From: an uncultured Candidatus Saccharibacteria bacterium
GTDB lineage: Bacteria > Patescibacteriota > Minisyncoccia > Phycocordibacterales > CAIRYW01
Assembly (NCBI GenBank): GCA_964446625.1
Contig: CAYUPH010000004.1
Span: 7,838-71,837 of the forward strand
Reading direction: 5' to 3'
Length of the DNA stretch: 64,000 nucleotides
Shown here one piece after another: positions 1 through 64,000 of the stretch (within the stretch, counting starts at the first letter, position 1; every line of letters begins with the position of its first letter). The notes beneath the pieces are model-generated. The model was not told where the DNA came from and searched no databases. It saw only the letters and a program-made list of their open reading frames with translations. The position numbers and the translations under genes are program-made.

Positions 1-2580
1 AACAGTGTCTCCTGGAGTATAGGTTCCATCAGCACTTCCTGAGGTAAATGAAGTAAGTGTGGGAGCGGTCACATCGACATCTGCTGTGGTAAATGTATAG
101 TCAGAAGATGTCGCATAATTAAATGCCGCGTCACCAGAGGACACCTGAAAGTGGTAAGTGGTACTAGGCGTAAGTCCTGAGAGAATTATCTGGTGACTAG
201 AAGTCAAAGAAGAAGAGCTCGATGCTGTACCATATCCTGTTGTAGCTCCAAAATTAACTGTTGATGTTGAGTTTTCGTTTGTATTCCATGTAATTGTTGC
301 AGTTGTTGTCGTTGTTGAAGAGGCAACATTTGAAATCACAGGCGCAGTAGTGTCAGGAGCGGATAAAGTTGTAAGGGAGTATTCTGTTGAAGTAGATGTG
401 TTTCCATAAGCATCTCTCGACACAAGGGCAAAATAATAGAGCGTTCCACCTGAAAGACCTGTCATTGTGAGACTCTGCGATGTACGGAGCGCACTACTTG
501 AAGTTGAAGTAGTATAGACTCCACTTGTTGTTCCATACCAAATCGCTGAGTCTGCACTTTCGTCTGTTGTCCAATCCACTGTCGCTGTTGTAATTGCAGA
601 TGATGTTGCGACAGAAGATATAGCAGGGCTTACTCCATCAATAACAATTTCCTTATTGTCATTTAGGTTCACTCCCGGAGAAAAACTCACCATAGAATTA
701 TCATCTGCATCTTTTATTGTTCCTGAGACAGAAGAAACTGAAAGATCTAGGGAATTATCTCCTGCCTGCACAGTATAATTACAAGTTCCTGTAGTTGAGT
801 TGCTTACTGTAAATGTACAAGTTCTGTCTGTTGATCCAGTTTCAAGAGTCACTGTGACTAGACCAGTTGAAGTCACCGCTTCAGAAAAAGTAACATCTAT
901 ATCAATTACTTCTCCGACTCCATAGGTTCCATCTGCTTTATCAGAAGAAATATTTGTAATTGTTGGTGCTCCGGAAGTTGTTGTAAAAGTATAGTCTGTT
1001 GTAGTTGCGCTGTTTCCGGTGCTATCTGTAGCATATAAAGCAAAGTGATAAAGTGTGTTTGAGGTAAGTCCAGAAAGACTCACTGAATGCGTACTTGTTC
1101 CTGTTGAAGTAGAAGTGGTACCGTATGAAGTTGATAATCCGAAACGCGCAGAAGACGAAGCTGCTTCATCAGTGTTCCATGTGATTGTCGCGGTTGTTTC
1201 TCCTGTTGTTGAGGCAACACTTGAAATTGCAGGTGGAGTTGAGTCTCCGCCAGAAAGGTAATATACAAAGGCATCTGCAACGGCATTACTGTCTCCTGAG
1301 ACGAGGTTTGTTGCAGCGGAAAGGAAACCAACATATGTTCCATTTGGCGACATTGCAGTGTGTCCACTTGTCACATCGGCGTTTCCTAACGAATCATCAT
1401 TCGCATAGCTTGCAATTTTAGTAGTACCAAGTGTTCTATCACGAATAAAAATATCACCATGTGCATTTGTGTCTCCTGGTACAAGGTTTGTTGCGGTAGA
1501 ATAAAAAGTAACATATCGGCCACTATCTGAAATAGCCACACCTGCTCCAGAGAGAGCATTTGCCTGTGATTCATCGTCAGCAACCGATACCCTTTCCGTT
1601 GTTCCTAATGTACGGTCACGAACAAAAACATCAGCTATTCCGCCACTATCACCAGTAACAAGACTGTCTGAATCAGATACAAAAGTAACATAGCGCCCAT
1701 CAGAAGATATTGAAACTGTTGACCCTGTCACAATTCCTGAAGCAACCTCCGCTTCTCCATCTGAAACACTGATTCGCTCCGTAGTTCCAAGTGTTCGGTC
1801 ACGCAAAAACGTATCGTCGTTTCCATTCGAATCCCCTGCAACTAAGTTTGATGCAGCGGAGTTAAATGCTATGTAGCGCCCATCATCTGAAATCGCTACT
1901 CCTGTTCGTGTATTAGCATTCCCAAGACTTTCATCATCCGCAAGAGAAACTATCTCAGTAGTTCCAAGGGTCCTATCGCGCAAAAAAACATCTGTTTTTA
2001 CATTCGAATCTCCTGCAACAAGGTTTGTAGATACTGATTGAAAAACAATATATCGTCCATCTGGAGTCATTGCCAGAGTTACTCCGTTTACAGCACTGTT
2101 TCCATTTCCAATAGATTCGTCGTCACCAATAGAAACAATCTCTGTTGTTCCGAGTTGTCTGTCTCGAATAAATGCATCCGCTTTGCCGTTTCCGTCCCCA
2201 GCTACAAGGTTTGTGGCGTTTGATAAAAAAAGCACATACCTTCCATCTGGTGAAATTACTAAACGTCCAGAAGAATTACCAACATCTTGTTTTACTCCCG
2301 CTGTTGAAACGCTAATAAGCTCTGTAGTTCCAAGTGTTCGATCCCGAACGAAAACATCAGCAACAGTGTCACTATCTGTAGGCACCAGGTTTGTTGCAGT
2401 AGAAAGAAATGCTATGTAGCGTCCGTCTGAAGAAACAGCAAGAGTAATAGTTGCTGCATTTGCCTCAATTTCATCGTCTGCTAAAGAGACTCTTTCTGTT
2501 GCTGCAAAAAGAGAGAGTGGCTCAATTAGAAAAATTAATGCCAAAGAAAAAATCGCGATTTTGTTCGTTTGTTTAAACAT
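1..2580 (-). CDS. secreted surface protein, partial (C-terminal part lies beyond window start): signal peptide, ~6 PD40/TolB-like beta-propeller repeats, then >=4 Thr/Ser-rich FN3/Ig-like modules
   Basis: Minus-strand ORF opens at ATG 2578-2580 (MFKQTNKIAIFSLALIFLIEPLSLFAATERVSLADDEIEANAA...) and stays open to position 1 (verified by manual translation, no stops). Motif F-S-x-A-T-N-L-V-x-G-D-x-N-x-x-D-V/A-F-V/I-R-D-R-T-L-G-T-T-E repeated ~6x (PD40 repeat), then ~90-aa T/S-rich modules with conserved W and Y-H-F-A (FN3-like). Absent from ORF track only because it runs off the edge. Confidence 0.75.
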   Translation of the reverse strand, partial: MFKQTNKIAIFSLALIFLIEPLSLFAATERVSLADDEIEANAATITLAVSSDGRYIAFLSTATNLVPTDSDTVADVFVRDRTLGTTELISVSTAGVKQDVGNSSGRLVISPDGRYVLFLSNATNLVAGDGNGKADAFIRDRQLGTTEIVSIGDDESIGNGNSAVNGVTLAMTPDGRYIVFQSVSTNLVAGDSNVKTDVFLRDRTLGTTEIVSLADDESLGNANTRTGVAISDDGRYIAFNSAASNLVAGDSNGNDDTFLRDRTLGTTERISVSDGEAEVASGIVTGSTVSISSDGRYVTFVSDSDSLVTGDSGGIADVFVRDRTLGTTERVSVADDESQANALSGAGVAISDSGRYVTFYSTATNLVPGDTNAHGDIFIRDRTLGTTKIASYANDDSLGNADVTSGHTAMSPNGTYVGFLSAATNLVSGDSNAVADAFVYYLSGGDSTPPAISSVASTTGETTATITWNTDEAASSSARFGLSTSYGTTSTSTGTSTHSVSLSGLTSNTLYHFALYATDSTGNSATTTDYTFTTTSGAPTITNISSDKADGTYGVGEVIDIDVTFSEAVTSTGLVTVTLETGSTDRTCTFTVSNSTTGTCNYTVQAGDNSLDLSVSSVSGTIKDADDNSMVSFSPGVNLNDNKEIVIDGVSPAISSVATSSAITTATVDWTTDESADSAIWYGTTSGVYTTSTSSSALRTSQSLTMTGLSGGTLYYFALVSRDAYGNTSTSTEYSLTTLSAPDTTAPVISNVASSTTTTTATITWNTNENSTSTVNFGATTGYGTASSSSSLTSSHQIILSGLTPSTTYHFQVSSGDAAFNYATSSDYTFTTADVDVTAPTLTSFTSGSADGTYTPGDTV

Positions 2581-2691
2581 TCAAGAATAAAAGAGTGAAT
2601 AATGAGTGGGAGAGAATTATTTTCTTTCTACTATGACTGTATTTTTTCTTCCCGTTACTCAATTATACACCTTATTTTTAGTGACTCAAGT

Positions 2692-2724
2692 AAAAAAGCC
2701 CTGCATACTTACAGGGCTTTTTTG
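2692..2724. terminator. rho-independent terminator hairpin (AGCCCTG-loop-CAGGGCT) flanked by A-run and T-run, bidirectional
   Basis: aaaaaagccctgcatacttacagggctttttt; lies 17 nt downstream of the stop of the minus-strand gene 2741..4096. Confidence 0.7.
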
Positions 2725-2740
2725 AACTTGAGTGTAGCTT

Positions 2741-4096
2741 TTAGTATTCTACAAAAGCATCCGCAACTCCATTTGTATCCCCTGCTACAAGATTTGTTGC
2801 AGCAGAAAGGAATCCAAGATATCCCCCGTCTGGAGAAAGTGCAAGGTTTCCTATTTTGACTGAGTCATTAGCCTCAGAGCTATCATATGCAACAACTCGT
2901 CTTGTTGAAGAAGTACTTCGGTCTCGAACAAATACATCAATCTCTCCATTTGTATCCCCTGCTACAAGATTTGTGGCACTAGAAGAGAATGCAACAAGCT
3001 GTCCATCGGCAGACATTGCAACCCCATACTGAATTGCTCCATTTCCAATACTCTCATCGTCTGCAACAGAGACCATTTCTGTTGTTCCAAGAGTTCTGTC
3101 TCTTAGGAAAATATCTGTTGCAGAGTTTGTATCTCCTGCCACAAGATTTGTTCCATCAGAAGCAAATGTAACATAGCGTCCGTCTGATGAAATTGTTACA
3201 TTGTATCCAGTAATGTTGTCTCCATTAGACTCGGCTTCATTATCAGCAATACTTACTCGCTCAGTTGTTCCCAGCTGTCTGTCCCGCACGAAAGTATCGT
3301 TCCCTCCATTTGGGCTCCCTGCATTCGTGTCTCCTGTAACAAGGTTTGATGACCTTGAGTTAAAAGCAACATAGCGACCATCATCTGAAATTCCAAGCCC
3401 TGTTCGGGCATCCAAGTTACCCTGTGCTCCACCTGCTCCAACAGAGACTCTCTCTGTCGTGTTTGTCTGCCGATCTCGCACAAATACATCTGCGTAACCA
3501 TTTGTATCCCCTGCTACAAGATTTGTTGCTTTAGAGAGGAACGCAACATAGCGTCCGTCTCCTGAAATGACAACAGTTGCTCCGTCTACATCATCTTTAT
3601 TTCCTTGTGTTCCATCTGTTGCAACAGACACTCGCTCTGTTGTGTTTGTCTGTCGGTCTCGCACAAACACATCTATCTTTCCATTAGTATCCCCTGCGAC
3701 AAGGTTTGTTGCAGATGACATAAACGCAACATAGCGACCGTCATCTGAAATCGATACTCTAGTGTTAATTGATTTGTTCTGCTGTACTCCAGCAGATGAA
3801 AGAGTTACTCTTTCTATGTCCCCAGTGTTTCTGTTTTTGACAAACACGTCTCCTACACCATTTGTATCCCCTGCAACAAGGTTTGATGCAGTAGAAAAGA
3901 AAGCAACGTACTCTCCATTTTCTGAAATAGAGATTGTTGTACTATATGCGTCAGCTTCTCCCCCTCCTCCTGTAAGGTTTGCTCTTTCAATAGCTCCAAA
4001 TGATGAAACTGGAAGAAGAGTGAGAGCAAGCGCACATAAAATTTTATAATATTTACTCATAAAAATTATTTTAAGGTTACTAATCGACAAGTTCAA
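2741..4096 (-). CDS. secreted PD40/TolB-like beta-propeller repeat protein (paralog of the partial gene at 1..2580)
   Basis: 451 aa; N-terminal signal peptide (KYYKILCALALTLLPVSSFGA); eight-plus repeats of ...Y-V-A-F-x-S-x-A-T/S-N-L-V-A-G-D-T-N-G-x-x-D-V-F-V-R-D-R-Q-T-N-T-T-E-R-V-S (PD40 signature DVFVRDR). Confidence 0.85.
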   Translation of the reverse strand: MNLSISNLKIIFMSKYYKILCALALTLLPVSSFGAIERANLTGGGGEADAYSTTISISENGEYVAFFSTASNLVAGDTNGVGDVFVKNRNTGDIERVTLSSAGVQQNKSINTRVSISDDGRYVAFMSSATNLVAGDTNGKIDVFVRDRQTNTTERVSVATDGTQGNKDDVDGATVVISGDGRYVAFLSKATNLVAGDTNGYADVFVRDRQTNTTERVSVGAGGAQGNLDARTGLGISDDGRYVAFNSRSSNLVTGDTNAGSPNGGNDTFVRDRQLGTTERVSIADNEAESNGDNITGYNVTISSDGRYVTFASDGTNLVAGDTNSATDIFLRDRTLGTTEMVSVADDESIGNGAIQYGVAMSADGQLVAFSSSATNLVAGDTNGEIDVFVRDRSTSSTRRVVAYDSSEANDSVKIGNLALSPDGGYLGFLSAATNLVAGDTNGVADAFVEY

Positions 4097-4214
4097 TTAT
4101 AGAAGGATAGTGATTTTATAAAAAGGTGAAAACTCTTATTTACTTGTTTTAGTATGACTTCATACTATAATCTAAAGGACCCGAAAGGGTCTTAGAAGCT
4201 TAATAATTAAAACT

Positions 4215-5084
4215 ATGAAATATAAAGCACTACTCGCTTTGGCACTCACCCTCTCAGGAACAGGTGTTGCAGGAGCATATGATACAGGCTCATTTACAGT
4301 TGGAAGTGGAGACAAACAAGTTAAGGTTGACCTGGATGCGGCAGCAAATGTGAACCTAAAAAATGGAACTGGGGCAGGTACCGTAAATGTCACAAATACT
4401 AACGGAGGAGTAAATGTAAAAACAAATGTCTCTGTGGATGGAAAACCTTATACAGGAACAGTAAATGTTACTAATACAAATGGTACTATAAATGCAAATT
4501 ACACTGTAAATGGAGTGTCTGGCACAGTAAATGTTACTAATACAAACGGATCCCTTAAAGTTCTTCTTGATGGAAATAATCTAGACGATAACAGTCGAAG
4601 TGCTGTAATTAATCTGTCAGGAAACACAGTAGAGCTTATTAAAAGCGACGAAGACCTTTCTGCATATAACAATGTAGTAGTTAGTTCTTACTCTAACATC
4701 GAGGACGTAGAAACCGACGATAAGGAAGTGAGAGTGGTCTTTGACCAAGATGCTAAATTCCTTGGAGTTTTTGGAACAACTCTTAAGACAGAGGTTTCTG
4801 TTTCAAACGATGACAATACTGTGACAGTTCATACTCCATGGTATGGATTCCTCTTTACTAAATCTGTAAAGAAAGACGATCTTGAAAAATCACTTTCAGT
4901 AAATGTTTCAAAAAACGGATCAAATGGTAGGATTGAGGTTTCTCAAAACGGAAACTCTGGAAGCGTAAATGTACAAAATAGAGCAAAAACAGTAAGCGTC
5001 ATTACTTCAAAAGTAGGACAAACAGGCTCTGTCTCAGTTCAAAGTGGAGACAAAAAAGTAGACGTTAATCTAAGTAACTACTAG
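4215..5084 (+). CDS. secreted repetitive protein of unknown function (TVNVTNTNG repeats)
   Basis: 289 aa; signal peptide MKYKALLALALTLSGTGVAGA; five-plus copies of G-T-V-N-V-T-N-T-N-G; the second half (...GSVNVQNRAKTVSVITSKVGQTGSVSVQSGDKKVDVNLSNY) repeats the N-terminal theme (TVGSGDKQVKVDLD). Confidence 0.7.
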   Translation: MKYKALLALALTLSGTGVAGAYDTGSFTVGSGDKQVKVDLDAAANVNLKNGTGAGTVNVTNTNGGVNVKTNVSVDGKPYTGTVNVTNTNGTINANYTVNGVSGTVNVTNTNGSLKVLLDGNNLDDNSRSAVINLSGNTVELIKSDEDLSAYNNVVVSSYSNIEDVETDDKEVRVVFDQDAKFLGVFGTTLKTEVSVSNDDNTVTVHTPWYGFLFTKSVKKDDLEKSLSVNVSKNGSNGRIEVSQNGNSGSVNVQNRAKTVSVITSKVGQTGSVSVQSGDKKVDVNLSNY

Positions 5085-5130
5085 TCACCCACAAAAAAAC
5101 TCCGCTTTCGCGGAGTTTTTTTGTGGGTGA
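5085..5130. terminator. long perfect-stem bidirectional terminator between convergent genes
   Basis: tcacccacaaaaaaactccgc-tttc-gcggagtttttttgtgggtga: 21-bp inverted repeat with internal A/T runs; sits between stop of 4215..5084 (+) and stop of 5137..6261 (-). Confidence 0.8.
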
Positions 5131-5136
5131 CTTTTC

Positions 5137-6261
5137 CTAGAGTGCATCTATTGCGTCTTCTGCTCTATCTTCTGCTTCTTTTGCCAAATCCTCAGCCTCT
5201 TCATAGTCTTCGTCATCCAAAGCTTCTCTAGCGTCATCGAGGAGATCCTCTGCTTCATCTAGTAAATCCTCAGCTTCGTCCGTATCTTCATCGTCATCCT
5301 CAGCATCACTAATTTCTTGTTTTGCGTCTGAGATCGCTTCTTTTGCATCATCTATGGCATCTTCTGCATCTTCTTTATCATCTGATGCTTCTCCTATAGC
5401 GTCCTCTGCGTCATCAGCTTTGTCCTCCGCGTCCTTTGCCAAATCCTCTGCTTCATCATACTCCTCATCATCAAACCTATCCTCCGCTTCATCTAGTAAA
5501 TCCTCCGCTTCGGCAAGTAAATCCTCTGCTTCATCAACATCATCTCCGTTCCTATCTGCATTTTTGATTTTTGTTCGTACTTCGTCAATTCGATCATCAA
5601 CTTCGTTTATAAGCGTGTCAATTTCATCTTCCTGAGTTTCCCCTCCTGCATCTTGAAATGCTTCTTCTGCGATATCAAACGCATCTTCAGCTGAGCTTAT
5701 TGCCTTCGAATAGTTTCCATCAAAATACTTCTGTACTGCATTAAAAAGTTCTGCTTTTGCGTCATCAATATCATCATCTACATTGCTTCCATCATTGTCG
5801 TCAGCTTCATCCTCTGCTTCTTCAATTTGATCAATTGCTTTAGTTATAGCTTTCTCTGCTTCCCTTTGTTCGCTTGATTTTGAAGGAGTAGTAGTGACGA
5901 CAACTGGAGTGTTTGGAACTTGTACGGGGACTCCGCCAAACAGTCTCTGGTAAAACTCTCTCGAAGCGGGTCCAAAATATCCACTCGCTGGTGTAAGTTT
6001 GTTTGCAGCTTGCCACCGTGCGAGCGCTTGTTTTGTTAGTTGACCAAACTTTGTTGTTTCAAGTCCGCTGGACCCAGGGCCTGTGCTCGAAATCCTATAT
6101 CCTGAGCTATTTAAAAACTTTTGGAGACACCGAACATCTTCTCCCACGTCGTTTATATCCAGGTTTCTCGCAAATACACAGCTGGCAGCTTTCGCTGGAG
6201 CGGCACTAAGCAAGACTCCTAAAATAAACAAAGAAGAAAAAATTAATGAACTTTTTTTCAT
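5137..6261 (-). CDS. secreted protein: N-terminal peptidoglycan-binding (PG_binding_1-like) domain + long poly-acidic (D/E-rich) helical repeat region
   Basis: 374 aa; signal peptide; CLQKFLNSSGYRISSTGPGSSGLETTKFGQLTKQALARWQAANKL resembles PG-binding domain; C-terminal ~250 aa are >50% Asp/Glu with a long duplicated block DEAEDLLDEAEDxxDDEEYDEAEDLAK(D/E)AED... Confidence 0.7.
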   Translation of the reverse strand: MKKSSLIFSSLFILGVLLSAAPAKAASCVFARNLDINDVGEDVRCLQKFLNSSGYRISSTGPGSSGLETTKFGQLTKQALARWQAANKLTPASGYFGPASREFYQRLFGGVPVQVPNTPVVVTTTPSKSSEQREAEKAITKAIDQIEEAEDEADDNDGSNVDDDIDDAKAELFNAVQKYFDGNYSKAISSAEDAFDIAEEAFQDAGGETQEDEIDTLINEVDDRIDEVRTKIKNADRNGDDVDEAEDLLAEAEDLLDEAEDRFDDEEYDEAEDLAKDAEDKADDAEDAIGEASDDKEDAEDAIDDAKEAISDAKQEISDAEDDDEDTDEAEDLLDEAEDLLDDAREALDDEDYEEAEDLAKEAEDRAEDAIDAL

Positions 6262-6324
6262 ATCTTTTTATTATTTCGTTAATATATTTTACCTTCTAAT
6301 TATAATATAAACCCTTGCGAATTT

Positions 6325-6792
6325 CTAAGACTCCATTGCACGCCGGAGATCATCAATACTTAGCTTTGTCATCTGAAGCATGGCATTCATTGCCTTTTTT
6401 GCCTTTGCTCTATCACTATTTCCAATCATCTCGTCTAATTCTTTGGGAACAATTTGCCACGAGAGACCATACTTATCCTTCAGCCACCCACACTGCCCTT
6501 TTTCTCCACCTTCTGATAGCTTCTCCCAATACCAATCTACCTCCTCCTGCGTGTCGCAATTAACAAAAAGAGAAACCGCTTCACTAAACTTAAAGTGAGG
6601 TCCACCGTTTAGGGCGTGGAATTCCTGACCCGCAAGCTCGAAGCGTACCGAAAAAACTTTTCCATCTTCTTCATTTTTGTTAAGAGCAATAATTTTTGCA
6701 CTTTGTCCTCTTGCAGCAAAAATAGAAATATAAAAATTCATTGCTTCTTCTGCCTCAGTGTTGTACCAAAGAAATGGTGTGATTTTTTGCAT
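6325..6792 (-). CDS. PhnB-like / 3-demethylubiquinone-9 3-methyltransferase-domain protein (VOC/glyoxalase superfamily)
   Basis: 155 aa; ITPFLWYNTEAEEAMNFYISIF...GQCGWLKDKYGLSWQIVP matches the PhnB-like (PF06983) pattern; paralog of 23141..23620. Confidence 0.7.
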   Translation of the reverse strand: MQKITPFLWYNTEAEEAMNFYISIFAARGQSAKIIALNKNEEDGKVFSVRFELAGQEFHALNGGPHFKFSEAVSLFVNCDTQEEVDWYWEKLSEGGEKGQCGWLKDKYGLSWQIVPKELDEMIGNSDRAKAKKAMNAMLQMTKLSIDDLRRAMES

Positions 6793-6850
6793 AGTTTTGT
6801 TTTATTAAGCTTTCCTCCATCGTAACATAGATAAATTAAGATTTACTTAA

Positions 6851-6880
6851 AACAAAAAAACAGGCAGAGCCTGTTTTTTT
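6851..6880. terminator. rho-independent terminator (CAGGC-aga-GCCTG with flanking A/T runs)
   Basis: aaaaaaacaggcagagcctgttttttt; about 20 nt downstream (minus sense) of the small ORF 6901..7011 and therefore ends the two-component operon. Confidence 0.7.
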
Positions 6881-6900
6881 GTTGCTTTAAAGAAAGGAAA

Positions 6901-7011
6901 TTACTTTTTTTTCTTTGCAGCAATTTTAGCTCTCTTTACTGCAAGTCTTTTTTTTGTCTTGCGAGATCGAGAGGCTTTATTTTTGATGTCTTGTGATAAT
7001 CTTTTAGCCAT
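6901..7011 (-). CDS. 36-aa Lys/Arg-rich small ORF (MAKRLSQDIKNKASRSRKTKKRLAVKRAKIAAKKKK), unknown function
   Basis: Hand-translated; ATG 7009-7011, TAA 6901-6903; below the 60-aa cut-off of the ORF track; located between response-regulator gene and a terminator, 38 nt after the stop of 7050..7478. Confidence 0.35.
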   Translation of the reverse strand: MAKRLSQDIKNKASRSRKTKKRLAVKRAKIAAKKKK

Positions 7012-7049
7012 ACTTATATTATAGCCTCCTTTTACCTGGAAAGACAACT

Positions 7050-7478
7050 TTATTTTGTGGACACCCCCTCCTTCTCTCCTTCTGCAAGAATTTCTTCTGC
7101 TTTTTTCAAAATATCATGTAAAGAAAACTCAGACTTCACCATGTATGCTTTTGCTCCGTTTTCGAAGCAAAAATCAATATCGTCCTTTTGACTAAGACTC
7201 GACATAACAAGGACGGGTATAAGCGAGAAAGTGCTGTGCTCCTTGAGACTCTTCAAAAAATCAAAACCGTTTATTTTGCCAGGAACAATAAGGTCAAGAA
7301 GAATGAGGTGTGGAGTTTTTCTTTTAAGCTTTTCTCCTGCTTCCTCGAAATTCTCCGCAACAGACACATCAAAGCCCGAGGTACGAAAAGCATAGCAAAT
7401 AGGCTTTGAAATGAGCGCATCATCGTCAATGATGAGAATTTGTTTTTGTAGATTTTTAAGAGAAAAAGAGTAATCCAT
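7050..7478 (-). CDS. single-domain response regulator (CheY-like receiver) with short C-terminal extension
   Basis: 142 aa; ILIIDDD...LILLDLIVPGKINGFDFLK...VLVMSS...AKAYMVK: receiver-domain D-D-...-D/K landmarks. Confidence 0.8.
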   Translation of the reverse strand: MDYSFSLKNLQKQILIIDDDALISKPICYAFRTSGFDVSVAENFEEAGEKLKRKTPHLILLDLIVPGKINGFDFLKSLKEHSTFSLIPVLVMSSLSQKDDIDFCFENGAKAYMVKSEFSLHDILKKAEEILAEGEKEGVSTK

Positions 7479-7667
7479 TTATTTCTTTTCACTAAGAAGA
7501 GTATTTATTTCTTTGACTGCGCTTTTAATATGGGTCACAATCTCAGAATTTTTATCACTTTTCATTGAATAGTTTTTCTCAAGAAGTTCTATATAGAGAA
7601 GAATACTTGCTAGTTTTCCACGAACGTCATGAACCCATTTTTTGTTTTCTTCTCCTCTTTCTGACAT
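7479..7667 (-). CDS. stand-alone HisKA/DHp-like phosphotransfer-domain protein (62 aa from Met at 7665-7667)
   Basis: MSERGEENKKWVHDVRGKLASILLYIELLEKNYSM...: H-D-V-R-G-K-L-A-S-I matches the histidine-kinase H-box (H-E-L-R-T-P-L-x-x-I); ATG is 1 nt after the TAA of the upstream OmpR gene and its stop abuts the next receiver gene (translational coupling). ORF track lists a longer 7479..7709 version overlapping the upstream gene. Confidence 0.55.
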   Translation of the reverse strand: MSERGEENKKWVHDVRGKLASILLYIELLEKNYSMKSDKNSEIVTHIKSAVKEINTLLSEKK

Positions 7668-7668
7668 T

Positions 7669-8358
7669 TTATTTTCTTTGTGTGAACGAATCCCGAAGTC
7701 TATATCCAACTCCTCTCACCGTTTCAAGGATTCCCCCTTTGCCAAGCTTCATTTTTTTGCGAAGTCCATTTATATGAACATCTATAATGTTACTAAGAGA
7801 TGAAAAGTTAAAATCCCATGCATGGTCAAGGATTTGGTCTCGCGGAATTACTTTGTTCGGATAGCGCATCAGGTACTCAAGGACACTAAACTCCTTTAGT
7901 GTGAGTTTAATTTCCTCACCATCTTTATATACCTGCCGTGTTTGTGGGTTTAACACTATATCTCCCACAATGAGCTCCGAGTCTTGAACTGATTTTGGTC
8001 GCCGAAGAAGGGCCTGAAGCCTTGCAACAAGCTCGTTTACTGAAAAAGGTTTTGTAATATAATCATCCGCTCCGATGTTTAACGCAGCTACTTTTTCTTC
8101 AACATCACTTTCCCCTGAAAGCATCACAATTGGAGTATCGATTTTTGCTTCCCTTACCCTCTTACAAATTTCTTTTCCACTAATCTCTGGAATAAGCATA
8201 TCAAGAAGGATAATATCGTAAGAACCTCCATGAAGAAGGACATGCCTAAGCGCTTTTTCTGCTTCCAAAAAAACATCAACCGCAAACCCTTCGCCTTCAA
8301 GGACTTTTTTTATTCCTTCAGCAAAGATTGCATCATCATCGATAAGTATTATTTTCAT
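7669..8358 (-). CDS. OmpR/PhoB-family response regulator (receiver + winged-helix DNA-binding domain)
   Basis: 229 aa; MKIILIDDD...IILLDMLIP...DTPIVMLSGESD...ADDYITKPFSVNELVARL; C-terminal ...KLTLKEFSVLEYLMRYPNKVIPRDQILDHAW...GYRL trans_reg_C pattern. Confidence 0.9.
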   Translation of the reverse strand: MKIILIDDDAIFAEGIKKVLEGEGFAVDVFLEAEKALRHVLLHGGSYDIILLDMLIPEISGKEICKRVREAKIDTPIVMLSGESDVEEKVAALNIGADDYITKPFSVNELVARLQALLRRPKSVQDSELIVGDIVLNPQTRQVYKDGEEIKLTLKEFSVLEYLMRYPNKVIPRDQILDHAWDFNFSSLSNIIDVHINGLRKKMKLGKGGILETVRGVGYRLRDSFTQRK

Positions 8359-8397
8359 GGTTTAATTATAGAATTTGAACATTAAGTCTTCATGAAG

Positions 8398-8763
8398 CTA
8401 CTTTATATGAGTCTTTACTTTTGAGAGGAGTTCCTCGAGCTCAAATGGTTTAGGAAGAAAGTCATTGGCACCACACTCCTCTGCAATAACAGCAATATCT
8501 TTGTTTGCTGAGACCAAAATAATAGGCAAGTCCGCTGTATCTTTCTTCTTTTTTAGGTGTTCACACACTTTCTTTCCATCCACACCTGAGAGCCATATAT
8601 CAAGAAGAAGCAGGTTAGGAATATCCTTTTCGAGGTGAAGCGCATCCATTCCGTCCCTAGAAAGGAGAACCTCATACCCTTCGCTCTCGAGAATTATTCG
8701 TAACGCATCGGAAATAGCAGGATCATCCTCTGCTACCATGATTTTTTTTGGTTGCTCATTCAT
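8398..8763 (-). CDS. single-domain response regulator (CheY/Spo0F-like receiver)
   Basis: 121 aa; KKIMVAEDD...LLLLDIWLSGVDGKKV...LPIILVSA...GANDFLPKPFELEEL. Confidence 0.85.
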   Translation of the reverse strand: MNEQPKKIMVAEDDPAISDALRIILESEGYEVLLSRDGMDALHLEKDIPNLLLLDIWLSGVDGKKVCEHLKKKKDTADLPIILVSANKDIAVIAEECGANDFLPKPFELEELLSKVKTHIK

Positions 8764-8767
8764 ATTT

Positions 8768-10675
8768 TTACCAATCTAAAAGTTGCCTCTTTTTTTGCTT
8801 CTTTTTCGGAAGCTCAATAATAAATTTGGACCCTCGTCCTTCTTTGCTTTCTACCCAAATTCTTCCTTTTTCTTTTGTCATTATTTGCTTACAGATATAA
8901 AGCCCGAGTCCGAGTCCTGGATAAGTCTCTCTATCCTGGCCACTTACTCTAAAAAATCTCTTGAAAATCTTGTCCTGCATTGCAAGCGGAATTCCTAGAC
9001 CAAAATCTTCAACAGAAAGTTGTACTTTATCCCTGAGTTCAAGAACATTCGCGACAATCCTCCTTGAATCTGGAGAATACTTTATAGCATTTGTAAGTAG
9101 GTTCATTATAACCTGACCCATTCTATCCCTGTCACAGACAACCATTGCACTCGTGTCTCCTGTAAGAAGAATCTTGTGCTTATGTGTTGTTACCTGTACT
9201 TCATCTACAATCTCTTTTGCAAGATCGTAGAGATCACAAGTAACTGGTTCAAAAGTAAGCTTACCTCCTTCGATTTTTGTCACATCCAATAGATCGTTAA
9301 TAAGTTTTGAAAGGCGCCCGAGCTGTCCGTTTACTTTTCCAAGAACCTCAGCAGTTGCATTGTCTCCTCTCCCTTTGAGCTGTTTTTCAAGAAGTTGCGT
9401 GTAGGCCTTCACACTTGTTACAGGTGTACGAAGCTCGTGAGTAACAATACCCATAAACTCATCTTTTTGCTTTTCAATTCTCTTCTGCTCGGTTATATCT
9501 CTTTGAAGTCCCCACACTCGCAAAAGCTTGCCGTGCTCAATAATTGCGGACACATTGTTTATAAGATATTTCTTCTCTCCTTTTTTATCTGTTCGCATAA
9601 TGACATACTCCTGTAACTGGTAGTCACAGCGAATAAAGTCACGAATATGCTCTTTTATTTCTTCTTCAAAGTCCGAAGCGAAATCTCGAAGTTTCATTCC
9701 CACAAAGCTTTTTGTCTTTCCAATGCCATATATGATTCCCATAGCAGCGTTACATTCTGCCAGAATCGCATTGCGATAGATAAAGTTAATTTGTTTCTTT
9801 ACCGAAAGAGATATCGGCATTGGCTCTTCGAGCTCAAGTTGGTAAATACCTTCGGAACTGTGAGCAATAAATGCTTCGTATTTTTCTTTACTTGCAATAA
9901 GACTATCTTGTGTTTTTTTAAGATCACTAATATCTCTAAATGTTGCCGTTACTCCAATCACTCTCCCTTCTCTATCTTTGATTGCTGAAGCCGTAAGAGA
10001 TACATCAACTCTTCTTCCCCCCTTTGCAAGCTGAACAGTCTGAACACGAGGATGACTTTTTCCTTGTCGCATAAGTTCAAGGAACTTTCTGTGCTCATGC
10101 ATATTTTCATAAGGCACTAGCATTGCGAGGCGCTCTCCTATTGCCTCTTCTTTTTTATAGCCAAACATGTTTTCTGCACCTCTGTTCCAGGTCAAAATTT
10201 CTCCCTCTGTACTAAAACTGAGGATCGCGTCGCGTGAGGACTCAACAATTTCCGAAAGCCAGTTTCTTATCTTTTCTGTTTCGTGACGTTCTGTTGAATC
10301 ATAAAGGACGCCCGAGATTCGAACAGGAAACTTCCCCCGAACTTCCGCCACTCGTCCATAAATTCGAATCCATCTAATTTCTTCTGTATCACCTCTAATT
10401 ATGCGAAAATCACCTTCGAGACTTCCACTCTTTAACGCACCAGTAAGTTGCTTTTTAAAATATTTTCTATCACTTTCGTAAATTAACTTTATGAAGTCCT
10501 TCATTCCTCCTCGCCGGCTAGTAACTCGTACACCAAAAATATCAAAAAACTGTTTGTTCCACAGAATCTTGTCTGACGGAATATCCCAATCAAAGCTCGC
10601 TAATTCTGCTGCTTCGAGGGCCACCTGAAATCTCTTTTTAGGGTCATAATGAAATATGTCCTGCATATCCTGCAT
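8768..10675 (-). CDS. cytoplasmic multi-PAS sensor histidine kinase (HisKA + HATPase_c)
   Basis: 635 aa, no TM segments; several PAS-like blocks; H-box THELRTPVTSVKAYTQLL; N-box/G-boxes NLLTNAIKYSP...VEDFGLGIP...GLGLGLYICKQI. Confidence 0.9.
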   Translation of the reverse strand: MQDMQDIFHYDPKKRFQVALEAAELASFDWDIPSDKILWNKQFFDIFGVRVTSRRGGMKDFIKLIYESDRKYFKKQLTGALKSGSLEGDFRIIRGDTEEIRWIRIYGRVAEVRGKFPVRISGVLYDSTERHETEKIRNWLSEIVESSRDAILSFSTEGEILTWNRGAENMFGYKKEEAIGERLAMLVPYENMHEHRKFLELMRQGKSHPRVQTVQLAKGGRRVDVSLTASAIKDREGRVIGVTATFRDISDLKKTQDSLIASKEKYEAFIAHSSEGIYQLELEEPMPISLSVKKQINFIYRNAILAECNAAMGIIYGIGKTKSFVGMKLRDFASDFEEEIKEHIRDFIRCDYQLQEYVIMRTDKKGEKKYLINNVSAIIEHGKLLRVWGLQRDITEQKRIEKQKDEFMGIVTHELRTPVTSVKAYTQLLEKQLKGRGDNATAEVLGKVNGQLGRLSKLINDLLDVTKIEGGKLTFEPVTCDLYDLAKEIVDEVQVTTHKHKILLTGDTSAMVVCDRDRMGQVIMNLLTNAIKYSPDSRRIVANVLELRDKVQLSVEDFGLGIPLAMQDKIFKRFFRVSGQDRETYPGLGLGLYICKQIMTKEKGRIWVESKEGRGSKFIIELPKKKQKKRQLLDW

Positions 10676-10734
10676 ATTTATACTTATTTATTATCTACCT
10701 TTACTCATTAAAATTACATTAAATTGAAAGATTT

Positions 10735-13245
10735 TCAACCTCTTGCATATCTCCCAGATTGTGACCTGCGCCTACGAAATGCAACCACTCCAAAGCAAAG
10801 AATTGCAAAGAGAATGAATAAAAGAAGGTTTCGAAGATGGTACGCCTCTTCTGCAATAAGAAGCTCTGCAGGCTGGAGGTCCTCCGTGCTGGCACCAAGC
10901 ACAATACCTCCTCTGCCTGAAACCTGATCAGAGTGTGGATATGTAACATCTTCTTTATTTTCCTCTTCCGTATGTGTATCCTCTTCTACAAAATATATAA
11001 CACCCTTTGAGTCAAAATCTACCTTACTAATATTTTTTCCAGTAACAGTTGCCGCAAGGGTATATTCACCTCTTTTTGCTTCCGAAGAAAAATCAATATC
11101 ATACGACACTGTTACTTTTTCTCCTTTTTTTAGTTTCCCTATTGTAAATGGAACTGATTGAACAACATTTCCGTCTGGACCTCTTAACACATCATAAAGA
11201 AATACTTCTTCAGAACCTTCCTCCCCTGTATTTTCTAAAGTAAGTTCCTCTTTTACCTTAAGATTTTTTGCACTAACAGTCGCTGACCGTGTAAGTCTTT
11301 GGACATTTATAGTTGTCTCCGGAATAGGAACAGGCTCCTCTTCCTCTTCTTCCTCCTCATCTTCCTCATCATTATAATAAGTTTTACCAGAGGTTCGAAT
11401 AACAAGTGAGTCCGAATTATCATCACCATTGTCGTCAGTTTCTTTTGACGAAGCTTCAATTTTACTTTCAATCTCTTTTTCTGTTTCGTTCGTTAAAACC
11501 TCTGCTTCGTAAGATATTTCCACCGCTCCTCCTGCAGGAATTTCTGGAATATTCCAAAAGACACTTTCTCCTTCTGTAGTAAAGTCAGTATCCGCGTCTG
11601 TAATCCTTATATCATTCGAGTTGAAAGTATTTTTTAAGACTACATTTGTTGCTTTGGAGTCACCATTATTTATGACGCTCATGTGGTAGGTAACAGACGA
11701 ACCACTTTCAATTCGTCCTGGAGTATCCGCAATCCCGCCCACCCATAAATCAGGACGTCCAAAAGCAATGTTTCCTTTGAAATCTCCAAAAATATTTATA
11801 ATTGCCATGACCCAGTTTTTACTTACCACATTCGAGTTAGCAACATTGATTATGTTTGCCCCTACAAAAGAATCTCCTGTTGTAATTTGCGCACTGTCCT
11901 TTGCCTCAATATGATTGTCTCCAGTTAACGCAGTAACCGCTACATTGTTTTTTATACCTGCGTTATTTTCCCCTTCAAAATGAACTCCACCCACGCTCGG
12001 AGTACTTCCACTCGTTTTAGAAAAAAGAAAGACACCTCCTGGGCCAGCACTCCATGATAAATCATTTGGAGCACCAAAAACTTCACCCGCCCAATCTCCT
12101 TCTACTCGAAGTAAAATGGAGAACTGTTCATCACCAATTTCAGTTTGGTTTATTTTGTTAAAAACATTTACAGCAGAATGAGAAACACCTGTGTTTATGG
12201 TAGATGAAGCAGCGCCTTCCACTTCATTACCTCCCGAGTCAGAAACCGCATCTACCAAAGTTTCTACTTTTGCCTCGTTTTGTACTAGAGCATCCTCCGC
12301 GCTCTGTCCTCCACTGCGTAACGAACTAAGAAGGTTTGAAAAGTTTGGAAATACAATATCACCATTTACATCTTTAAATGCGTTAATAGTCACAAGAAGA
12401 TAATTAGTATCTACAACATTTGTATTAGCAAGGTTTACTAGATTGAGCCCAGCGTACGCATTGCCTGTTTTGATTTCTGCGTTCTCCGCCCCTTCAATTT
12501 CGTTTTCTCCGGAAACAGCCGCTACAGTCAAATTGTTTTCAATCGTCGCGTTGTTTGACACATTTACTTGTAGGTCTAAATCATTTTGCCCAAACGCTCC
12601 TGGAGACATTTTTCGAAAATCAATCGAATCATTTACATAGTCCAAAAAGTTTGAAAAATATATTACTCCTTCAGAATTAATAAAGTTCGTGTTTACTATA
12701 TTGAGTACATTTGCCAGTGCAACTGATTCACCTGTCAAAATTGTGGGAGTCGAGGTTGCTTCTGAATCATTTAAAACAGGAGTAGACGAAGCAATATTTT
12801 CTTCCACTTCATTTTGAAAAGAGGGTGTTGTGCTTGCTACTTCACCCTGTCCTCCCTCACTTTCTATTGGCGTGTTTTCTTCAGCTGGTGCTTCCTCATC
12901 TATGCTTGCTGGTGTTTCTACCTCACCGTTTGTCTCTGAAGATAATTCTTCATCTAAGGATTCTATATTCTTAGTCTCATCGTCATTTGGAGTAACTCCA
13001 TCCGCAGGAATTTCTTCTTCAGTTTCTTCTTCTGTGTTTACACTATCTTCAATTTGACTATTTAAACTTGGGTCATATTGATCAGAGGCAGTTACACTTT
13101 CTTCAGACGAAGCTTCTGCAGGAATTTCTTCTTCTGCATACAAAAAATACGGTGAAGAAATATTTACAAATAACAGAATTGCAAGGATGGCTGAAATGAA
13201 TTTTAAATTTGTTTTTCTTTTCATATTTTTATGCCCGTTTTCCAT
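10735..13245 (-). CDS. large secreted/surface protein: signal peptide, acidic low-complexity N-region, N-x-N-x-A-x-V repeats, DUF11-like domain, poly-Glu tract, C-terminal TM anchor with RRRR tail
   Basis: 836 aa; N-terminal hydrophobic segment FISAILAILLFVNISSPYFLYA; SVTYHMSVINNGDSKATNVVLKNTF resembles DUF11 conserved repeat; EEDEEEEEEEEEP; C-terminus LLLFILFAILCFGVVAFRRRRSQ resembles a sortase/exosortase-type sorting signal (hydrophobic helix + basic tail). Confidence 0.7.
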   Translation of the reverse strand: MENGHKNMKRKTNLKFISAILAILLFVNISSPYFLYAEEEIPAEASSEESVTASDQYDPSLNSQIEDSVNTEEETEEEIPADGVTPNDDETKNIESLDEELSSETNGEVETPASIDEEAPAEENTPIESEGGQGEVASTTPSFQNEVEENIASSTPVLNDSEATSTPTILTGESVALANVLNIVNTNFINSEGVIYFSNFLDYVNDSIDFRKMSPGAFGQNDLDLQVNVSNNATIENNLTVAAVSGENEIEGAENAEIKTGNAYAGLNLVNLANTNVVDTNYLLVTINAFKDVNGDIVFPNFSNLLSSLRSGGQSAEDALVQNEAKVETLVDAVSDSGGNEVEGAASSTINTGVSHSAVNVFNKINQTEIGDEQFSILLRVEGDWAGEVFGAPNDLSWSAGPGGVFLFSKTSGSTPSVGGVHFEGENNAGIKNNVAVTALTGDNHIEAKDSAQITTGDSFVGANIINVANSNVVSKNWVMAIINIFGDFKGNIAFGRPDLWVGGIADTPGRIESGSSVTYHMSVINNGDSKATNVVLKNTFNSNDIRITDADTDFTTEGESVFWNIPEIPAGGAVEISYEAEVLTNETEKEIESKIEASSKETDDNGDDNSDSLVIRTSGKTYYNDEEDEEEEEEEEPVPIPETTINVQRLTRSATVSAKNLKVKEELTLENTGEEGSEEVFLYDVLRGPDGNVVQSVPFTIGKLKKGEKVTVSYDIDFSSEAKRGEYTLAATVTGKNISKVDFDSKGVIYFVEEDTHTEEENKEDVTYPHSDQVSGRGGIVLGASTEDLQPAELLIAEEAYHLRNLLLFILFAILCFGVVAFRRRRSQSGRYARG

Positions 13246-13289
13246 TGAGCTCTCTTTTTTTAAAGAGAGCTCTTGGAAAAAAGGTTAAG

Positions 13290-14465
13290 TTATCTAGTCA
13301 CTCGAATGACTGATCGATTGCTTACTGTTATTACCTCAGCAGCAGAATCAGCTGTGCCAGTTCGGACTTCTCCTCCTCGGCCACCAATTCCTCCTCGACC
13401 TCCTTCACCTCCAGTAGATGATCCGGCTTGTCCAGATGCACCACTGACTGTTCCTGTTCCTCCATAACTTCCATCTCCTCCTGAAGCTCCTTCAGAGAGG
13501 TTTCCACCAGAGTTGGCCGCAACTCCGACAGAGTTTGCCGCACCCCCTCTATTTGTATTAGTCACCTCAAGAGAATCGTCACTTCCAACATATGTTCTTG
13601 TATAATCAAGTTCATAGTTATCGTGCTCTTCTGCAAACACATCTGTAGACTCTGTCTCAGTGTCTCTTACATCTGTGACGGTGTTTCTATCTTCACTTCG
13701 TGTGTCTCCTGTAGAACTTCCTGATTGCTGCCATGAGCTTTGGTCATTTGCTGAAGAAGAGCTACTAGACTCTGAGGCAGAGGAAGAGTTCGAATTAGTC
13801 GCTGAATCAGAGGATTCTGATTCGTTTGAAGAAGAGGAGTCTGTGTCCCCGTCGTCGTTTGTTGATGAACTACTGTTTCCACTGTTTGAAGATGAATTTC
13901 CTGCGGACTCATTTTGAGATGCGTTTTCTTCGTCACTGTGTGAAGAAGAACCTTGCCAACTGCTTTGAGTTTCATTGTTTGAATGACTTTCGTCTATTGA
14001 ATGAGAGTCGGTTGAATTGTCTGTACTCTCATGTGAATAATCGTGTGATCCACTTTGTGTTGATCCTGTATTAGATCGAACCCGAAGAGTTTCATTATAT
14101 TCGTCATCATCGCTACTATCTGTGACACTCACAGTAATATCAGATGAGTTCACATCGCTTTGTACAACTGCTGTACCAATTGCATTTCCAGTTGTAATCG
14201 AACCTCCGCTTCCTCCTTCACCACCCATGCCCCCAGCACCGGCAGTAGCAGAACCATTGTTTGAGGCAGACGCTGTGCCACCCCTCGCTCCATCACCTCC
14301 TCTGGCCCCCCGTGATATATTTCCTCCAGAGGATGCACTTACAGATACATTATTTGAAACAGTTGCTTCGTTACTGTTTGTAACTGTAACCGAGTCTGCA
14401 AGCGCAGGACCCGCTGTTGAAGCAACTAGTCCAAAGAGTGCAATTAAAGATAAAAATTTATTCAT
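13290..14465 (-). CDS. secreted Ser/Gly/Asp-rich low-complexity protein with duplicated N- and C-terminal beta-strand repeat modules
   Basis: 391 aa; signal peptide MNKFLSLIALFGLVASTAGPALA; N-terminal VTVTNSNEATVSNNVSVSASSGGNISRGARGGDGARGG... mirrored by C-terminal LEVTNTNRGGAANSVGVAANSGGNLSEGASGGDGSYGG...; centre is poly-Ser/Asp/Glu/Asn. Confidence 0.65.
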   Translation of the reverse strand: MNKFLSLIALFGLVASTAGPALADSVTVTNSNEATVSNNVSVSASSGGNISRGARGGDGARGGTASASNNGSATAGAGGMGGEGGSGGSITTGNAIGTAVVQSDVNSSDITVSVTDSSDDDEYNETLRVRSNTGSTQSGSHDYSHESTDNSTDSHSIDESHSNNETQSSWQGSSSHSDEENASQNESAGNSSSNSGNSSSSTNDDGDTDSSSSNESESSDSATNSNSSSASESSSSSSANDQSSWQQSGSSTGDTRSEDRNTVTDVRDTETESTDVFAEEHDNYELDYTRTYVGSDDSLEVTNTNRGGAANSVGVAANSGGNLSEGASGGDGSYGGTGTVSGASGQAGSSTGGEGGRGGIGGRGGEVRTGTADSAAEVITVSNRSVIRVTR

Positions 14466-14584
14466 ATATTTTTTGATTTAAACTAATGATAATTGCTGCA
14501 TTTGTAATGTTCGACCTTTCTCTGGCATACATTCTAAACAAAGAGCAATTAACTCCTTGTTAAGTGTTTTTTGAGAACTTAGTT

Positions 14585-15847
14585 TTACTGAACAATTCCA
14601 AGAAGTGGAATACGAAGCGGTCTACCTTCTTTATAAATTAGTTGAGGTGCTTTATATTTTTCTTTTGCATAAAAACTTTCTTCTTCCTGTTCACCAATAC
14701 TTGAAGCAAGCCTCATTGTTTCTCTGCCAAATCTTTTATCAATCGAATCAACTACAGAAAAAACTGCGATGTTCTTTTTGTTTTCTTCCACTTCTCCAAA
14801 CAAATCGAATGATGAAAATTCTTCAGGCAAAAGACCCGAGAGTGAAATCCCGGTTGCTCGATAAAGTTCTCCTCTTCTATAAACCTGATCAAAGTTTTCT
14901 TCAATGAGTTCCATAATTTTATTCGGGGTAGAAAGAGGAATAGAGAGAGCAAAATCAAAACTTCGGTACCGAAAATCGGATGTTTTCAGATAGAAGCGAA
15001 GATACCTTCCTTTTCTTCCATAAAGGCGCACTCTTTGACACACTTCTTCTGCGTGACAAGAAAGCTCCCTAAGGAGGATGTGTCTCTTGTTTGTGGCTGG
15101 GCGAAATGTTCCCGAAGAAATAACAGATTTATTTACATGTTTTTCATCTTTTTCTACTCTGTAACTAAAATTTCCGCGAAGCTCTTGCCATATATGAATA
15201 AGCGATAAAGAAATACGATTGCTATGGAGCCACCTCTCATCTTTTAGAGAAAAGTCGAAAGCTGTTTTGATCCCCTCACTTTGCAAAAACTTACTCGATG
15301 AAGGACCTACTCCCCACAGAGCTCCAACTGGTATATTCTTTAAAAACTCTTCTCTCCCAAAAAGCTCTACACTTGTAAAGCCTCCTGGCTTTCTGTATTT
15401 AGAAGCTGCTTTCGCCAGGACTTTATTTGGGCCGAGACCTACTCCAAAAGTGATACCGAGGCTTTCTTCTAACCTCTTTTTTATTTTTTGCGCTGTTTCT
15501 TCGTAAGGAACATTCTTTATAAAAGTAATATCCGCAAAGCACTCATCAATACTGTACTCTTCTACATGCGGAGTAAACTCGCGCACAATCGCATACATCC
15601 TTTCCGCAAAGATTGAGTACGTAAGATAGCTTGAGCTAACAACAACCACCTCAGGGCAAATTTTTTTTGCATCTGCAAGAGAAAGACCCCTTCCCAAACC
15701 CATCTTTTTTGCCTCGACACTCACAGAAGTAATCGCCCCTCTCTCTCCTCCTGTCAAAATCGGTTTTCCTTTGAGCCTAAAGTTCATCACCTGTTCAACA
15801 GAGGCAAAAAATGAGTCGCCGTCAAAATGAACAATTGCTCTTTTCAT
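14585..15847 (-). CDS. Y-family (DinB/UmuC-type) translesion DNA polymerase
   Basis: 420 aa; MKRAIVHFDGDSFFASVEQ...IDECFADIT: classic IMS/Y-family N-terminus (DxDxFFA, SIDE-C/A-F-xD). Confidence 0.85.
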   Translation of the reverse strand: MKRAIVHFDGDSFFASVEQVMNFRLKGKPILTGGERGAITSVSVEAKKMGLGRGLSLADAKKICPEVVVVSSSYLTYSIFAERMYAIVREFTPHVEEYSIDECFADITFIKNVPYEETAQKIKKRLEESLGITFGVGLGPNKVLAKAASKYRKPGGFTSVELFGREEFLKNIPVGALWGVGPSSSKFLQSEGIKTAFDFSLKDERWLHSNRISLSLIHIWQELRGNFSYRVEKDEKHVNKSVISSGTFRPATNKRHILLRELSCHAEEVCQRVRLYGRKGRYLRFYLKTSDFRYRSFDFALSIPLSTPNKIMELIEENFDQVYRRGELYRATGISLSGLLPEEFSSFDLFGEVEENKKNIAVFSVVDSIDKRFGRETMRLASSIGEQEEESFYAKEKYKAPQLIYKEGRPLRIPLLGIVQ

Positions 15848-15848
15848 T

Positions 15849-16418
15849 TTATCTATATGAGCGGAAAGTTCCGGTCACGACCCCAATCACTTGCCCTTCA
15901 GAAGGAGCTATGTGCGGATATTTTGGATTCGCAGCTTCTAGAAAAAAACCATGTTTATTTTTTCGGAGATATTTTAAAGTGTATCCATCTTCTGTAAGCG
16001 CAACAACAATATCTCCTACTTTCGCGTCTTTTCCCCTTTCAAAAATCACAATGTCTCCTTCGCAAATCCCTGCACCTTCCATAGAGTCTCCATCTACCTT
16101 AAGAAGGAAGCTGGAATTTTTGTCTCCGATAAGATATTCGCCAATACTAATCGTGTCTGCCACCTCCTCTTCTGCAGGAGTTGCAAAGCCTGCGCGAATT
16201 CTTCCAAGTAGGGGTAAGCTAAAAAAGTCACCTTTTGGAACAATTTTCCCTGTTTTATCTTTTTGAAGGACTCCCTCTTCTATAAGTTTCGAGACTGTAT
16301 AAAATGCACTACTCCTAGAAGAAAACCCGCAAAGGGTCATTATTTCTGAAATAGAAGGCATTCGCTTTTGCCTCCGCCAAAAAGAAAAGATTTTATTTTT
16401 ATATGTTTCAAGACTCAC
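15849..16418 (-). CDS. lexA: LexA-type SOS repressor (wHTH + S24 self-cleaving peptidase domain)
   Basis: 189 aa; N-terminal LexA-like wHTH (PSISEIMTLCGFSSRSSAFYTVSKLIEEGVL), hinge ...GRIRAGFATPA (Ala-Gly cleavage context), peptidase S24 motifs VDGDSMEGAGICEGDIVIF...K...; GTG start 2 nt upstream of polymerase gene (operon). Confidence 0.85.
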   Translation of the reverse strand: MSLETYKNKIFSFWRRQKRMPSISEIMTLCGFSSRSSAFYTVSKLIEEGVLQKDKTGKIVPKGDFFSLPLLGRIRAGFATPAEEEVADTISIGEYLIGDKNSSFLLKVDGDSMEGAGICEGDIVIFERGKDAKVGDIVVALTEDGYTLKYLRKNKHGFFLEAANPKYPHIAPSEGQVIGVVTGTFRSYR

Positions 16419-16431
16419 CTCTCTATTTTAT

Positions 16432-16445
16432 CGAACATTTGTTCG
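16432..16445. promoter_or_regulatory. Cheo-type SOS box (LexA operator) CGAACATTTGTTCG
   Basis: Perfect GAAC-N4-GTTC palindrome matching the Gram-positive LexA/DinR consensus CGAACRNRYGTTCG, 13 nt upstream of the lexA start codon. Confidence 0.8.
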
Positions 16446-16466
16446 ATAGTCAAAAAAGGTGCTATT

Positions 16467-17597
16467 TTAGTCCTTCCTGAGGCAAAGCTTCAGAATTGAA
16501 GCGAAAGTCCACAGCAAAAGCTTTGGATCATAAAAAGGAATTGAACTCCACCTTCCCTCTCTTCCAAGAACCCAGGATAATATTTCAGAGATTTTTCTGT
16601 TTCTCAAAGCCTCAAAAAAGGAGCGCCTAAAATGGAAAAGTGTCACTGGCTCTTTAGTAAACATCTTTTCCATGCCCACTTCATGTGTATTAAAAAAGTG
16701 TTTAAGAGGAAGAACAAAATCAACTCCAGCTTTTTTGGCAATCCGAAACCATGCCTGGGGGCGTGTATCAATTTCTACCAAGAAGTGTTTTTCTGTTTTA
16801 TCTTCTTTTATAAATGTCATGGAGGCAAAGCCGTGCAAAAACATTTTCTCCCCTATTTCTAGGAGAGTTTCTTCAATACAAGGTAAGTTTAAATAAAGTC
16901 TTTTTGTTGAAACCCCAAACTCCCCGCCTACGGTTTCTATTACTTTTGAGTAAGAAAAGGTAAGGAGTTTACCTTCTCTAAAGAGACACTCAACTGCGAT
17001 ATTATCTCCCTGTATATATTCTTGGAGAAGCATACTTGCATGATTCTTCTTAAGATCATTTACTTTCTTTTCAAGCTCTTCAAAAGAACCTGCGTAGTAA
17101 ACCCCTTTCCCACCACTGCTTTCATCTAACTTTATGAGAACAGGAAAAGATAAACCAAAACTATCTTTTTCTATCTTTTCCTTTACTGATAAAACAAGGA
17201 AATCTGGCTGGAGAATATCTGTTTCTAAAAGAGCTTCTGCTAAACCTATTTTTGACCCGATGATATTCCTATGAGCGAGCGAACTAAGGGGCAAGACACT
17301 TTGCGGGAGCGAAAACTTTTCTAAGTTTTCGTTTAAAAGGCGCAGAGTTGTGTCGTCGCAGGGAACCACTAGATCTGGGCAAATTCTGTCTATCTCGCAC
17401 TTTAGTGAAGACAAGAAATCGTCTTTGTCCTGGAAATTTTTACAGATTTTTTGAGAGTAATAGCTATTTTTTGTAAGCCATGAAAAAGGAAAACAAAAAA
17501 CATACACTTCATAACCTGCCTTTCTAAACAAAAAAGGTATTTCAGCCGAAATTTCTGAACCCCGATAATCAATTAGAAGAACCTTTCTTTTTTCCAT
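16467..17597 (-). CDS. ATP-grasp fold ligase-like enzyme, substrate unknown
   Basis: 376 aa; pre-ATP-grasp + ATP-grasp organisation (…LIKLDESSGGKGVYYAGSFEELE…MLLQEYIQGDNIAVECLF…FLVEIDTRP) reminiscent of D-Ala-D-Ala ligase/RimK/carboxylate-amine ligases. Confidence 0.6.
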   Translation of the reverse strand: MEKRKVLLIDYRGSEISAEIPFLFRKAGYEVYVFCFPFSWLTKNSYYSQKICKNFQDKDDFLSSLKCEIDRICPDLVVPCDDTTLRLLNENLEKFSLPQSVLPLSSLAHRNIIGSKIGLAEALLETDILQPDFLVLSVKEKIEKDSFGLSFPVLIKLDESSGGKGVYYAGSFEELEKKVNDLKKNHASMLLQEYIQGDNIAVECLFREGKLLTFSYSKVIETVGGEFGVSTKRLYLNLPCIEETLLEIGEKMFLHGFASMTFIKEDKTEKHFLVEIDTRPQAWFRIAKKAGVDFVLPLKHFFNTHEVGMEKMFTKEPVTLFHFRRSFFEALRNRKISEILSWVLGREGRWSSIPFYDPKLLLWTFASILKLCLRKD

Positions 17598-17598
17598 T

Positions 17599-17931
17599 CT
17601 AAGAAAAACCTACAAGAAGGAGACCAGAAAAGAGAGTCTCATAATACATAAGTATGCCAAGAAATATATAAAGAATGGCGATTCCAAGTCTTTTAAAGAA
17701 AAGGTTCTTTTGTTTTATTCCTGATATCAAAATATAAACACTCTTTATAGCCATCAAAAGAAAGACTATGAAGTTAAGACTCATAAAAACGTAAAATATC
17801 ACTTCTCGCACCCCGTCAGAAAAACTAACTTGTAGAAAAAGGAAAGACAAAATGAGACAGACAAAAGGCAAAAGAAAACCCGTAAGGAGCAAAATCTTAT
17901 TTGACCAAAAAATCTTTTTTATAAAATCCAT
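17599..17931 (-). CDS. small integral membrane protein (3 predicted TM helices)
   Basis: 110 aa hydrophobic ORF, stop 2 nt before ATP-grasp gene start. Confidence 0.55.
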   Translation of the reverse strand: MDFIKKIFWSNKILLLTGFLLPFVCLILSFLFLQVSFSDGVREVIFYVFMSLNFIVFLLMAIKSVYILISGIKQKNLFFKRLGIAILYIFLGILMYYETLFSGLLLVGFS

Positions 17932-17953
17932 GCCTAGTATTTTAACACAAGAA

Positions 17954-18385
17954 CTATAGTGTATGCGAATACTCTTTTACTAAGTCTTTTATCTTTTTCT
18001 CAAGTTCTTCTCGGACACTCTTTGTAAACTCATAACTCTGCCCTTTCGGGTCTGACACTTTCCAAAAAGTCACTTTTCCACTATTTGAAACCTCTTCAGG
18101 AATAGGATCATTCTCATCATATATAACCACAATCCTATCTGCATTTTGGATCATACTTGTTGTCACATTTTTTCTTAGACTATCACCGATTGGAAGTCCA
18201 ATTTCTTCCATAACCTCTAATACTTCCTTTGTTGCTGGTAAAAGATTTTGAAGCAATTCTTCCTTCCCTGAAAGTTTTGTTCCCGCTGAACAAACTTCAA
18301 AATCTTCTCCTCCTTCTCTTTTTAACAAAGCTTCTGCCATCTGACTTCTTGCAACATTTCCTCTACAGAGAAATAGAATATTCAT
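17954..18385 (-). CDS. low-molecular-weight phosphotyrosine phosphatase / ArsC-type arsenate reductase family protein
   Basis: 143 aa; N-terminal P-loop ILFLCRGNVARSQMAEAL = C-X5-R-S motif of LMW-PTP/ArsC family. Confidence 0.75.
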   Translation of the reverse strand: MNILFLCRGNVARSQMAEALLKREGGEDFEVCSAGTKLSGKEELLQNLLPATKEVLEVMEEIGLPIGDSLRKNVTTSMIQNADRIVVIYDENDPIPEEVSNSGKVTFWKVSDPKGQSYEFTKSVREELEKKIKDLVKEYSHTL

Positions 18386-18389
18386 ATAT

Positions 18390-18917
18390 TTATTTTTGTG
18401 CTTTTAATACCCAATTTCTTCCCCCAAAACAACATACTCTTTTCTTTCCTGCTTGAAGCATACTGATTGCCTTTGAAATATGCTTTTTTCTTGTTTCTTC
18501 ATTTTTAACTGCAACAAACCACAAAACCCAGTCCGCTTTTGCCTTCTCTGTTGTACTCTCCCAAGTGCCAAGAGCTTTTTGATTTTTAGACAGAGCTTGA
18601 AGCAAATCATTTGGTACAAGAACTTCTCTGTCTACCTCAAAAATTTCAACACTTATTTTTTCTCCTTCTTTGAGGCTCCCTAAAACTTTTGAAGAAGAAA
18701 AGATTTCAAGTGAAAGGGCTTTCCCTTCACTTTGAGCAATTTTTCCTTCAAAAACTGTACCTTCGGCTATCCCGAGGACATCGCTTTTCTTCTCTAATTT
18801 TTTTGCAATTTTTAAAGGAAGCGAAATACAAAATGAGACTGAATTTTTGACTGATTTTAGTTTTTCAACTTTTCCTACAAAAACAAAAGCTTCTGGGGTT
18901 TTACTCATAAAAACCAT
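18390..18917 (-). CDS. DUF1905 + YdeI/OmpD-associated family protein
   Basis: 175 aa; C-terminal ADWVLWFVAVKNEETRKKHISKAISMLQAGKK matches the YdeI (bacteriocin-protection) family signature. Confidence 0.55.
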   Translation of the reverse strand: MVFMSKTPEAFVFVGKVEKLKSVKNSVSFCISLPLKIAKKLEKKSDVLGIAEGTVFEGKIAQSEGKALSLEIFSSSKVLGSLKEGEKISVEIFEVDREVLVPNDLLQALSKNQKALGTWESTTEKAKADWVLWFVAVKNEETRKKHISKAISMLQAGKKRVCCFGGRNWVLKAQK

Positions 18918-18939
18918 TTTAGCACATTTTATCTCCCTT

Positions 18940-21159
18940 CTACTTCCACCAAATACCAGGTGAGTTTATTTTTTCGAGCAAAGCCCTTGTCTTTGGTCCG
19001 CAGTACCCAACCGCTGGAGCAATACTATTTTTCTGCTGAAAAGCTATAAGAGCAGTTTTTGTCTGAAGTCCAAACCAACCGGTTGGACCTGCGGGAATAT
19101 TAAATCCAAGAGAAATTAAAATCTGTTGTAACGCTTTTACATCCGCTCCACTACTTCCAAAAAGTAAATCTCGCGGTGGTAGAAGGGGCACATCATCTTT
19201 TTCTACAACTGGAGGAGTATCTTTAACTTTCTTTTTTGCTTTGCTTCCCGTACTTTGACTACGGCGCTCTTCTGCTGGCGAATCTTCCTCTTCAACTGGA
19301 GGATCTTCCTGGAGTTCGTATGCACCAAGGTCAGGTGCTGTGCCATAGATTCTATCTTCACCAGCATAATCATCTGCTGGCAAATTATCAAAAGCAAATC
19401 CCGCATTTATCACAAGTGAAGTAACTCCTGGTTCGTAGCTAACTCCCACATTTATGAGCGGATCAGAAGTAATCACATTGCTTTGAAAATAATTTGTGGT
19501 TATTCCATTTGTCGGTGAACATGTTGCAGTATCTCCTGTTAGACAAAACGCCTCAGGGACACTTCCCACTCTATTGTATTTAAAATTTACCTCACTCCAT
19601 GCTTCAAGATTAATTCCCACATCTCCACCTTGAGCTTCCCCATTGTCCCAAAAAATATTATTAAAAATATAATTAGCTCCCACCGCATCATTAAATCCAA
19701 AGTAGGCGCCTCCTCCCCCAGCGGCGCTATTGTTTATCACAGTGTTATGAAGAAAATCGATTCCTGCTCCCGCATCCTCTGTATAAAACTCAAAACCTCC
19801 TCCTTGAATTAGGGCACTATTTTCATCAAAAATATTGTTAACAACCCTTGCTTGATCTCCAATTTGAGCTAGAACAAGTCCGGCTCCACCTGCAGTTCCT
19901 CCCTCTGAGACATTTTGAATAAACTGATTCCCTTTTACCGAAAGCGTTCCGGCCATCTGAGAATATATATCAAGTCCTCCTCCACGCTCACCTGCAGTGT
20001 TGTCATGAAAGTTATTTTTGTAAACATTATGACTTTCTATATTTGCTCCAGCACCATCTGTTTGAATCATCACTCCCCCTCCTCTTCTGGCATTGTTATA
20101 TGCAATCGTATTGTCATGCATCTCAAGACCGTGGAGTGCGTAAACTTTTGCGCCACCTCCCACATCAGCCGAGTTTCCTGCCCCTTCAGTACCTAGCGTA
20201 TTGTATGCAACCGTTAGCAAACTACTTCCACCATCAATATCCGCCAGAAAACCTCCCCCTTCATTTCCTGATGCGTTTGAACTAAACTCATTTCCGAGAA
20301 TACTAATATTTTCACTATCTCCAAAACTCCTTGCATACACAGCTCCACCCGATCCATTTGCTTCATTTCCGGTGAAAGTGTTTCCCTCATCTTCGCTTCC
20401 GACAATTATGTCAGTATTTGTTCCACTTGCTGCAATATAAAGTGCACCTCCTTCGTCCCCCGCAATATTATTTTCAAAAATATTTTCCGTGAGGGTCATA
20501 TCTGAATCTCCTGTCACCATCGCCATATACGCTGCTCCTCCATCGCCTGCAGCATAGTTACCTCTAAAAGTATTTCCAGTAAGGTTTACAGGAAATGGAA
20601 CACCGAGAACAACTCCATAAATATAAAACCCCGACCCGTTGCCCGAATCTGCAAAGTTGTCGAGAAACATATTGTTCTCAATAGTTGCGTTTCCGAGAAG
20701 GTTTGTATTTATAATTACGAGTCCTCTTTGATTTTGTTCGAAATGGTTATCATGAATATTTATAGAGAAAGTTCCTCCATTGTCGTCTGACTCTATCCAA
20801 AGCCCTGCACCTCCAGATGCTTCTCTAAAAGTTATTTGGGACACTTCCACTCTTTCACCCGCTTCGATTTTAAGTGCATCCCCTCCTCCTGTGTTCCGGA
20901 TAAAAGTTGTACTCGTGCCTACACCTTGAATCGTGAGCGCATCAGGGAAATCACTATGATACAAAAATCCGTCTTCAGTATCATAGTTTCCTGCCTCAAG
21001 CATAATCACGTCATCATCAAAGTTTACACCCGCATTGTCGAGTGCTGCCTGAAACGAAGTAGCATCAAAAACTGTACTGATTGTTATTGCGCTCGCCTTC
21101 CCATATGAAAAAAGACTAAGTAAAATCAAAACTCCCGAAAATAGTATTTTCCTTAGCAT
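18940..21159 (-). CDS. secreted right-handed parallel beta-helix repeat protein with Pro-rich linker and C-terminal peptidoglycan-binding domain
   Basis: 739 aa; signal peptide; many N-N-I-F-x-x-N-x-A-x-x-G-G-A repeats typical of pectate-lyase-like beta-helix; ...EDPPVEEEDSPAEERR...PPVVEKDDVPLLPP linker; C-terminal GADVKALQQILISLGFNIPAGPTGWFGLQTKTALIAFQQKN PG_binding_1-like. Confidence 0.75.
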   Translation of the reverse strand: MLRKILFSGVLILLSLFSYGKASAITISTVFDATSFQAALDNAGVNFDDDVIMLEAGNYDTEDGFLYHSDFPDALTIQGVGTSTTFIRNTGGGDALKIEAGERVEVSQITFREASGGAGLWIESDDNGGTFSINIHDNHFEQNQRGLVIINTNLLGNATIENNMFLDNFADSGNGSGFYIYGVVLGVPFPVNLTGNTFRGNYAAGDGGAAYMAMVTGDSDMTLTENIFENNIAGDEGGALYIAASGTNTDIIVGSEDEGNTFTGNEANGSGGAVYARSFGDSENISILGNEFSSNASGNEGGGFLADIDGGSSLLTVAYNTLGTEGAGNSADVGGGAKVYALHGLEMHDNTIAYNNARRGGGVMIQTDGAGANIESHNVYKNNFHDNTAGERGGGLDIYSQMAGTLSVKGNQFIQNVSEGGTAGGAGLVLAQIGDQARVVNNIFDENSALIQGGGFEFYTEDAGAGIDFLHNTVINNSAAGGGGAYFGFNDAVGANYIFNNIFWDNGEAQGGDVGINLEAWSEVNFKYNRVGSVPEAFCLTGDTATCSPTNGITTNYFQSNVITSDPLINVGVSYEPGVTSLVINAGFAFDNLPADDYAGEDRIYGTAPDLGAYELQEDPPVEEEDSPAEERRSQSTGSKAKKKVKDTPPVVEKDDVPLLPPRDLLFGSSGADVKALQQILISLGFNIPAGPTGWFGLQTKTALIAFQQKNSIAPAVGYCGPKTRALLEKINSPGIWWK

Positions 21160-21207
21160 TACCTATAAAGTATAACAAAAGTTAAAAAAGAGAACGTGGG
21201 GATTCCT

Positions 21208-21531
21208 TTACTCTACCACTTCAATCGGGTAGACATCGGTCGCAGGTTCTTCGTAGGGGTGTACTGCTTTTATTGCCGCAAGAACGTCCTCAAGTTTCTC
21301 TGCTTCACAAACCGTTTCTATTCTTTCTTCTTCCACTTCTTCCAGTTTTCCCATTTGGCCAATTGTAGGGTTTGACCCTTCTCCTGGTTTAAAGCGTCCT
21401 GTTCCTTTTATTGAAAAAGTACAGTGTGTATAGTTTCCTATTTTTCCTGCTCCCGCTTTTCCAATCTCTTCCCTCAGAATATCAGCATGCGAAAGTGGAA
21501 CATACATTACAAGTTTGTATCGCTTTGCCAT
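21208..21531 (-). CDS. small PII/CutA-like fold protein (uncertain family)
   Basis: 107 aa; ends ...AIKAVHPYEEPATDVYPIEV similar to the HPYEVPE C-terminal motif of CutA/Nif3-insert PII-like proteins. Confidence 0.4.
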   Translation of the reverse strand: MAKRYKLVMYVPLSHADILREEIGKAGAGKIGNYTHCTFSIKGTGRFKPGEGSNPTIGQMGKLEEVEEERIETVCEAEKLEDVLAAIKAVHPYEEPATDVYPIEVVE

Positions 21532-21538
21532 AAAAAGA

Positions 21539-22537
21539 TTATTTTCCAGAGATATATTTTTTGTTTAGGTAGAAAGTGAAGTATCCAACACCCATCACAA
21601 GAAAGCCTGCGAGAATAAGAGCGAGTGACCAATCTATTGAATTTAAAAAGTATTTTGATGTCACTTTAAATGTGTGGGCCACAAGAAACACAGCGCCTAC
21701 TGCAAGCATAGCTCTACTTCGTATAAAGATACTTCCATAAAATGCTGCAAATATAAATCCAATGAATACAATATCAAACAAACCTCCAATCGCTATTCCT
21801 CCTCCAAGAATTGCCGTAGCGCCTAACCCATTAAATATCTCTCTTAGGAGTGAGCTATTACTACCTCTCACTCGTGCCAAAAACACATTGTCAAACCAAA
21901 AGCCAAGAGCGAGATAAACCACGCCGAGGATAATTGCTGCATACTTATAAATATCGAAATCATAGAGAGATAAGTCTCCTACTTTTGCAACTGCCGCCGA
22001 GTAACTCCAAGTAAAAAATGCAGTAGCAATGAAAACCAAAATCTCTTTTCTGTTTACAAAAAGTGCAGTTGAGTACATAACTCCAATCATAAGTCCTGTA
22101 AGCATATGAACCACAGGAGTTATTTTGATTCCAATCTCATCAAAAAGAATGAAAGCTCCTATCGGTGCCAAAATTGCAGAAACCATAAACAGAACACTCG
22201 AAAGTGTGCTTTGCTCTTCATCTTTTACAAAGAGAGCGACAACATATGTTCCAAATGACACACCAAGGGTGACAGCTATTCTCCCAATAAAACCAATATA
22301 ATTCCAGTTTTCAGTAATCATCACAATTACTCCAAGAAGGGCAACGATTCCTCCGATAAGATAAAAGACTTTTGTAAATCGAGATGAAGTGTTTTCTTCT
22401 GGGAGCGAAGCGCTCGCACTTTGAACCTTTGGTGTGGGTAGGGTATTTTCACCAAGAGTCTCTAAGATTTCCCCTTTTGAAACTACACCTGCACTTAATT
22501 GGGATTTTAAAAAAGCTAGAGTTTGTTCTTTATCCAT
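21539..22537 (-). CDS. integral membrane protein, N-terminal soluble segment + ~8 TM helices, unknown function
   Basis: 332 aa, highly hydrophobic after residue ~70. Confidence 0.6.
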   Translation of the reverse strand: MDKEQTLAFLKSQLSAGVVSKGEILETLGENTLPTPKVQSASASLPEENTSSRFTKVFYLIGGIVALLGVIVMITENWNYIGFIGRIAVTLGVSFGTYVVALFVKDEEQSTLSSVLFMVSAILAPIGAFILFDEIGIKITPVVHMLTGLMIGVMYSTALFVNRKEILVFIATAFFTWSYSAAVAKVGDLSLYDFDIYKYAAIILGVVYLALGFWFDNVFLARVRGSNSSLLREIFNGLGATAILGGGIAIGGLFDIVFIGFIFAAFYGSIFIRSRAMLAVGAVFLVAHTFKVTSKYFLNSIDWSLALILAGFLVMGVGYFTFYLNKKYISGK

Positions 22538-22543
22538 ATAATT

Positions 22544-23092
22544 TTATTTTACCCAACCAACTAGTCTAAAGTTACCGTAGTATGAATACCCATTCTCACC
22601 AACAATCCCTGGTAAATTCTTTTTTGCATTCCCTTTTGAAACCACATATCCATTTCTTCCGTTCGATCCGAAAATCTCAAAAATCCCATCATGGCTATAA
22701 TCATAAGTAACTACATACCCGTCTGGTGATGATGGTCCAGCATCATAAGAAAACTTTTGAGCATTCTCAAATGAAATTTCGTGAGAAGAATCTAGGTTTA
22801 CATCATAAAAATAAAGCTTTGGAATATCTCGCAGGGGAACAACATTGTCTCGAGGTGTAAGCGCCACTTTTACAATCTTTCCTTCTTTAACCTCGTAAGT
22901 ACTTTTGTACTCATTATTGTAAGCATAGTAATCAGTATTTTGAAAAACGTACACAAAGTTATGTGTAGGCTTTACAGAAAACGAAGGCAAAAGGACCGCA
23001 AGAGCTACCGCTCCTATAAAAATGAGAGGGAGCAAAATCGCAATAATAAGTGGCAAATGTTTGTTTTTCATAGTACAAACATTATACCACAT
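22544..23092 (-). CDS. membrane-anchored (N-terminal TM) extracytoplasmic protein, unknown
   Basis: 182 aa; single N-terminal TM (LPLIIAILLPLIFIGAVALAVLL), Tyr/Asn-rich ectodomain. Confidence 0.55.
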   Translation of the reverse strand: MWYNVCTMKNKHLPLIIAILLPLIFIGAVALAVLLPSFSVKPTHNFVYVFQNTDYYAYNNEYKSTYEVKEGKIVKVALTPRDNVVPLRDIPKLYFYDVNLDSSHEISFENAQKFSYDAGPSSPDGYVVTYDYSHDGIFEIFGSNGRNGYVVSKGNAKKNLPGIVGENGYSYYGNFRLVGWVK

Positions 23093-23140
23093 TAATAACC
23101 CTGAGTGCCTTCGACTTCGAAAATGTCTTTTGAGAGATAT

Positions 23141-23620
23141 TTATTCTCCCTTCCTTGCCGCATCAATTTTCGCAACATCAATTTTTTGCATCGTCATCAT
23201 TGCGTCGAACGCTCGCTTCGCTTCCTCCCCTCCAGCCACAAGCGCTTCAGTTAAAGTTTTTGGAGTTATTTGCCACGACACTCCCCACTTATCTTTGCAC
23301 CACCCGCATTCGCTTTCTTGTCCTCCATTTTGAACTATCGCATTCCAATACTTGTCAGTTTCCTCTTGGTCTTCTGTTGCAATCTGAAAAGAAAAAGCTT
23401 CAGTTTGCTTAAAAACGGGACCGCCGTTTAGTCCCATGCAAGGGATTCCACAGACTGTGAACTCAACCGTAAGAACATCTCCCTCTTTCCCTCCCGGAAA
23501 GTCGCTCGGTGCTTTAAAAACATTTATAAGTTTACTATTTGGAAAAGTAGCTTCGTAAAACTTCGCTGCCTCCTCCGCATCTTTTTCAAACCAAAGGCAA
23601 ATTGTATTTTTGTGTATCAT
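23141..23620 (-). CDS. PhnB-like / VOC superfamily protein (second paralog)
   Basis: 159 aa; ICLWFEKDAEEAAKFYEATF...ECGWCKDKWGVSWQITP; same family as 6325..6792. Confidence 0.7.
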   Translation of the reverse strand: MIHKNTICLWFEKDAEEAAKFYEATFPNSKLINVFKAPSDFPGGKEGDVLTVEFTVCGIPCMGLNGGPVFKQTEAFSFQIATEDQEETDKYWNAIVQNGGQESECGWCKDKWGVSWQITPKTLTEALVAGGEEAKRAFDAMMTMQKIDVAKIDAARKGE

Positions 23621-23679
23621 TTACCTATTGTAGCACAGGAAAGAAACCATTTTTAAAGCATGCACTCAAAAAATTAAAT

Positions 23680-24000
23680 TTATTTAACTTCGTACCCAAA
23701 TTCTTGAAGAACATTCATTAATTTTTTTCCACTAAATAAATTTCGAACTCGCACCATATCAATAGTTTGTTTATCTACACGATAATAAAATTCAACCCCT
23801 CGAAAGACTTTTTTTATTTCAGTAATATTTTCTTTCATTATTACAAACGAACCTCCTGGTAACAGAGTTCCTGGGCAAAAAAGTTTAATATACTCATTGC
23901 TAATCTCGATAGTAGCAAACGGCCAGCCTGATGAAACTAACACATTGGCACCATAAAAAGTAATCGAAGACGGACTAAATTGTATCAACTTTTTCTCCAT
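23680..24000 (-). CDS. hypothetical protein
   Basis: 106-aa ORF with no recognisable motif. Confidence 0.45.
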   Translation of the reverse strand: MEKKLIQFSPSSITFYGANVLVSSGWPFATIEISNEYIKLFCPGTLLPGGSFVIMKENITEIKKVFRGVEFYYRVDKQTIDMVRVRNLFSGKKLMNVLQEFGYEVK

Positions 24001-24039
24001 ATAATTATTATATCAAAATCGGTACAAATAACATGTTTT

Positions 24040-24741
24040 TTATATCTCCCCCTCCACCAACACAAGCAAATGGTCAGAGCCTTTCGAGCTACCCACCTCA
24101 AATGACATCCATTTTAAATCAGGGCTTACAAAAATATAATCAAGCTTTGTATCAATTTTTTGTGGTTTACAAACTGGACAGCCTTCGGGGTACACACTCC
24201 AAGTTGGAAGTCCTGCCACATCAGTATTAATATATTTTTCTTCCATCTTTGTAACTGGGTAGCTTCCTGGAACAGAATTAAAGTCCCCCATTACGATTCC
24301 TTTCTCTAATGGAAGAATTGTTGCTAAAGTATCCGCTTGCTCATTTTGAAGCGGAAGCGATTCTTGGTGTGTATGTTTCAAATGCACAGAAAAAACAGAG
24401 AGAACTTTTTCTCCAATTTGAATTTTTGCTTCCATAGCCCCTTTGCCTTTTCCCTCACGAAGCGGTCTCTCACTGGATTCTATAATCGGGTATTTACTAA
24501 ATATTCCTAGATTAAGCTTCACATGTTTTCCATTGTTATCTGTAAATTCAACATGAGGCATTACCACTCCTGCATACCCTTTGTTTTTCAAATATGTCAC
24601 GGTGTCTCGCGCAGGATCATTAACTACAATTTCTTGAAGAGCGATAATATCTGCGTCTGCCCCATCTAAAAACCTCACAACTTCACTAAAGTGACAGTCG
24701 TACCAAATATTCCATGATAATAGTTTGATTTTGTGTGGCAT
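24040..24741 (-). CDS. endonuclease/exonuclease/phosphatase (EEP) family protein
   Basis: 233 aa; KLLSWNIW...DADIIALQEI...VMGDFNS...SDHLLV: EEP catalytic landmarks. Confidence 0.8.
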   Translation of the reverse strand: MPHKIKLLSWNIWYDCHFSEVVRFLDGADADIIALQEIVVNDPARDTVTYLKNKGYAGVVMPHVEFTDNNGKHVKLNLGIFSKYPIIESSERPLREGKGKGAMEAKIQIGEKVLSVFSVHLKHTHQESLPLQNEQADTLATILPLEKGIVMGDFNSVPGSYPVTKMEEKYINTDVAGLPTWSVYPEGCPVCKPQKIDTKLDYIFVSPDLKWMSFEVGSSKGSDHLLVLVEGEI

Positions 24742-24750
24742 ACAGTTTGA

Positions 24751-25530
24751 TTAGTTTTGTTCTGGGTTAAATCCATAACACACCTGTATCTCTTCTTCGA
24801 GAGTGAAGTATGAACGATTCCCTAATTTTTGAGTCAGCACCCCTTTTACCTCACTCAAGAATTCTTTCTTGTCTTCTTCTGATAAAAGTTCATAAGTACC
24901 CGATGTGGTCTGAAGACCGACCCGCTCTTCTACTGTTGTGTTAAAAATTATTGGTATTCTTTCTGTTGAAACTTTTTCCAAACCGTTTTTATAAAAGAAG
25001 TTTGATATATATGTGAGGTCCCTAAGCTCAGAAGGTACTTTTACCCAGTTATATTTTCTGTAAATACTTGCTGGAATCTCATCTTCTTCTGGTATATCTT
25101 TTGTTGTTAGTGTCCAAAAGACGAAAAGTAATCCACCTGGTCGCAATACCCTTTTAATTTCAGATATCGCCCTCTCATTTACAAAAAAGTGAAAAGCGGT
25201 TCCGACAGTAACCACATCAAAATGACTGTCTGGAAACTGCAGATTTTCTACATCTGAAACTATGTAATCAATACTCAATTTTTTAAGCTGCGCCTGTTTC
25301 TTTGCCTCCTCAATCATGAGTGGATCATGGTCAGTGCCGGTTACTTTTAAACCAGTTTCCACTAAAGGTTCAGTAGACTTGCCTGTGCCGCAAGCTATAT
25401 CAAGGATACTGTTACTGCCTTTTGGGATTTGTTTTACCAACACATCAAAAAGCGCTTTGGGATAAGGCAGTCTGTATTTTGTATAGTTTGTTGCTTGGGA
25501 GCCAAACATTTTTTTGAATCTATCGAGCAT
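24751..25530 (-). CDS. class I SAM-dependent methyltransferase
   Basis: 259 aa; motif I ILDIACGTGKSTE, motif post-I ...VTGTDHD. Confidence 0.8.
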   Translation of the reverse strand: MLDRFKKMFGSQATNYTKYRLPYPKALFDVLVKQIPKGSNSILDIACGTGKSTEPLVETGLKVTGTDHDPLMIEEAKKQAQLKKLSIDYIVSDVENLQFPDSHFDVVTVGTAFHFFVNERAISEIKRVLRPGGLLFVFWTLTTKDIPEEDEIPASIYRKYNWVKVPSELRDLTYISNFFYKNGLEKVSTERIPIIFNTTVEERVGLQTTSGTYELLSEEDKKEFLSEVKGVLTQKLGNRSYFTLEEEIQVCYGFNPEQN

Positions 25531-25614
25531 TTTTATTTTAAAATTCTTTTATGTGAGGGTATTATAGCAGGAAATTAAGAAGAGGGTTTTCTTTATTCGA
25601 TTTAGAAATTAAAT

Positions 25615-25652
25615 ATTAAAAAAACTCCGGGAGGCATTACCCTCCAGGAGTC
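25615..25652 (-). terminator. rho-independent terminator of the PurM-like gene
   Basis: minus-sense: cgactcctggaggg-taatg-cctcccggagttttttt, 22 nt after the stop at 25674. Confidence 0.6.
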
Positions 25653-25673
25653 GTTCGGAAACAAGGAACTTTA

Positions 25674-26777
25674 TCATCGAACCGCCAGTGTCTCACCGGC
25701 ATATTCGATACCCTTCGGCCTGATCACGACTTTCTTGTCGCCGGCTTCGATGTGTCCGGCAACGAACGCTCGCAGACCGAGTTTCTTGGCGACGTCAATC
25801 ACTTGAGTTGCTTGAGCTTCGGTCACGTAGAGTGCAAACCCTGCACCCATGTTGAGGTTACCGTAGGCTTCAGTGTCATCGACCGGTCCATGCTGTTGCA
25901 GGAAGTCGAAGATCGGGAGCTGCTTCGGAAGCGTCTCGATGATATAGCTCCACGGATGCGTTGACCGCATAAGCTTGCGCCAGCCATGGCCGGTGACGTT
26001 CACCGCGTAGTGGATGTCCACTCCTGCGTTGATACAGTCTTCGACGAGGCCGACGTAGATGTGGGTCGGATCGAGAAGCGTTTCGCCATAGCTTCGGCCG
26101 TCGGAGAGTTTCGTGAGATACCCTTTCGGCAGCCCATCAGCAATCTTTCGCGCCAATGTGAGCCCATTAGCATGAATGCCAGAACTCTCGATAATGACAA
26201 TTGCGTCGCCGTGCTGAATTGGACCAGCAATGAGACGCTCCTTAGGTTCGACGATTCCCATCGCTGAACCAGAGAGAACAACCGTTCCCGGAATTACGAT
26301 ACCCCTTAGGGTCGGCGTTTCGCCTCCGCCCCAGGTGCAGCGTGCCAGATTGCATGCGTTCCCCCAACCCGTGACGAGGTCGCCCGTGCGGTTCGTGTCA
26401 TTGAACCAATCTGAAGTGCCACCTGCGACATGCATCGCCACTGACAGTGGCAGGGCTCCAACTGTAACCATGTCGTTAACAATCATCGCGACAGTGTCTT
26501 GTGCAATCTGATTGTAATACGACCTACCAGTCAGATCATACATTGCGTCCGCAACCAGGTTCTTAGTTCCGAGTCCTTCCTCGACATGAGCGAGGAAACC
26601 CCAGGGAGTTTCGATCAAGTAGGCACTTTCACCCCTCGATGGTGCGAATTCACAGAAGTCTCCACCGCCAAGGCGATTAATGTTTCCCGCAGTTCCCCGC
26701 GCAGCTTCCTGCGCTGCTACTTTGAAGGGGTCCATGGCACTGTAATTGACGCCAGTGCCTGCATAGGTCATTTTCAT
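25674..26777 (-). CDS. AIR-synthase-related (PurM-like) protein; compositionally foreign (GC ~55% vs ~38% background)
   Basis: 367 aa; PurM-like N- and C-domain organisation (…GGLGTKNLVADAMYD…IVNDMVTVGALPL…GGETPTL…VVLSGSAMGIV… HANGLTLARKI…VTGHGW…). Nucleotide composition is visibly GC-rich relative to both flanking genes. Confidence 0.75.
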   Translation of the reverse strand: MKMTYAGTGVNYSAMDPFKVAAQEAARGTAGNINRLGGGDFCEFAPSRGESAYLIETPWGFLAHVEEGLGTKNLVADAMYDLTGRSYYNQIAQDTVAMIVNDMVTVGALPLSVAMHVAGGTSDWFNDTNRTGDLVTGWGNACNLARCTWGGGETPTLRGIVIPGTVVLSGSAMGIVEPKERLIAGPIQHGDAIVIIESSGIHANGLTLARKIADGLPKGYLTKLSDGRSYGETLLDPTHIYVGLVEDCINAGVDIHYAVNVTGHGWRKLMRSTHPWSYIIETLPKQLPIFDFLQQHGPVDDTEAYGNLNMGAGFALYVTEAQATQVIDVAKKLGLRAFVAGHIEAGDKKVVIRPKGIEYAGETLAVR

Positions 26778-26960
26778 GATTGTTTTTCAAGTGAGCACAT
26801 TAAGCCGTGCTTTTGGCTCGCTGAAGATTTCAGCTCTATGGCAAGATTATTAGAAAATGGAGAATATTGCAACTAAATCATTGTAGATACTCACTAAAAA
26901 ATATTATTCCTTTTGTTTACGAGTAAATTGATAGAAAAAAGAAAATGACTTAGTATAAAT

Positions 26961-27743
26961 TTATTTTACTTTCAGCACATAGGTCTGTGCCATTGGTTCA
27001 ATATCATAATATCTTGCATGAGTCTCCTTATACTTATCGGAAACAGGTCTACAATCTTCAATTGTTTCAATCTCAAAATATTTATTAATAGTTTCTTTTA
27101 AAAATTCAGAGGTTTTATAGTAGTGGTAGAAAGTTCCATATTCTCCATTTTTCCCGTGATGGAATTCGTACCGCTCCCCGTTAGTCATATCCCTCCCAAC
27201 TTTTTTCAATTCGTATTTTGGGTTCAATGTTGTAAAGATATAATACGAGCCAGGTTTAAGGATTTTAGAAACATATGCCATATGTGCTGTGAAGTCTTCA
27301 AGAGACAAGTGCATCAGAAAGTTCCTCGATACACATAAATCCACTGACTGATTATCAAAGAGACCAAAATCTTTATCAATATGAGACTGTACAGAAGCAA
27401 TATTTTTAGGATTTCCTATATCATGAAAATAACGATTAGACTGATCAACAAGCTCCTCAGAACCCTCGACCCCAATATACAAAAGCGTATTGAAACGAGC
27501 ATGGTCAACATTGAAATTATTTTGAAATGCTGGTACGGAAGCTTTGTGCCCAAATAAAATCTGGATGCCCATAAGGTTAGTACCGCAACCAAAATCTACA
27601 ACTATTGATTTAGGGTGCTGGGAGAGAAAATTGAGTATGTGGGAATAAAGAGAGGGATTAATTACATAATCTAAACCAACATTACCTGCCTGCTCTAATT
27701 TTTCCCATAAACTCTCCCAATTCGTTTTTCCGTATTCATGCAT
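26961..27743 (-). CDS. class I SAM-dependent methyltransferase
   Basis: 260 aa; VVDFGCGTNLMG motif I. Confidence 0.7.
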   Translation of the reverse strand: MHEYGKTNWESLWEKLEQAGNVGLDYVINPSLYSHILNFLSQHPKSIVVDFGCGTNLMGIQILFGHKASVPAFQNNFNVDHARFNTLLYIGVEGSEELVDQSNRYFHDIGNPKNIASVQSHIDKDFGLFDNQSVDLCVSRNFLMHLSLEDFTAHMAYVSKILKPGSYYIFTTLNPKYELKKVGRDMTNGERYEFHHGKNGEYGTFYHYYKTSEFLKETINKYFEIETIEDCRPVSDKYKETHARYYDIEPMAQTYVLKVK

Positions 27744-27745
27744 AA

Positions 27746-28204
27746 TTATTTCTTTTCAGGGAGAAGATTCCACAACATATCAAACATGTCGATAAACACA
27801 TCAACAAGTACCGGGCTTTCAATCACTAACCCTAGCACAGTCTGATGAGGATTCATTATTAAGATCTTATCGTCTAAAATATCAATACTGCTCTTAAATT
27901 CATACGTATCAGGAACAGTCTTTACTTGACGATGTGGCAATGAAGCAACTTCGTACTTAAGACCATTTTCTTTAAAAATAACTTGTGTATCAACTGAGGC
28001 ATCATTCAATTTTTTTCTGAACTCTTGTAGAAATTCAGGGTTCACTGGAAGCCAATCCTCTATACTTGCGATTGCACGCCACTTTTTATATTTACCTACA
28101 TTCGAATTATAAAAACTTTCTAACTGATCTGATGTATTTAGTATCGAAATACCTTTCGACTCTTTCGAAGCTTGGTCGATAAGATTTTGTATTTGTTTAT
28201 CCAT
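27746..28204 (-). CDS. hypothetical protein
   Basis: 152 aa; 2-nt gap to the preceding methyltransferase gene (operon). Confidence 0.5.
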   Translation of the reverse strand: MDKQIQNLIDQASKESKGISILNTSDQLESFYNSNVGKYKKWRAIASIEDWLPVNPEFLQEFRKKLNDASVDTQVIFKENGLKYEVASLPHRQVKTVPDTYEFKSSIDILDDKILIMNPHQTVLGLVIESPVLVDVFIDMFDMLWNLLPEKK

Positions 28205-28371
28205 ATTCTTACATTCTAGCGTATTTATCGAATACCATATAATATTCCCAGCATCCTTTAATACTTTTCTAAATTACTGGTGTCTTTGAGCAAGAGCTGT
28301 TGTCGGTTAAGACTCTGCTTAGTTGATCTTGCTTTGTTTCGATTTACCAAAACAGTGCGCCTCGCCTGGAA

Positions 28372-28884
28372 TTACTTTACATAATTCGTCTCCAAATCCA
28401 TCTCTGTTTTCAATTCCAAAGCACGTTGCATAATATGATCCCCGATTTCTCCCCAGTCAAAATACTTCTTGTAGTCTTTAGGATCAATCAATTCAATCTT
28501 AGTCACGTCACCATCAGGATCATTTATAAAAGGACCATATGGTTCGACGATACATACCGACCGAGTCTGCGATACAACCCCTTTTGACTCAGTTATATCC
28601 TGACAACCAATGAAACGCTGTTTGAGTACATTCATATTTGTCTCCTCTTTCACTTCGCGCCGTACAGCCGTCCGAACGTCTTCACCCTCTTCTACTCCTC
28701 CGCCAGGCGGAGACCAATACCCTTTTGCATCCGAATATACCAAAACGAGCTTTTCTCCATGAAAACAATATGCATGAACTCCTTGGATTTTCTTCTTACC
28801 CCAATCACGCTCACTATTTATATCGTTATAGATAACAGGGAGTATTTCACCGGACCTATTTGTGAGGGTTGATTTAATTTCCAT
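28372..28884 (-). CDS. NUDIX hydrolase
   Basis: 170 aa; Nudix box GGGVEEGEDVRTAVRREVKEETNM (GX5EX7REUXEEXGU). Confidence 0.85.
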   Translation of the reverse strand: MEIKSTLTNRSGEILPVIYNDINSERDWGKKKIQGVHAYCFHGEKLVLVYSDAKGYWSPPGGGVEEGEDVRTAVRREVKEETNMNVLKQRFIGCQDITESKGVVSQTRSVCIVEPYGPFINDPDGDVTKIELIDPKDYKKYFDWGEIGDHIMQRALELKTEMDLETNYVK

Positions 28885-28941
28885 TAATTATAATTATATC
28901 ACTTTGGTAACTTTACTAAGTGCTGAGTCTTGAGTATATGT

Positions 28942-29265
28942 TTAGTCTCTGTTTTCAAAATGAAAAAGAGGATCCATACGTTCAACTAACTCCAAACTAC
29001 TTTCTCGCGCTTTCTTGTGATCTACGTCTATTGGATGAGGAGTTTCTGTGACAGCTTTTCGAGCCTTCTCAAAATCTTCAGCTTCCATGAAGTAAAAGAC
29101 CTCTAGACCATCATTTGAAATAAAACAGGACTCAGATACAACACCTTCATTTTTGAGAGTAGCAACAACTTCTTCCTTTCTACGTTTCAACTCCTCTGAC
29201 CAATCGAGCCAGATTTGTTTTGCATTAGGTTTAAATTGGAATTTAACTAATTTAACATTTGTCAT
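28942..29265 (-). CDS. hypothetical protein
   Basis: 107-aa ORF. Confidence 0.45.
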   Translation of the reverse strand: MTNVKLVKFQFKPNAKQIWLDWSEELKRRKEEVVATLKNEGVVSESCFISNDGLEVFYFMEAEDFEKARKAVTETPHPIDVDHKKARESSLELVERMDPLFHFENRD

Positions 29266-29349
29266 ATCTTTATTGTAACGTATTTCATGTGCAATATCCT
29301 AGTAGGGATTTGCTGCGGGTAAGGAAACAATTTTTAGTTGCATAGATTC

Positions 29350-30318
29350 TCATAACGTTGCGTCTGAATATCTTCCCTTATGCATATACTCATTCAAATC
29401 TAAAAGCTTAACGTTTTTACCGTGAACATTTAGAAAAATATTACCTTTTTGGTCAGTATGGCTATTACTTACAATAACTTTAGACTCTTCTTGTTCATCA
29501 ATGATTTGAGTAACAACAGCTCCTCCTATTCCCCCTTTCAAGTCATTACTAAATATCTTCCACCAAATATCTCCTATTAACTTTCCTTGGTCTTTATATC
29601 CATGTGTTTGGACATCGAATTCAAGAAGAGAAATAAGATCTTCAGAAATATCGTTCTTTGTTAATGTGTAGCACCCTGCTGAAACATATTGGCCCCATTC
29701 TGCCACTTTTACTGTTATTCCTTTTTTTGTGTCTACTCTTAATAAAAAAATATGTGAGTCCGCAACATTTAAAGTGTTTCTGCTATTTTCTATACACTCT
29801 TGTATTGGCCTAGGTATAGATAAGTTTTCACAAAAAGACTTTTTTTCTGGATTCTCTAATTCAACTTTTTTTATTAAAATCTGAACATATCTATCCAACG
29901 TGAGTTTTAATTTTGTTAAATTAATTATCTTTTTCTTTCTATTATTAGTCATACCTCCGAATATGAAATCCCCCACTCTATGAGTGTTTTTTGGATCTAA
30001 AAACCACTCATTGACAACATCTTTTGAAAAAAGCTCAATTTGATCTCTTAAAATTAGAATATCTGAACTAAGGATATTTGACTTAATGGCATACTTAACT
30101 TTTTGTGTAAAAAAATTCGCAAAATCAACTCTTCCTGCAACCGCAACAGCAATGGAATTTCCATCAGGCGCCAATCCTCGTTGCCCTATACCAGGACCAT
30201 GAATATTAACAATCTTTTTTACATCATCTCTGAACGTATTGGTAGAGGAAAAAGTAACTCTTGTATCAGAGATAAGGTAAAGTCTATTACTTAAGTTTAA
30301 TCCTGCAATAAGTGTCAC
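29350..30318 (-). CDS. hypothetical protein (322 aa); N-terminus MTLIAGLNLSNRLYLISDTRVT weakly reminiscent of Ntn-hydrolase/proteasome-beta-like starts
   Basis: Long ORF adjacent to tRNA-Gln; no firm motif. Confidence 0.5.
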   Translation of the reverse strand: MTLIAGLNLSNRLYLISDTRVTFSSTNTFRDDVKKIVNIHGPGIGQRGLAPDGNSIAVAVAGRVDFANFFTQKVKYAIKSNILSSDILILRDQIELFSKDVVNEWFLDPKNTHRVGDFIFGGMTNNRKKKIINLTKLKLTLDRYVQILIKKVELENPEKKSFCENLSIPRPIQECIENSRNTLNVADSHIFLLRVDTKKGITVKVAEWGQYVSAGCYTLTKNDISEDLISLLEFDVQTHGYKDQGKLIGDIWWKIFSNDLKGGIGGAVVTQIIDEQEESKVIVSNSHTDQKGNIFLNVHGKNVKLLDLNEYMHKGRYSDATL

Positions 30319-30503
30319 TTCAGTTAAATTTAATTTTTATTATCTAATTACGTAATATAATATAACCAAAAACAATTCTAGGTACAAGGATTTTAATACT
30401 TAACTCGAAGATTACCCCTACATTATATTAAGTACATAGAAAAATAAATTTTGATTTTTTTTATTAAAAAAGGTATCTTTAAAGACACAATTAAATATAG
30501 TAT

Positions 30504-30574
30504 TGCGGGTTCGTCTAATGGTAGGACACAGCACTCTGGATGCTGGTATTGGGGTTCGAGTCCCTGACCCGCAG
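30504..30574 (+). tRNA. tRNA-Gln (anticodon CUG)
   Basis: Hand-folded cloverleaf: acceptor TGCGGGT/ACCCGCA (U1:A72 as in bacterial tRNA-Gln), D-stem GTCT/GGAC, anticodon stem CAGCA/TGCTG, loop CT-CTG-GA, 4-nt variable, T-stem TGGGG/CCCTG with TTCGAGT loop, discriminator G; no encoded CCA. Confidence 0.8.
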
Positions 30575-30646
30575 CAAACACAACTTATTGAACAAATCTA
30601 GCTTTTATTGCCTAGACTGTTTTAATGTGGTACTCTTTCGCGAGTT

Positions 30647-30796
30647 ATGAAAAACCCTCCAAAATCTCGTAAAAAGCCTGCGCGTAAAAAAGCGAGGGTC
30701 GGGAGAAAAAAAAGAAGTCGTTTGAAACTTCTTCCAGGCCACTCTTCTGATGAAGAGGAAAACGGCGACCCAGGAAAGGGAGAAGAAAACGAATAA
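30647..30796 (+). CDS. 49-aa basic small ORF (MKNPPKSRKKPARKKARVGRKKRSRLKLLPGHSSDEEENGDPGKGEENE)
   Basis: Hand-translated; directly followed by a strong plus-strand terminator; below ORF-track cut-off. Could equally be untranslated 3' trailer of the tRNA transcript. Confidence 0.3.
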   Translation: MKNPPKSRKKPARKKARVGRKKRSRLKLLPGHSSDEEENGDPGKGEENE

Positions 30797-30826
30797 GCCG
30801 GTTGCGTAGCAACCGGCATTTTTTAT
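30797..30826 (+). terminator. rho-independent terminator (GCCGGTTGC-gta-GCAACCGGC + TTTTTT)
   Basis: gccggttgcgtagcaaccggcatttttt, plus orientation; ends the tRNA-Gln/small-ORF unit just before the convergent pyrG stop. Confidence 0.8.
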
Positions 30827-30828
30827 TC

Positions 30829-32478
30829 TTACTTTTTCTTTTTGAGACTCGCTTTTATAAAAGCGCTAAATAGTTTATGTGGTGCAAAAGGTCGTGCAAG
30901 AAATTCTGGGTGAAACTGAGTTCCAAGGAAAAACGGATGTTTGCTTTCAGGAAGCTCAGCAATTTCCATGAGTCTTCCGTCTGGGGATGTTCCCGAAAAG
31001 ACGAGTCCAGCTTTTTCAATTTGCTCTACATACTCTGGGTTTACTTCATAACGATGTCGATGTCTCTCTGAAACCTCCCCCACTCCATACGCTTTTTCTG
31101 CAATCGTTCCTTTCTTTAGAACTGCTGTGTAAGCACCGAGCCTCATAGAGTTTCCGTAGTCCCCTTTTGCAATTTTTTCTTTTTGGTCCGGCATAATATC
31201 AATCACAACCTTTGACGCTTTTGGATTAATCTCCGCTGTGTTAGCATCTTTCCAGCCAAGAACATTCCGAGCGTATTCAATTACAAGGAGTTGCATACCA
31301 TAGCAAAGTCCGAAGTAAGGAATTTTCTTTGTACGAGCAAACTCAATTGTTTTTATGAGTCCCTCGATTCCTGTTTCTCCAAAACCTCCCGGCACTACAA
31401 TTCCGTCATACCGACTGAGCACAGAAATCTTTTTTGGATCTTTTTCAAAATCTTTTGAGTTAAGAAAAGAGAGGTTTAGTTTTGCACCGTTTTCATACGC
31501 AGAAAACTTGAGCGCTTCAATAACTGAGATGTATACATCCGAGAGAACAAAATCTCCTGAATCAAAATACTTTCCTACAACAGCAATCTCAAGAGGTTTT
31601 TTTGCCTTTTGCTTTTTAGAGAGGAAGTTATTCCACTCGCTCATGTCTGTCTTTCTCTTTGGAAGTCCAAGAGTCTCTGTAAGAATGTCTCCGAGGTTAT
31701 CCTTCTCAAAATTTGCTGGCACCTCGTAAATACTTCCCGCATCCGGTGCAGAAATAATATGTGTGTCAGGGAGGTTACAAAAGACAGAGATTTTCTGCTT
31801 TCGTTTCTTGTCGAGTGGTGCACTACTTCGCGCAACGATAATATCTGCTTGAATACCCGTTGCATTAAGTGTACGCGACGCATACTGAGTTGGCTTTGTT
31901 TTCATTTCTCCAATGTTTGAAGGAGTTGGAAGGTAAGAGACCATTACAAAAGCAACATCTTTTGGTTTTTCTGTTTTAAGTATTCGAGCAGCCTCAAGGA
32001 AAATAATGTTCTGGTACTCGCCAACTGTTCCGCCAATTTCTATGAGAGTTACGTCTGCATCCTGTTTCTCTGACGCTTCTTTTATGCGTCTCAAAATTTC
32101 AAACGGAATGTCTGGCACCACTTCAACACACCTCCCTTTATACTCAAGGTTTCTTTCTCGACGAATTACCTCTTGGTACACTCGCCCAGTTGTCATGTAG
32201 TTTGTGCGAGTGAGGTTTTTCCCGAGAAACCTCTCGTAGTTTCCCATGTCCTGATCACACTCGTCCCCATCGTCCAAAACAAAAACCTCACCATGCTCCG
32301 TTGGGTTCATGGTGCCGGCGTCGACGTTAATATATGGGTCAGCTTTGAGCGCAGTGACTGAAAAACCTTTTGCTTTAAGTATTGCTGCTATTGAAGATGA
32401 TGTGACACCTTTCCCCACTCCTGACATCACACCTCCTACAACAAATATGTATTTCCGGTTTTTCTTCATTAGTTCCAA
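30829..32478 (-). CDS. pyrG: CTP synthase
   Basis: 549 aa; KYIFVVGGVMSGVGKGVTSSSIAAILKAKGF...; C-terminal glutamine amidotransferase G-L-C-Y-G-M-Q. Confidence 0.95.
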   Translation of the reverse strand: MELMKKNRKYIFVVGGVMSGVGKGVTSSSIAAILKAKGFSVTALKADPYINVDAGTMNPTEHGEVFVLDDGDECDQDMGNYERFLGKNLTRTNYMTTGRVYQEVIRRERNLEYKGRCVEVVPDIPFEILRRIKEASEKQDADVTLIEIGGTVGEYQNIIFLEAARILKTEKPKDVAFVMVSYLPTPSNIGEMKTKPTQYASRTLNATGIQADIIVARSSAPLDKKRKQKISVFCNLPDTHIISAPDAGSIYEVPANFEKDNLGDILTETLGLPKRKTDMSEWNNFLSKKQKAKKPLEIAVVGKYFDSGDFVLSDVYISVIEALKFSAYENGAKLNLSFLNSKDFEKDPKKISVLSRYDGIVVPGGFGETGIEGLIKTIEFARTKKIPYFGLCYGMQLLVIEYARNVLGWKDANTAEINPKASKVVIDIMPDQKEKIAKGDYGNSMRLGAYTAVLKKGTIAEKAYGVGEVSERHRHRYEVNPEYVEQIEKAGLVFSGTSPDGRLMEIAELPESKHPFFLGTQFHPEFLARPFAPHKLFSAFIKASLKKKK

Positions 32479-32552
32479 TTTTAAACCAACCTATTAATAC
32501 TTGTAAACACACACCCAGGTAGCACCACAAAAAAAGAGGTGCCGCTAGGGTT

Positions 32553-33473
32553 TTAGACTTTTAGATATTTTTTGACTGCCAAATAGCTAGAGAGAGCACC
32601 GATGAAAACTCCTGCAAGGAGAATAGACCCAAAGACTGAAAAGAAGTTTGAAAGGTAGTATGAAGCCACATTTACTCCTGTTCCGAGCCTTTCAGTATAA
32701 GGACCAGCCCAGTATGTAAGCGGTATAAGGAGAAAGAGTGCAATAAAAGATGAAATGACTCCGTACATAATTCCTCCCACAACAAACGGTCCTTTTATGT
32801 ATCTGTTTGAAGCACCAACGAGCTTCATAACAGCAATCTCGTCTCTTGCCATGTAAATGGTAAGACGGATTGTATTGAATGTAATCAAGATAGAAATGAG
32901 CGCAAAGAAAACAGCAATTGCGATTCCTAGGCGTCTTGACGCGTCGATCATACGAGAAAGTGAATCAATCGCAGTTTTGTTCCGTGAGTAGTTTACTTTG
33001 TCGATAATACTTGATGCACTTTGGCTTTTCTGCTTTTCGAGGAAGTCTGCAATACTCTCATACTGTGATGGGTCTTTTGCAATGATATTAAGTGTTGCTC
33101 CAAAAGGATTTTCCCCTACTTCATCCAGTGCTTGAAGTGTCAGCTCGTCGTCTTGGTGACGCAGTTTGAATTTCTCTAACTCTTCGTCTGCAGATGAATA
33201 AATTGAAGACGATACTTCTGGAATTGAATCAACTCTCTGTTTTAGCGCAGTAATCTCGTCTTCGCTTGCTGAAGTTACAAAGTAGACGTTTATATCTACT
33301 TTTTCCTGAAGCGTTGAAAGTGTTGAAGAAAGGATTGCTCTAGAGAAAAGAAGAGAAGAGATTACGAGGAGTGCAATCGTCATAATAAGAACAGACGCAA
33401 TAGACACCGACGCATTTCGCCAAAAGTTTACAAATCCTAGTCTCGATACTCTTTTTATATTTGTCCAAAACAT
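32553..33473 (-). CDS. ftsX: cell-division ABC transporter permease FtsX
   Basis: 306 aa; N-terminal TM, large periplasmic loop, C-terminal 3 TM; follows ftsE. Confidence 0.85.
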   Translation of the reverse strand: MFWTNIKRVSRLGFVNFWRNASVSIASVLIMTIALLVISSLLFSRAILSSTLSTLQEKVDINVYFVTSASEDEITALKQRVDSIPEVSSSIYSSADEELEKFKLRHQDDELTLQALDEVGENPFGATLNIIAKDPSQYESIADFLEKQKSQSASSIIDKVNYSRNKTAIDSLSRMIDASRRLGIAIAVFFALISILITFNTIRLTIYMARDEIAVMKLVGASNRYIKGPFVVGGIMYGVISSFIALFLLIPLTYWAGPYTERLGTGVNVASYYLSNFFSVFGSILLAGVFIGALSSYLAVKKYLKV

Positions 33474-33484
33474 TTTTTTATTTT

Positions 33485-34165
33485 TTACATTGAAAATCTA
33501 CCGTCTTTGTCGTCTCGCACAACTTTTCCTCCGTCCATTGTAATCACTCGTTTTTGAAGTGCATCGACGATTCCTTTGTTGTGAGTTGTGAGAACAATTG
33601 TTGTACCAAGGTCGTTAATTTTCTTTAGAATTTGAATAATCTCGTATGTTGAAACAGGATCAAGGTTTCCTGTTGGTTCGTCTGCAATAATCATGTCAGG
33701 CTGGTTTACAATTGCCCGTGCAATCGCTACTCTTTGCTTTTCTCCACCCGAAAGCTCGTGTGGGAAAGAAGAAATCTTTTTTGAAAGACCAACAAGCTCA
33801 AGAACATGGGGCACATCGCTTGCAATCTCTTCTTCGTCTCTTCCACAGGCTTCCATTGCGAAAGCAACATTTTCAAAAACTGTCAGGTGCGGTAGAAGAC
33901 GAAAATCCTGGAAAATAGTTCCGATTCTCCTTCGGTAATCTGTCAGCTGGTCCTTTTTTAACTTGTGCACATTTACAGACTCAAAAAAGACACCTCCTCC
34001 AGTCGGATTCTCTTCTCCCAGAATCATCTTGAGAAGAGTTGTTTTCCCTGCCCCCGAGTGACCCACAATAGACACAAACTCTTTTGGGTTTATTGTAAGT
34101 GACACTTCTGCAAGTGCGAGAGAGTTATTTGGATATACTTTTGTAACTTTATCGAAGTAAATCAT
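33485..34165 (-). CDS. ftsE: cell-division ABC transporter ATP-binding protein FtsE
   Basis: 226 aa; Walker [10 protein letters not shown], signature LSGGEKQR, Walker [12 protein letters not shown]. Confidence 0.9.
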
Positions 34166-34293
34166 AGTGAAGTAAAGTAGTTCTCTTTAACTGAAAAGCT
34201 AGAAAGGAATCTAAAACTACCCGTCTATTATACCAAAAAAAATTTAAAAAGCGCAAAGCAATTTTTAGTGAAGTAGAGAAGCGTTTTATGGTA

Positions 34294-35172
34294 TTAAAGA
34301 GTTTTTTCTGCCTCAATAAACGCATCAAGGTCTCCTTCTTCTAGAACTTTGTCCACATTACTTGTTTCGACATCGGTACGGTGGTCCTTCACCATCTTGT
34401 ATGGGTGAAGCACATACGAGCGAATCTGGCTTCCCCACTCGTTTTCCGTAGTCTTTGAAACTTGGTGTCCGCTCTCTCTAAGAATCCTCTCATCTTCGTG
34501 TCTCTTGTAAATTTTTGACTTCAGAAGCTCGAGAGCTTTTTCTTTGTTTTGAGCCTGGCTTCTTTCGCTTGCAACGTGCACAGAAAGTTTTGTAGGTAGG
34601 TGTGTTGCACGCACTGCAGTTTCTCGTTTGTTTACATTTTGTCCTCCTGGTCCTCCTGCTTTTGCGAATTCTACCTTGATTTCTGTTTCTGGAATTTCTA
34701 CATTCATTGATTTATCAAAACTCGGCACCACTTCTACCATTGCAAAAGAAGTTTGCCTAAGAGCTTTTGCATTAAACGGTGACTGTCGCACAAGCCGGTG
34801 AACCCCGCTTTCGTTTCGTAAGTTTGAATACACTCCACGCCCTACAATCTCGAAAGTAATGTTCCGATACCCGCCAAGATTATTTTCATTTTCGTCGAGC
34901 ACAAAAAGCGAGTACCCCTTTGCTTCTGCATAGTTTTTATACATTTCAAAAAGCATGCGTGCCCAATCTTCTGCGTCATCTCCTCCTGCTCCTGCGTATA
35001 TTGTAATCACCGCGTCCCCTGCTCCGTAGACACTTCCTGTTTCAAGAGCAGTTTTTAGATCTTGAAGCTCTTTTATAAGTGCTTGTGCCTTTTTTGGATC
35101 AGTCCAAAAATCCGCAGAGGCCATCGCCTCTTCTATCTCTTTTATTCTTTTTTCTTTTGCGTCTTTTTCCAC
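34294..35172 (-). CDS. prfB: peptide chain release factor 2 (short form, no frameshift leader)
   Basis: 292 aa; GGQ motif GGPGGQNVNKRETAVR; RF2-specific SPF tripeptide (VRQSPFNAK); begins at the position homologous to just after the E. coli frameshift site; a tRNA gene lies immediately upstream so there is no room for a 5' ORF1. Confidence 0.85.
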   Translation of the reverse strand: MEKDAKEKRIKEIEEAMASADFWTDPKKAQALIKELQDLKTALETGSVYGAGDAVITIYAGAGGDDAEDWARMLFEMYKNYAEAKGYSLFVLDENENNLGGYRNITFEIVGRGVYSNLRNESGVHRLVRQSPFNAKALRQTSFAMVEVVPSFDKSMNVEIPETEIKVEFAKAGGPGGQNVNKRETAVRATHLPTKLSVHVASERSQAQNKEKALELLKSKIYKRHEDERILRESGHQVSKTTENEWGSQIRSYVLHPYKMVKDHRTDVETSNVDKVLEEGDLDAFIEAEKTL

Positions 35173-35176
35173 AGGG

Positions 35177-35249
35177 AGCCAATGACCGGGATTGAACCGG
35201 TGACCTCGCCCTTACCATGGGCGTGCTCTACCAACTGAGCTACATTGGC
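35177..35249 (-). tRNA. tRNA-Thr (anticodon GGU)
   Basis: Minus-sense GCCAATG-TA-GCTC-AGTTGGTA-GAGC-A-CGCCC-AT-GGT-AA-GGGCG-AGGTC-ACCGG-TTCAATC-CCGGT-CATTGGC-T-CC; all stems perfect. Confidence 0.85.
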
Positions 35250-35283
35250 TTTCTGTATATACTAATTCAAAAACGGAGTTTTA

Positions 35284-35313
35284 CAAAAAAAGCCACCTTC
35301 CCGAGGGAGGTGG
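35284..35313 (-). terminator. rho-independent terminator (minus sense GCCACCTCC-ctcg-GGAAGGTGGC + TTTTTTT)
   Basis: Terminates a short minus-strand unit (35316..35499) upstream of tRNA-Thr. Confidence 0.7.
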
Positions 35314-35497
35314 CACAAGATTATTCGCATTCAACAATTACCAGGAGCCTTTCGTCCCCGAACAAAATTCAGGTTGCGTCCCAACCGGTCTGTTTTCTTT
35401 CCGTTGCAATAGGAGACTATATCGGGCGATTCGTTTTTCTTTTTTCTTTTCCGTTCGGCTCTGGCACGACTTATATCACCCTTTGAGTTTGGTCTTG

Positions 35498-35528
35498 ACA
35501 TAGAAAGAGCGGTCTTGATTGACCGCTC
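35498..35528 (-). terminator. terminator of hypothetical gene 35569..36006 (AGAGCGGTC-aatcaa-GACCGCTCT + T-rich)
   Basis: 9-bp perfect stem 40 nt after the stop codon. Confidence 0.6.
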
Positions 35529-35568
35529 TTTAGCTTAATCGCGCCCTGCAAAAAAATCAAGGGAAAAC

Positions 35569-36006
35569 CTATACCCCAAAAGTAATCTGGTCGTCAGCTT
35601 CGAGGTAGTCAAAAAGCGTTGTCTTTTCTGGGTCCAAGTTTAGTCGAGTACACTCTCCAAAAAACCAATCTTTCTTTTCGGGATTTGTACTGTAAGAGAA
35701 GTCAGTCTTAAAAGAGTTTGACCACGCTTCTACTTCTTCATCTGTTTTTGGGGTGCCGTTTTCCTTTACCCACTTTACTATGTCATCATCACTCGCACCT
35801 CCGGCAACAAAATCCTTGAAGGCTCCAGAATCAATACCTTTAAAATCAAAAAACATTCGGTCTACAGGACAGTTAAAATGATATTCACCAATAGTCCCCG
35901 CCACCTCTGCTCGGCACTTATCGATTGTTCTTCCTAAAATTGCAAAACCTCCTACTTTTTCGTAAGGGCTTCTTGGCGCTTCTTTTGTCAAATCTTTTGC
36001 GTTCAT
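35569..36006 (-). CDS. hypothetical protein (145 aa)
   Basis: Conserved-looking soluble ORF, no firm motif. Confidence 0.55.
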   Translation of the reverse strand: MNAKDLTKEAPRSPYEKVGGFAILGRTIDKCRAEVAGTIGEYHFNCPVDRMFFDFKGIDSGAFKDFVAGGASDDDIVKWVKENGTPKTDEEVEAWSNSFKTDFSYSTNPEKKDWFFGECTRLNLDPEKTTLFDYLEADDQITFGV

Positions 36007-36030
36007 GTTGTTTTTAATTAAACTATTAAA

Positions 36031-36435
36031 TTATTTTAAAATTGTTTTAAAAACTGTTTCGATATTGTTTTTATACTCTTTGATAAATAAATCACTTTCT
36101 TCTCTTTCTTCGTAGTGCCTGTATACAATTGTACAATCCGAAAGCGAACTAAGAAACTCATCGCAAAAAACATTGTCACTTCCTGCGAGGCCACACGAGA
36201 TTCTCTCTCCATTTTCTCCCACATAGACTGGCCACTCGTCTTCGGGTGAAGAAACATACTGCGAGATAACCCCTTTTGAAGAATCGCAAACAGCTATCTC
36301 ACCTGTAAGTACATAATCATTTGTTCCAATCCACACAAACCAACTGGCAATAACTATGACCACGCCCACAAAATAAAAGTAGGCTTTTGGCTGCGATTTC
36401 GACTTCTTTTTAAGAACTTTTTTGATTTTATTCAT
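36031..36435 (-). CDS. membrane-anchored Cys-containing hypothetical protein
   Basis: 134 aa; basic N-terminus, one TM (AYFYFVGVVIVIASWFVWIG), ectodomain with 4 Cys. Confidence 0.5.
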   Translation of the reverse strand: MNKIKKVLKKKSKSQPKAYFYFVGVVIVIASWFVWIGTNDYVLTGEIAVCDSSKGVISQYVSSPEDEWPVYVGENGERISCGLAGSDNVFCDEFLSSLSDCTIVYRHYEEREESDLFIKEYKNNIETVFKTILK

Positions 36436-37120
36436 CTCGTTTTCGCTCCATGTAGACAGAGACAGTTCGCCTCTTGTGAGGTTTTCCGTCCTTTACATGC
36501 TTATATGATTTTATCATTTTATGAATCTTGAAGTAAGGAGTAAAAAGTTCATAAATTTCACTGTCATCAAACACATGCTCTGCTACTTTGATTTTAGGGT
36601 GTATATAGGTGTTTGCTTCACCAGAAGGAAAATCGCGAAGAAGTCTTTTTGCATGTGCGTCACCGTCGAGCGAAAATGTTTTAAAAAAGAGCCACCCAAA
36701 CGGCTTCACCACTCGTGCGAGCTCTTTTACAAAATCTCCTCTTTCTTTTTCGCCAAGGAAATGCGAAGACATCATATCGAGGGCCACATCAACACTTTCA
36801 TCTGGAAGTGGAATATTTTTACCCAGTTCTCCTACTTCAAATGTAATTGGAAGCCCTTTCTTTTCAGCATTCGCCGCTCTGATTGCCTCTGCTGAAATAT
36901 CAAATCCATACCCTTTCATGTTTCCCTCTTTGCAAAGCGCAATGATATTGCGACCATTTCCGCATCCACAGTCAAGAACCATTCCTCCTTCCGGAAAAGG
37001 TGGCCATTCGGAATTTCGCAGCGCCCATTTTACAAAAGTCTCCATGTCCGAAGAGGGCTCAGTTGAAAGAATGAGGTGCGTTGCGTTTTTGTATTCTTTT
37101 TCCCAAAAAGATTTTGTCAT
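36428..37120 (-). CDS. class I SAM-dependent methyltransferase
   Basis: Motif I VLDCGCGNGRN; ATG at 37118-37120 (track extends to a TTG at 37132). Confidence 0.75.
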   Translation of the reverse strand: MTKSFWEKEYKNATHLILSTEPSSDMETFVKWALRNSEWPPFPEGGMVLDCGCGNGRNIIALCKEGNMKGYGFDISAEAIRAANAEKKGLPITFEVGELGKNIPLPDESVDVALDMMSSHFLGEKERGDFVKELARVVKPFGWLFFKTFSLDGDAHAKRLLRDFPSGEANTYIHPKIKVAEHVFDDSEIYELFTPYFKIHKMIKSYKHVKDGKPHKRRTVSVYMERKRDE

Positions 37121-37362
37121 TTTAAATTTCAATATTTTCCTCTGGAAGTCCCTTCTGCAGAAGGGCTGCGCTGTCGTACAAAGCGTCTATTTTTGCCGCC
37201 TCCTTTACCAAATGCACAGTAAAAAAGAAGAGGTAAATTGAAAACAGTAGACCAAAGAAAAGAAGCTGTTTTGTGTTAGTCACAACGCCATTTTAGCATA
37301 GTTTTGGCGGAGTTGGGGTTTGAATACAAAAAGGTACTAGGTGCTAATCAAGTGAGAACTAC

Positions 37363-37737
37363 TTATTGATTCCTATTCTTTTGAATAATATCAAATATTT
37401 CCAAATCTATAATTTTCAATTTTTGTCCCGGAAAAATCCAAAACCCTTTACATAACAAAACAGTAAATTCGTTTACTTTTTTTACATCTGCAAGTAGTAA
37501 AGATGAAGGTGTTTTTAAAGATTTAAGATCTGACTCTTTATAGAAAATTGAAAATGGTAAATTAGCAACAGCTGGCATATATCTATTTATGACTACCACC
37601 CTCTTATTTGTTACCACCACATCTTGACCAGAAAGTTTTTTATAACTGAGAAACGCGGTCTTTGTTACGACAACATCTTCGATTCTTTTTAGCTCAACTT
37701 CTCCAGGCAGAAGCTCAAAACTCAATATATTAGACAT
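37363..37737 (-). CDS. bacterial PH-domain (bPH_2/YdbT-like) protein
   Basis: 124 aa; GEVELKRIEDVVVTKTAFL...GQDVVVTNKRVVVINRY fits the bPH_2 pattern (…LTNkRl…). Confidence 0.45.
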   Translation of the reverse strand: MSNILSFELLPGEVELKRIEDVVVTKTAFLSYKKLSGQDVVVTNKRVVVINRYMPAVANLPFSIFYKESDLKSLKTPSSLLLADVKKVNEFTVLLCKGFWIFPGQKLKIIDLEIFDIIQKNRNQ

Positions 37738-37774
37738 AAATAAATACTACCGCAGTTTGCTCTTTTGTTCAATT

Positions 37775-37840
37775 ATGCGAATGAAGAGAATCTTTCCGAG
37801 GGCTCAAAACTTTTTCGTCAAAAAGTTTTAGCCTCTGCAC
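37775..37840. repeat. copy A of tRNA-Asp-flank module: degenerate tRNA-Asp 3'-end (atgcgaatgaagagaatc) + conserved 10-nt inverted-repeat element AAAACTTTTT-cgtc-AAAAAGTTTT
   Basis: Near-identical to 38774..38840 and 38476..38530. Confidence 0.7.
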
Positions 37841-37843
37841 TAG

Positions 37844-38368
37844 TTATATTTCTTTTAAAATATTCTCCAACTGAAATTTAACATCTCTTGACGAATCTAT
37901 AGTATAGTGTGGCTTTTCGATTTTTTCGTATATTTTTTTTATTTTAAGATGAGCATTCCACCCCACACCGTTCCCTTTTCTAAACCTTTCTTGTACACGC
38001 TTTTTTAAAATATCGTCTGGGCAAAATACATAAATAATGAAAAATTTAGCTCCATGCTTTTTTGCGGACTGAATCACTACTTCTCGATGCACTCTCTTTG
38101 AAAAAGCACCATCAATTATGATATTTTGTCCTGAAGCTAATGCTAAATCGGTCAACAATGAAAAAACGTTATAACAAATATTTAATTCTTTAATTGTCGG
38201 AGGTTTATCTTTACCAACAAAAGAAGGGTTTTTCAAAATATTTTTTAACGTTGAATCAACAGAAAAAACTTTTGCACCGATTTTATTACCAAATAAATTG
38301 GCGGTAGTAGTTTTTCCTGCCCCCACCTGTCCACAAAATATAAATAATGATTTTTTAATTTTTGTCAT
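37844..38368 (-). CDS. P-loop NTPase, AAA_33/zeta-toxin/polynucleotide-kinase-like small kinase
   Basis: 174 aa; Walker A FCGQVGAGKTTT, Walker B-like IIIDGAF; size and motifs like zeta-toxin/gluconate-kinase-type kinases. Confidence 0.6.
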   Translation of the reverse strand: MTKIKKSLFIFCGQVGAGKTTTANLFGNKIGAKVFSVDSTLKNILKNPSFVGKDKPPTIKELNICYNVFSLLTDLALASGQNIIIDGAFSKRVHREVVIQSAKKHGAKFFIIYVFCPDDILKKRVQERFRKGNGVGWNAHLKIKKIYEKIEKPHYTIDSSRDVKFQLENILKEI

Positions 38369-38475
38369 ATCATTAATAATTATAGCTTTAATTATTTTAT
38401 TAAACTACATTCTCATAATAAACAGAAGCACTAATCCAAAACACCTTTTCTATATACCTCACTTAATTCTATATG

Positions 38476-38790
38476 TGTAAAAGAACATTTCCCGCGACTC
38501 AAAACTTTTTCGTCAAAAAGTTTTAGCCTCCGCACCGCCTCACTTCCGAGCTTTGCTAAGCTCTAACTTTACATTAAAAGTGAAGGGGCTTGGTCACTCT
38601 CGCGGATATTTTTTTCGTCCTGTGGACTCAAAAATATCTCGCTCCCTCGACCCCCATTCGTCGTCTCTGATTTTTCGTTCCTCAAAATCAGGCTTCGCGA
38701 CGACTCAGTTCAAGTCCCTCATCGCGGTAAAACAAAAGTCACCGACTCCTTTCGGAGCCGGTTCCTTTGTTTTATGCGCGAGTGAAGGGA
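38476..38790. repeat. copy B (~310 bp) of tandem module, ending in an exact 15-nt copy of the tRNA-Asp 3' end (GCGCGAGTGAAGGGA, 38776..38790)
   Basis: Shares cccgcgactcaaaactttttcgtcaaaaagttttagcctc(c/t)gcac...cctcacttccgagctttgctaagctctaacttt...aaagtgaaggggcttg with copy C. Confidence 0.75.
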
Positions 38791-39049
38791 ATCTTTCCCG
38801 CGACTCAAAACTTTTTCGTCAAAAAGTTTTAGCCTCTGCACAGCCTCACTTCCGAGCTTTGCTAAGCTCTAACTTTGGCATCAAAAGTGAAGGGGCTTGA
38901 TCCTTACAGGATCAGTACACCTTTTGGTGATTTTGTTTCGTTCCTCACAAAATCAGCTCAAAAGGTTTTCAAGTCCCTTACGCAAGTGCCCCGCACTTGC
39001 TCACTCGCACAAAATAAAAAGCCGCCAAATTTGGCGGCTTTTTATTTTG
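38791..39049. repeat. copy C of tandem module, directly abutting the genuine tRNA-Asp gene; contains an inverted tRNA-like T-arm fragment (ggttttcaagtccctta) and a terminator hairpin
   Basis: Direct tandem repeat of copy B over its first ~110 nt; a diverged homolog lies at 59517..59800. Confidence 0.75.
39014..39047 (-). terminator. terminator of the tRNA-Met/tRNA-Asp transcript (GCCGCC-aaattt-GGCGGC + T-run)
   Basis: aaaagccgccaaatttggcggctttttatttt immediately 3' of tRNA-Asp (minus sense). Confidence 0.75.
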
Positions 39050-39123
39050 CGCGAGTGAAGGGACTTGAACCCTCGGCCTTCCGCGTGACAGGCGGACGCT
39101 CTAACCAGCTGAGCTACACCCGC
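39050..39123 (-). tRNA. tRNA-Asp (anticodon GUC)
   Basis: GCGGGTG-TA-GCTC-AGCTGGTTA-GAGC-G-TCCGC-CT-GTC-AC-GCGGA-AGGCC-GAGGG-TTCAAGT-CCCTT-CACTCGC-G; discriminator G as expected for tRNA-Asp. Confidence 0.85.
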
Positions 39124-39191
39124 ATAGGTGCTTGTCCAAAGAGGTCTTTAGACAAGAGAATTATACACAAAAATAGAAAAACTCAAAATTG

Positions 39192-39264
39192 TGTCGGGAG
39201 TGGGGATTGAACCCACGACCCCAGGCTTATGAGTCCTGTGCTCTACCAACTGAGCTATCCCGAC
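39192..39264 (-). tRNA. tRNA with CAU anticodon (elongator tRNA-Met or tRNA-Ile2), unusual A31*G39 mismatch
   Basis: GTCGGGA-TA-GCTC-AGTTGGTA-GAGC-A-CAGGA-CT-CAT-AA-GCCTG-GGGTC-GTGGG-TTCAATC-CCCAC-TCCCGAC-A; G1:C72 pair argues against initiator. Confidence 0.75.
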
Positions 39265-39278
39265 GAATTACAAAGATG

Positions 39279-39307
39279 ATATTACAAGAAAAATGCATTA
39301 TTTGCAA
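39279..39307 (-). promoter_or_regulatory. sigma70-type promoter for the tRNA-Met/tRNA-Asp operon (-35 TTGCAA, 17-nt spacer, -10 TAATAT)
   Basis: Minus-sense TTGCAAataatgcatttttcttgTAATAT, -10 ends ~15 nt before tRNA-Met 5' end. Confidence 0.6.
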
Positions 39308-39421
39308 AAAAATACAAAAAAATATATACTAGCCCCTACATACTGCGGGGTAGAGAAGTAGTATCTCGCAAGGCTCATAACCTTGAGGCCTCAGTGCAAT
39401 TCTGAGCCCCGCAACCAGTAT

Positions 39422-40102
39422 TTATATATAGAAGAACTCGTGAAAAACCTTCTTGTACATGCCGATAGCATCTTCGGCGTCTTTTTTTGTGAGCCGATAG
39501 TTTGAGCCACTGTGTGCAATCTCGTTTCGTATTTTGTGTGCTCGCCACGCTTCCGAAAGATGCGTAAAATCTGATGGCTCAATCTGCTTCAGTTTTTCTG
39601 CCACTCCCTCCCCTTCATAACCCATCTTGTCGAGCATTTCATTTAAAATAATATCGCAGTCAAGGATAGCCAGTCGCCAATCTGACTCAAGAGGAGACCT
39701 CATCTTTTCTTCTACCTTAATCCACGTTTTGTTTTTGACAGGCTCAGCTTTTAGTTTCTCTGGTCCAATAAGCGCAGCATCGTGCCCCGCATGCGAAGCG
39801 TGCCCTCCTCCATGTCCTCCGTGACCTCCATGACCGTGCAAGTTATTTAACTCATGTCTGAAGTAGAAAATGCCAAGAACGAACGCCATTGAAAGGAAAA
39901 TAGAAATTACTTGCCCTACATTGTAAACAGTAGAAAGAATTTTTGAAAATGAAGGAATGAGTGCAAAATTAAAATGCACTGCTCCAAGAAAATACTTTCC
40001 AACTGAAAGCAGAACAAAGAAAAGAAGAATCCAAAAGATAGCGTCAACAAATCCGTTTCCGCCTCCCCCTTCACCCCCTGCTGATTTTTTTTCATCTGCC
40101 AT
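39422..40102 (-). CDS. membrane-anchored HEPN-like (DUF4145-type) protein with His/Gly-rich linker
   Basis: 226 aa; Gly-rich N-terminus, 2 TM helices, HGHGGHGGHGGGHASHAGH metal-binding-like tract, C-terminal alpha-helical domain ending ...EAWRAHKIRNEIAHSGSNY = Rx4H HEPN motif. Confidence 0.6.
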   Translation of the reverse strand: MADEKKSAGGEGGGGNGFVDAIFWILLFFVLLSVGKYFLGAVHFNFALIPSFSKILSTVYNVGQVISIFLSMAFVLGIFYFRHELNNLHGHGGHGGHGGGHASHAGHDAALIGPEKLKAEPVKNKTWIKVEEKMRSPLESDWRLAILDCDIILNEMLDKMGYEGEGVAEKLKQIEPSDFTHLSEAWRAHKIRNEIAHSGSNYRLTKKDAEDAIGMYKKVFHEFFYI

Positions 40103-40130
40103 GGGTATATTTTACACCAAAAAATAATTT

Positions 40131-41531
40131 TTAGAGTGTTTCAAAATGATGTGCAAAATCAAGAAGAGTAAAATCGTCTTTGTATCCAGAAAGAAACTGA
40201 ATCGCAAGTGGAAGTCCCTCCTCGGTCTTGCCGCTTGGAACAGAAATCGCCGGCACTCCTGCCAAATCCGCTGGTGATGTAAACAAATCTTCTAAATACA
40301 TTGCAATTGGATCATTTGTTTTCTCTCCAATTTTAAATGCAGGCCCAACCGTTGTCGGCATTGCAATAATCTCTACTTCTGCAAATGCTTTTTCAAAATC
40401 TCTTTTGATAAGCTCTCGAATTTTTGTCGCCTTTCCATAATAAGAATCATAGTAACCTGACGAAAGGACATATGTTCCCACAAGAATTCTTCTTTTTACT
40501 TCTTTTCCAATAAGAGAGCTTCGTGTTTTCGTGTAGTCCTCAAGAAGGTCTCGTCCTTCTACTTTTTGACCGAACTTTACACCATCGTAGCGTGCCATGT
40601 TCGATGACACCTCAGCAGGAACAATGATGTAGTAAACAGGAATTGAATAATCGATATAAGGGAGAGACACATCAACAACAAGGTACCCCGCGTCTTCCAT
40701 CTTTTTTATTGAGTCCTTAAAATTTTGGAGGACCCTTGGATCAATTCCTCCTTTTTCTAGAAGCGCTTTACATACGCCAATCTTTTTTACTGCGCGTGTT
40801 TCGCTAGAGACATCTATGCTCGTAGCATCAAATCTGTCTTTTCCGCGGATAACATCGAAAACAATTTTTGCATCCTCTGCATTTTTTGCAAAAGGACCCA
40901 TATGATCAAGAGAAGATGCCATCGCCATGACTCCGTGCCGAGATACTGCACCGTAACTTCCTTTGTATCCCACAACTCCACAAAAGCTTGCTGGCTGGCG
41001 AATAGATCCTCCTGTGTCAGACCCAATTGCAAAAAGACAAAAGTCCGCAGCGAGCGCTGCCGCACTTCCTCCGCTTGATCCTCCAGCAACACGATTGGTG
41101 TCATGTGGATTTCGCACAACTCCGAAAGCAGAGTTTTCAGTCGACGCACCCATCGCAAACTCGTCCATGTTTGCTCGTCCAAGAAGTACCGCACCTGCTT
41201 CTGTAAGTTTTCTTCCTACTGTTGAGTCATATGTGGCGGTATATCCTTCAAGAATTTTAGAAGCTGAAGACGCTCTCTTGCTTTTGTATAAAAAGTTATC
41301 TTTTACAATATAAGGAATTCCAAGAAGAGGAAGTTTTTCTCCTGCTTTTATTTTTTTGTCTGCTTCCTCCGCGACAGAAAGCGCATCATCAAAAACCTCA
41401 AGAACTGCATTTAGATTTCCATTTTGCTCTGCGATTTTATCCAAAAAATACTTTGTGAGTTCTACACTCGTAAGCTCACCCTTATCTAGTTTTTCACGCG
41501 CTTCTTTGATTGTAAGATTAGAATAATCCAT
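40131..41531 (-). CDS. gatA: Glu-tRNA(Gln)/Asp-tRNA(Asn) amidotransferase subunit A
   Basis: 466 aa; amidase signature GGSSGGSAAALAA...SIRQPA. Confidence 0.95.
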   Translation of the reverse strand: MDYSNLTIKEAREKLDKGELTSVELTKYFLDKIAEQNGNLNAVLEVFDDALSVAEEADKKIKAGEKLPLLGIPYIVKDNFLYKSKRASSASKILEGYTATYDSTVGRKLTEAGAVLLGRANMDEFAMGASTENSAFGVVRNPHDTNRVAGGSSGGSAAALAADFCLFAIGSDTGGSIRQPASFCGVVGYKGSYGAVSRHGVMAMASSLDHMGPFAKNAEDAKIVFDVIRGKDRFDATSIDVSSETRAVKKIGVCKALLEKGGIDPRVLQNFKDSIKKMEDAGYLVVDVSLPYIDYSIPVYYIIVPAEVSSNMARYDGVKFGQKVEGRDLLEDYTKTRSSLIGKEVKRRILVGTYVLSSGYYDSYYGKATKIRELIKRDFEKAFAEVEIIAMPTTVGPAFKIGEKTNDPIAMYLEDLFTSPADLAGVPAISVPSGKTEEGLPLAIQFLSGYKDDFTLLDFAHHFETL

Positions 41532-41536
41532 TGTCT

Positions 41537-41821
41537 TTAGTTCAGAATTTTTTTAACTTTTACATACCCATTTTCTGTCGCTGGCGCTTCCGCAAGCAGG
41601 CTTTCACTCGTGCTTTCCAACACTCCGAGCAGAGCGTCCTCTCTGCTTACATTTCGAAGCTCTGGCACTTCCTTTCCTTCAACGTCTGTGAGTACATTAT
41701 TTATCTGTCCTACATACTCCAAAATAGCTCCAAGCTTTTCCTGCATGTCAGTTAGTTCTGCATCTTCAAACTCGAGCCGAGCCAGAGTTGCTAGTTTTTT
41801 TACCTCTTCTTTAGAAATCAT
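41537..41821 (-). CDS. gatC: Glu-tRNA(Gln) amidotransferase subunit C
   Basis: 94 aa; MISKEEVKKLATLARLEFEDAEL... typical GatC; immediately upstream of gatA. Confidence 0.85.
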   Translation of the reverse strand: MISKEEVKKLATLARLEFEDAELTDMQEKLGAILEYVGQINNVLTDVEGKEVPELRNVSREDALLGVLESTSESLLAEAPATENGYVKVKKILN

Positions 41822-41906
41822 AGGCTCAATTGTAGCACAGTTTTCCTTTTGTTTAAGGAGGGGTTTAGTTGACTAAGCATTCACTTTATGTTTTTATTCT
41901 GACAGC

Positions 41907-42524
41907 ATGAAAAAGTTCCTCAGCGCTTTGCGCAAACTGGGCCCATTCCTTATGGGCGTTATTCTCGGAGTGGACATGGGCATTGGCCTCATCGTCTTCT
42001 GGGTCTTTGGTGTCATCACCAAGGACGTAAGCATCACCAATCTGCTGTTTTGCGTCTTCATGGCGCATGCACCTGATGCAGATATGCTCCTATACATGGT
42101 TCCGCCCATAAGGAGAACATTATCCCTTCCAAGTCACCGAGTGATAGGGCACCACCCTGTGCTCATAATTCCCTTCTTCGTCATCCTTGGGATGTGGGTT
42201 ACAACCATGTTCCCAATAGAGAAGTGGGTTCTTCAGGGGATCATTCTCCTGGTCACCCACTTCATACACGACATGACAAACCGGAGCGGACTTCATCTTC
42301 TGTCTCCGTTCGATTGGACGAGATGGAGATTAAGTTCGCGAGGAATTCATGTTGTGACTGAAGAGGAACTAGATGAAGAATTCGGCGATGGCACAAAGTA
42401 TGGACAAGGAGGAGTGAGTGAGTTTGAGAACCGCACTGAGCCTTTATCCATCACTGGTGTCGCACTGGTGCTCACTGGTATCACCGGCACCCTCTTCTCG
42501 TTCCTTATCTTCCAGCACCACTGA
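41907..42524 (+). CDS. membrane-bound metal-dependent hydrolase, YdjM/DUF457-like; GC-elevated (~50%)
   Basis: 205 aa; multiple TM helices with His/Asp clusters (HAPDAD, HRVIGHHP, HFIHD); isolated plus-strand gene inside a minus-strand block; possible promoter TTGACT-17-TTTTAT at 41869..41897. Confidence 0.5.
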   Translation: MKKFLSALRKLGPFLMGVILGVDMGIGLIVFWVFGVITKDVSITNLLFCVFMAHAPDADMLLYMVPPIRRTLSLPSHRVIGHHPVLIIPFFVILGMWVTTMFPIEKWVLQGIILLVTHFIHDMTNRSGLHLLSPFDWTRWRLSSRGIHVVTEEELDEEFGDGTKYGQGGVSEFENRTEPLSITGVALVLTGITGTLFSFLIFQHH

Positions 42525-42540
42525 TAAGTGTGTGCTTTTT

Positions 42541-44574
<2,034 letters not shown>

Positions 44575-45225
44575 CTAGTATGTGGTTTTAATCGCTCGTT
44601 CGAAACGATTTTTATTTGATTTATCGCAAGTACTATACCCTCTTGAAACGACTGTTGTCTTGTACCCTCCTGTATAGTCACCGTAACTATCTGTTTCTGG
44701 GGTTTTGAGCACCTCTACATCAAAGCATATATTTTTGTCATTGTCTGCTGTCACCTCAAATTTAGTTAAAACTGAATTTCCGCTTGCTGCGCTACTTGGG
44801 TTGTGGAGAGCCGCGTCTCCAGTTCCTTCTGTATCAACAGTAAAATATATTGGAGCTCCTGCACTGTCTGTAAGGCACGAGTAGACTGCGGGCCTGTACC
44901 CTGCCCCCTCGTCACAGTACTCAATTCCAGAAATCGCACCACTTTCATCAAAACCGGGTTGTCCAAAAAATCTACCTCTACTTTTACAAGATGTTGTTGG
45001 ATCAGATGACACCTCTCCTCCGTAATTGTAATCAAGATAGAGAGCACACTCTGTTCCGGTGTCCGCAGCATAAAACGCGTGCTGACTTTCCCGACCAGCT
45101 GACGCAAGTGTGATTTGTTTTATTGTAATTCGCAGTATCGCAAGACCAATCGCAAGAACAAGACTTGCAACAAGGGATGCAAAGAGAATCGAGAAACCTT
45201 TTTTTGTTTGAAGTGACTTAAACAT
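44575..45225 (-). CDS. type IV pilus minor pilin/pseudopilin-like protein (degenerate prepilin leader)
   Basis: 216 aa; KKGFSILFASLVASLVLAIG N-terminal hydrophobic segment without Glu5. Confidence 0.6.
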   Translation of the reverse strand: MFKSLQTKKGFSILFASLVASLVLAIGLAILRITIKQITLASAGRESQHAFYAADTGTECALYLDYNYGGEVSSDPTTSCKSRGRFFGQPGFDESGAISGIEYCDEGAGYRPAVYSCLTDSAGAPIYFTVDTEGTGDAALHNPSSAASGNSVLTKFEVTADNDKNICFDVEVLKTPETDSYGDYTGGYKTTVVSRGYSTCDKSNKNRFERAIKTTY

Positions 45226-45226
45226 A

Positions 45227-45892
45227 TTATTCTCGTAGTTGCCAATTATACAACCTCTCTTTTATAACAAACTGCCGAGTGAGACTAAATACCCCGCCTG
45301 TACTCCAGCTCACTGTCGCTTCTACTGTTGCTGAGTTTTCTGCTGAGTCAGGAATAATCTTTACTACTCTTTTAAACTTTGTACCCTCTCCGCTCGAGTA
45401 GCTATACCTAGACATTTCATCGTTCACATCAAAAGCAAGTCGAAGAGGTGAACCACATTTACTACCACTACTACAAGGAACAAGAACATCAGTGTCTCCC
45501 ACCTCAACGCTACATCCATTCGTGTCGTCGATACACGCGCGCAAAGGATCAAGCCAGCTTCCAGAAACACCCCCAGCCGTTTTCAAATGCTCAATATATG
45601 CATTGTCTCTTGTGTTTCGCACAACTTCAAGAGCTTCTTGTCCAAGGTAATAAGCAGTAATTTCGTCCCTCGCATAAAAAGCCGAAGAAAGTCCTTTTGA
45701 AGCAATTTCCATTGGACCCACAATTGCAACGACAAGAATCGAGATTGCCACAAGAGTTTCAATCAAGGTGAAACCTTTTTTTAGCGAAAGAGTGTTTTGT
45801 AAAAATTTTCTTTTCATTTTATATATCAAGTTTTCTTTGTGAGACAAATGTTTGAATATTGAACTGCGCTCTCTGTCCTCCAATAAGCGCAC
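45227..45892 (-). CDS. prepilin-type N-terminal cleavage/methylation domain minor pilin
   Basis: 221 aa; KKGFTLIETLVAISILVVAIVGP class-III signal. Confidence 0.75.
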   Translation of the reverse strand: MRLLEDRERSSIFKHLSHKENLIYKMKRKFLQNTLSLKKGFTLIETLVAISILVVAIVGPMEIASKGLSSAFYARDEITAYYLGQEALEVVRNTRDNAYIEHLKTAGGVSGSWLDPLRACIDDTNGCSVEVGDTDVLVPCSSGSKCGSPLRLAFDVNDEMSRYSYSSGEGTKFKRVVKIIPDSAENSATVEATVSWSTGGVFSLTRQFVIKERLYNWQLRE

Positions 45893-46412
45893 TTCCTCGA
45901 ATCAAGATCAGGATTTGCGGTTGGGTTTCATCTGAACTATCTGTTCCGTTTACATAAAATTCTAGCTGTGAAATTTCTACCTGTTCCGAAGTCAGGTATT
46001 GCTTTTCTTCTCCCTCCACCTTTTTATAAATCCTTTTTACTGCACTGTCATACCCGTACTCTACATGGTACTCAGTATCCTCATCCTCAACAAACTGAGC
46101 GTATTGGTTTGAAACAAAAGTAACACTGCTCCCAGGGTTTGTTGGACAATCTCCAGAGCCATTACATTCATATCGGTATCCTGTGCGGAGGTCACGAACC
46201 ATGGTTTCAATTGAAAGGTTTAGGTTATTTAAAACCGAGTGATAAGCCTGCGCTCTCTTGTTTGCGCCTACAATTGCAAGAATGGCACCGAGTGTAATCA
46301 TCATTACAAGAGCAAAAATACCGAGAGCGACAATAATCTCAATCAAAGTGAAACCTTTTTTTACTGTGAAAGTATTTTTACTCATTTTAATTTGCTGCAA
46401 CAAGGCACTCAT
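45819..46412 (-). CDS. prepilin-type minor pilin
   Basis: 197 aa; KKGFTLIEIIVALGIFALVMM. Confidence 0.75.
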   Translation of the reverse strand: MSALLQQIKMSKNTFTVKKGFTLIEIIVALGIFALVMMITLGAILAIVGANKRAQAYHSVLNNLNLSIETMVRDLRTGYRYECNGSGDCPTNPGSSVTFVSNQYAQFVEDEDTEYHVEYGYDSAVKRIYKKVEGEEKQYLTSEQVEISQLEFYVNGTDSSDETQPQILILIRGSALIGGQRAQFNIQTFVSQRKLDI

Positions 46413-47058
46413 ACGAACAGGTGTCCGCTTCAGAGCAAATTGGTAATACAGAAATTTGTCCCACCGCTGTCACAGACACTACTCGACACTTGTCACCGAG
46501 TGAGGACTGAACCATGATTCTTGCCTCCGGAAAATTCCGAGCACCTGCCTCGGGCACTCTAATTCGCGCATCCAAATCTGGTTTCTTAAACACAATATCC
46601 AGGCTTCCGGGCAATTCTGTCCAGTTTCCTTCACCGTCGTAAACTGCATATGTTTTCACTTTTTGTTCTCTTGTAAGGGAAACAGCTTCTATTTCCTCTG
46701 TTGCATCATATGAAAAGTCTAGGTTTGCTTCTTTTCCATCAAGAAATGTCTTATACCCTCCCAAATCAGTAGCGTCAAAATGCACCCCGTAAGCAAGCCC
46801 TTGTGCTGGGTCCGAAATATCTGCTTCTCTTGAACCCACTCCAAACACTTGTGCTTCTCGAATTGAAAGCGCGACATCGTAGGCTGTATTTGAAATCAAA
46901 ATATCACTTGAAAAGCGCGACTGCTTAAAAAGTGTTGCACCGAGAACAATAAAAAAGATCGCAGACACCATAAGGAGCTCAATTAGTGAAAACCCTTTAT
47001 TCTTTTCTATTTTTTTAAAAGAAAGTTTTTCTTTCATACTAAAGGAAAAAGAAATCAA
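46387..47058 (-). CDS. prepilin-type minor pilin/pseudopilin
   Basis: 223 aa; NKGFSLIELLMVSAIFFIVLG. Confidence 0.75.
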   Translation of the reverse strand: MISFSFSMKEKLSFKKIEKNKGFSLIELLMVSAIFFIVLGATLFKQSRFSSDILISNTAYDVALSIREAQVFGVGSREADISDPAQGLAYGVHFDATDLGGYKTFLDGKEANLDFSYDATEEIEAVSLTREQKVKTYAVYDGEGNWTELPGSLDIVFKKPDLDARIRVPEAGARNFPEARIMVQSSLGDKCRVVSVTAVGQISVLPICSEADTCSYECLVAAN

Positions 47059-47854
47059 TAAAATCTTTTAGTCTAAAAAAGTCAAAAGAAAAAAGAAACT
47101 GGAGAAAGATACCGAGCGCCAAGAATGGCCCAAACGGAATCTCACTCTTTAAGTGAAGAGTTGTTCTTCTTTTTAGTTTGTCATAAATCATTTTAAGTAC
47201 AGCGACCGCTGCGCCAATCCAAAAACTAAGAACGACTGCGCTCACACCTCCCACAAAGCCAAGAAGCCAGCCGGCACCGAGCGCGATTTTGGCGTCACCA
47301 AAGCCCATTGCTCTTCCCCGAGAAAGGTACCAAATCGCTGCAAATGGAAGTGCGATAATCGGCCCCGCAAGAAGATGAAGCGATCCGTAAATTGTTTTGA
47401 AGTACCACGCATGGTGAGCAAAAATCATCCAAAAGAAACTCGCACCAATAAAAAAGTACACAGGAACATCTGGAATTATTTTGTGTTTAATATCATATGA
47501 GGAAATAACAATAAGAAGCGAAAAGATAAAAGCAAAAAAAGCAAACGGAATTAAAAGCAAAATACCGCCTGCAGAAAAACAAGTATAAATAGTTGCAAAG
47601 ACAAGACCAGTGATTCCCTCTACCAAAGGGTACTCGAGAGAAATTTTTGAGCTACACCCAGTACACTTTCCTCCCTGAAAGAAAAAGCTCAGAAGAGGAA
47701 TAAGTTCAAGAGGAGCAAGCTTCTTGCCACACGTGAAGCATCCACTCCGTCCGGTGAGTCGTCGTCCTGTTTTGTACCGGAGAACAACCACATTGAGAAA
47801 ACTTCCGATAATAGTTCCAAAGACAAATACAATAAGAATTGAAAGTGTTTGCAT
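47039..47854 (-). CDS. pilD: prepilin peptidase (A24 family) with N-terminal Zn-binding CxxC pairs
   Basis: 271 aa; CFTCGKKL...CTGC; multiple TM; catalytic Asp-containing SYDIKHKIIPD / GFGDAKIA. Confidence 0.9.
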   Translation of the reverse strand: MQTLSILIVFVFGTIIGSFLNVVVLRYKTGRRLTGRSGCFTCGKKLAPLELIPLLSFFFQGGKCTGCSSKISLEYPLVEGITGLVFATIYTCFSAGGILLLIPFAFFAFIFSLLIVISSYDIKHKIIPDVPVYFFIGASFFWMIFAHHAWYFKTIYGSLHLLAGPIIALPFAAIWYLSRGRAMGFGDAKIALGAGWLLGFVGGVSAVVLSFWIGAAVAVLKMIYDKLKRRTTLHLKSEIPFGPFLALGIFLQFLFSFDFFRLKDFIDFFFL

Positions 47855-47910
47855 AACTTTATTATACCTGTCCCGTCTTGATTATTAAAGAGGAAAAGAG
47901 GTCTTAAGAG

Positions 47911-48004
47911 GGCTTTTTATCTGAGCAGACCGGAATATTTTTCTCTGGAAAAATTTCCTCCGCCATGGGCCGAGCCTCGTCGGAGTTTTCTCAGATAAAA
48001 AGCC
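47911..48004. promoter_or_regulatory. 94-nt structured intergenic element: perfect 15-nt inverted repeat GGCTTTTTATCTGAG / CTCAGATAAAAAGCC enclosing nested palindrome TTTTTCtctgGAAAAA
   Basis: Located in the 158-nt gap between a pilin gene and pilD inside the pilus operon; no T-run after it (not a simple terminator). A TATAAT box sits 9 nt before the pilD ATG. Confidence 0.5.
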
Positions 48005-48012
48005 GAGGAGTT

Positions 48013-48423
48013 CTAATTAGGTCCGGATACCTTAAAGTTATTTGTAGAGTCCCCTGTCGAACAAGACTCGGTATTCGCACTGCTCGCAAGCTCCATTGTG
48101 ACTCCAATACAATACTTTCTTGTACCACTATTAAAGGTATATCCAAAAGGTTTACTGTCCTTTGGGTCTACCGGCGCCTCTTTTAGATAGTCTGGAACAA
48201 GTTCTGAGAGAGTATTTGGCCAAGATGACGCGTCGTCGATGTGCTCCTCGTGGTAGAGGTTAAGTGCATCTTCTACATCACGGAGTTTTGCGAGCCGAAC
48301 TCCGTCACGCGTTTTTGGTTTGCTGTCTCCAAGAGAATTTATAATAACCGCCGAAAAAATTCCGATTATTCCGATTGTGACAATAAGCTCAATTAGAGTG
48401 AAACCGCGCTTCATATTTAACAC
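48013..48423 (-). CDS. type IV pilin-like protein
   Basis: 136 aa; MKRGFTLIELIVTIGIIGIFSAVI. Confidence 0.8.
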   Translation of the reverse strand: MLNMKRGFTLIELIVTIGIIGIFSAVIINSLGDSKPKTRDGVRLAKLRDVEDALNLYHEEHIDDASSWPNTLSELVPDYLKEAPVDPKDSKPFGYTFNSGTRKYCIGVTMELASSANTESCSTGDSTNNFKVSGPN

Positions 48424-48812
48424 CCTGGAACTGGAAAACTTACTCCTGTCAGTCCAATGTCTGCTGTACAGGCTGTTGTTCCATCGCTTCCTACCGCTCC
48501 GTTTGTTGCCGTAAGGTTTACTGCAAAGTTTGTTTCTGGTCCGCTACAGTTTAGTAAAATCGTATCTTCGTTAAAAGCATATGTTGTCGCGTTTGAAGGA
48601 AAGTCAGCAGATGAAAGAGTGCTTCCGCTGTCGCATTTTGCAATAAGTGCTGGAGTAAGACCATCTACCTCAGATCTAAAAGCAGCTCGAAGTGCCTTAT
48701 TTCGCTGAGAGGATACACTCGCCGTAACCACTGCCGCAAAAATACCAACAATTGCAATCACAACCAGAAGTTCAATTAAAGTAAAACCAAATGAGAAATT
48801 ATTTTTTTTCAT
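48417..48812 (-). CDS. type IV pilin-like protein (start reassigned to internal Met: MKKNNFSFGFTLIELLVV...)
   Basis: Track ORF extends to 48896 through the upstream terminator; the class-III leader begins at Met29 (48812). Confidence 0.75.
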   Translation of the reverse strand: MKKNNFSFGFTLIELLVVIAIVGIFAAVVTASVSSQRNKALRAAFRSEVDGLTPALIAKCDSGSTLSSADFPSNATTYAFNEDTILLNCSGPETNFAVNLTATNGAVGSDGTTACTADIGLTGVSFPVPGC

Positions 48813-48880
48813 AAAATTAGTAAAATTATTTTTAAAAGACCTTTTTATCATATCAAATAGATAGTAAAAGTTCTCCCCAA

Positions 48881-48911
48881 ACAAAAAAACCGCCAAAGGG
48901 CGGTTTTTTTG
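48881..48911 (-). terminator. strong symmetric terminator/attenuator immediately after the first pilin gene (CCGCC-aaag-GGCGG flanked by A9 and T8)
   Basis: aaaaaaaccgccaaagggcggttttttt 20 nt downstream of the stop of 48931..49311. Confidence 0.75.
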
Positions 48912-48930
48912 TTTCTTTAGATAGAAGTAC

Positions 48931-49311
48931 TTAGCAACCTGTTGTATAAGTTACCCCTGTCTGTGTTACAGTAGCAACACATGTTGTTCCTCCTGAAGTT
49001 GCAGCACCGTTACTTGCTGTAATTGCAACTGAAAATGTACCGTCAGTATCACAGTCAGAATCAGCTCCGGATGGGAATGCTGTGAGTGCATCATAACTGC
49101 TTCCTCCAGGAAAATCTGAAGTCGCCAAATCTGCAGAATCACATTTTGTGATTAGAGATGGTACAAGAGAAGCTGTCTCTGCCTTGAAAGCTGCTACTTT
49201 AGCCTTTGTTCTTGTGGGACCTAGAGAAACTAGAACCACGCCAGAAAGGATTCCGATAATAGCAATCACAACGAGAAGCTCGATGAGTGTAAAACCTTTT
49301 TTTGTTGACAT
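48931..49311 (-). CDS. pilA: type IV major pilin candidate
   Basis: 126 aa; MSTKKGFTLIELLVVIAIIGILSGVV; followed by attenuator-like terminator (typical of major pilin genes). Confidence 0.75.
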   Translation of the reverse strand: MSTKKGFTLIELLVVIAIIGILSGVVLVSLGPTRTKAKVAAFKAETASLVPSLITKCDSADLATSDFPGGSSYDALTAFPSGADSDCDTDGTFSVAITASNGAATSGGTTCVATVTQTGVTYTTGC

Positions 49312-49499
49312 GAATTAATTTGTTAACTTTTTTCTAATAATAATCAATTGATTATGCCTTCTTTGTTTTTAAGTCCCCCAGAAGACGGAGAAAAGACTAG
49401 ATATTCGACCGCTTAATTTATTTAAAGCTTTAATTTAATTATAACAAAGTAAGGGGCGCCTCAAAGCGCCCCTGTGGAAAACTCTTTGTCTTCCCCTTC

Positions 49500-50705
49500 T
49501 TAAATTGATGAAGAAATGTTGTAGATAGGAATAAGAACCGACGCAAGAAGGAATGCAACACCAAGACCAAGGGACACAATCATCACCGGCTCGATAAGGT
49601 CAACAAGAGTATCCACTGCGTTCACAACCTCTCTTTGGTAGAACTTTGCAAGTGTTGAAAGAATATTTCCAAGCTCTCCTGTCTCTTCTCCAATTCGCGC
49701 CATCTGCACCATAATAGAAGGAATTTCTGGATAACGAGAGAACGCATCTGAAAGCGAACTACCTCCTTTTACAAGTTCAAGAGATTCTTTGAGAACATCT
49801 TCGTAAATTTTGTTGTCTACCACTTCTGCTGTTAGTTCAAGTACTTTTACCATTGGAATTCCTGATACAAGCATTGTATTCATGTTATCCGCAATTCGTG
49901 AGAGGTAAAGTCTTCGGAAAAGCGTTCCTACATATGGAATTCCAAGTTTTACTTCTGCCATTACCTTGCTTCCCTTCTCTCCTCTCGATATGTACCACAC
50001 ATACACCCCAGCAGCGAGAACAACCGCGAGGAAAATAAATCCGTAATCTTTTAGAAAATCACTGATACCAATAACTACTCGTGTGTAAATCGGTATCTCC
50101 TGTCCTGATTCTTTGATAATGACTGTGATCTTTGGAATTACAACTGTGAGCATAAGCGACATCACCACAATAAAAGTAAGTACCACAAACGCTGGGTAGA
50201 TGAGTGCGTTTCGTGCCTTACTTGTCACTGCGTAGTTTCGGTCAAGGTAGTCTGCGAGATACATAAATGTCTCATCGAGTTTTCCTGATTCTTCTCCTGC
50301 CCTAACCATGTTGACATAAAAAGGAGAAAATACTTTCGGATGCTTAGCCATCGCTTTGGAGATAGTCGCTCCTCCTTGAATATCGTCAGCAATTTCTGTT
50401 AGTTTTCTTCCGAGAACTTTGTTTTCAGTTTCTGTTGAGAGGAGTCTAAAAATTCGCAGTGCCGATACTTGGGCAGAGAAAAGAGTTGCGACTTGTCTTG
50501 AGAGGATAACAACATCTTTGTTTGAGACGTGGTCAAAAATCTTGAGGTTTCGATTGAGGCCTCCTCCCTCTTCTGCAAGAAAAATATTTTCAATTACAAA
50601 ACCTCGCTTTTGAAGCGCGTTAATAGCGGCGTCCTGACTTATTGCGTCAATTGTTCCTGAAACCTCCTGACTTGTTTCATTGATGGCCTTGTAATTAAAA
50701 AGCAT
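49500..50705 (-). CDS. pilC: type IV pilus assembly platform protein PilC (T2SS-F domain x2)
   Basis: 401 aa; duplicated GspF domains, 3 TM. Confidence 0.9.
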   Translation of the reverse strand: MLFNYKAINETSQEVSGTIDAISQDAAINALQKRGFVIENIFLAEEGGGLNRNLKIFDHVSNKDVVILSRQVATLFSAQVSALRIFRLLSTETENKVLGRKLTEIADDIQGGATISKAMAKHPKVFSPFYVNMVRAGEESGKLDETFMYLADYLDRNYAVTSKARNALIYPAFVVLTFIVVMSLMLTVVIPKITVIIKESGQEIPIYTRVVIGISDFLKDYGFIFLAVVLAAGVYVWYISRGEKGSKVMAEVKLGIPYVGTLFRRLYLSRIADNMNTMLVSGIPMVKVLELTAEVVDNKIYEDVLKESLELVKGGSSLSDAFSRYPEIPSIMVQMARIGEETGELGNILSTLAKFYQREVVNAVDTLVDLIEPVMIVSLGLGVAFLLASVLIPIYNISSSI

Positions 50706-50712
50706 TTTATTT

Positions 50713-51807
50713 TTACATTAGTCGCTCGAGCATCTTTGGGTTGATTGCAAATCGGTGCGCGTTTTCGATTGAAATTTCTCCTGCTCGCACAAGTTCAGCG
50801 AGGTATCGGTTCATATCAATCATTCCTGCTTCAGAACTTGTTTCGATTACAGTATTGATTTCGTGAACTCTTTTTTCTCGAATAAGGTTTGATACCGCTG
50901 AGTTTACAATAAGAAGCTCAAAAGCTGGGATTCGTCCGCCTGAAACTCTTGGAATAAGCCTTTGTGAAAAGACTCCAATAAGCGACGACGAAAGCTGAAT
51001 TCGAATTTGATCTTGCTGTCCTGGCGGGAACGAGTCAATAATTCGGTCAATTGTTTGTGATGCGTTGTTTGTGTGTAGTGTTGAGAAAACAAGGTGACCT
51101 GTCTCTGCGGCAGTTACAGCAGCTGCCATCGTCTCTGCGTTTCTCATTTCCCCTAGAAGGATTACATTCACATCTTCTCGAAGCACCGAAGTAAGCGCCT
51201 TTTCAAAATCTTCTGTGTCGGTGTGCACTTCTCGCTGATCAATAATTGATTTTTTTTGTTCGTAAATATACTCGATTGGGTCCTCGATTGTGATGATGTG
51301 CTCCGCTCTCTCTTGGTTAATGAGCTCAATCATAGAGGCAAGCGTTGTAGTCTTTCCTTGTCCCACTGGCCCAACCACAAGAAAGAATCCTTGTTTTTTT
51401 CGTGCAAATTCTGCAAGGATAGACGGAAGCTTTAGGTCCTCAAGAGTTTTAATTTGCTTTGGAATTAGACGAAGCGCAATAGATACATGGCCCTGCTGAA
51501 AATATGCGTTTCCTCGAAACCTAGCTCGTCCTTCATGATCGTATGAAAAGTCAGCTTCTTTGGTTGCGTAAAAAGCTTTTTTTCCTGCCTCATGAATAAG
51601 AAGTGTCAGGAGCGCATCTGTATCCTCTTTTTTTAACTCATCTTTTTTCATAAGAGGAAGAAGTGATCCGTTCACACGAATCGTCGGCTTTCGTCCTTCT
51701 GAAAGATGCAAATCAGAAGCACCTTCTTTTATGACGATGTCGAAGAGATCTTTTAGTTCTGCAGCATAGTCGAGAATTGCCATACTATTTTCCTGCTTCC
51801 GCAGCAA
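50713..51807 (-). CDS. pilT: type IV pilus retraction ATPase PilT
   Basis: 364 aa; Walker A GPVGQGKTTT, Asp box, Walker B, His box; PilT-size. Confidence 0.85.
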   Translation of the reverse strand: MLRKQENSMAILDYAAELKDLFDIVIKEGASDLHLSEGRKPTIRVNGSLLPLMKKDELKKEDTDALLTLLIHEAGKKAFYATKEADFSYDHEGRARFRGNAYFQQGHVSIALRLIPKQIKTLEDLKLPSILAEFARKKQGFFLVVGPVGQGKTTTLASMIELINQERAEHIITIEDPIEYIYEQKKSIIDQREVHTDTEDFEKALTSVLREDVNVILLGEMRNAETMAAAVTAAETGHLVFSTLHTNNASQTIDRIIDSFPPGQQDQIRIQLSSSLIGVFSQRLIPRVSGGRIPAFELLIVNSAVSNLIREKRVHEINTVIETSSEAGMIDMNRYLAELVRAGEISIENAHRFAINPKMLERLM

Positions 51808-52177
51808 TCTTAAGAACTTCTTTTAATACTTCAGATGGAATTGTTGTCGCTTTTACAATATATCCGTTTATACCAAACGCTTTTGCTCTATCAATATCGC
51901 TCTGCTGTCCTTGGTTTGAAAGAATTACCACAACCGCTTCAGGAGCAAGTTTGTCTTGTCTAATTTTTTCAAGGAGTTCCACACCATCCATCCCAGGCAT
52001 AACCACGTCCAGAATAATAATGTCTGGCTTCTCTCCTGCCTTTAATTTTTCGTACGCTTCTCTTGGATCGCTTACACCAGTCACCTGCATTCCTTCCTTT
52101 GTAAATTTCATGGTGTACATGTTAAGAAGGAACTTGTCGTCGTCTACTATGAAGATACTGTATTTTTTGTTTTCCAT
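51785..52177 (-). CDS. single-domain response regulator receiver embedded in pilus operon
   Basis: 130 aa; SIFIVDDD...IIILDVVMPGMDGVELL...VVVILSN...GINGYIVKA. Confidence 0.85.
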   Translation of the reverse strand: MENKKYSIFIVDDDKFLLNMYTMKFTKEGMQVTGVSDPREAYEKLKAGEKPDIIILDVVMPGMDGVELLEKIRQDKLAPEAVVVILSNQGQQSDIDRAKAFGINGYIVKATTIPSEVLKEVLKIAAEAGK

Positions 52178-52208
52178 ATTTTAATTATACAACTTTTTAA
52201 TTTGCAAT

Positions 52209-53930
52209 CTATGCCAAACTGTTTATTTCTTCAAAAGGAATCTCATGTTTAAGCGCTTTAATGATTGCATCTTCTTTCATAGTTGTCATACCGTCTTTTC
52301 GAACAATCTTCCAAATCTCATCTCCACTTGGTTTAGTGAGGATAACCCGCTCAAGGTCTTTTGTCGTTTTAAATACTTCAAATACTCCCATTCGTCCCCT
52401 TGTTCCCTTTGGACACTCTGCCGAAGAAACCGCCTGAAGGACAGTGTCCGCGCTTGGAACTTCTTTTTTGTATTCATCAGGAAGATCAGCAAACTGCTTA
52501 TCTATCATTGCCTTTAGGCTTCCCTCAACAGGCATTGGATTTCCTTCCCCACAAATTTTTGATACAAGTCTCTGCGCCATTGTAAGCACAAGAGTTGGCG
52601 CAATTAGGTAAGGATCAACTCCCATGTCTACAAGTCGAGGAATCACACCTACTGCATCGTTGGTGTGGATTGTTGAAAGTACAAGGTGACCCGTAAGGGC
52701 TGCTTGAACCGCAAGCTGAGCCGTTTCTTTGTCTCGAATCTCTCCCACCATGATCACATCAGGGTCCTGACGAAGTGTGGTACGAAGTCCGTTTGCAAAT
52801 GTGTACCCAATCTCTGGGTGCACTTGTGACTGGCTAATTCCTTCCACGTTGTACTCAACCGGGTCTTCTAGTGAAAGAACATTCATTGATTCTTTATCGA
52901 GCTCAGCCAACATCGCATAGAGCGTTGTTGTTTTTCCAGAACCCGTTGGTCCAGAAATAAGAATCATACCGTAAGGCTTTTTGATTGCCTCACGAATGAG
53001 TGCGAGGTCGCGTGGACGAAGATCAAGAGAATCTAGATTCTTTACTCCTTTTGTTTGATCAAGAATTCGCATTACCACCTTTTCTCCGTAGTATGTAGGA
53101 AAAGTAGACACACGAAAATCAACTTTCTTTCCTTCGATTTTTGCAGAAAATCTTCCGTCTTGAGGTTTTCTTTTTTCGTCGAGTTTCATGTTGCAAAGAA
53201 TTTTGATACGAGCAACAACAGCATTCAACACTTTGATTGGAAGTATGAGTGAAGTGTGAAGCGCTCCATCAAGTCGAAATCGAACACGAACCTTCTCCGC
53301 CATCGGTTCAATATGTACGTCCGACGCCTCTCCTTCAATAGCGTACCGAAGAATTGTTGCAACAATTTTTGTTACCGGCGCATCTTCGATAATGTTTGTC
53401 TGATTGATTTTAGTTGAAATATCTTCAACCGCAGTGTTTGCGAGAGCCTGCTCTTCTTCTGTAAGGTCTGACTCAAGGTCGCCAAGTGCTTTTGTTACCT
53501 CAACAGAGAGTCCTTTGTATGACTCCAGTACTTTTCCAAAATCCTCTTCTGTAATTACAAAAAGTTTGTAAGGAATATTGTTCTTCGAAGAGATAAAAGT
53601 CATTGCATTACGCGCGTCTAGGTTTTCTGGGTCAACAATTCCCACATGAAGTACACCGTCCTCTAGTGAGAGTGGAACTACTTTGTAGTAGACAGCCGAC
53701 TCCTCTGGAACATAATTTAGTATCTCGTTTGGAACAGTCTTAGTTCCTAGAGAGATTGATGGTATTCCTGTTCCAGCAGATTTTGCCTCAAGAATATCTT
53801 TACCCGAAATCCCTCTTCGAACAAGAATAGTTTCAAGACTCTCTCCTGATTCACTCGCCTCAGCAATAATCGAATCAGCATCGACTCGTGGTATGAGGTC
53901 TTTTTCAATTAGTGAGTCGAGAAGTCTCAT
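52209..53930 (-). CDS. pilB: type IV pilus assembly ATPase PilB (GspE family with N-terminal T2SSE_N domain)
   Basis: 573 aa; Walker A GPTGSGKTTT, tetracysteine-like region reduced, His box. Confidence 0.9.
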   Translation of the reverse strand: MRLLDSLIEKDLIPRVDADSIIAEASESGESLETILVRRGISGKDILEAKSAGTGIPSISLGTKTVPNEILNYVPEESAVYYKVVPLSLEDGVLHVGIVDPENLDARNAMTFISSKNNIPYKLFVITEEDFGKVLESYKGLSVEVTKALGDLESDLTEEEQALANTAVEDISTKINQTNIIEDAPVTKIVATILRYAIEGEASDVHIEPMAEKVRVRFRLDGALHTSLILPIKVLNAVVARIKILCNMKLDEKRKPQDGRFSAKIEGKKVDFRVSTFPTYYGEKVVMRILDQTKGVKNLDSLDLRPRDLALIREAIKKPYGMILISGPTGSGKTTTLYAMLAELDKESMNVLSLEDPVEYNVEGISQSQVHPEIGYTFANGLRTTLRQDPDVIMVGEIRDKETAQLAVQAALTGHLVLSTIHTNDAVGVIPRLVDMGVDPYLIAPTLVLTMAQRLVSKICGEGNPMPVEGSLKAMIDKQFADLPDEYKKEVPSADTVLQAVSSAECPKGTRGRMGVFEVFKTTKDLERVILTKPSGDEIWKIVRKDGMTTMKEDAIIKALKHEIPFEEINSLA

Positions 53931-53932
53931 GG

Positions 53933-54367
53933 TTATTTTGTAGTTGTTTTAGGTGCAGGTGTTTGAGACGTAGGCGAAGCGGTTTGAGAACCTGGAGCAG
54001 GAACTTCCTCTTCAAAACCAAGCTGTTCTACACTTGAACCAACAGAACCCTGCAGATCTCCTCCGAAAGGATTGTCTCGTCCTTTGTCTTCTTTTTCAAT
54101 TTTTTGTGAAAAGTCCACAAGACTTCGAAACACAGGGTCACTAAAAGAAAACTTGTCTTTAAAGTTTACACGTCTAAGGAGTGCAACAAGTCCAACCAAG
54201 TCTCGATATTCGTTTTTTACTCCAACCCCGGTAGAAGCGCCTGAAGTTGAAACCTTCTTCAAGCTTTCATCAGTATTTTCTGCAGGTTTCTTTAGGAACA
54301 TAGAATAACCTACAAAAGCGATGATGAGGGCAAAGAGTATAATGAGTGGAATTTTAAGTTTTTGCAT
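53933..54367 (-). CDS. membrane-anchored pilus-cluster protein, possible PilP analogue
   Basis: 144 aa; N-terminal TM, Pro/Thr-rich C-terminus; positioned where pilP normally sits. Confidence 0.45.
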   Translation of the reverse strand: MQKLKIPLIILFALIIAFVGYSMFLKKPAENTDESLKKVSTSGASTGVGVKNEYRDLVGLVALLRRVNFKDKFSFSDPVFRSLVDFSQKIEKEDKGRDNPFGGDLQGSVGSSVEQLGFEEEVPAPGSQTASPTSQTPAPKTTTK

Positions 54368-54376
54368 GTCTCTAGT

Positions 54377-54916
54377 TTATTGCTTTAACCAATATGTTTT
54401 GATTGTAACAGAAAAATCGTATGAATTATTTTGTGCTGCCTTAAATGAAAGATTTGTGACATCAACAATTCGAAGGCTCTGTTCTGCTTCTTTGAGGAAC
54501 TCAACAAAGCTTCCATAAGAAGATGTCACCTGGAAAGAAACAAGAATAGAACCGTATGCTTTCTTTGTAGGGTTTATGTTCTTGCTCGCTGTACTACTCT
54601 CTTCATCAATTTTAATTTTCTTGAGCTTCATACCGTGCTTGCTTGCAATACCGTTTAAATCAAGAACAAGCTGTACATTGTCCACATGATCTGGAAGAAG
54701 TTTTTCTAGAGAATCAAGATCATCTGGCTTAAAAGTTTTAAAATCATCCGCAAGATCAGATCGCCTTGCAAGAACATCTTGGGACTGTGCAAGTGTGTCT
54801 TGTAAACTTTTAACCTCCTCTTTCTGAGTTTTGATTTCTTGGTATTTTGGGTTAATAGCAAAGTAAAAGAGGCCTCCTGACACTACTATTAAAATGATTG
54901 CAACTACTCCTTTCAT
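54377..54916 (-). CDS. pilO: PilO-like type IV pilus assembly protein
   Basis: 179 aa; N-terminal TM + coiled coil + ferredoxin-like ectodomain arrangement. Confidence 0.7.
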   Translation of the reverse strand: MKGVVAIILIVVSGGLFYFAINPKYQEIKTQKEEVKSLQDTLAQSQDVLARRSDLADDFKTFKPDDLDSLEKLLPDHVDNVQLVLDLNGIASKHGMKLKKIKIDEESSTASKNINPTKKAYGSILVSFQVTSSYGSFVEFLKEAEQSLRIVDVTNLSFKAAQNNSYDFSVTIKTYWLKQ

Positions 54917-54917
54917 A

Positions 54918-55658
54918 TTATCTTGTTTGATTTACGTTTATATTTCCACTTTGTGTTCCCGTACTCGGTGCAACTGCACCTGCGCTTTGAGGTGAATCTT
55001 CTGATTCTGGAATGACAGGAGCTGTTTGCCCAGTCTGAGTTGGTGCAGTTTGAATATCTGAGGCCGACCTTTTTTGAGACTTGTAGTACACAAAGTCAGG
55101 TTTTATTTTTGTTGAAAAAGTGAAAACAACATTTCCTTTATCATTTAGATCAAGATTAGAAAAGATAGGATCAATCAGTCGTCGATTTTGTCCAAAAACA
55201 ACAGACTGGTACGCAACTGCGTTGTAACCCGACGCAATACCAGACATGCTAACGTTTGCTCCTGCTGGATCAAAACTGTACTCGTACTTGAAGTCATTGA
55301 AACGTACGCTCTTTAGAGTTTCTCTTTGAAGAAAGTCGAGGAATGCAGAGGCTGCTGTGTGGTTTTGTAGAAGCTCACTTGCAGTATCCATTCGAAGATC
55401 AAGCCTTGCATAGCTCCTGATTGTATCTTCTTCAAATGCTTTTATGTTTTTGTCGATATTTACTTTTATGTCTGCAATTTGCTTGTCTATAAAAGCTTTG
55501 TAACCAATGCACCCTGCAAAAATAACAAGTGTAAAGATAAAAATCAAAATACAAAGAGACAACAAAAGTCCCGCTGGCGAGCGCCTTGGTCTCGCAGGTC
55601 GAACGTCCGCATCTATTCCAGCTTTGGGTATAAAAGATGTTTGAAACTTCGTCTCCAT
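54918..55658 (-). CDS. pilN: PilN-like type IV pilus assembly protein
   Basis: 246 aa; short cytoplasmic N-tail, TM AGLLLSLCILIFIFTLVIFAG, ectodomain. Confidence 0.65.
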   Translation of the reverse strand: METKFQTSFIPKAGIDADVRPARPRRSPAGLLLSLCILIFIFTLVIFAGCIGYKAFIDKQIADIKVNIDKNIKAFEEDTIRSYARLDLRMDTASELLQNHTAASAFLDFLQRETLKSVRFNDFKYEYSFDPAGANVSMSGIASGYNAVAYQSVVFGQNRRLIDPIFSNLDLNDKGNVVFTFSTKIKPDFVYYKSQKRSASDIQTAPTQTGQTAPVIPESEDSPQSAGAVAPSTGTQSGNINVNQTR

Positions 55659-55779
55659 CCTTAAAATAATTTATCTAAAGTGTGCTAAAACTCACATTCT
55701 GCGACAAAGTCGCATACTTCTACTCTATTTTACAACAAACCACACGAAAAAGAATAGTGGAGAACTTTTTGTAGTCTAA

Positions 55780-56901
55780 TTAATCAAACTCCTGAAGCTT
55801 TCGGAGTGCAATTCCTACCGCCACTGCAAAATCGAGACCTGATTCTTTTAGAATCGGACGAAGGAACGCAGGAGTTTCCACTTTTGAAAAAGGGTCACCA
55901 ATAACAACTTCACCAGGAAGGCGTGCTTTTGCAAGATCAACAAAGCCTTTCATTCCTGCTCCCCCTCCAGTTAAGATTACTTTTCCAATATTTTTGCCGT
56001 ATTTCTTTTCGTACGCAAGAAGAAAACTCTCTGCTTCAGAAAATATAAAATCAATCGGTAGCGAAATAATATCAAGCACAGCTTTCTCTTCATCACTTCC
56101 ATCTCCTTTTAGATTTCGTTTTATTTTTTCTGCCTTTTCTGGTGGAACCTGGAGCCCTCCTGCAATTGCCAGTGTAAAATCCTGAGACCCCTTGTTTATG
56201 ACATGAGATTTTCGAATAATTCCTCTATCTACTATATATAGTTTTGCAACAGCGGCTCCTAGGTCCATTATCATGACGGGGTGAGCTTCTCTATCGACAA
56301 GTGAGCGGATTGCCGCAAACATTTCAATTTCAAAAAAACTTGTATCCACCATACTTCCCCGCACAACAGACGAATAGTTTTGAAGAACTTCGTTGTGAAT
56401 AGACACAACAAGGACCTCTGTCTTCTCTGGGCCTGCTGCCGCAATTCTTTTTTGAAGTGGCACTTCAAAATCAAAAGACTTGTCTTCTTCTTTTGGAATT
56501 ACCCACCAATCAAGAGCTACCTCACTAATTGGCACCGGAATATATTTTCGAGCTTCAATAGGAATCATCTCCCTGAGCTTTTCTTCGGAAAGTGCTGGCA
56601 TTTCAATAAGAGTCACAAGACTTGAACGCATTGGTATCGCAACACCAGCATGTGAAGTTGTCACATTTGCTTCTTTTATTAAATCTTTTACTACTTCTGC
56701 AATTTTTTCGGGGGGAAGGTTTGTTGCTTGTCCGATTGTAAGTCCAGCGTATGGACCAAGCGCAAGACTTCCGTAAGTTTTGAGAATCGCTTTCCCTTTT
56801 ACTTTTGCAAGCTGAACAACCTTAATCGCCGAAGAGCCGATATCAAGTCCTATGACATTTGTATCTGACTTTGAAAAAAAATTTTTAAAGGGATTGTCCA
56901 T
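55780..56901 (-). CDS. pilM: PilM (actin-like ATPase of the pilus inner-membrane platform)
   Basis: 373 aa; VIGLDIGSSAIKVVQL, ...GGGAGMKGF: actin/HSP70-fold landmarks. Confidence 0.85.
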   Translation of the reverse strand: MDNPFKNFFSKSDTNVIGLDIGSSAIKVVQLAKVKGKAILKTYGSLALGPYAGLTIGQATNLPPEKIAEVVKDLIKEANVTTSHAGVAIPMRSSLVTLIEMPALSEEKLREMIPIEARKYIPVPISEVALDWWVIPKEEDKSFDFEVPLQKRIAAAGPEKTEVLVVSIHNEVLQNYSSVVRGSMVDTSFFEIEMFAAIRSLVDREAHPVMIMDLGAAVAKLYIVDRGIIRKSHVINKGSQDFTLAIAGGLQVPPEKAEKIKRNLKGDGSDEEKAVLDIISLPIDFIFSEAESFLLAYEKKYGKNIGKVILTGGGAGMKGFVDLAKARLPGEVVIGDPFSKVETPAFLRPILKESGLDFAVAVGIALRKLQEFD

Positions 56902-56939
56902 ACTCGAAAACGTTTTGGCTATAGTATATCATATAAGGC

Positions 56940-57596
56940 ATGATAAAAGGTATTGTTTCTCGTAGTGTAAGGAAGTTTATTTTTGAATTTTTCTCTCTTT
57001 TCGAAGAAAATGCGCGCGGAGCCCATGGAACAGATGTTTTACTGAACGTTTTGTGGGAAAAATACATAAGACAAATGCAAATTGCAGAAAACATATTTGC
57101 ATTCCTCCCCTACGAAGAAGGAAAAGTGCGGAGCGCAATCCTCCAGATTAAAACAACAGGAAACCCGCTCATTATAGAAAATATTGTGAAAGAAATCTGG
57201 AGCGCATTTCTCCCTGAAGTGTCTCGTCTTACTGAGCTTTATGGTTTTTCTCCTAGCATTGTTCCAATTCCTCTTTACATAGGAAAACAAAAAGAAAAAG
57301 GATTTAATCATGCCGAGAAAATTGCCGAGGCTTTTTCTAATGTTTCCCACTACCCCCTTCTTACACATGTAGTTACAAAAAACCGAGATACAAAGAGACA
57401 ACATGACTTGTCCAAAAAAGAGCGCGAGTGGAATTTAAAAGACGCATTTTCTGTCACAGAAAATGCAAACATAGAAGGAAAGGATTTTCTACTTATTGAT
57501 GATGTGACCACAACTGGCGAAACAATGCTCGAGGTACTCTACACACTCCGCCGCGCTGGCGCGCGGCTTGTCGTCGGGGTTGCGCTCGCGCATTAG
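56940..57596 (+). CDS. comFC: ComF-family protein (phosphoribosyltransferase domain)
   Basis: 218 aa; PRTase motif DFLLIDDVTTTGETM; divergent from pilM. Confidence 0.7.
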   Translation: MIKGIVSRSVRKFIFEFFSLFEENARGAHGTDVLLNVLWEKYIRQMQIAENIFAFLPYEEGKVRSAILQIKTTGNPLIIENIVKEIWSAFLPEVSRLTELYGFSPSIVPIPLYIGKQKEKGFNHAEKIAEAFSNVSHYPLLTHVVTKNRDTKRQHDLSKKEREWNLKDAFSVTENANIEGKDFLLIDDVTTTGETMLEVLYTLRRAGARLVVGVALAH

Positions 57597-57620
57597 GTAA
57601 TTGCTCTAAAGCAAGGGGTT

Positions 57621-58235
57621 TTATTCCCCTTTTCTTGCAATCACCTGAATCCAATTAACTCGTCCCGAAGTAGTCACACTTTTCCAAACCACTTCTATTC
57701 CTGCTTTTTCTAAATAATTTTCCATTTCCGGCAAAGTAAAATAACTAAAAAATCTTTCATACTCATAACCATAATCATTTTCTTTTTTTACCTCTTCCGC
57801 GCTTTGCCGTTCGCGTATTTCCTTAACTGCAATATACAAAAACCCCTCGCGAGCAACTTTGTCTTTAAGTTTTTGAATTACTTCCCCAATTCTATTTTTA
57901 GGAATATGCAGGAGAACCGCTTGTGCAAACACACCATCAAAAGTTTTTTCTATTTGTGGGAGATTGTAAATATCCAAGACTTCAAAGTCCGCGCTAAGCA
58001 CTTCTTCCTTTGCAATTTGAATCATGCTTTCAGAAAAGTCGATTCCCGCTACTTTATAGCCCTTATCTAAAATGTATTTACTTTTTGTACCCTCTCCACA
58101 CCCAACATCCAAAATCTCCGAACCTTTTTCCAAAAGAGAAAGAAACTTTTCTGTTCCCTCAATCCACCATGTATCTTTCTGGTGGTCTCGGTGCCAATCC
58201 TTTGCGATTTTGTTGTAGGTATCCCTTAGGTTCAT
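57621..58235 (-). CDS. class I SAM-dependent methyltransferase
   Basis: 204 aa; ILDVGCGEGTKS motif I. Confidence 0.8.
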   Translation of the reverse strand: MNLRDTYNKIAKDWHRDHQKDTWWIEGTEKFLSLLEKGSEILDVGCGEGTKSKYILDKGYKVAGIDFSESMIQIAKEEVLSADFEVLDIYNLPQIEKTFDGVFAQAVLLHIPKNRIGEVIQKLKDKVAREGFLYIAVKEIRERQSAEEVKKENDYGYEYERFFSYFTLPEMENYLEKAGIEVVWKSVTTSGRVNWIQVIARKGE

Positions 58236-58302
58236 AGATTAACTTTTTATATTCACTCTCCCTTCTGATACTTTTAAAGATGCATACCCTAGAACACTAA
58301 CT

Positions 58303-58708
58303 TTACAGACCAAGTTCACGCTCGAGTTGTCTCAATCTTTCTTCGTCCGCTTCCTTTCTTACGTTTGTTTCTCTTCTTTTTTTCTCTTCTTCCTGTTCTG
58401 TTTCTTGCGCAAAAATATCAACTATTTCTCCCTTTTCATTCATTGTATATACCCCAGTTATATCCCCTCTTTCAACAACTCTTTTTTCCGCCACCGCCAA
58501 AGGAGCTTCAATTTTCAAGAAAATTCTGGTTTTTGTTTATTTTCACAACCTCAGCCATCAACTCTGAATCTCCTGCGGTTTGGTATACACCTGGCTCAAC
58601 AAAAATTTTCATTCCACAAACACCAACTTCAAATGAGTTATTGCTGTGTCGCTCATCTAGCCTTTGAGCTTGGCGTGGTATTGAATAAAAACTACTCTTA
58701 TTTATCAT
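58303..58708 (-). pseudogene. possible frameshifted gene (two adjacent same-strand ORFs 58508..58708 and 58303..58518 overlapping by 11 nt)
   Basis: 66-aa and 71-aa ORFs in different frames that read as one ~135-aa product if a single frameshift near 58510-58520 is corrected. Confidence 0.35.
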
Positions 58709-58946
58709 TGTGTAATTTTAACTTAATTATTGGTTCTTAAGTACTCGGGTCATGCCGATACTTTATTTTCTTGGTGGAGGCGGAGGGAGTTTTAAAACTT
58801 ATTTTTTACAAAAAGCTAGAGCATACGATTCATTCGGGTCGGTAAATATTCTTACATTTGGAAAAAATTTTTGAATATTTTCTTTAAACTTTTCTTTTGT
58901 GGAAATAGGAGTTTACCTAAGCAAGAGCTTTACATCTGAAACAAGA

Positions 58947-59462
58947 TTAGTCACTTTCTTGTGCTCGCAAAACCTTCTCTATATTACTAAAATCATTAAA
59001 AGATTTTGGCCCCTTTTCTCCCTTCTCAATATCTGCAATGTAAAAAATATCATCTTCAAGATAATTTGTTCTTATTTCTTTTCCAACACCATTGTAAAGA
59101 CACTGAATGCGGTGTTTTTCCGAAACTGATACATGTGTATCAGAAGAAGCACTCGCCATATCCCAATCTTCCTTTTTTATTTCTTTACACTCTCCTTTAT
59201 AAGTACCAAGATCAAACTTATATGCAAGAATTCTGTTACCAAAAAAACAATAAGAATTAGTGTGTAACACTATTCTTGTATAAGGTACTTCTAAATTATT
59301 ACCTGCTTCAATCCCAGGGTCTACAAACTTTTCGAAAGTGATACTATCAGACGGATCATCAGTTTGATCATCTTTACAACCCGATATGGTCCGAGGAATT
59401 TTATAAATTAGGATTCCCGCTGTAAGTACAAGGATTGCAATAGAAATAATAACTTTTTTCAT
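58947..59462 (-). CDS. secreted/lipoprotein-like hypothetical protein
   Basis: 171 aa; signal peptide with lipobox-like ...TISGC; 4 Cys. Confidence 0.55.
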   Translation of the reverse strand: MKKVIISIAILVLTAGILIYKIPRTISGCKDDQTDDPSDSITFEKFVDPGIEAGNNLEVPYTRIVLHTNSYCFFGNRILAYKFDLGTYKGECKEIKKEDWDMASASSDTHVSVSEKHRIQCLYNGVGKEIRTNYLEDDIFYIADIEKGEKGPKSFNDFSNIEKVLRAQESD

Positions 59463-59516
59463 AAGTTTGATTATACAATATTTTGTTCAAATTTAAACAT
59501 AAAGACCTCAACGTAG

Positions 59517-59800
59517 GGAGACGGAGGGATATTCGACCCTTACAGGGTCAGTACCCCGATTGGAGATTTTATTTCCTTTCAGTCATAAAATCTGCTCAAT
59601 CGGGCTTCGAATCCCAAATAATTCGGTCAAGAACATTTTTGTCGTCAGCCACTCCAAAAATTTCTCGACCCTGGATTTTCACCCACTTTTGCTAAAGCGG
59701 GTCCCGAAAATCCTTTCGAATCCCCCACGCAAGTGCGTTTAGCACTTGCTCGTCTCTCGCAAAATCAAAACCCGCTTTCGCGGGTTGGATTTTGCGGGCT
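59517..59800. repeat. diverged third copy of the tRNA-Asp-flank module, abutting the GC-rich island
   Basis: ccttacagggtcagtaccccgattggagattttatttcc...aaaatctgctcaa...acgcaagtgcgtttagcacttgctcgtctctcgcaaaatcaaaacccgctttcgcggg aligns with 38907..39040 (ccttacaggatcagtacaccttttggtgattttgtttcg...aaaatcagctcaa...acgcaagtgccccgcacttgctcactcgcacaaaataaaaagccgccaaatttggcgg); contains tRNA T-arm-like bits (ggcttcgaatccc, cctttcgaatccccc). Confidence 0.6.
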
Positions 59801-60010
59801 ACTCGGGTATGGTACCCACACTTCCAAGCAACATAAGGGTATTTTAGCGCGTTTTCCTAAAAGGATTTAGGGTTTGTGGGTCGGGGTCACTTTTTTGAGA
59901 ATGACACACTGGTCTGGACTTCTCGCCGTTTCCGTTCTCTGTTATCGGTTTCCCCAAATGCCAACAAATGCCAATTTTCGTGACGTAATTTTTTTAGATA
60001 TAATAGGAGC

Positions 60011-60724
60011 ATGACAGTCGGCGAATTGATATACCAACAAATGAAGGATGGGTACATTCCCACAGCCCCACTCTCGGATGGGTTTATTTCGGCTGTGACG
60101 AGGAGCGCCGAGGAATCCCAGAAACTCGTAGAGACGATGCGGATACCGATGGAGAATATGCAGAGGACGCTTGAAAGAATACGCCCAAGCCTTGAGGCGA
60201 TGAATAACATAATCCCGAGGAGCCTAGCAATAGCCCCATCATTTATTCCTTCCCTATACGAAGAGGAGGACGAAGATCTCATCATCCCCGCACTCAATGG
60301 ATCGGTTCAGGAGTATGTCGTGGAGGATGCGGATGTCACCCCAGCAAGGGTTGAGCGAGCGATTTCCTCCTACCTTCTTCCTGGCAACGCCCAGTGGGGT
60401 TCGCTCATGTTTCATTTTCTCGATGGACACACTGTCCGTGTCTCGCACCCAGACATGCCCACAAAGAAATTCACCTATACGGAAATGGGTTTTGTGAACG
60501 AGAAAACGATGCTACCGGACAGAAAATGGGAAATGCTTCGAGCGATTGCTGATCGCGGCGGCTCACTCACCAAAGACAGCTGGGATTATCGCTTCCACCG
60601 CAACATAAAGTACGAACTCAACGAGGGTCTCAAGCGATTCTTCGGCATGACCGAGAACCCAATTCCTCGATACACTCGTCGGGACGGATACATGACACTC
60701 TTTGTCATTCGCGGAGACCGATAG
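60011..60724 (+). CDS. hypothetical protein, first gene of the GC-rich island
   Basis: 237 aa; preceded by TATAAT and AGGAG RBS 6 nt upstream; tandem 10-mers AAATGCCAAC/AAATGCCAAT at 59956..59975 upstream. Confidence 0.6.
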   Translation: MTVGELIYQQMKDGYIPTAPLSDGFISAVTRSAEESQKLVETMRIPMENMQRTLERIRPSLEAMNNIIPRSLAIAPSFIPSLYEEEDEDLIIPALNGSVQEYVVEDADVTPARVERAISSYLLPGNAQWGSLMFHFLDGHTVRVSHPDMPTKKFTYTEMGFVNEKTMLPDRKWEMLRAIADRGGSLTKDSWDYRFHRNIKYELNEGLKRFFGMTENPIPRYTRRDGYMTLFVIRGDR

Positions 60725-60901
60725 TCATCCTAGAAAAAATGACGATGCAAAAGACCTTTCACCGCTTTGGTAAAAGGTCTTTTGTTTGAGCGCTGATTTT
60801 GTCATTCATCGTCATTCGTGCGCGGGAAATTGTCATTTCATCATCGGATGACGAATAGGGGTAGAAGAGCATTACTAAGACCCTCTTCTGAAATTAACCC
60901 C

Positions 60902-62197
60902 ATGGCAAAAGAAAAGATCATATGGTCGCCCGCCACTCGCAAGCTCGGCGACCTGATCAAGAACGGATACAATCCGCGAAAGTTAAGCGAGAACGAACGC
61001 AGGGACTTGGAGAAGTCCGTGCAGGAATTCGGCACGGTCGTCCCGATTGTCCTCAATATCGGCACAAGAGCCAACACCATCATCGGCGGCGAACAGCGCG
61101 TGAAGGTGTATGCAGACCTCGGCATCGAGGAGATCGAGTGTATGGTGCCGTCGAGAGAGCTGTCGCTCGAGGAGGAGCGCGAACTCAACCTTCGCCTCAA
61201 TAAGAATACTGGCTCGTGGGATGAGGAACTCCTCAAGGACTTCGACATGAACGTGCTTCTTGATGTCGGCTTCGGCGACGAAGAGCTTCAGAATCTCTTT
61301 GATGACGTTGACGTGGTCGACGACGACTTTGATGTCGAGAAGGCACTCAAGGAGACGATCACTCCTAAAGTTAAGACTGGTGAGATCTGGGAACTCGGTA
61401 AGCACCGATTGTTTGTCGGTGACTCGACCGATGGCGAGTTGGTACAGAAGCTCATGGCTGGCGACCTCGCCGACATCGTGTACTGCGACCCGCCATACAA
61501 CATCGGACTCGACTACTCAAAAGGTGTCGGCAACAAAGAAAAGTACCAAGGATCGTACTCCGGCAAGGATGACTCGAAGAAGGACAGCGAATACATGGAC
61601 TTCCTCAACAAGAGCATGGAAGTGGCGAAGAGCGTCTCGAAGAAAGATGCCCACCTCTTCTACTGGTGCGACTCCTCATACATCGGGATGGTGCAGAGTC
61701 TGTACGCCAAGCACAAGGTGAACGCGAAGCGCGTCTGCCTATGGCTCAAGAATAATCAGAACCCCACCCCGAAGATTGCCTTCAACAAGATGTACGAGCC
61801 GTGCGTGTACGGAACGATCGGCAAGCCGTACCTGAACACCGGCATGAACAACGCCAACGAAATCCTCAATCAGGAGGTCACCACCGGCAATCAGGTGCAT
61901 GACGAGATATTCGACATGATCGACATCTGGATCGAGAAGCGCGACAACGCCAAGGACTACCGCCATCCAACGCAGAAGCCCGTGACCCTGAACGAGAAGC
62001 CGTTCAAGCGATGCAGTGCGCCGCTCCACATTATCTTCAGCGGATTTGCCGGAAGCGGAAGTGACCTCATTGCGGCAGAGGAACTTGGTCGTGTGTGGCG
62101 TGGGGTCGAGAAGGATCTCATCTTCGCAACCATCGTGATCGACCGATGGGAGAAGTTTACCAACCTAAAGGCCAAGAAAATCCATGAAAGCAACTAA
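60902..62197 (+). CDS. ParB/Srx-like nuclease-domain - DNA methyltransferase (N6_N4_Mtase, beta-class) fusion protein
   Basis: N-terminus KIIWSPATRKLGDLIKNGYNPRKLSENERRDLEKSVQEFGTVVPIVLN = ParB N-domain; motif IV CDPPYNIG; motif I IFSGFAGSGSDLIAAEELGR near C-terminus. Alternative upstream starts (GTG 60818, ATG 60848) exist. Confidence 0.8.
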   Translation: MAKEKIIWSPATRKLGDLIKNGYNPRKLSENERRDLEKSVQEFGTVVPIVLNIGTRANTIIGGEQRVKVYADLGIEEIECMVPSRELSLEEERELNLRLNKNTGSWDEELLKDFDMNVLLDVGFGDEELQNLFDDVDVVDDDFDVEKALKETITPKVKTGEIWELGKHRLFVGDSTDGELVQKLMAGDLADIVYCDPPYNIGLDYSKGVGNKEKYQGSYSGKDDSKKDSEYMDFLNKSMEVAKSVSKKDAHLFYWCDSSYIGMVQSLYAKHKVNAKRVCLWLKNNQNPTPKIAFNKMYEPCVYGTIGKPYLNTGMNNANEILNQEVTTGNQVHDEIFDMIDIWIEKRDNAKDYRHPTQKPVTLNEKPFKRCSAPLHIIFSGFAGSGSDLIAAEELGRVWRGVEKDLIFATIVIDRWEKFTNLKAKKIHESN

Positions 62198-62933
62198 GGG
62201 AGAAATCTTCAAAGTCGGCGACCACATCATCGCTTGCGGCGACTCGCTCGACAAAGCATTTGTCGGCAAGGTCATCGGCAAGCACAAGGTGCGGGCAGTC
62301 GTCACCGACCCGCCCTACGGAGTCGCCTATGTCGAGAACAAGCAGGGGCTGGTGAAAATCAGTACGGACGAGACGAAAGCTATCGCAAACGATCATCTTC
62401 AGAGCGAGGAGGAATACGAGGACTTCACGCGCGGGTATCTTGGCGCGGTCATTCCGTATCTCACGGAATATAACGCCGTCTACATCTTCAATGCCGACCC
62501 AATGTTCCCAAGCCTTCGCTCAGGCATGAAAGCCGCAGGCTTCTACTACAGCCAGATGATTATCTGGATCAAGAACCAGCCCGTGATGAGCCGCAAGGAT
62601 TACCTCTCCATGTATGAACTCATCGCATATGGCTGGTTCGGCAAGCACAAGATGGAGCGGTCGAAGGCGCGGAATGTCATCTACCATCCTCGCCCTACCA
62701 AATCGAAACTGCATCCGACACAGAAGCCGGTCGGTTTGTTGCGGAAGCTCATCCCGAACTCCACGAAGGTCGGCGACATTGTGTATGACCCCTTCCTCGG
62801 AAGCGGTTCAACCGCCGTTGCGTGTGAGCACTTAGGTCGAAAGTGCATCGGCATCGAGCTTGATTCGGCGTATGTCGAAAGCGCGATCAAGCGTCTTGAA
62901 AAACTCACCGGCGAAAAGGCGGTGAAGGTATGA
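62184..62933 (+). CDS. DNA methyltransferase (beta-class N4-C/N6-A, DPPY family)
   Basis: 249 aa; motif IV VVTDPPYGV, motif I YDPFLGSGSTAVACEHLGRKCIGIELD; overlaps the upstream gene by 14 nt. Confidence 0.85.
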   Translation: MKATKGEIFKVGDHIIACGDSLDKAFVGKVIGKHKVRAVVTDPPYGVAYVENKQGLVKISTDETKAIANDHLQSEEEYEDFTRGYLGAVIPYLTEYNAVYIFNADPMFPSLRSGMKAAGFYYSQMIIWIKNQPVMSRKDYLSMYELIAYGWFGKHKMERSKARNVIYHPRPTKSKLHPTQKPVGLLRKLIPNSTKVGDIVYDPFLGSGSTAVACEHLGRKCIGIELDSAYVESAIKRLEKLTGEKAVKV

Positions 62934-62937
62934 GTGT

Positions 62938-63312
62938 ATGCAGGGAGATGACTTTTCCAAGGATCCGTACAAAAAGCAGGTCTACGAAACCTACGCTCTT
63001 TGGAAGTCCCTCCCTTCATTTCTCAAGGGACAGCCGAGAGTCGCGCTTGAGAAGTTCGGGATTGAAGAGGAAACGATGTTCGAGTTGTTGGCGATAAAGA
63101 CACAGCTCGACTTCTCACGAAAGTACGAGGTCGATACCGGCACGCTCTCTGACTGGAACAAGCGTCTTGAAAAAGACGGACTGGTCAAAGACTTGAACGC
63201 ATGGGCGCGCAAGCTCACGCCAAACGTCATGTTCGCCCTCTATAAGAACATCATCAAGAGCGGTCGAGCGCATGAAGTACGAGCATGGTTTGAGATCGTA
63301 GAGAATTACTAA
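62938..63312 (+). CDS. hypothetical protein (island)
   Basis: 124-aa ORF, 4 nt after preceding stop. Confidence 0.5.
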   Translation: MQGDDFSKDPYKKQVYETYALWKSLPSFLKGQPRVALEKFGIEEETMFELLAIKTQLDFSRKYEVDTGTLSDWNKRLEKDGLVKDLNAWARKLTPNVMFALYKNIIKSGRAHEVRAWFEIVENY

Positions 63313-63313
63313 T

Positions 63314-63508
63314 ATGGAAACGATTAAACTAGAAGAGATTAATACCATTCTCTCCGACACTCTCCGCAAGGTGGTGTCGCGGGAGATATCGCTCAAGCAG
63401 GCATCCATGATCGCCAAGCTTGCCTCGGCATTGTCGCGCAACATTGCCAACACCGAGCTGAAGGAACGGGTCGAGTTCCTCGAGAGTGTGCTCCAAAAGA
63501 CGAGATAA
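63314..63508 (+). CDS. small hypothetical protein (island)
   Basis: 64-aa ORF starting 1 nt after preceding stop. Confidence 0.45.
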   Translation: METIKLEEINTILSDTLRKVVSREISLKQASMIAKLASALSRNIANTELKERVEFLESVLQKTR

Positions 63509-63513
63509 CCTAT

Positions 63514-64000
63514 ATGAGAAACCTCAGCAACATCATCAAGCGTTCCAACCTCACCCCGTTCGAGCGGGTGGCGACATTGGTGCGTCACAACACTCATAAG
63601 CAGAAGACCGGCAAGGATTTGCTGACTGAAGCTCAGCTCCACAACCTCACTCAAGGATGGTCAGCCCAGAGAGGAGAAGCGAACGAGTACAACCGGTATC
63701 TTGAGATCGCTCGCTTAGAGAATTCAATGAGCATTGATGCGACGACTTTCTCGTATAAGTCTGAGCTGTCCGTAGTGCGCCAGCAGCGGGTACTCGCGTA
63801 CAGTCTTGAGAACATAAAGAAAGACAAGAAGTTCCATATTGAGATGATGATGGAGGGACTGACCGAGGAGGAGTGCCTCCGGTTTGCGCTCGCTCATACA
63901 TACCTTGATTACCGAGACACGCTTCATTTCTTCACGTTCGAGAACTTGCCGCTTGAAGTGCGGCAGGACTTGGCGCTTCTCGATGACTCGGTTGGTTTCA
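63514..64000 (+). CDS. hypothetical protein, 3'-partial (continues past window end)
   Basis: ATG 63514; open through position 64000 (MRNLSNIIKRSNLTPFERVATLVRHNTHKQKTGKDLLTEAQL...). Confidence 0.55.
   Translation, partial: MRNLSNIIKRSNLTPFERVATLVRHNTHKQKTGKDLLTEAQLHNLTQGWSAQRGEANEYNRYLEIARLENSMSIDATTFSYKSELSVVRQQRVLAYSLENIKKDKKFHIEMMMEGLTEEECLRFALAHTYLDYRDTLHFFTFENLPLEVRQDLALLDDSVGF

Follow-up and report, generated by a model that had tools for sequence, protein, structure and literature searches.

A 62-residue DHp-only protein encoded among response regulator genes: a candidate histidine phosphotransferase

Introduction

In Spo0B (PDB 1ixm, 1f51), the histidine that can be phosphorylated sits on the first helix of a hairpin; this hairpin dimerises into a four-helix bundle and carries phosphate from a receiver-only protein to a regulator that binds DNA. 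The protein has 192 residues, including a C-terminal alpha/beta (pseudo-CA) domain, and its gene neighbours obg and the genes for ribosomal proteins L21 and L27 (PMC6136694). ChpT, a dimeric phosphotransferase of the DHp type, serves two targets from an intermediate receiver: CtrA, which is OmpR-like, and the receiver-only CpdR (PMC3433190, PMC9981736). It has about 225 residues, an atypical or degenerate Bergerat-fold C-terminal domain and a proline kink after the H-box (PMC3433190); the intermediate receiver of its relay is fused to the kinase. The HPt proteins (Ypd1, ArcB-HPt; PF01627), which also act between receivers, are monomeric four-helix bundles of about 120 residues. "Domain A" of EnvZ (5b1n, 5b1o), a laboratory truncation with the canonical H-D-L-R-T-P sequence, shows that a DHp hairpin can stand apart from the remainder of its kinase.

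Rv0600c-Rv0601c-tcrA of M. tuberculosis is listed as two sensor kinases and one regulator (PMC3544749). In this system, as in Myxococcus RedCDEF, several genes of one operon share out the functions of the kinase or encode additional kinase-like proteins. The Rv0600c/Rv0601c and RedCDEF proteins are larger, however, with other domains retained, and none is known to be a hairpin of about 60 residues or to belong to a three-receiver cassette. Here we describe such a hairpin, sDHp, encoded in a 64,000-nucleotide stretch of DNA (the window) from an uncultured Candidatus Saccharibacteria bacterium.

Results

The cassette occupies the minus strand in the order HK-RR1-OmpR-sDHp-RR2, with intergenic gaps of 4, 39, 1 and 0 nt (Table 1). 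All the ORFs listed in an earlier note on this DNA were found in their places, and on that strand, by an ORF and Pfam check. The OmpR stop codon (7671-7669) precedes the sDHp ATG (7667-7665), which leaves 1 nt between them, and the sDHp TAA (7481-7479) abuts the RR2 ATG, which starts at 7478; the close packing described in the note is thus borne out by the coordinates. Close coupling on both sides is not a general feature, however: among the other lineages the corresponding gaps lie anywhere between -11 and +38 nt.

Table 1. Features of the sDHp cassette and of the end of the operon
Feature	Coordinates	Strand	Evidence
Sensor HK, soluble multi-PAS, 635 aa	8768..10675	-	ORF + Pfam
RR1, receiver-only, 121 aa	8398..8763	-	ORF + Pfam Response_reg only
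OmpR-family response regulator, 229 aa	7669..8358	-	Pfam Response_reg + Trans_reg_C
sDHp, 62-aa DHp-only (HisKA-like) ORF	7479..7667	-	Pfam HisKA, AlphaFold2, family, synteny
RR2, receiver-only, 142 aa	7050..7478	-	ORF + Pfam Response_reg only
Lys/Arg-rich 36-aa ORF between RR2 and terminator-like hairpin, doubtful	6901..7011	-	ORF only
Intrinsic-terminator-like hairpin + U-run, operon end	6851..6883	-	RNA fold

Pfam resolves the kinase into PAS_3, PAS/PAS_9, HisKA and HATPase_c, with a third PAS-like stretch, and its phospho-acceptor, His413, lies in a canonical HELRTPV. The transmitter half is conserved in loci L025, L027 and L030. The sensor part varies among loci, from a 421-aa to an 803-aa kinase, whereas the transmitter is retained together with the four genes that follow; HK and RR1 are spaced by 4, 1, -8 and 20 nt in four loci. 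RR1 has a complete active site (E12-D13-D14, D55, S85, K105-P), and its class is 44-60% identical across loci. The OmpR-type regulator joins a receiver (Response_reg, 4.5e-27) to a winged-helix DNA-binding domain (Trans_reg_C, 6e-24). RR2 forms a class of its own, distinct from RR1 and 39-80% identical across loci, with DDD18-20, D62, S92/93 and K114, the last followed by Ser rather than Pro ("AYMVKSEF"). All three receivers keep the full phospho-acceptor site. A canonical kinase beside an OmpR regulator has no need of a relay and could phosphorylate all three directly, a point that we count against the relay proposed below; we do likewise with the absence from the RR1 sequence of a FATGUY-type motif, which occurs in some intermediate receivers (PMC9981736).

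sDHp is encoded by a real gene that is under constraint. Gene callers predict it on 15 same-species contigs, and when 1.84 billion proteins were searched exhaustively with HMMER, a rare family emerged (8 clusters, 56-66 aa as called) with orthologues in 7 further lineages. These are only 31-42% identical to the sDHp of the window, and the family comparison spans just 8 lineages. The ORF is nonetheless intact in each of them, at 61-68 aa after correction of the L027 start, with the histidine 10-13 residues from the start, and seven residues never vary: His13, Arg16, Lys18, Leu19, Leu24, Ile47 and Lys48. The lineages have diverged to saturation at synonymous sites (dS > 1 or undefined); dN/dS, where computable, is mostly 0.2-0.6. 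Conservation of the small ORF, which the earlier note had singled out as a point to check, thus extends to its histidine (8/8).

The cassette is also syntenic. The gene directly upstream is of the OmpR type in all eight lineages, and a receiver gene then follows. The complete order HK-RR1-OmpR-sDHp-RR2 is kept in L025 and L027/L028, and in L030 as far as the contig end, while OmpR-sDHp-REC is found in L023, L024, L026 and L029. Seven of the eight lineages have sDHp between OmpR and RR2. In L029, where the kinase gene is convergent, the receiver adjoining sDHp belongs to the RR1 class, and sDHp is therefore linked to RR1 as well as to RR2.

By sequence and predicted structure, sDHp appears to be a HisKA-type DHp hairpin, and it has no CA domain. 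The segment around His13 reads V-H-D-V-R-G-K-L-A-S. Pfam HisKA (PF00512) matches six of the eight family members at E<=1 (best 3.3e-7), the window sDHp with E 1.7e-4 and 22.0 bits, under the gathering score of 26.9; NCBIfam matches are solely to the DHp segments of the VanS, PhoR and NblS models. When the family profile was compared with that of the cassette kinases' DHp, the match was modest (E 5.7e-4, probability 29%). Both the score below gathering and this modest match are counted against the relay. AlphaFold2 folds the single chain as a helical hairpin (helices 3-32 and 38-60, pLDDT 88), for which Foldseek ranks 5b1o_A, the isolated EnvZ DHp, first (probability 0.96, TM 0.73); chain 7n0e_A of the RetS/GacS DHp co-complex is also among the structural matches. 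The 62 residues give no HATPase_c match, and the next gene encodes a receiver in every locus. The earlier statement that this protein cannot be a kinase is right, since a CA domain is missing from it. The reading as a kinase or kinase fragment was rejected on this ground, together with the lack of any full-length kinase at E<=1e-3 in the exhaustive search (1.84 billion proteins) and the mere 2.6 bits that the family HMM gives the cognate kinase DHp. The centre of sDHp had been said to reproduce the kinase H-box. His13 does align with His413, but the resemblance is loose (22% identity over 49 aa, pairwise E 3e-4) and key H-box residues differ. Of the models suggested for searching the product, those for Spo0B and ChpT found nothing: with a cut-off of E<=1, none of the eight members was matched by Pfam SPOB_a, SPOB_ab or HPTransfase, nor by Hpt.

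The H-box itself departs systematically from that of kinases and appears to be of a transfer type. The family consensus is H-[DN]-x-R-[GS]-K-L; the canonical H-[ED]-x-[RK]-[TN]-P is absent, so that sDHp has neither the phosphatase Thr/Asn nor the helix-kinking Pro. By contrast, H+1 is E, H+4 is T or N and H+5 is P in every one of the 8 complete kinases of the studied loci. At H+4, sDHp carries Gly (7/8) or Ser (1/8), the residues that occupy this position in 87% and 10% of HPt proteins (PMC6341664 Table 1), while kinases carry T/N, which EnvZ needs for its phosphatase activity (PMC6341664). Lys at H+5 and Leu at H+6 recur in the HDWMNKL of Spo0B, a sequence confirmed against PDB 1ixm. Position H+1 is acidic in 6/8 members, Asn replacing Asp in L023 and L030. 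An asparagine here speaks against any requirement for the general base of ATP-dependent autophosphorylation. Finally, at the six specificity positions, taken as in PMC6136694 Table 1, the kinases of these loci read TSAYQ[LI] and sDHp ASLYE[LI]. Residues so similar, yet distinct at 3/6 positions, would fit overlapping but non-identical partner sets for the kinase and sDHp.

Discussion

We propose that sDHp acts as a histidine phosphotransferase, dimeric and consisting of a DHp alone, in a relay running from the kinase through RR1 and sDHp to OmpR and RR2, a reading that, judged from sequence, we consider evenly balanced between right and wrong. Its hairpins would probably pair into a homodimeric four-helix bundle, like those of kinase DHp domains, Spo0B and ChpT. 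The PAS kinase would autophosphorylate (H1) and hand the phosphoryl group to RR1 (D1), the receiver-only protein translationally coupled to it; RR1 would in turn phosphorylate the invariant His13 of sDHp (H2), reversibly. From there phosphate may reach the OmpR-type regulator (D2), giving a transcriptional output, and also RR2 (D3), which would serve either as another output or as a sink for phosphate. That sDHp dimerises, that its His13 is phosphorylated and that phosphate moves in this order and direction are steps that we infer. The five genes would make up a self-contained phosphorelay with the logic of KinA-Spo0F-Spo0B-Spo0A and a branch as in CckA(Rec)-ChpT-CtrA/CpdR. In this role, the likeliest of those considered, sDHp would be the smallest relay protein of the Spo0B/ChpT type so far seen.

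Kinase activity is absent in Spo0B and sDHp alike, the H-D-x-x-x-K-L spacing is common to them (HDWMNKL in Spo0B, HDVRGKL in sDHp), and in sDHp, too, a histidine on helix 1 is predicted to be phosphorylated. Unlike spo0B, the sDHp gene adjoins OmpR-type and receiver-only genes in 8/8 loci and so shares an operon with the genes presumed to encode its partners. Membership of the Spo0B family was rejected, sDHp being entirely without the C-terminal alpha/beta domain and unmatched by SPOB_a or SPOB_ab. The branching of ChpT is the topology proposed here for OmpR and RR2; in the sDHp cassette, however, the intermediate receiver is a separate gene, RR1, and sDHp has no Pro kink. Nor is sDHp a ChpT family member, as it has no C-terminal Bergerat-fold domain and no HPTransfase match. 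With HPt proteins it shares the proposed H2 role, a small residue at H+4 and a basic one at H+3; its two helices, 62 aa, relation to HisKA and lack of an Hpt match set it apart from that family. In size (58-65 residues per chain) and predicted fold it equals EnvZ domain A, but sDHp is encoded by a natural gene, and its residues at H+4 and H+5 are G/S and K.

It is tempting to speculate, although we hold this a shade more doubtful than not, that sDHp founds an undescribed family of natural DHp-only phosphotransferases of about 60 residues, the smallest histidine-phosphotransfer proteins known, whose H-box has converged on the HPt pattern "H-x-x-[KR]-G" and which form the hub of a portable, self-contained H1-D1-H2-D2(+D3) cassette with a sensor module that lineages can exchange. 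If true, sDHp would in essence be Spo0B or ChpT reduced to a bare hairpin.

One could also envision a split kinase, in which the CA domain of HK phosphorylates His13 in trans with ATP and no RR1 step intervenes; sDHp~P would serve OmpR and/or RR2 and the kinase's own DHp would serve RR1, one catalytic domain thus feeding two donor bundles of differing specificity. The isolated EnvZ DHp of 58-65 residues is stable, its structures are the top Foldseek matches of sDHp, and it is reportedly phosphorylated in trans by a separate CA domain (Park, Saha and Inouye, 1998). The acidic H+1 kept in most members agrees with this arrangement, as do the diverged specificity residues, which are expected of a donor with other targets. 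It is nevertheless unlikely: H+1 is Asn in two lineages, the Pro that kinks helix 1 of the kinase at H+5 is an invariant Lys in sDHp, and RR1 would be left without a role, yet it is conserved and adjoins sDHp in L029.

The earlier note had left open whether the protein is a phosphotransferase or a decoy that heterodimerises with the kinase. As a decoy or anti-kinase, sDHp, itself unphosphorylated, would form heterodimers or hetero-bundles with the kinase DHp or mask its receiver-docking face, tuning kinase output by the logic of RetS-GacS or Sda-KinA. The hairpin is indeed sized like a DHp protomer, a RetS/GacS chain is among its structural matches, and co-expression from the same operon would fix the stoichiometry. 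An inhibitor, however, needs no phospho-acceptor, yet His13, D/N14, R16, G/S17, K18 and the helix-2 K48 are the most conserved residues; moreover, the family profile misses the cognate kinase DHp, and this low score and the 22% identity therefore give no sign of interface mimicry. Conservation of the histidine, its polar flanks and an HPt-like H+4 thus favours the phosphotransferase, with the route of the relay conjectural, and makes a decoy quite improbable.

We give the same low credence to a role as phosphatase or scaffold, in which sDHp would speed dephosphorylation of OmpR~P and/or RR2~P, as the isolated EnvZ DHp can do for OmpR~P, or hold the two together. Phosphatase activity is reported for the isolated EnvZ DHp (Zhu et al., 2000), and the position of the gene between OmpR and RR2 in seven lineages agrees with such a role, but the Thr/Asn of HisKA phosphatases at H+4 (PMC6341664) is replaced by G or S throughout the family.

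That the ORF is spurious, or is what remains of a decaying kinase gene once 3' of the OmpR gene, is highly improbable despite the usual response regulator-then-kinase layout and the window score below gathering, because the ORF is intact, constant in length and invariant at key residues in 8 lineages with saturated synonymous sites, an open 62-codon frame at such composition has an estimated chance of roughly 1-2% per lineage, and a receiver gene rather than any CA-domain remnant follows sDHp in every locus. The signs of a spurious overlap named in the earlier note (loss of the ORF or of its histidine, no HisKA-like HMM match) are accordingly not seen. That same usual gene order suggests that sDHp, a candidate phosphotransferase today, probably arose from a trimmed kinase.

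The poly-Lys ORF, which had been counted as a member of the operon, does exist but is probably not part of the system. It is not conserved: it is absent from a 15-billion-protein collection, called on no same-species contig and without a family match, and it has no counterpart downstream of RR2 in L023, L025, L026, L027 or L029. Beyond it lies the terminator-like hairpin, which folds at -18.4 kcal/mol (z -4.55; 0/200 shuffles fold as well), and an analogous hairpin directly follows RR2 in L023.

A conserved five-gene cassette

The minus-strand series described in the earlier note (a kinase, a receiver, an OmpR-type regulator, a 62-aa ORF and a second receiver) is borne out by the ORFs present and by their Pfam domains (see the table). 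Here HK denotes the kinase, RR1 and RR2 the two receiver-only proteins, and sDHp the DHp-only (HisKA-like) product of the 62-aa ORF. The five genes are separated by 4, 39, 1 and 0 nt. All three receivers (REC) retain the acidic pocket, the phospho-acceptor Asp, the Ser/Thr and the Lys, and inspection of the kinase revealed no hydrophobic N-terminal stretch suggestive of a membrane segment. The window (G+C ~39%) has the content of an ordinary bacterial chromosome, with LigA, GatA, CTP synthase, PilB and DinB; the contigs matching it are all metagenome-derived. A 36-aa poly-Lys ORF had also been counted as a component of the operon. This Lys/Arg-rich frame (MAKRLSQDIKNKASRSRKTKKRLAVKRAKIAAKKKK), with AAAGGAGG 12 nt upstream of it, is not called by gene finders, is absent from a 15-billion-protein collection, matches no family and has no counterpart in any other cassette locus; it is therefore left out of the system.

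Coordinates and gene orders of the features discussed (positions in the window unless a locus, L, is named)
Feature	Position	Strand	Description
HK, 635 aa	8768-10675	-	ORF; Pfam PAS_3, PAS/PAS_9, HisKA, HATPase_c
Poly-basic C-terminal tail of HK	8768-8810	-	..PKKKQKKRQLLDW
RR1, receiver-only, 121 aa	8398-8763	-	ORF; Pfam Response_reg
OmpR-type regulator, 229 aa	7669-8358	-	ORF; Pfam Response_reg + Trans_reg_C
sDHp, 62 aa	7479-7667	-	ORF; Pfam HisKA below gathering score
RR2, receiver-only, 142 aa	7050-7478	-	ORF; Pfam Response_reg
Lys/Arg-rich ORF, 36 aa	6901-7011	-	Between RR2 and terminator hairpin
Hairpin + U-run	6851-6883		End of operon unit; fold -18.4 kcal/mol, z -4.55
Surface protein, 836 aa	10735-13245	-	DUF11/CLIPPER + NPCBM_assoc; C-terminal membrane anchor
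Secreted-looking protein, 374 aa	5137-6261	-	Signal peptide, peptidoglycan-binding-like N-terminus
tRNA cluster	39049-39417	-, -, +	tRNA-Asp, tRNA-Met, second tRNA-Met
L025			HK (803 aa, PAS/GAF), RR1, OmpR, small ORF, RR2
L027/L028			HK (421 aa, single PAS), RR1, OmpR, small ORF, RR2
L027, poly-basic kinase tail	1730-1769		..TGKTKTKKKKNG
L030			HK, RR1, OmpR, small ORF, then contig end
L030, poly-basic kinase tail	1650-1730		..AKKKNKFKRVARKQRIPANKRSIRSK
L023, L024, L026 (partial contigs)			OmpR, small ORF, RR2-class receiver
L029 (partial contig)	1-1252		OmpR, small ORF, RR1-class receiver, then convergent kinase C-terminus (963-1250, -)
HisKA-only ORF P0021, 88 aa	L067 489-758; L068 152-418		Short contigs; H-box HEIRTPL

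Across the loci that carry sDHp relatives, the conserved core consists of the kinase transmitter and the four genes downstream of it; the sensor part of the kinase varies. Identity within a receiver class reaches 44-60% for RR1, 56-69% for the OmpR receiver and 39-80% for RR2, and falls to ~20-35% between classes; judged by these values, each class is orthologous from locus to locus and separate from the other two. Gene order differs in L029, where the receiver following the small gene is 41-56% identical to RR1 proteins and 26-31% to RR2 proteins. No RR2 was seen on this short contig, which may carry a four-component version of the relay considered below. The coupling of the small ORF to its neighbors, as proposed in the earlier note, holds insofar as junctions are tight everywhere (flanking gaps of -11 to +38 nt over all loci), the exact 1-nt and 0-nt spacing being limited to the window's species. 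Gaps between HK and RR1 are 4, 1, -8 and 20 nt. Stop-codon read-through that would fuse sDHp with RR2 was considered and rejected: the in-frame abutment is confined to the window's species, and gaps of 5-28 nt are found elsewhere.

RR2 and its orthologues at L023, L025, L026 and L027 belong to an unusual receiver subfamily, in which the Lys-Pro (cis-peptide) hallmark is replaced by Lys-Ser, one residue is inserted ('AYMVKSKFS') and a Pro lies within helix 1. The FATGUY-type motif, sought as a mark of intermediate receivers, is absent from RR1 and RR2, an absence that is uninformative rather than negative. The cassette kinases, for their part, end in poly-basic tails (see the table).

A rare family of stand-alone DHp proteins

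Gene finders call the 62-aa ORF on 15 contigs of the window's species. The operon DNA of these contigs is 99.9-100% identical, so that they are uninformative on selection. The closest RR2 homologue (43% identical) lies on a 2.3-kb NCBI contig behind an OmpR C-terminus and a 63-aa ORF (MFTDKKEQAHNIRGKLAIILLYVELLE...). The two small proteins were combined into a profile, with which HMMER searched 1.84 billion representative proteins, no word index being used. Only ten proteins scored at E<=1e-3, and no full-length kinase was significant. Eight of the ten, each 56-66 aa long, belong to one family; the others are a repeat artefact and an unrelated 88-aa HisKA fragment. The unrelated HisKA-only ORF P0021, whose H-box is canonical, may be a kinase in truncated form or a further stand-alone DHp.

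Family members are 31-42% identical to the window protein. For one member the gene call was too short and left out the His, which is regained from the true start, at an 11-nt overlap with the OmpR stop. The small ORF and its His, to which the earlier note had drawn attention, are kept in eight lineages, and the eight-member alignment has H13, R16, K18, L19, L24, I47 and K48 invariant and D/N14, G/S17, A20, Y25, E27, E30 and K52-E53 nearly so. Between lineages synonymous sites are saturated, which limits dN/dS (mostly 0.2-0.6 where computable); SNPs within the species are of no use in testing for selection.

The family is rare: it makes up eight 50%-identity clusters among the 1.84 billion representatives, and members outside the window's species turned up on no more than one or two contigs each. 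Word-indexed protein searches with the 62-aa query or the two-sequence profile returned only the query itself and one orthologue, the index being too coarse for proteins of such length. Metagenome scans with a four-sequence profile and a degenerate H-D-x-R-G-K-L-A DNA pattern yielded only L030 (the same as L042, from a microbial-mat metagenome); the other 35 matches to the pattern were due to chance. A contig search with the cassette kinase found no close relative, the best match (34% identical) lying in a gammaproteobacterial MAG with no synteny. ORFs of this kind, of ~60 aa, are unnamed and lack a Pfam match in most records, and a census of two-component systems would wrongly enter these cassettes as 'one kinase plus three regulators'.

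Pfam HisKA is the sole family to recur (six of eight members, best E 3.3e-7). This favors the HisKA-like character claimed for the product in the earlier note, although the window protein itself scores below threshold (22.0 bits against a gathering score of 26.9). The Spo0B/ChpT likeness finds no profile match: Hpt, SPOB_a and the ChpT C-terminal domain are matched by none of the eight. Among NCBIfam entries, kinase models (VanS, PhoR, NblS) match in their DHp segments only, and the family profile found nothing meaningful among PDB sequences. The neighboring kinase DHp has not recently given rise to the family: identity is 22%, hhalign gives E 5.7e-4, and the family HMM scores the kinase at only 2.6 bits. 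The most apt description of sDHp is that of a divergent HisKA-type DHp existing alone, a natural counterpart of the laboratory construct EnvZ 'domain A'. Functionally, Spo0B and ChpT come closest, but sDHp lacks their C-terminal alpha/beta domain and differs in neighborhood; from HPt proteins it differs in having two helices. In the searchable literature on stand-alone or DHp-only proteins we met no such family; as negative evidence this is weak.

A transfer-type H-box

Cassette kinases carry the H-box H-E-L-[RK]-T-P, and all eight complete kinases of the loci studied have E at H+1, T/N at H+4 and P at H+5 (positions counted from the phospho-acceptor His). The sDHp family has H-[DN]-x-R-[GS]-K-L. 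Thr or Asn occupies H+4 in most kinases, as required for EnvZ phosphatase activity, whereas HPt proteins carry Gly (87%) or Ser (10%) there, and bulkier residues nearly abolish Ypd1 phosphotransfer (PMC6341664). With Gly in seven members and Ser in the eighth, the sDHp family sets the HPt solution into a HisKA scaffold. An invariant Lys stands in place of the Pro by which helix 1 is kinked in kinases and ChpT; Spo0B (H-D-W-M-N-K-L, checked against PDB 1ixm) likewise has Lys at H+5 and Leu at H+6. At the six specificity positions (H+7, +8, +11, +12, +14 and +15; PMC6136694, Table 1) kinases read TSAYQ[LI] and the small proteins ASLYE[LI], related yet distinct. Under simple antiparallel helix pairing in a predicted model, the invariant I47 and K48 of helix 2 would face these positions, in the zone where receivers dock on DHp.

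A possible relay and its alternatives

One ATP-using kinase, three intact receivers and an additional His, carried by a DHp hairpin whose H-box is of the transfer type, make up a parts list that fits a multi-step relay. We think it probable that His13 is a phosphotransfer site. The particular route is an even call: phosphate would pass from kinase His413 to RR1 Asp55, thence to sDHp His13, and from there to OmpR Asp53, affecting transcription, as well as to RR2 Asp62, a second output or a sink. Such a branch would mirror that of ChpT to CtrA and CpdR (PMC9981736), a DNA-binding regulator and a receiver-only protein. Given the coupling of HK and RR1, RR1 resembles the detached receiver of a hybrid kinase, and OmpR-sDHp a regulator-kinase pair with the kinase trimmed to its DHp.

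Alternatively, the ATP-binding catalytic (CA) domain of the kinase could phosphorylate sDHp directly in trans, which seems unlikely. The H+1 residue, general base for kinase autophosphorylation, is Asn in place of Asp in two of the eight members, and the H-box as a whole argues for transfer, not catalysis. One could also envision a non-phosphorylated decoy acting in the manner of RetS/GacS or Sda; this is more doubtful still, since conservation is highest at His13 and the polar residues around it, and no sign of interface mimicry is seen. A dedicated role as phosphatase or scaffold is equally doubtful, T/N being absent from H+4. Last, a spurious ORF is highly improbable: neither a chance ORF nor a decaying pseudogene is compatible with a frame that stays open at constant length and keeps its polar residues invariant despite saturated synonymous divergence.

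To our knowledge, dimeric DHp-type phosphotransferases occur in few systems only (Spo0B, ChpT), both of which retain a degenerate catalytic domain. While a DHp-type phosphotransferase in a relay is an established concept, the sDHp cassette is, from its sequence, a clean and compact candidate system. If the phosphotransfer reading is true, a natural family devoid of the catalytic domain would mark the smallest unit that suffices for His-Asp phosphotransfer, and the cassette would provide a compact, single-operon relay of five proteins for dissecting specificity and branching in vitro or in synthetic circuits. It would also illustrate one evolutionary path to a relay, in which the kinase of an ordinary regulator-kinase pair is cut back to its DHp.

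Neighboring genes

The gene for the 836-aa surface protein lies directly upstream of the kinase (gap 59 nt) and is not kept beside the cassette in other lineages. The 374-aa protein has no Pfam match on record; beyond its N-terminus it is highly acidic, with repeated AEDLLDEAED..DDEEYDEAEDLAK units. Elsewhere in the window, three tRNA genes are packed inside 370 nt.

Follow-up and report, generated by a model that had tools for sequence, protein, structure and literature searches.

Why does a single GC-rich gene encoding a PurM-like protein stand between two AT-rich methyltransferase genes in a reduced genome of the Patescibacteria, where does it come from and what does it do? The gene is carried by a 64-kb stretch of DNA, referred to below as the window, which was taken from a 195,847-bp contig; the genome itself is larger, and purM is called 'lone' here with respect to the window. 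A first-pass annotation, made from the letters of the window, had read the locus as the horizontal acquisition of one gene. Its claims are taken up below together with the results that bear on them.

Composition of the gene and of its neighbourhood

The purM open reading frame is intact and full length, with a second in-frame ATG at 26771 as an alternative start (Table 1). Its GC content is 0.549 and its GC content at third codon positions (GC3) is 0.587, i.e. 0.28 above the host mean. The 58 host-like genes of the window have a mean GC3 of 0.310 (sd 0.048, maximum 0.401), which places purM at z = 5.8, and no housekeeping gene of the window other than purM exceeds 0.40. Synonymous codon usage deviates to a comparable extent: purM lies at a distance of 0.315 from the pooled host genes, and single host genes lie at 0.141 +/- 0.034 (maximum 0.218), which gives z = 5.2 for purM. 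The codons favoured by purM are CTC/CTG, ATC, TTC, GAC, CCG and GGC, those favoured by the host CTT, ATT, TTT, GAT, CCA and GGA. Calculated over 80 nt at a time, GC is 0.28-0.38 before a sharp step to 0.54 near 25640, and a second sharp step near 26800 takes it back to 0.40 or less. The two neighbours of purM, both class I SAM methyltransferases according to Pfam, have host-like GC3 values of 0.33 and 0.32. The early description of a gene of about 55% GC amid AT-rich, host-like methyltransferase genes was therefore accurate, and the comparison of GC3 and codon usage with the neighbours that it called for sets purM clearly apart. The assemblies ERZ27282915, ERZ22308622, SRR6837583 and ERZ27283041, which derive from different samples, all show this gene order and encode a protein that is 99.7-100% identical. 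The arrangement is thus not an assembly artefact.

Table 1. Features of the purM locus, in coordinates of the window
Feature	Position	Strand	Description
Flexible accessory-gene island	21532..30503		From pyrG/tRNA-Gln to a conserved 107-aa gene
Intrinsic terminator	25616..25652	minus	Hairpin 25623..25652 and T7 tract 25616..25622
purM 3' UTR	25653..25673	minus	Holds the conserved motif AAAGTTCCT at 25664..25672
purM ORF	25674..26777	minus	367 aa, predicted AIR synthetase (FGAM cyclo-ligase), Patescibacteria-type
Promoter-like region and 5' leader	26778..26879	minus	Putative -35 TTGCAA 26867..26872, putative -10 TAATCT 26844..26849

The encoded protein and its active site

The protein carries an AIRS domain (PF00586, 34 bits for a cut-off of 24) and an AIRS_C domain (PF02769, 47 bits for a cut-off of 23.1), in agreement with the PurM-family fold noted at first pass. 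Its sole strong family match is the NCBIfam purM model TIGR00878, with 171.3 bits over model positions 53-331 of 332, under the equivalog cut-off of 236.35. The ThiL model TIGR01379 reached 26.4 bits for a cut-off of 184, and the HypE and SelD models of NCBIfam gave no match at E <= 0.01. All 20 PDB sequence matches are named PurM or AIR synthase (one of them 'putative' PurM), the best having an E-value of 9.7e-32, and no HypE, SelD or ThiL chain is among them. Entry 9jzy aligns to residues 4-357 of the window protein. The first-pass annotation had considered a lone PurM-like protein more likely to be a maturation enzyme of the HypE, SelD or ThiL kind; this guess is not supported by the family scores, and it is also opposed by the orthologues that lie beside purL, purN or purB and by the fusions to PurD and PurC described in the following section.

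More than 100 clusters of the protein database are 73-84% identical to the window PurM, and the close homologues with a named source belong to the Patescibacteria (Taylorbacteria, Kaiserbacteria, Paceibacterota). The premise that the host has a reduced genome stood up in this respect, all close homologues being from Patescibacteria/Paceibacteria. An exhaustive search of representatives at 50% identity returned 150 matches, mostly full-length and 41-71% identical, among whose named members are Magasanikbacteria and Gottesmanbacteria. The subfamily has three hallmarks: Glu in the place of Asp within xGxGTK (104/104 representatives in which the motif was detected), (N/H)xTGHG where canonical PurM has HxTGGG, and a C-terminal extension of about 20 residues. 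The window gene evolves under a dN/dS of about 0.1 when compared with all its relatives. A Planctomycetota homologue is 50% identical to the window PurM; its gene context is uninformative.

Canonical PurM (E. coli, PDB 1CLI; Bacillus-type purM of the purEKBCSQLFMNHD operon) has the same two-domain architecture of the PurM superfamily and has in common with the window protein the DX4GAXP ATP motif, G(V/L)GTK, SSGxH(S/A)NG and GGET. Full-length alignments between them have E-values of 1e-27 to 1e-31, at an identity of only about 31%. The window protein differs in the region of the G1 loop, in insertions located after GTK and before SDWF, in the change of Asp65 to Glu, in the change of HITGGG to N(V/I)TGHGW with a deletion of four residues, in its C-terminal extension (KKVVIxPKxxxFAGxTLAVR) and in a score below the TIGR00878 cut-off. 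The motifs described for AIRS proteins are G2 (GVGTK), M1 (DX4GAXP) and a glycine-rich G1 loop (PMC2978367). In the window PurM, G2 reads GLGTK at 68-72 and M1 reads D102-MVTV-GALP; G1 corresponds to LGGGDF at 36-41, a divergent sequence that is nevertheless rich in glycine.

Structure prediction based on 23 close homologues (73-100% identical) gave a mean pLDDT of 47 and was unusable. Residues were mapped to E. coli PurM numbers, and the mapping agrees with all four published positions. The active-site residues proposed for E. coli PurM are Asp65, Asp94, His190 and His247 (PMC3261824). Asp94 (D102) and His190 (H202) are kept in the window PurM, whereas Asp65 has become E67 and His247 has become N260. 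Both D65E and H247N are clade-wide in the Patescibacteria-type subfamily. H247N is also found in the PurM of the archaea Thermoplasma, Picrophilus and Caldivirga, judged to be the sole PurM of these purine-synthesising organisms (PMC3261824), and the best-scoring PDB matches of the window PurM include archaeal-type sequences. The archaeal H247N proteins keep Asp65 (PMC3261824), in contrast with the Glu of the window clade.

Purine genes around the orthologues and in the window

Many Patescibacteria carry an orthologue of the window purM beside further purine genes. These orthologues divergently adjoin purN and a purL coding for a 1276-aa single chain in L001, L004, L010 and L032, they adjoin purL in L009, L011, L014 and L034 and purN in L016, and they lie near purB in L004 and L017, two genes apart in the latter. 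Proteins with the subfamily hallmarks are fused to PurD in P0442, from a 1.1-Mb Gottesmanbacteria contig, and in P0500, and to PurC in P0400. The clustered orthologues, i.e. those beside purL, purN or purB, are 77-82% identical to the window PurM. By homology and gene neighbourhood, the window protein was shown to belong to a Patescibacteria-type PurM subfamily that is tied to the purine pathway.

In the 64 kb of the window, tblastn revealed nothing homologous to PurE, K, B, C, S, Q, L, F, N, H, D or PurO, the queries being the complete Bacillaceae pur operon (L019, L020), the PurL, PurN and PurB of Patescibacteria and the PurO of L049. Only purM itself was matched, in line with the initial observation that no other purine-pathway gene is present here. 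A weak PurF-like match at 57.4 kb proved to be a ComF-type phosphoribosyltransferase beside pilus genes, not a purine enzyme, and the other marginal match comes from PyrG, namely from its glutaminase domain. The GC-rich part between 60 and 64 kb, considered as a possible site of the missing pur genes, holds instead DNA methylases of a mobile element. Purine genes are scattered in related genomes, as is a solitary purO amid unrelated genes in L049, and the other pur genes of the host would be scattered elsewhere in its genome. The de novo IMP pathway was complete in 32% of CPR MAGs in one study (PMC11608272), so that finding purM in a genome of this kind is unremarkable. The window gene most probably serves de novo purine synthesis with genes located elsewhere in the genome. 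Its product would then act as an AIR synthetase, converting FGAM to AIR in an ATP-dependent reaction. Three features may speak against this function: the absence of any further pur gene from the window, the score below the TIGR00878 cut-off (171 vs 236 bits) and the clade-wide replacement of the proposed active-site Asp65 by Glu.

A predicted self-contained transcription unit

A dedicated terminator hairpin had been noticed at 25615..25652, and folding corroborates it to within a nucleotide (Table 1). The hairpin begins 22 nt past the purM stop codon and consists of an 11-bp GC-rich stem with one mismatch, followed by U7. The 66-nt segment folds with a dG of -20.4 kcal/mol (z -3.3), and 0/200 shuffles fold as well. 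Homologous hairpins lie 3' of purM in L007, L008, L010, L024, L025 and L029, where the 3' UTR is homologous too; AAAGTTCCT, directly 3' of the stop codon, is conserved in L001, L006, L008, L010 and L012. Downstream of purM, the next gene is preceded by a separate TATAAT box, located about 30 nt ahead of its ATG.

On the other side of the gene, the -35 and -10 boxes form a putative promoter, assigned by consensus only. The leader contains a small hairpin (GCTGAA..TTCAGC) and the motif AGCCAAAAGCACGGCTTAATGTGCT at 26794..26818, and its sequence includes AGCCAWARGCACGGCTYARTGTGCT. The upstream region (about 100-110 nt) is homologous only to L007, which matches it at 133-252, 5' of its purM, and again at 2130-2253, 5' of a MOSC gene. 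Only three unique copies of the leader were found in all the DNA searched, and none in the viral contigs searched. The leader does not fold better than shuffled sequences (z -1.5 and -1.0), and neither flank of purM matched Rfam at gathering thresholds or at E <= 10. A stretch of about 21 nt containing a Shine-Dalgarno sequence precedes the purM ATG of L007 and is missing in the window copy. Its loss is not a defect, because the host hardly uses such sites (5/54 genes).

Among the purM copies, nucleotide homology stops about 55-65 nt past the stop codon, just beyond the terminator, and, at the upstream end, 70-95 nt ahead of the ATG, in the area of a conserved promoter-like TTGCC-N17-TAATAT. 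These boundaries are the same with or without purN and purL. Since homology stops at the ends of the unit, it is the complete transcription unit of about 1.25 kb that appears to have moved. The purN-purL/purM cluster of Patescibacteria (L001, L004, L010) belongs to the same orthologous group, at 77-82% identity, and the 3' UTR and terminator of the window gene are homologous to those of the clustered L010. In contrast to this cluster, the window gene is detached from purN and purL and lies in an accessory island, its host being much richer in AT. Its promoter and leader also differ from those of the cluster and are of the L007 type.

Empty site, relative age and recurrence

Within the accessory island of about 9 kb, which has a tRNA-Gln at its edge, purM is the only GC-rich gene. 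The gene order DUF5069-RF1-ftsE-ftsX-pyrG of the window is common to L054 and L055, and L046 keeps RF1-ftsE-ftsX-pyrG only. Their PyrG proteins are respectively 76% (L054, GC 0.39), 74% (L055, GC 0.38) and 63% (L046) identical to that of the window. No purM occurs within 10 kb in any of the three, where different genes follow pyrG in each case; in L054, about 3 kb of unrelated genes stand at the position of the island. The presence/absence comparison with relatives proposed in the first-pass annotation thus finds purM missing at the syntenic site of L046, L054 and L055.

The relative age of the gene could be estimated from L008, whose purM contig also has pyrG (P0286, L053). Between the window and the L008 genome, PyrG is 72% identical and synonymous sites are saturated (pS 0.79), while purM is 84% identical with a pS of 0.55 and a dS of about 1.0. 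At conserved residues, the identity of third positions reaches 0.60 in purM and 0.45 in PyrG. In this one genome pair, on which the dS contrast is based, the synonymous age of purM is younger than that of pyrG. The GC3 of purM in L008 is 0.60 for a host value of 0.19, a difference of 0.41; by its composition, purM is foreign to both genomes. Over 22 loci, purM GC3 is 0.585 +/- 0.076 for host GC3 values of 0.19-0.68, and its slope on host GC3 is 0.34, compared with about 1.05 for PyrG (3 genomes). The GC3 of purM is above the host median in 20/22 loci, GC-rich hosts included, so that a small gene-intrinsic GC bias may add to the signal. The nearest sampled relative is 84% identical (dS about 0.8-1.0); the donor is therefore unsampled and the transfer is not necessarily very recent.

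Lone copies of purM were found in unrelated contexts in L006, L007, L008, L012, L013 and L024, and units of about 1.25 kb (promoter region, ORF and terminator) recur in unrelated contexts of other Patescibacteria. Lone and clustered copies are intermixed in a neighbour-joining tree, computed without support values. As they also share promoter and terminator, they can be considered one functional type.

No integrase, transposase or recombinase was found among the neighbours of purM and no direct or inverted repeats of note flank it; a transposon route is unsupported, given the lack of such repeats. Transport of purM by phages as an auxiliary metabolic gene is known from cyanophages and other phages (201 phage records), where a single purine gene likewise moves without its pathway. 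However, phage purM is of the canonical type and about 30% identical, the window purM lies outside any prophage and none of the viral contigs and phage records searched carries this PurM subfamily. A phage vector is thus also unsupported.

The acquisition of a single gene by horizontal transfer, as proposed at first pass, has gained support from composition, codon usage, the empty syntenic site, a synonymous divergence much lower than that of a housekeeping gene in one genome pair and the boundaries of the unit. The horizontal acquisition of purM is well supported, and the case is a clear but fairly ordinary gene transfer.

Proposed origin and competing explanations

We consider it probable that the gene is a genuine purM of the Patescibacteria/CPR subfamily, transferred from a GC-richer Patescibacterium into an AT-rich, Paceibacteria-like genome as a unit of about 1.25 kb. 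The unit would have arrived self-contained, with promoter and leader, ORF, 3' UTR and intrinsic terminator, and landed in the variable accessory island just downstream of pyrG and tRNA-Gln. The simplest guess for the route of insertion is recombination in this tRNA-adjacent flexible island. The transferred gene would now be fixed in the species.

Could purM instead have been inherited vertically, its GC-richness being due to gene-specific constraint (amino-acid composition, or codon selection if the gene is highly conserved or expressed)? Its GC3 exceeds the host median in nearly all loci (20/22), even in GC-rich hosts, conservation within the subfamily is very high (identities of 73-84% in over 100 clusters, PyrG being comparable or lower at 68-78%) and neither mobility genes nor target-site repeats lie alongside. 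Yet GC3, which the protein sequence does not constrain, is raised by 0.28 here and by 0.41 in L008, a GC3 above 0.40 is seen in no other housekeeping gene of the window, and the gene is missing at its site in syntenic relatives. Moreover, one and the same genome pair has saturated synonymous sites in pyrG but unsaturated ones in purM, and the copies lie in unrelated contexts with homology stopping at the ends of the transcription unit. Vertical inheritance is already strongly disfavoured, and we regard it as very improbable. The abrupt change in GC over about 1.2 kb could also be created by an assembly or binning chimera of the DNA of two organisms, but the junctions are identical in the four independent assemblies (ERZ27282915, ERZ22308622, SRR6837583, ERZ27283041), and both are intergenic and fall exactly at the promoter region and the terminator. 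The probability of such a chimera is practically negligible. A decaying or functionless remnant, the transferred purM being neutral in a host devoid of the pathway, is about as improbable as vertical inheritance. The ORF is intact and full length with a dN/dS of about 0.1, the promoter-like region and the terminator are retained, and four assemblies of separate samples have the protein at 99.7-100% identity. A remnant would fit with the lack of any other pathway gene in the window and with the loss of the Shine-Dalgarno-containing stretch of about 21 nt before the ATG, as compared with L007; the host, however, hardly uses Shine-Dalgarno sites (5/54 genes).

A different kind of objection concerns function. 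A PurM-fold enzyme acting outside purine synthesis or standing alone, either in maturation or cyclisation in the manner of HypE, SelD or ThiL or on an intermediate taken from a host cell, would account for the retention and exchange of purM by itself. The isolation of purM, seen in the window as well as in six or more further contexts, its score under the purM equivalog cut-off, D65E and H247N at proposed active-site positions, and a promoter and leader in common with the MOSC-domain gene of L007 are all compatible with such a role. Nevertheless, neither HypE nor SelD was matched, ThiL reached 26 bits for a cut-off of 184 and the PDB matches are all PurM; members of the same orthologous group (77-82% identical) adjoin purL, purN and purB, others of the subfamily are fused to PurD and PurC, and lone and clustered copies are intermixed in the tree with promoter and terminator in common. 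We thus hold this role to be unlikely, if less so than vertical inheritance or decay. In a bolder version, the purM unit would be a recurrently exchanged stand-alone module of ultra-small Patescibacteria and its leader a new purine-related cis-regulatory element, a proposal to which we give a slim chance. A stand-alone purM could be useful in AT-rich recipients that do not have the full pathway, by using an intermediate of the host cell as substrate or by supplying AIR.

Implications for Patescibacteria genomes

The transfer of a genuine purM from a GC-richer Patescibacterium, the reading preferred here, indicates that purine-biosynthesis genes move between lineages of Patescibacteria as single transcription units, whose boundaries are clean in this instance. 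Single-unit transfer helps to explain the patchy distribution of de novo nucleotide synthesis in these reduced and mostly host-dependent organisms. The locus also holds two warnings for the metabolic reconstruction of MAGs: this purM subfamily scores under the standard equivalog threshold, and purM may have a foreign origin in the genome where it is found.

The window purM is otherwise a well-behaved example of ordinary gene transfer. The promoter and leader region that it shares with the MOSC gene of L007 has the potential to form a small pseudoknot through the pairings AGCC/GGCT and GCAC/GTGC.

Promoter, leader and translation start of purM

The promoter and leader of the GC-rich purM gene are not unique to it. 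Two further copies were found in L007, another purM-bearing locus, one 5' of its own purM (133-252) and the other (2130-2253) preceding a MOSC-domain gene located two genes downstream of that purM. The comparison of the leader rests on these three unique copies, one from the window and two from L007. The core motif of the leader is AGCCAAAAGCACGGCTCAATGTGCT, which could form a small pseudoknot. The search of the leader against Rfam returned zero matches and its folding gave no significant fold.

The start regions differ between the two loci. Alignment of window positions 26778..26790 (-) with L007 217-253 indicates that about 21 nt directly 5' of the ATG are absent from the window copy, and the Shine-Dalgarno sequence of the L007 purM falls inside this missing segment. 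Shine-Dalgarno sites are rare in the host of the window (5 of 54 genes), many genes of which carry a TATAAT-like box at most about 10-15 nt from the ATG. The closeness of this box to the start codon suggests that leaderless mRNAs are present in this host. In the purM-bearing locus L010, a conserved promoter element of the purN/purM intergenic region occurs twice, at 8507-8521 and 9931-9945, i.e. about 1.4 kb apart; this doubling suggests that something entered the purN-purM interval and that the promoter region was duplicated in the process.

Accessory genes around purM

The gene content at the position of the flexible island around purM differs in every relative examined. In the window, its members include DUF6176 and NUDIX genes, two methyltransferases, an EEP nuclease/phosphatase and a PF06983 protein. 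The methyltransferase directly downstream of purM shares 80% identity with its homologue in L046, a relative with the same RF1-ftsE-ftsX-pyrG order, whereas the syntenic housekeeping genes share only 57-69%. This methyltransferase, like purM, is itself mobile. Since the L046 copy is AT-rich (GC3 0.35) within a host of GC3 ~0.7-0.77, its transfer took place in the compositional direction opposite to that of purM.

Coordinates of the purM-associated features and of the other GC-rich segments
Feature	Window position	Strand	Remarks
Flexible island, ~12 accessory genes	21532..30503		Adjoins pyrG and tRNA-Gln (30504..30575)
Methyltransferase directly downstream of purM	24751..25530	-	Homologue at L046 10001-10771
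purM promoter and leader, ~110 nt	26773..26879	-	Also in L007
YdjM-family gene, 205 aa	41907..42524	+
Second GC-rich block, larger than that of purM	~60000..64000 and beyond		Loci L056, L057

Other GC-rich segments

The second GC-rich block (GC 0.49-0.54, GC3 up to 0.73) encodes two DNA methylases, one of them a ParB-N6/N4 DNA methylase, and runs on past the window end, where genes of a reverse transcriptase and of a large serine recombinase follow. The block of a different strain has a P-type ATPase instead. The block resembles an integrated mobile element. The YdjM-family gene (GC 0.50, GC3 0.59), lying on the strand opposite to that of nearly all its neighbours, may be a further single-gene GC-rich acquisition.

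Distribution and fusions of the PurM subfamily

A member of the Patescibacteria-type PurM subfamily, 50% identical, was found in a Planctomycetota MAG of GC 0.72 (L018, L040, L041), where its composition is host-like. A 30%-identical homologue from an Isosphaeraceae MAG (L021) retains the canonical PurM motifs DGVGTK and HITGGG. Patescibacteria also possess PurD-PurM (P0442, P0500) and PurC-PurM (P0400) fusion proteins among the database proteins, and one PurM fusion protein is encoded on a 1.1-Mb Gottesmanbacteria contig. The database protein P0485 apparently combines the C-terminal part of PurL with PurM, a combination that may be an artefact of gene calling.

Follow-up and report, generated by a model that had tools for sequence, protein, structure and literature searches.

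The window, the whole 64,000-nucleotide stretch of DNA analyzed here, carries on its minus strand a tRNA-Asp(GUC) gene (39049-39123; ARAGORN; Rfam tRNA, 70.9 bits) with an array of repeat units of 270-300 bases behind it, two full and one partial (two and a half tandem copies). A copy of the tRNA 3' end closes each unit. The copied stretch lies at 39048-39063 (+ strand), includes one flanking base and reads TCCCTTCACTCGCGCA in tRNA sense; an exact search places the 15-mer GCGCGAGTGAAGGGA at 38776 and 39049 and nowhere else, and a neighboring T extends it to the 16-mer. A perfect copy of this 16-mer occupies 38775-38790 and degenerate copies occupy 38470-38485 and 37774-37789, so that the recurrence in tandem junctions described in an earlier note, exact at 38776 and degenerate at the other two, is confirmed by exact search and repeat search alike. 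All three copies are preceded, in tRNA sense, by an identical stretch of 33-49 nt with a perfect 10-bp hairpin. The 33-mer CTCAAAACTTTTTCGTCAAAAAGTTTTAGCCTC is found exactly three times in the 64 kb (37803, 38498, 38804) and in 0 of 100 shuffles, and the 64-nt family at 37777-37840, 38472-38535 and 38778-38841 shares 77-91% identity. The inverted repeat reported at each copy is likewise present in all three, as a minus-strand hairpin, P2, AAAACTTTTT-GACG-AAAAAGTTTT (perfect 10+4+10), at 37806-37829 and identically at 38501-38524 and 38807-38830.

In tRNA sense, the natural limits of the full units are 38775-39047 (unit C, 273 nt) and 38470-38774 (unit B, 305 nt), both on the minus strand. Unit C is a complete unit resembling the tRNA-linked repeats (TLRs) of Escherichia coli and scores 101 bits with our covariance model R1. 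It opens with an intrinsic terminator, T1 (39001-39058), recognized by repeat search, folds and Rfam terminator-type partial matches; the G+C hairpin GCCGCC-AAATTT-GGCGGC at 39021-39038 has T/A runs on both sides and extends to a 29+29-nt, 97% palindrome, one arm of which includes the acceptor 3' strand of the tRNA and the other its inverted copy. T1 resembles a strong terminator, which counts against a reading that requires transcription to pass it. There follow an inverted copy of the tRNA T-loop and 3' end (38968-39011), broken by an 8-bp hairpin; hairpins at 38920-38965 (loop GAGGAACGAA) and 38899-38913; an extra partial direct copy (38886-38900); and the domains D1 (38843-38879) and D2 (38775-38841), the latter closing with the perfect 16-nt copy at 38775-38790.

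Unit B, the second complete unit (R1, 69.6 bits), repeats this order: terminator T2 (38741-38762; terminator scan), inverted copy (38708-38727), a GAGGAACGAA-loop hairpin at 38660-38704 whose stem is entirely unlike that of unit C, one extra hairpin, partial direct copy (38579-38593), D1 (~38537-38572) and D2 (38470-38535) with the degenerate end TTCTTTTACACATATA at 38470-38485. Unit C thus lies between dual terminators, T1 (39021-39038) and T2. The partial unit, copy A (37774-37840, minus strand; R1, 61 bits, outside the training set of the model), consists only of D2, the last sub-domain of a unit, and runs from P1 (GUGC) through the 10-bp hairpin and a GGAA/UUCU hairpin to the degenerate end TCTCTTCATTCGCATA (37774-37789). 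Units B and C had been described as direct repeats of about 300 bp. This holds for the tRNA-distal third, the only part in which they are similar (88 nt at 95% and 24 nt at 92% identity); in the remaining two thirds the sequences have drifted apart and the hairpins are the same.

Between unit B and copy A lies a P-loop kinase gene of 174 aa (37844-38368, minus strand; Pfam AAA_33, E=3e-17, with Zeta_toxin and KTI12), and copy A begins 3 nt past its stop codon. It is, as the earlier note had it, the only open reading frame that separates copy A from the copy at 38472. A TATAAT-like promoter sequence precedes it at ~38385-38395, and NCBIfam yields only weak PSTK/Pnkp-type matches. Homologues of the kinase occur in unrelated contexts, and the gene is probably a lineage-specific insertion. 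We considered it as a fixed partner of the modules and rejected this, as the homologue in one relative (L022) is unlinked to modules and that in another (L021) is merely tail-to-tail with a tRNA-Ile gene. An HEPN-like membrane protein gene was previously taken for cargo; in all the relatives examined it keeps its synteny with gatC-gatA and the tRNA-Met genes, and it is a conserved core gene, not cargo.

R1 finds only the tRNA-Asp-linked copies over 160 kb, and the 33-mer is restricted to the array in the 64 kb, so a MITE or dispersed intergenic repeat, the possibility against which the earlier note wished its proposal checked, was rejected; the terminal inverted repeats of a casposon or MITE are absent directly at the unit ends. 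No further decayed units rise above shuffle level between the kinase gene, a 124-aa gene and a methyltransferase gene, and we therefore make no claim for a CCCTTCTGCAGAAGGGACTT palindrome at 37146-37166 or a AAGTGAGG 8-mer after 38470. The array is 100% identical among contigs of the same species; in a relative at 84% identity (L014), the contig stops short of tRNA-Asp.

Three very distant Paceibacterota genomes (L016, L019 and L020) each carry one homologous unit directly 3' of tRNA-Asp, and in these genomes as in the window the unit starts at the base after the end of the tRNA gene. GatA of the window is 54-59% identical to that of the three, the unit core is 62-80% identical across these genomes, and the tRNA 85-96%. 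The terminal copy matches the host's own tRNA-Asp at 16/16 positions in window unit C and L016 and at 15/16 in L019 and L020, following each host's CCCTT, CCCGC or CCCAT variant of the tRNA end. The inverted copy also follows the host tRNA-Asp in the window, L019 and L020 (L016 is ambiguous). In a further genome, L015, a unit at tRNA-Met matches the tRNA 3' end at 21/21 positions. Among 34 non-redundant tRNA genes, the combination of inverted and direct copies occurs only downstream of the tRNA, never upstream; the loci are tRNA-Asp in three genomes and the tRNA-Met of L015, with an inverted copy alone at tRNA-Ile of L021. A metagenome scan for the junction returned two true single-unit loci and one chance match in a GC-rich ParE gene. 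Empty tRNA-Asp sites, for which the earlier note had advised looking, are found in L013, L025-28 and L029, all distant genomes yet no more so than the carriers, and the resulting patchy distribution of units would suit a mobile element.

The units share a fold as well as a layout. In tRNA sense, each runs from the intrinsic terminator through an inverted copy of the T-loop, T-stem and acceptor 3' strand and a branched fold to the direct 16-nt copy, which begins inside the tRNA T-loop. D1 consists of a stem that bears a tandem G·A loop and a hairpin loop of sequence AGYA; in D2, the 10-bp hairpin and a GGGAA/UUCCC hairpin belong to a three-way junction. In minimum-energy folds of isolated units from the window, L016, L019, L020 and L015, the inverted and terminal copies pair with each other and thereby close, behind the terminator, a multibranch domain. 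On these models, the closed stem would mimic the acceptor/T-arm helix of tRNA-Asp. A hammerhead-like CUGACGAG in a hairpin loop of L016 was set aside, as the motif is not conserved.

Consensus structures computed with RNAalifold on unit alignments are upheld by compensatory change. In the five-sequence alignment, which samples four lineages only, the paired fraction of cells is 89.6%, and both sides have changed in 11 pairs; all of 500 shuffles fall short on every measure, and pairing in slid controls is 33-56%. P2 keeps its 10 bp and tetraloop at the same place with differing sequences: three lineages have an AT-rich version, and L020 has a GC-rich one that includes tandem G·A. What had been called a foreign sequence is not a decaying junction; it belongs to a structured element that is conserved, with compensatory changes, across 54-59% GatA identity. 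The G·U pairs and tandem G·A can form only on the tRNA-sense strand, and folds are more stable in sense than antisense in four of six units, with one tie and L019 reversed; from these pairs and fold energies we infer that the units are oriented in tRNA sense. We found no convincing promoter inside the units, and Rfam at permissive thresholds returned only the tRNAs and terminator-driven partial matches.

We propose that the modules are Paceibacterota counterparts of E. coli TLRs, structured RNA units that lie behind tRNA-Asp on the tRNA strand, and put the probability of this reading at roughly 55%. TLRs have been known since 1978, most without an assigned function (PMC8144298). They occur in 1-5 copies per locus, and their last 18-19 bp at the 3' end repeat exactly those of the upstream tRNA or rRNA; examples are rttR/RtT RNA of the tyrT operon (Rfam RF00391) and RrA/RrB/RrF of the rrn operons (PMC8144298). 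Read-through transcription between dual terminators is followed by processing to a discrete RNA, and TLRs are not integrated elements (PMC8144298). A repeated tRNA end, offered as a signature of integration, is thus equally a hallmark of TLRs, as our own inspection of the tyrT-tyrV locus bears out: it holds four units of 175-178 nt, each ending in a 19-nt copy of the tRNA-Tyr 3' end begun in the T-loop. An inverted 10-mer, GGGGAAGGAT, pairs with the terminal 19-mer in the three 178-nt units, which lie downstream of tyrV; in the fourth, the 175-nt unit between the two tRNA genes, a related stretch pairs with the terminal copy in the minimum-energy fold. The Rfam RtT model (RF00391) scores 133-137 bits on this locus as a positive control (gathering score 45 bits); at a threshold as loose as E<=10 it still finds no match in either the window or L016. 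The units are therefore analogues of RtT and not homologues, akin in design, with common descent not demonstrated.

By analogy with TLRs, RNA polymerase would read through the tRNA terminator and transcribe the units, and the tRNA-like 3' end could recruit the tRNA 3'-processing machinery to release a discrete RNA, perhaps regulatory or a decoy. Unequal recombination between the repeated ends may have produced the array of two full units and one partial unit, and the kinase gene may later have replaced, or inserted into, the 5' part of the third. Counting against the TLR reading, the three D2 copies of the window are near-identical in their first 40 nt and sharply different in their last 25 nt, a pattern also compatible with recombination at a fixed point.

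Recombination at the tRNA end is the substance of the first alternative, serial site-specific integration, in which the units are miniature CIME-like elements mobilized in trans by a tyrosine recombinase whose gene lies elsewhere, with attL restored, attR a displaced tRNA end and the kinase as cargo. Direct tRNA 3'-end repeats bound each unit, two D2 copies flank the kinase gene, a conserved, recombinase-arm-like AGTCGAGGGAAAGAT lies next to the distal repeat, and the common layout of units B and C with diverged tRNA-proximal two thirds is what two separate, related insertions would leave. Empty sites (as in L025-28 and L029) and patchy spread fit as well, and integration is known to leave tRNA-fragment repeats behind (bioRxiv 10.1101/2022.07.05.498093). 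However, Pfam lists and tests of candidate open reading frames reveal no integrase within ~10 kb of the site in any of five lineages, and an 81-aa frame upstream of the L016 tRNA-Asp, considered as a recombinase remnant, was rejected for want of Pfam support. Nor does any larger element bear the junction. Viral contigs contain no match to exact or degenerate junction patterns and phages none to junction or unit, the sole match in plasmids is a 31-nt terminator-like stretch, and metagenomes yield single units only; the intact, integrase-bearing elements with the same junction that the earlier note envisaged did not appear in these collections. Strand-specific G·U covariation is not expected of protein-binding att arms, an inverted copy that tracks its host is not predicted by simple integration, and the distal copies are undecayed, perfect or 15/16 in four lineages (in the window this is unit C, the other two copies being degenerate). 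E. coli TLRs, moreover, show the same signature without an integrase. We consider serial integration unlikely, and the original proposal of integrase-mediated insertion with later decay is poorly supported.

A related idea, which we hold to be a long shot, is that a host recombinase accepts a folded single-stranded DNA or RNA replica of the tRNA 3' end, making the units non-autonomous mobile modules. If true, this would be CTX/attC-like mimicry aimed at tRNA genes; it could explain the origin of the E. coli TLRs and also the kinase "cassette" bounded by D2 copies.

That the units are non-functional debris of old tandem duplications of tRNA-Asp and its spacer, with the 3' end best kept, is similarly improbable. 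By eye, a reduced tRNA can be made out in the terminal part, with an acceptor-like P1, one arm and a pseudo-T-arm (GGGAA-AGA-UUCCC), and the distal copies at 38470-38485 and 37774-37789 are indeed degenerate. But similarity to tRNA beyond the 16-mer and the inverted T-loop is at chance level in local alignment against shuffles, the units are undetected by the tRNA covariance model and ARAGORN, and shared derived motifs with compensatory changes over 54-59% GatA identity are not expected of debris. A second tRNA-Asp gene or pseudogene was rejected on the same grounds, the by-eye alignment being unsupported by local alignment against shuffles and ARAGORN and Rfam tRNA being negative.

Slighter still are the chances of a folded single-stranded DNA recombination site of the attC or CTX attP type. 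Here the inverted and direct copies would fold, on the lagging-strand template, so as to mimic the duplex tRNA 3' end that is the target, and a host Xer-like recombinase would insert units and open reading frame cassettes such as the kinase gene with its D2. The topology of CTX- and attC-type integration is there, with a distal inverted copy, structured spacer and direct copy; structure and not sequence is conserved, in a strand-specific manner; the D2 copy within 3 nt of the kinase frame is placed as attC is after a cassette; and nearly all genes here are encoded in the tRNA sense, so that the tRNA-sense strand is probably the lagging-strand template. Yet there is no integron integrase, the R'' (RYYYAAC) and R' (GTTRRRY) boxes of attC are absent from D2 on direct reading, the "cargo" between tRNA and inverted copy is a terminator only, and the kinase unit has no inverted copy. 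The proposal rests entirely on analogy, with no circular or free forms known. Least credible is a plus-strand non-coding RNA convergent with tRNA-Asp and ending at a shared bidirectional terminator: folds of the plus strand are very stable too (z = -10.5 and -6.8), and this strand offers a terminal hairpin and T-run at 39021-39047 and carries T-loop-like GTTCAAGTCCC motifs in sense. But the G·U and tandem G·A pairs turn into A·C and pyrimidine mismatches on it, minus-strand folds are the more stable in four of six units, the plus strand of the units has no promoter-like site, and E. coli TLRs are in tRNA sense.

If the TLR reading is correct, a sequence family unrelated to the E. coli TLRs has the same design in tiny-genome Patescibacteria. 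An unrelated family of like design with deep compensatory changes argues that the design is selected and recurrent, and not a quirk of enterobacterial operons. The units would provide a second, independent system for asking what tRNA-end mimics do, with candidate roles as processing signals, decoys for tRNA-binding or tRNA-cleaving enzymes, or growth-rate-coupled small RNAs. For the annotation of genomic islands, a repeated tRNA 3' end alone is no proof of integrase activity.

Three known systems invite comparison. With integron attC and the folded attP of CTX phage, the units share inverted and direct copies of a target core around a structured spacer, structure kept more than sequence, and strand specificity, and the kinase gene with D2 resembles a cassette of open reading frame and site. 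Unlike those, they have no IntI, attI or R''/R' motifs, their target is a tRNA end and not attI or dif, and there is no evidence of mobility. With the tRNA-fragment repeats made by integrases (attL/attR of islands, CIMEs), they share direct tRNA 3'-end repeats, tandem arrays, cargo and empty sites; tycheposon islands exemplify such tandem accretion at tRNA genes. They differ from integrase-made repeats in that no recombinase was found, units are only 170-305 bp, an inverted target copy is present, and RNA-like covariation is kept by the window-type units over very deep divergence.

Compared with the E. coli TLRs, the window units lack sequence or covariance-model similarity to RtT and reside in Patescibacteria/Paceibacterota, and the transcription and processing described for TLRs are predicted for them. 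Their copied end lacks CCA, as this is not encoded in the tRNA gene, and extends two bases beyond the discriminator. Their inverted copy, at up to 23 nt with the T-loop complement, exceeds that of the TLRs in length and may carry an inserted hairpin, and their array encloses a protein-coding gene, that of the kinase. The likenesses concern the design itself. As in E. coli, the units lie directly downstream of a tRNA gene (in E. coli also 5S), on the same strand and commonly in tandem, and between terminators, where the two full units and one partial unit of the window and the single units of L016, L019 and L020 compare with 1-5 per locus. Each repeats at its end the final 16-21 nt of the gene upstream (18-19 in E. 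coli), begun in the T-loop, and in each an internal inverted stretch, a feature derived here from tyrT, pairs with the terminal copy to close a multi-hairpin fold.

The gene for tRNA-Asp(GUC) (39049-39123, minus strand; Rfam tRNA, 70.9 bits) heads a repeat array in which its last 16 nt, TCCCTTCACTCGCGCA in tRNA sense, recur three times: perfectly at 38775-38790, 273 nt downstream, and in degenerate form at 38470-38485 (TTCTTTTACACATATA) and 37774-37789 (TCTCTTCATTCGCATA). An identical sequence precedes all three downstream copies, and a 33-mer with a perfect 10-bp hairpin and a GACG loop is present in the 64-kb window exactly three times and in none of the shuffles. The 64-nt repeat family around the copies is 77-91% identical, and the array is 100% identical in same-species contigs. 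The array is thus real and beyond chance, and both the recurring tRNA end and the shared hairpin sequence are as the earlier note described them.

Two full units, C (38775-39047) and B (38470-38774), are followed by copy A, a partial third that consists of domain D2 alone and begins 3 nt past a kinase stop codon. Units B and C had been taken for direct repeats, which holds for their tRNA-distal third (92-95% identity); the remainder has diverged in sequence with equivalent hairpins kept, one of them having an identical 10-nt loop (GAGGAACGAA) on a wholly different stem. Each full unit opens with a terminator-like hairpin, T1 in unit C (39021-39038, inside a 29+29-nt palindrome) and T2 in unit B (38741-38762). 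Both also carry an inverted copy of the tRNA T-loop, T-stem, and acceptor 3' strand, at 38968-39011 in unit C, where an 8-bp hairpin interrupts it, and at 38708-38727 in unit B.

RNAalifold recovers the helices of two core domains. In tRNA sense, D1 comprises helix H1 (GNC/GNC, occurring as G·U, C-G, and G-C), a GGA/GA internal loop, H2 (GCG/CGC or AUG/CAU), and hairpin H3 with an AGYA loop. D2 comprises P1, in which GUGC pairs with GCGC at the extreme 3' end; P2, a 10-bp hairpin closed by GAC/GUC; and P3, GGGAA-AGA-UUCCC, which incorporates the opening bases of the 16-mer. At identical length, P2 is AT-rich in the window and in two relatives' loci (L016, L019) and GC-rich with two tandem G·A pairs in a third (L020). 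Helix covariation is evident in the five-sequence alignment: 89.6% of cells are paired and 11 pairs change on both sides, measures that none of 500 shuffles reaches, and slid controls are 33-56% paired. The units show a strand preference, the sense fold being more stable than the antisense in four of six (one tie; L019 reversed), and only the tRNA-sense strand accounts for the numerous G·U pairs and the tandem G·A pairs. Folded in isolation, every unit forms its terminator hairpin first, and the inverted copy pairs with the terminal 16-mer in a 13-16-bp helix that closes the unit and imitates the stacked acceptor/T stems of tRNA-Asp. A covariance model trained on five cores, with copy A left out, scores copy A at 61 bits and finds no further copy in 160 kb of sequence, which speaks against a widespread intergenic repeat.

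Window proteins match metagenome assemblies of Candidatus Paceibacterota (Patescibacteria/CPR), and the order gatC-gatA-[HEPN-like membrane protein]-tRNA-Met-tRNA-Met-(tRNA-Asp)-methyltransferase-...-prfB-ftsE is kept in relatives. A single homologous unit lies directly 3' of tRNA-Asp in L016 (a 596-kb contig), L019, and L020. The site is empty in L025-28, L029, and L013, where a plain terminator or the next gene follows immediately. GatA is 52-60% identical among all genomes compared, and by this measure carriers are no nearer one another than to non-carriers. Neutral intergenic DNA should be unalignable at such distances; the unit core is deeply conserved, at 62-80% identity across carriers. 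The unit also co-varies with its host tRNA: the terminal 16-mer is the host's own tRNA-Asp 3' end in each genome, including the lineage-specific T-stem bases CCCTT, CCCGC, and CCCAT, and the inverted copy tracks these bases too, as seen in the window, L019, and L020. In the L016 contig, gatA is called as two ORFs (4550-5972; 257 and 214 aa), reflecting either a frameshift or a sequencing error.

We scanned the surroundings of 34 non-redundant tRNA genes in the examined loci for repeats of each gene's own 3' end in either orientation. Inverted and direct copies occur together downstream of tRNA-Asp in the window and L020 and of an initiator-like tRNA-Met in L015; none of the 34 has copies upstream. 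For the L016 tRNA-Asp only the direct copy registered, because a hairpin interrupts the inverted one. The L015 unit (3567-3700) contains two long internal hairpins, an 11-nt inverted T-loop copy (AGGAATTGCAC), and a copy of the tRNA 3' end that is perfect over 21 nt (AATTCCTAGCCCCGCAACAAG), and its interior is unrelated in sequence to the tRNA-Asp units. A tRNA-Ile in L021 is followed by an inverted copy without a direct one. The design is therefore not restricted to one tRNA.

As previously noted, the only gene between the second and third copies encodes a P-loop kinase (174 aa; Pfam AAA_33/Zeta_toxin/KTI12), which has a TATAAT-like promoter sequence of its own. Homologues (49-64% identity) occur in other contexts, before polA in L022 and, in L021, after gyrA and tail-to-tail with tRNA-Ile, so the kinase is a lineage-specific insertion and not a constant partner. 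The L021 homologue (6001-6797, 49% identical) faces tRNA-Ile(UAU), whose trailer has an inverted T-loop copy (GAAGGACTCGAA) as well as a terminator palindrome that runs on into the CCA end. Thus two of the three examined kinase contexts adjoin a tRNA with a structured trailer, which may be chance. Behind copy A, a 124-aa ORF (37363-37737, minus) belongs to no family and lacks homologues in the relatives' loci; TTGAAC-17 nt-TAGTAT (within 37738-37773, minus) lies ~7 nt ahead of its ATG, which suggests a leaderless transcript. Both genes are absent from the relatives' conserved tRNA-Asp-to-methyltransferase interval.

The 226-aa HEPN-like protein (39422-40102, minus; no Pfam family) had been regarded as further cargo. 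It is conserved beside gatCA across Paceibacterota (91 homologues), and the gene order in relatives makes it a core syntenic gene. It possesses a His/Gly-rich linker (HGHGGHGGHGGGHASHAGHD), with one or two membrane helices at the N-terminal end and an R-x4-H motif at the C-terminal end; the putative HEPN assignment is weak, made from that motif and a Cas13e HEPN model (E=0.03) only. The adjacent initiator-like tRNA-Met (39344-39417, plus) points the opposite way to its neighbours in the window, L014, L016, L020, and L029 and the same way in L013, L015, L023, and L025, a single-gene inversion polymorphism.

Free-standing selfish genes seem to use the tRNA cluster as a landing pad. ORFs end at or extend into the 5' end of tRNA-Asp or elongator tRNA-Met in L026 (1646-2299), L019 (~4010-4312, minus), L016 (6896-7555), L014 (990-1634), and L029 (4939-5646); one resembles a LAGLIDADG-type homing endonuclease (Pfam LAGLIDADG_3, E=5e-15), the rest are HTH-type, and the window has none at these 5' ends. 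The L019 tRNA-Asp (~3745-3980, minus) is split by a ~240-nt intervening sequence directly after anticodon position 35, a group I intron site newly described for Patescibacteria (bioRxiv 10.1101/2025.07.03.662931), and is undetected by ARAGORN and by Rfam at gathering score. In at least 10 independent assemblies of this and related species (also L030-L033), contigs end within or immediately ahead of the tRNA cluster behind the HEPN-like gene, at ~39228-39235 inside tRNA-Met 39191-39264 in window positions. The breaks likely stem from tRNA sequences common to co-occurring genomes, and they limit comparative work on the locus.

We propose, with a probability of roughly 0.55 and by analogy, that the Paceibacterota units are structured RNA units like the tRNA-linked repeats (TLRs) of E. 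coli, transcribed by read-through in tRNA sense and trimmed at a tRNA-like 3' end. The main rival, that they are miniature integrative elements mobilised in trans, is unlikely: their patchy distribution, the divergence of B and C in their left parts, and the abrupt switch from near-identity to divergence within D2 fit it, but no recombinase or source element has come to light for it, and it predicts neither RNA-type covariation nor a host-tracking inverted copy. Within ~10 kb of the site, none of the lineages examined has an integrase or transposase, and searches of viral contigs, phages, and plasmids returned no unit. The earlier reading of an integrase scar plus cargo is accordingly only partly right, the kinase being a lineage-specific insertion and the HEPN-like gene core. 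Still less likely are readings of the units as a single-strand-DNA recombination site, as pseudo-tRNA debris, or as a plus-strand RNA. Rfam searches ruled out a known family, ARAGORN a tRNA, and local alignment an alignable pseudo-tRNA.

If the units are transcribed structured RNAs, polymerase would read through T1, the tRNA 3'-end machinery would set the RNA's end at the terminal tRNA-like helix, and a structured RNA with some role would be released. Unequal recombination between repeated ends may have enlarged the window array, with the kinase gene replacing or splitting the 5' part of a third unit.

E. coli has 22 TLR units in ten tRNA/rRNA operons, 1 to 5 per locus; the 18-19 bp at their 3' end match exactly the 3' end of the gene directly upstream, a repeated end proposed to recruit the parent RNA's 3' processing (PMC8144298, citing Egan & Landy 1978 and Rudd 1999). 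We put the E. coli tyrT-tyrV locus through the same tests. Its four units (175-178 nt) all end in AATCCTTCCCCCACCACCA, which begins inside the T-loop. Three, the 178-nt units downstream of tyrV, carry an inverted 10-mer (GGGGAAGGAT) ~100 nt upstream of the end, and in the minimum-energy fold this 10-mer pairs with the unit end. The 175-nt unit, which lies between the two tyr tRNA genes, uses the equivalent stretch GGGGAAGGGT for this. The layout is therefore common to both groups. The Rfam RtT model (RF00391, the tyrT operon TLRs) scores 133-137 bits on the tyrT-tyrV units but matches nothing in the window, which makes the Paceibacterota units analogues of the same kind and not homologues. No new kind of system is revealed; what the units show is that an old, unexplained design turns up again, under selection, in a very distant lineage, a caution that repeated tRNA ends are not always att sites. 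The units are best filed as a new TLR variant, identical in design to those of E. coli, unrelated in sequence, and hosted by a candidate-phyla bacterium.

Follow-up and report, generated by a model that had tools for sequence, protein, structure and literature searches.

Introduction

Nearly all that is known of prokaryotic HEPN RNases comes from conflict systems, namely toxin-antitoxin modules, abortive infection and CRISPR effectors. HEPN toxins, Csm6 and RNase L are dimers in which two Rx4H motifs are paired. Core endoribonucleases at the cytoplasmic membrane are exemplified by RNase Y and RNase E, metal-dependent enzymes built on HD/KH and S1/DNase I-like domains, respectively. Membrane-associated bacterial HEPN proteins as a kind are already known, as a prediction. 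In 2013, Anantharaman, Makarova, Burroughs, Koonin and Aravind predicted three groups of them, listed DUF4145 HEPN domains fused to TM segments, including a 'TM and SH3 (Firmicutes)' architecture, and proposed control of membrane-localised RNA cleavage by surface signals (PMC3710099). In the same survey's definition of the HEPN fold, core helix 3 ends in an Rx4-6H motif in which N, D or H usually follows the arginine, helix 2 carries a conserved acidic residue, and an insert separates helices 2 and 3. In eukaryotic proteins of the Ire1 type, a domain across the membrane senses conditions and controls the RNase through oligomerisation (PMC3710099).

Here we describe an open reading frame (ORF), X, at positions 39422-40102 on the minus strand of a 64-kb window, the whole stretch of DNA analysed. 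Its product is like the membrane HEPNs of 2013 in its N-terminal TM anchor, its C-terminal Rx4H domain of HEPN type, predicted to be cytoplasmic, and the SH3 domains of its long relatives. It is unlike the DUF4145 HEPNs of that set in scoring below the DUF4145 threshold, and unlike their group 1, in which a single TM segment with a WP signature precedes DUF4145, in having two TM helices and no WP dipeptide. The genes described in 2013 are sporadic, whereas X is a syntenic core gene of a gatCA-tRNA locus and is found only in Patescibacteria-type genomes. A preliminary description of this locus had called a membrane-anchored HEPN protein with a metal-binding-like tract unusual; membrane anchoring itself has precedents in the three bacterial groups already predicted (PMC3710099).

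Other known systems are more distant in one respect or another. Unlike the HEPN-MNT type II toxin-antitoxin pairs (Shewanella SO_3166, PDB 5yep; 7ae2, 8xdj), X has no adjacent MNT antitoxin, is membrane-tethered, is not mobile and is conserved like a housekeeping gene. In Ire1 and the predicted C6orf70 family, TM segments anchor an RNase domain of HEPN type (HEPN/KEN) on the cytosolic side of a membrane (PMC3710099), an arrangement like that predicted for X, but X is far smaller, has no kinase domain and only a minimal external part, and shows no detectable specific sequence relationship to either. With RNase Y and RNase E, X would share the concept of a membrane-localised core endoRNase, while the folds and chemistries are unrelated.

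What appears to be new is a distinct family outside Pfam, NCBIfam and PADLOC, restricted to Paceibacteria-type Patescibacteria, with housekeeping-like conservation and a fixed gatCA-X-tRNA context. Within the literature that we searched, on HEPN proteins in Parcubacteria, Paceibacteria and the CPR and on GatCAB in the CPR, we found no description of this family. In contrast to the HEPN RNases of conflict systems, X behaves like a housekeeping gene: over hundreds of species in a major uncultivated lineage, its conservation is about that of GatA and DNA ligase.

A two-helix membrane anchor and a C-terminal helical domain

ORF X has an ATG start and encodes 226 amino acids followed by a stop codon, exactly as first described. 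The parts ascribed to it at that point, a membrane tether of two TM helices, the tract that follows them and a C-terminal helical domain with RNEIAH, are all found in the ORF, in its Kyte-Doolittle profile and in an AF2 model. The protein begins with a short, charged N-terminal tail, MADEKKS... (residues 1-16, MADEKKSAGGEGGGGN; 40055-40102, minus strand as for all parts of X), which is predicted to be cytoplasmic; an MA[DE]EKK start is common to many homologs. TM helix 1 spans residues 17-41 in the model (39980-40054; Kyte-Doolittle core 17-35) and TM helix 2 residues 52-90 (39833-39949; core 62-80). The short loop that joins them (residues 42-51; 39950-39979) is predicted to be extracytoplasmic and is the position of SH3b domains in longer relatives. 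The His/Gly tract HGHGGHGGHGGGHASHAGH (residues 89-107; 39782-39838) falls within a disordered juxtamembrane linker of about residues 91-124, and pLDDT is below 50 for residues 94-111, so the tract is modelled as disordered.

The C-terminal domain (residues 125-226; 39425-39730) is modelled with a pLDDT of 96-98. Its helices comprise residues 125-135, 139-160 (core helix 2), 167-173 (a short insert), 182-201 (core helix 3) and 206-222 (core helix 4). The Rx4H motif R192-N-E-I-A-H197 (39512-39529), the predicted RNase active-site motif, lies in the C-terminal half of core helix 3. An invariant acidic residue, D150 (39653-39655), lies on core helix 2 at the position expected for the second conserved HEPN active-site residue.

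Two features of the family bear on the side of the membrane that this domain faces, a matter that the preliminary description left to topology prediction. Family-wide, the 15-residue stretch that follows the last TM helix contains 2.2-3.65 Lys+Arg and the loop side 0.62, an excess that, by the positive-inside rule, points to a cytoplasmic C-terminal domain. In addition, some family members reach 450-700 aa and carry one or several SH3b/Tudor-like domains between the TM helices (P0127, P0179, P0181, P0124 and the ORF at 5408-7498 of locus L040). The SH3_3 match of P0179 lies between the two TM helices (E=6.6e-11; 42.7 bits against a cut-off of 27), and P0213, another long relative, has an SH3 domain at 27.2 bits in the same position. 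SH3b domains are typically extracytoplasmic, cell-wall-binding modules, and since they occupy the loop in the long relatives, they suggest a loop outside and a HEPN domain inside. We infer from these sequence features an N-in, C-in arrangement, with the HEPN domain facing the cytoplasm. A single clear TM segment is seen in 20 of the 91 homolog clusters described below. The long ORF of L040 begins 2 nt after gatA.

An invariant RNxIAH motif on a HEPN-like fold

A search of 5.8 billion protein clusters yielded 91 homolog clusters of X, none with a Pfam domain or an informative name; their organism labels, where given, are of Paceibacterota/Parcubacteria type, with one 'Nanoarchaeia'. The C-domain profile, run exhaustively with HMMER against 1.84 billion representatives of clusters at 50% identity, matched 2,983 clusters at E<=1e-3, 2,020 at <=1e-10 and 735 at <=1e-30. 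In each of the 150 matches listed (proteins of 128-696 aa), the domain is C-terminal or lies within ~40 residues of the C-terminus.

Conservation is concentrated in this domain. An alignment of 47 sequences keeps only hydrophobicity in the N-terminal half, and the last ~100 residues are strongly conserved, with W127, D141, W142, D150, L153, G164, L171, K172, A185, W186, A188, H189, R192, N193, I195, A196, H197, V219 and E222 invariant. E148, which shares helix 139-160 with D150, is conserved in at least 90% of sequences. All 91 homolog clusters have RNxIAH, at a constant 38 residues from the C-terminus. The extended pattern AH[KR]xRNx[IVL]AH is present in 87 of them, and the other four differ at flanking positions only and keep RNxIAH. 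Loss of Rx4H among homologs had been named beforehand as a finding that would speak against a HEPN assignment; the motif is invariant.

The model agrees with the published definition of the fold. It is a four-helix up-down bundle in which an insert of a loop and a short helix (residues 161-181) separates core helices 2 and 3; invariant D150 sits on helix 139-160, R192, N193 and H197 lie in the C-terminal half of helix 182-201, and helix 206-222 closes the bundle. The motif, the modelled fold and the weak matches to HEPN families detailed at the end of this paper are individually modest and convergent, and together they make the C-domain look like a member of the HEPN superfamily.

In the HEPN survey, RNase function goes with retention of the motif, and HEPN domains that only bind have lost Rx4-6H in whole or in part (PMC3710099). 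By this rule, and because R, N, H and the helix-2 Asp are invariant, we propose that X is an active RNase. It is predicted to be a metal-independent endoribonuclease that would cut RNA at the inner membrane face; in the HEPN superfamily, such cleavage leaves a 2',3'-cyclic phosphate. By analogy with other HEPN RNases, an X dimer would pair two Rx4H motifs.

Alternatively, the C-domain could be a non-catalytic HEPN module that binds or scaffolds tRNA, a nucleotide or GatCA/GatCAB at the membrane. HEPN domains fused to nucleotidyltransferases serve in binding or scaffolding rather than in RNA cutting. We consider this alternative unlikely for X: it would be at odds with the loss of Rx4-6H in such families (PMC3710099), given that R, N and H are retained in 91 of 91 clusters together with the acidic residue of helix 2.

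X is the last gene of a conserved gatC-gatA-X unit

At least 589 species genomes in GTDB r232 (one genome per species) encode a relative of X. We surveyed the best 80 of these loci and six further ones. The best 80 come from 80 different assemblies, all of them MAGs, which are labelled Paceibacterota, Parcubacteria, Taylor-, Campbell-, Nomura- or Zambryskibacteria, Patescibacteria or with generic names. Many MAG records titled 'uncultured Candidatus Saccharibacteria bacterium' (L008, L009, L011 and others) have a Paceibacteria-type ligA-gatC-gatA-X-tRNA synteny, and on such records the title is probably a generic placeholder.

In the window, gatC (41537-41821, minus strand) is the first gene of the unit. 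It is followed by gatA (40131-41531, minus strand), the amidase subunit gene of the tRNA-dependent amidotransferase and a conserved upstream neighbour, which ends 28 nt upstream of X. Almost without exception in the 80 best and six further loci, gatC-gatA lies directly upstream of X on the same strand, and X holds the same place in nearly all of 82 loci from different species. Between the stop codon of gatA and the first ATG of X, the median distance is 21 nt, with 72 of 78 loci at or below 100 nt and 76 at or below 200 nt. This junction is as tight as that of gatC with gatA (<=150 nt in 66/70 loci). The ligA-gatC junction is looser than gatA-X (<=150 nt in 40/62) and is interrupted by more than 500 nt in 14 loci. 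Identity between loci is about 50% for the X C-domain, 54% for GatA, 57% for LigA and 39% for GatC.

Several further features of the neighbourhood were recorded. In the window, a gene for a YdjM-family (PF04307) membrane hydrolase (41907-42524, plus strand) interrupts ligA-gatC; it is absent between these genes in three other neighbourhoods inspected. Upstream of ligA, at 44575-50705 of the window and 1-5528 of L087, type IV pilin-like (N_methyl) genes form a conserved series together with genes for a prepilin peptidase and T2SS-F, syntenic in distant relatives too. The gatA gene at L001 4550-5972 (ERZ25039521:contig_9631) is split by the gene calls into ORFs of 257 and 214 aa, although tblastn covers it without a break; this split is a frameshift or an assembly error.

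We looked into whether X replaces gatB in a gatCAB operon. A GatB probe, checked against GatB in the PDB (E=5e-244), detected no gatB anywhere in the 64-kb window, nor at a distance of up to ~7 kb from X at 86 loci. In these genomes gatB is elsewhere or absent, and the idea of a replacement was set aside.

A tRNA cluster lies directly downstream of X, as the preliminary description had it. In the window, tRNA-Met(CAT) (39344-39417, plus strand) lies 4 nt from the X stop and is followed by a second tRNA-Met(CAT) (39191-39264, minus strand), tRNA-Asp(GTC) (39049-39123, minus strand) and tRNA-Thr(GGT) (35174-35250). The usual order among genomes is X, tRNA-Met(CAT), tRNA-Met(CAT), tRNA-Asp(GTC), tRNA-Thr(GGT), tRNA-Thr(CGT), with variable gene inserts between the tRNAs. 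Among the 57 loci with enough downstream DNA, the first downstream tRNA is a tRNA-Met within 300 nt of the X stop in 35, in 30 of them on the X strand; a tRNA-Met lies within 1.5 kb downstream in 43. The window follows the usual order except that its first tRNA-Met, which has the X strand in most genomes, is inverted. The acceptor stem of this tRNA begins U1-A72. The same flip is seen in a minority of other genomes (L001, L043, L046, L074, L048, L079, L086), which suggests a recurrent local inversion.

On account of its distribution, its tight junction with gatA, the conserved tRNA cluster and its GatA/LigA-like conservation, X is a core gene, the 3'-terminal member of a gatC-gatA-X unit. Block synteny of reduced genomes can persist without a functional link, and ligA and the pilin genes share the X block.

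On balance, and with a confidence that only moderately exceeds doubt, we regard X as a Paceibacteria-type core inner-membrane protein with a cytoplasmic HEPN domain, most likely an RNase, whose role is housekeeping or regulatory rather than anti-phage. Such a role is favoured because gatC-gatA-X sits directly upstream of the tRNA cluster. In the model that we propose, X would be expressed as the last cistron of a gatC-gatA-X operon, directly upstream of the tRNA-Met/Met/Asp/Thr cluster. Its product would cross the inner membrane as a bitopic protein with both termini inside (N-in, C-in) and would present the last ~100 residues to the cytoplasm as a HEPN domain, RNxxxH intact, that acts in the processing or turnover of tRNA or translation-related RNA. 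The extracytoplasmic loop, SH3b-expanded in some relatives, could make RNase activity responsive to the state of the envelope. The position of X between gatCA and the tRNA cluster, together with the preference of PrrC and RloC, among HEPN and related nucleases, for tRNA (PMC3710099), leads us to guess at a tRNA- or translation-linked substrate.

A more specific version is tentative, and as a whole we hold it to be doubtful: X as a membrane HEPN endoRNase of translation, co-expressed with GatCA, acting on tRNAs or their precursors (e.g. transcripts of the adjacent tRNA-Met/Asp/Thr genes, or the tRNAs handled by the amidotransferase) and gated from outside via the loop or SH3b domains. Control from outside is suggested by the enlargement of the loop to SH3b domains in some lineages. 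If this version were true, X would be a minimal bacterial analogue of Ire1-type signalling and, to our knowledge, the first core (non-conflict) bacterial HEPN RNase. If X is an active RNase, it is a candidate for RNA processing at the membrane, or for signalling from envelope to translation, in ultra-small bacteria about whose RNA metabolism little is known; even an inactive X would serve as a lineage marker and, as a conserved protein of unknown function, would merit annotation. The protein is small enough for direct biochemistry and is a well-defined candidate for a core bacterial HEPN RNase.

Conserved neighbourhood argues against a defence origin

The preliminary description suggested an accessory or defence origin for X, from its position directly upstream of the tRNA genes and a scar array. 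X would then be a toxin of defence or abortive infection, a membrane-anchored HEPN effector borne on an island at a tRNA integration hotspot. Most prokaryotic HEPN families do act in conflict systems (PMC3710099), and the scar array, ~400 bp from X, is real. It contains partial copies of the tRNA-Asp 3' end (AGTGAAGGG...) at 38579-38599, 38765-38801 and 38886-38906, and two copies of an 88-nt repeat (38483-38570 and 38789-38876) that are 95% identical, at a spacing of 306 nt. The array is consistent with repeated integration and excision at tRNA-Asp. The stretch between tRNA-Asp and tRNA-Thr(GGT), ~3.8 kb in the window, is variable and contains, next to the array, a zeta-toxin/AAA_33-like kinase gene (37844-38368, minus strand), which may be cargo of an integrated element.

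The array is not adjacent to X, however. It lies beyond tRNA-Asp, on the far side of three tRNA genes, while X is on their conserved side. The tRNA-Met/Met/Asp cluster is ancestral synteny, and the conservation of the X neighbourhood runs against an accessory origin: at least 589 species genomes carry the family, at the same locus, with a median gatA gap of 21 nt, the tRNA cluster conserved and X conservation matching that of GatA and LigA. No PADLOC-DB v2 family matches X at E<=10. Searches with the X domain matched none of 50,697 phage records and none of 72,556 plasmids, and found no true relative in IMG/VR; the silence of the phage and plasmid collections is weak evidence, since few, if any, CPR elements are among them. 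No MNT, restriction-modification or Abi partner is present in four Pfam-annotated X neighbourhoods, where X is flanked by gatA upstream and by tRNAs or unrelated genes downstream. We consider a defence origin very unlikely and retain the reading of X as a housekeeping or regulatory membrane protein.

The His/Gly tract occurs in only part of the family

The poly-His/Gly linker noted at the outset is present in X, with 8 His in 19 residues, but it does not extend to the family as a whole: linkers range from 19 to 73 aa, and 45 of 91 contain at least 5 His. With half of the family lacking it, the tract was dismissed as a candidate for the main functional element. The tract may add metal sensitivity in one sub-lineage, and is dispensable for the family. 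The density of His in these linkers, and the presence of a Zn ion close to the active site in one Csx1 structure (PMC3710099), which makes metal modulation of an RNase conceivable, could be taken to indicate a metal-handling membrane protein, a sensor, chaperone or transporter accessory whose tract binds Ni/Zn/Co. This is highly improbable for a family in which half the members have no His-rich linker, linker length is so variable, the tract is predicted to be disordered, the selected part is the HEPN domain and two poorly conserved TM helices make no transporter.

Relationship to named HEPN families

The assignment of X to DUF4145/Abi-like HEPN proteins in the preliminary description holds for the superfamily, on motif, weak clan matches and fold, and not for the family. 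A comparison with HEPN HMMs did return DUF4145 (PF13643), below threshold: X scores 13.7 bits (E=0.065) and the best of 47 members, P0052, 18.1 bits (E 2.7e-3), against a gathering threshold of 23.1 bits. The weak Pfam and NCBIfam matches of the family fall on HEPN families, and none passes a curated threshold. Among the 47 members these are HEPN_RiboL-PSP (PF18735) in 14 (best 8.8e-4), HEPN_Swt1 (PF18731) in 13, DUF4145 in 6, Cthe_2314 in 2 and pEK499_p136 in 1. The first three give the best weak matches to the C-domain, collinear and near-full-length. A Cas13e model matches X at E=0.03, and its HEPN region is touched by 23 of 59 C-domains. As all matches are sub-threshold and no single family stands out, the X family is, by its sequence, best treated as a separate family in the HEPN clan (CL0291), currently unmodelled in Pfam.

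The family profile matched no HEPN chain among PDB sequences. The PDB sequence matches that single-sequence and profile searches did produce (MukF, designed proteins) reflect TM composition or are spurious and were discarded. Foldseek searches of the PDB with full-length and domain-only models of X gave nothing at E<=0.001; with both models the top match was the HEPN protein 1wty (E 0.3-0.6, not significant). That the C-domain is a generic helical bundle with a chance Rx4H, and not HEPN at all, is scarcely credible despite the sub-threshold HMM matches, the non-significant Foldseek result and the appearance of R....H in 30% of shuffles of the X protein (RN...H in 1.3%), because conservation of RNxIAH in 91 of 91 clusters at a fixed C-terminal distance makes the motif more than chance.

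Two IMG/VR contigs (L088 5521-6243 and L089 2599-3321) encode a 240-aa protein with AHKIRNRIAHSG, near-identical to the motif of the X family. These HKxRNxIAH loci were considered as a bridge to a named HEPN family and set aside, as only 22 columns around the motif match and the protein is otherwise unrelated to the family and has no Pfam family. The 240-aa protein may be another unannotated HEPN protein.
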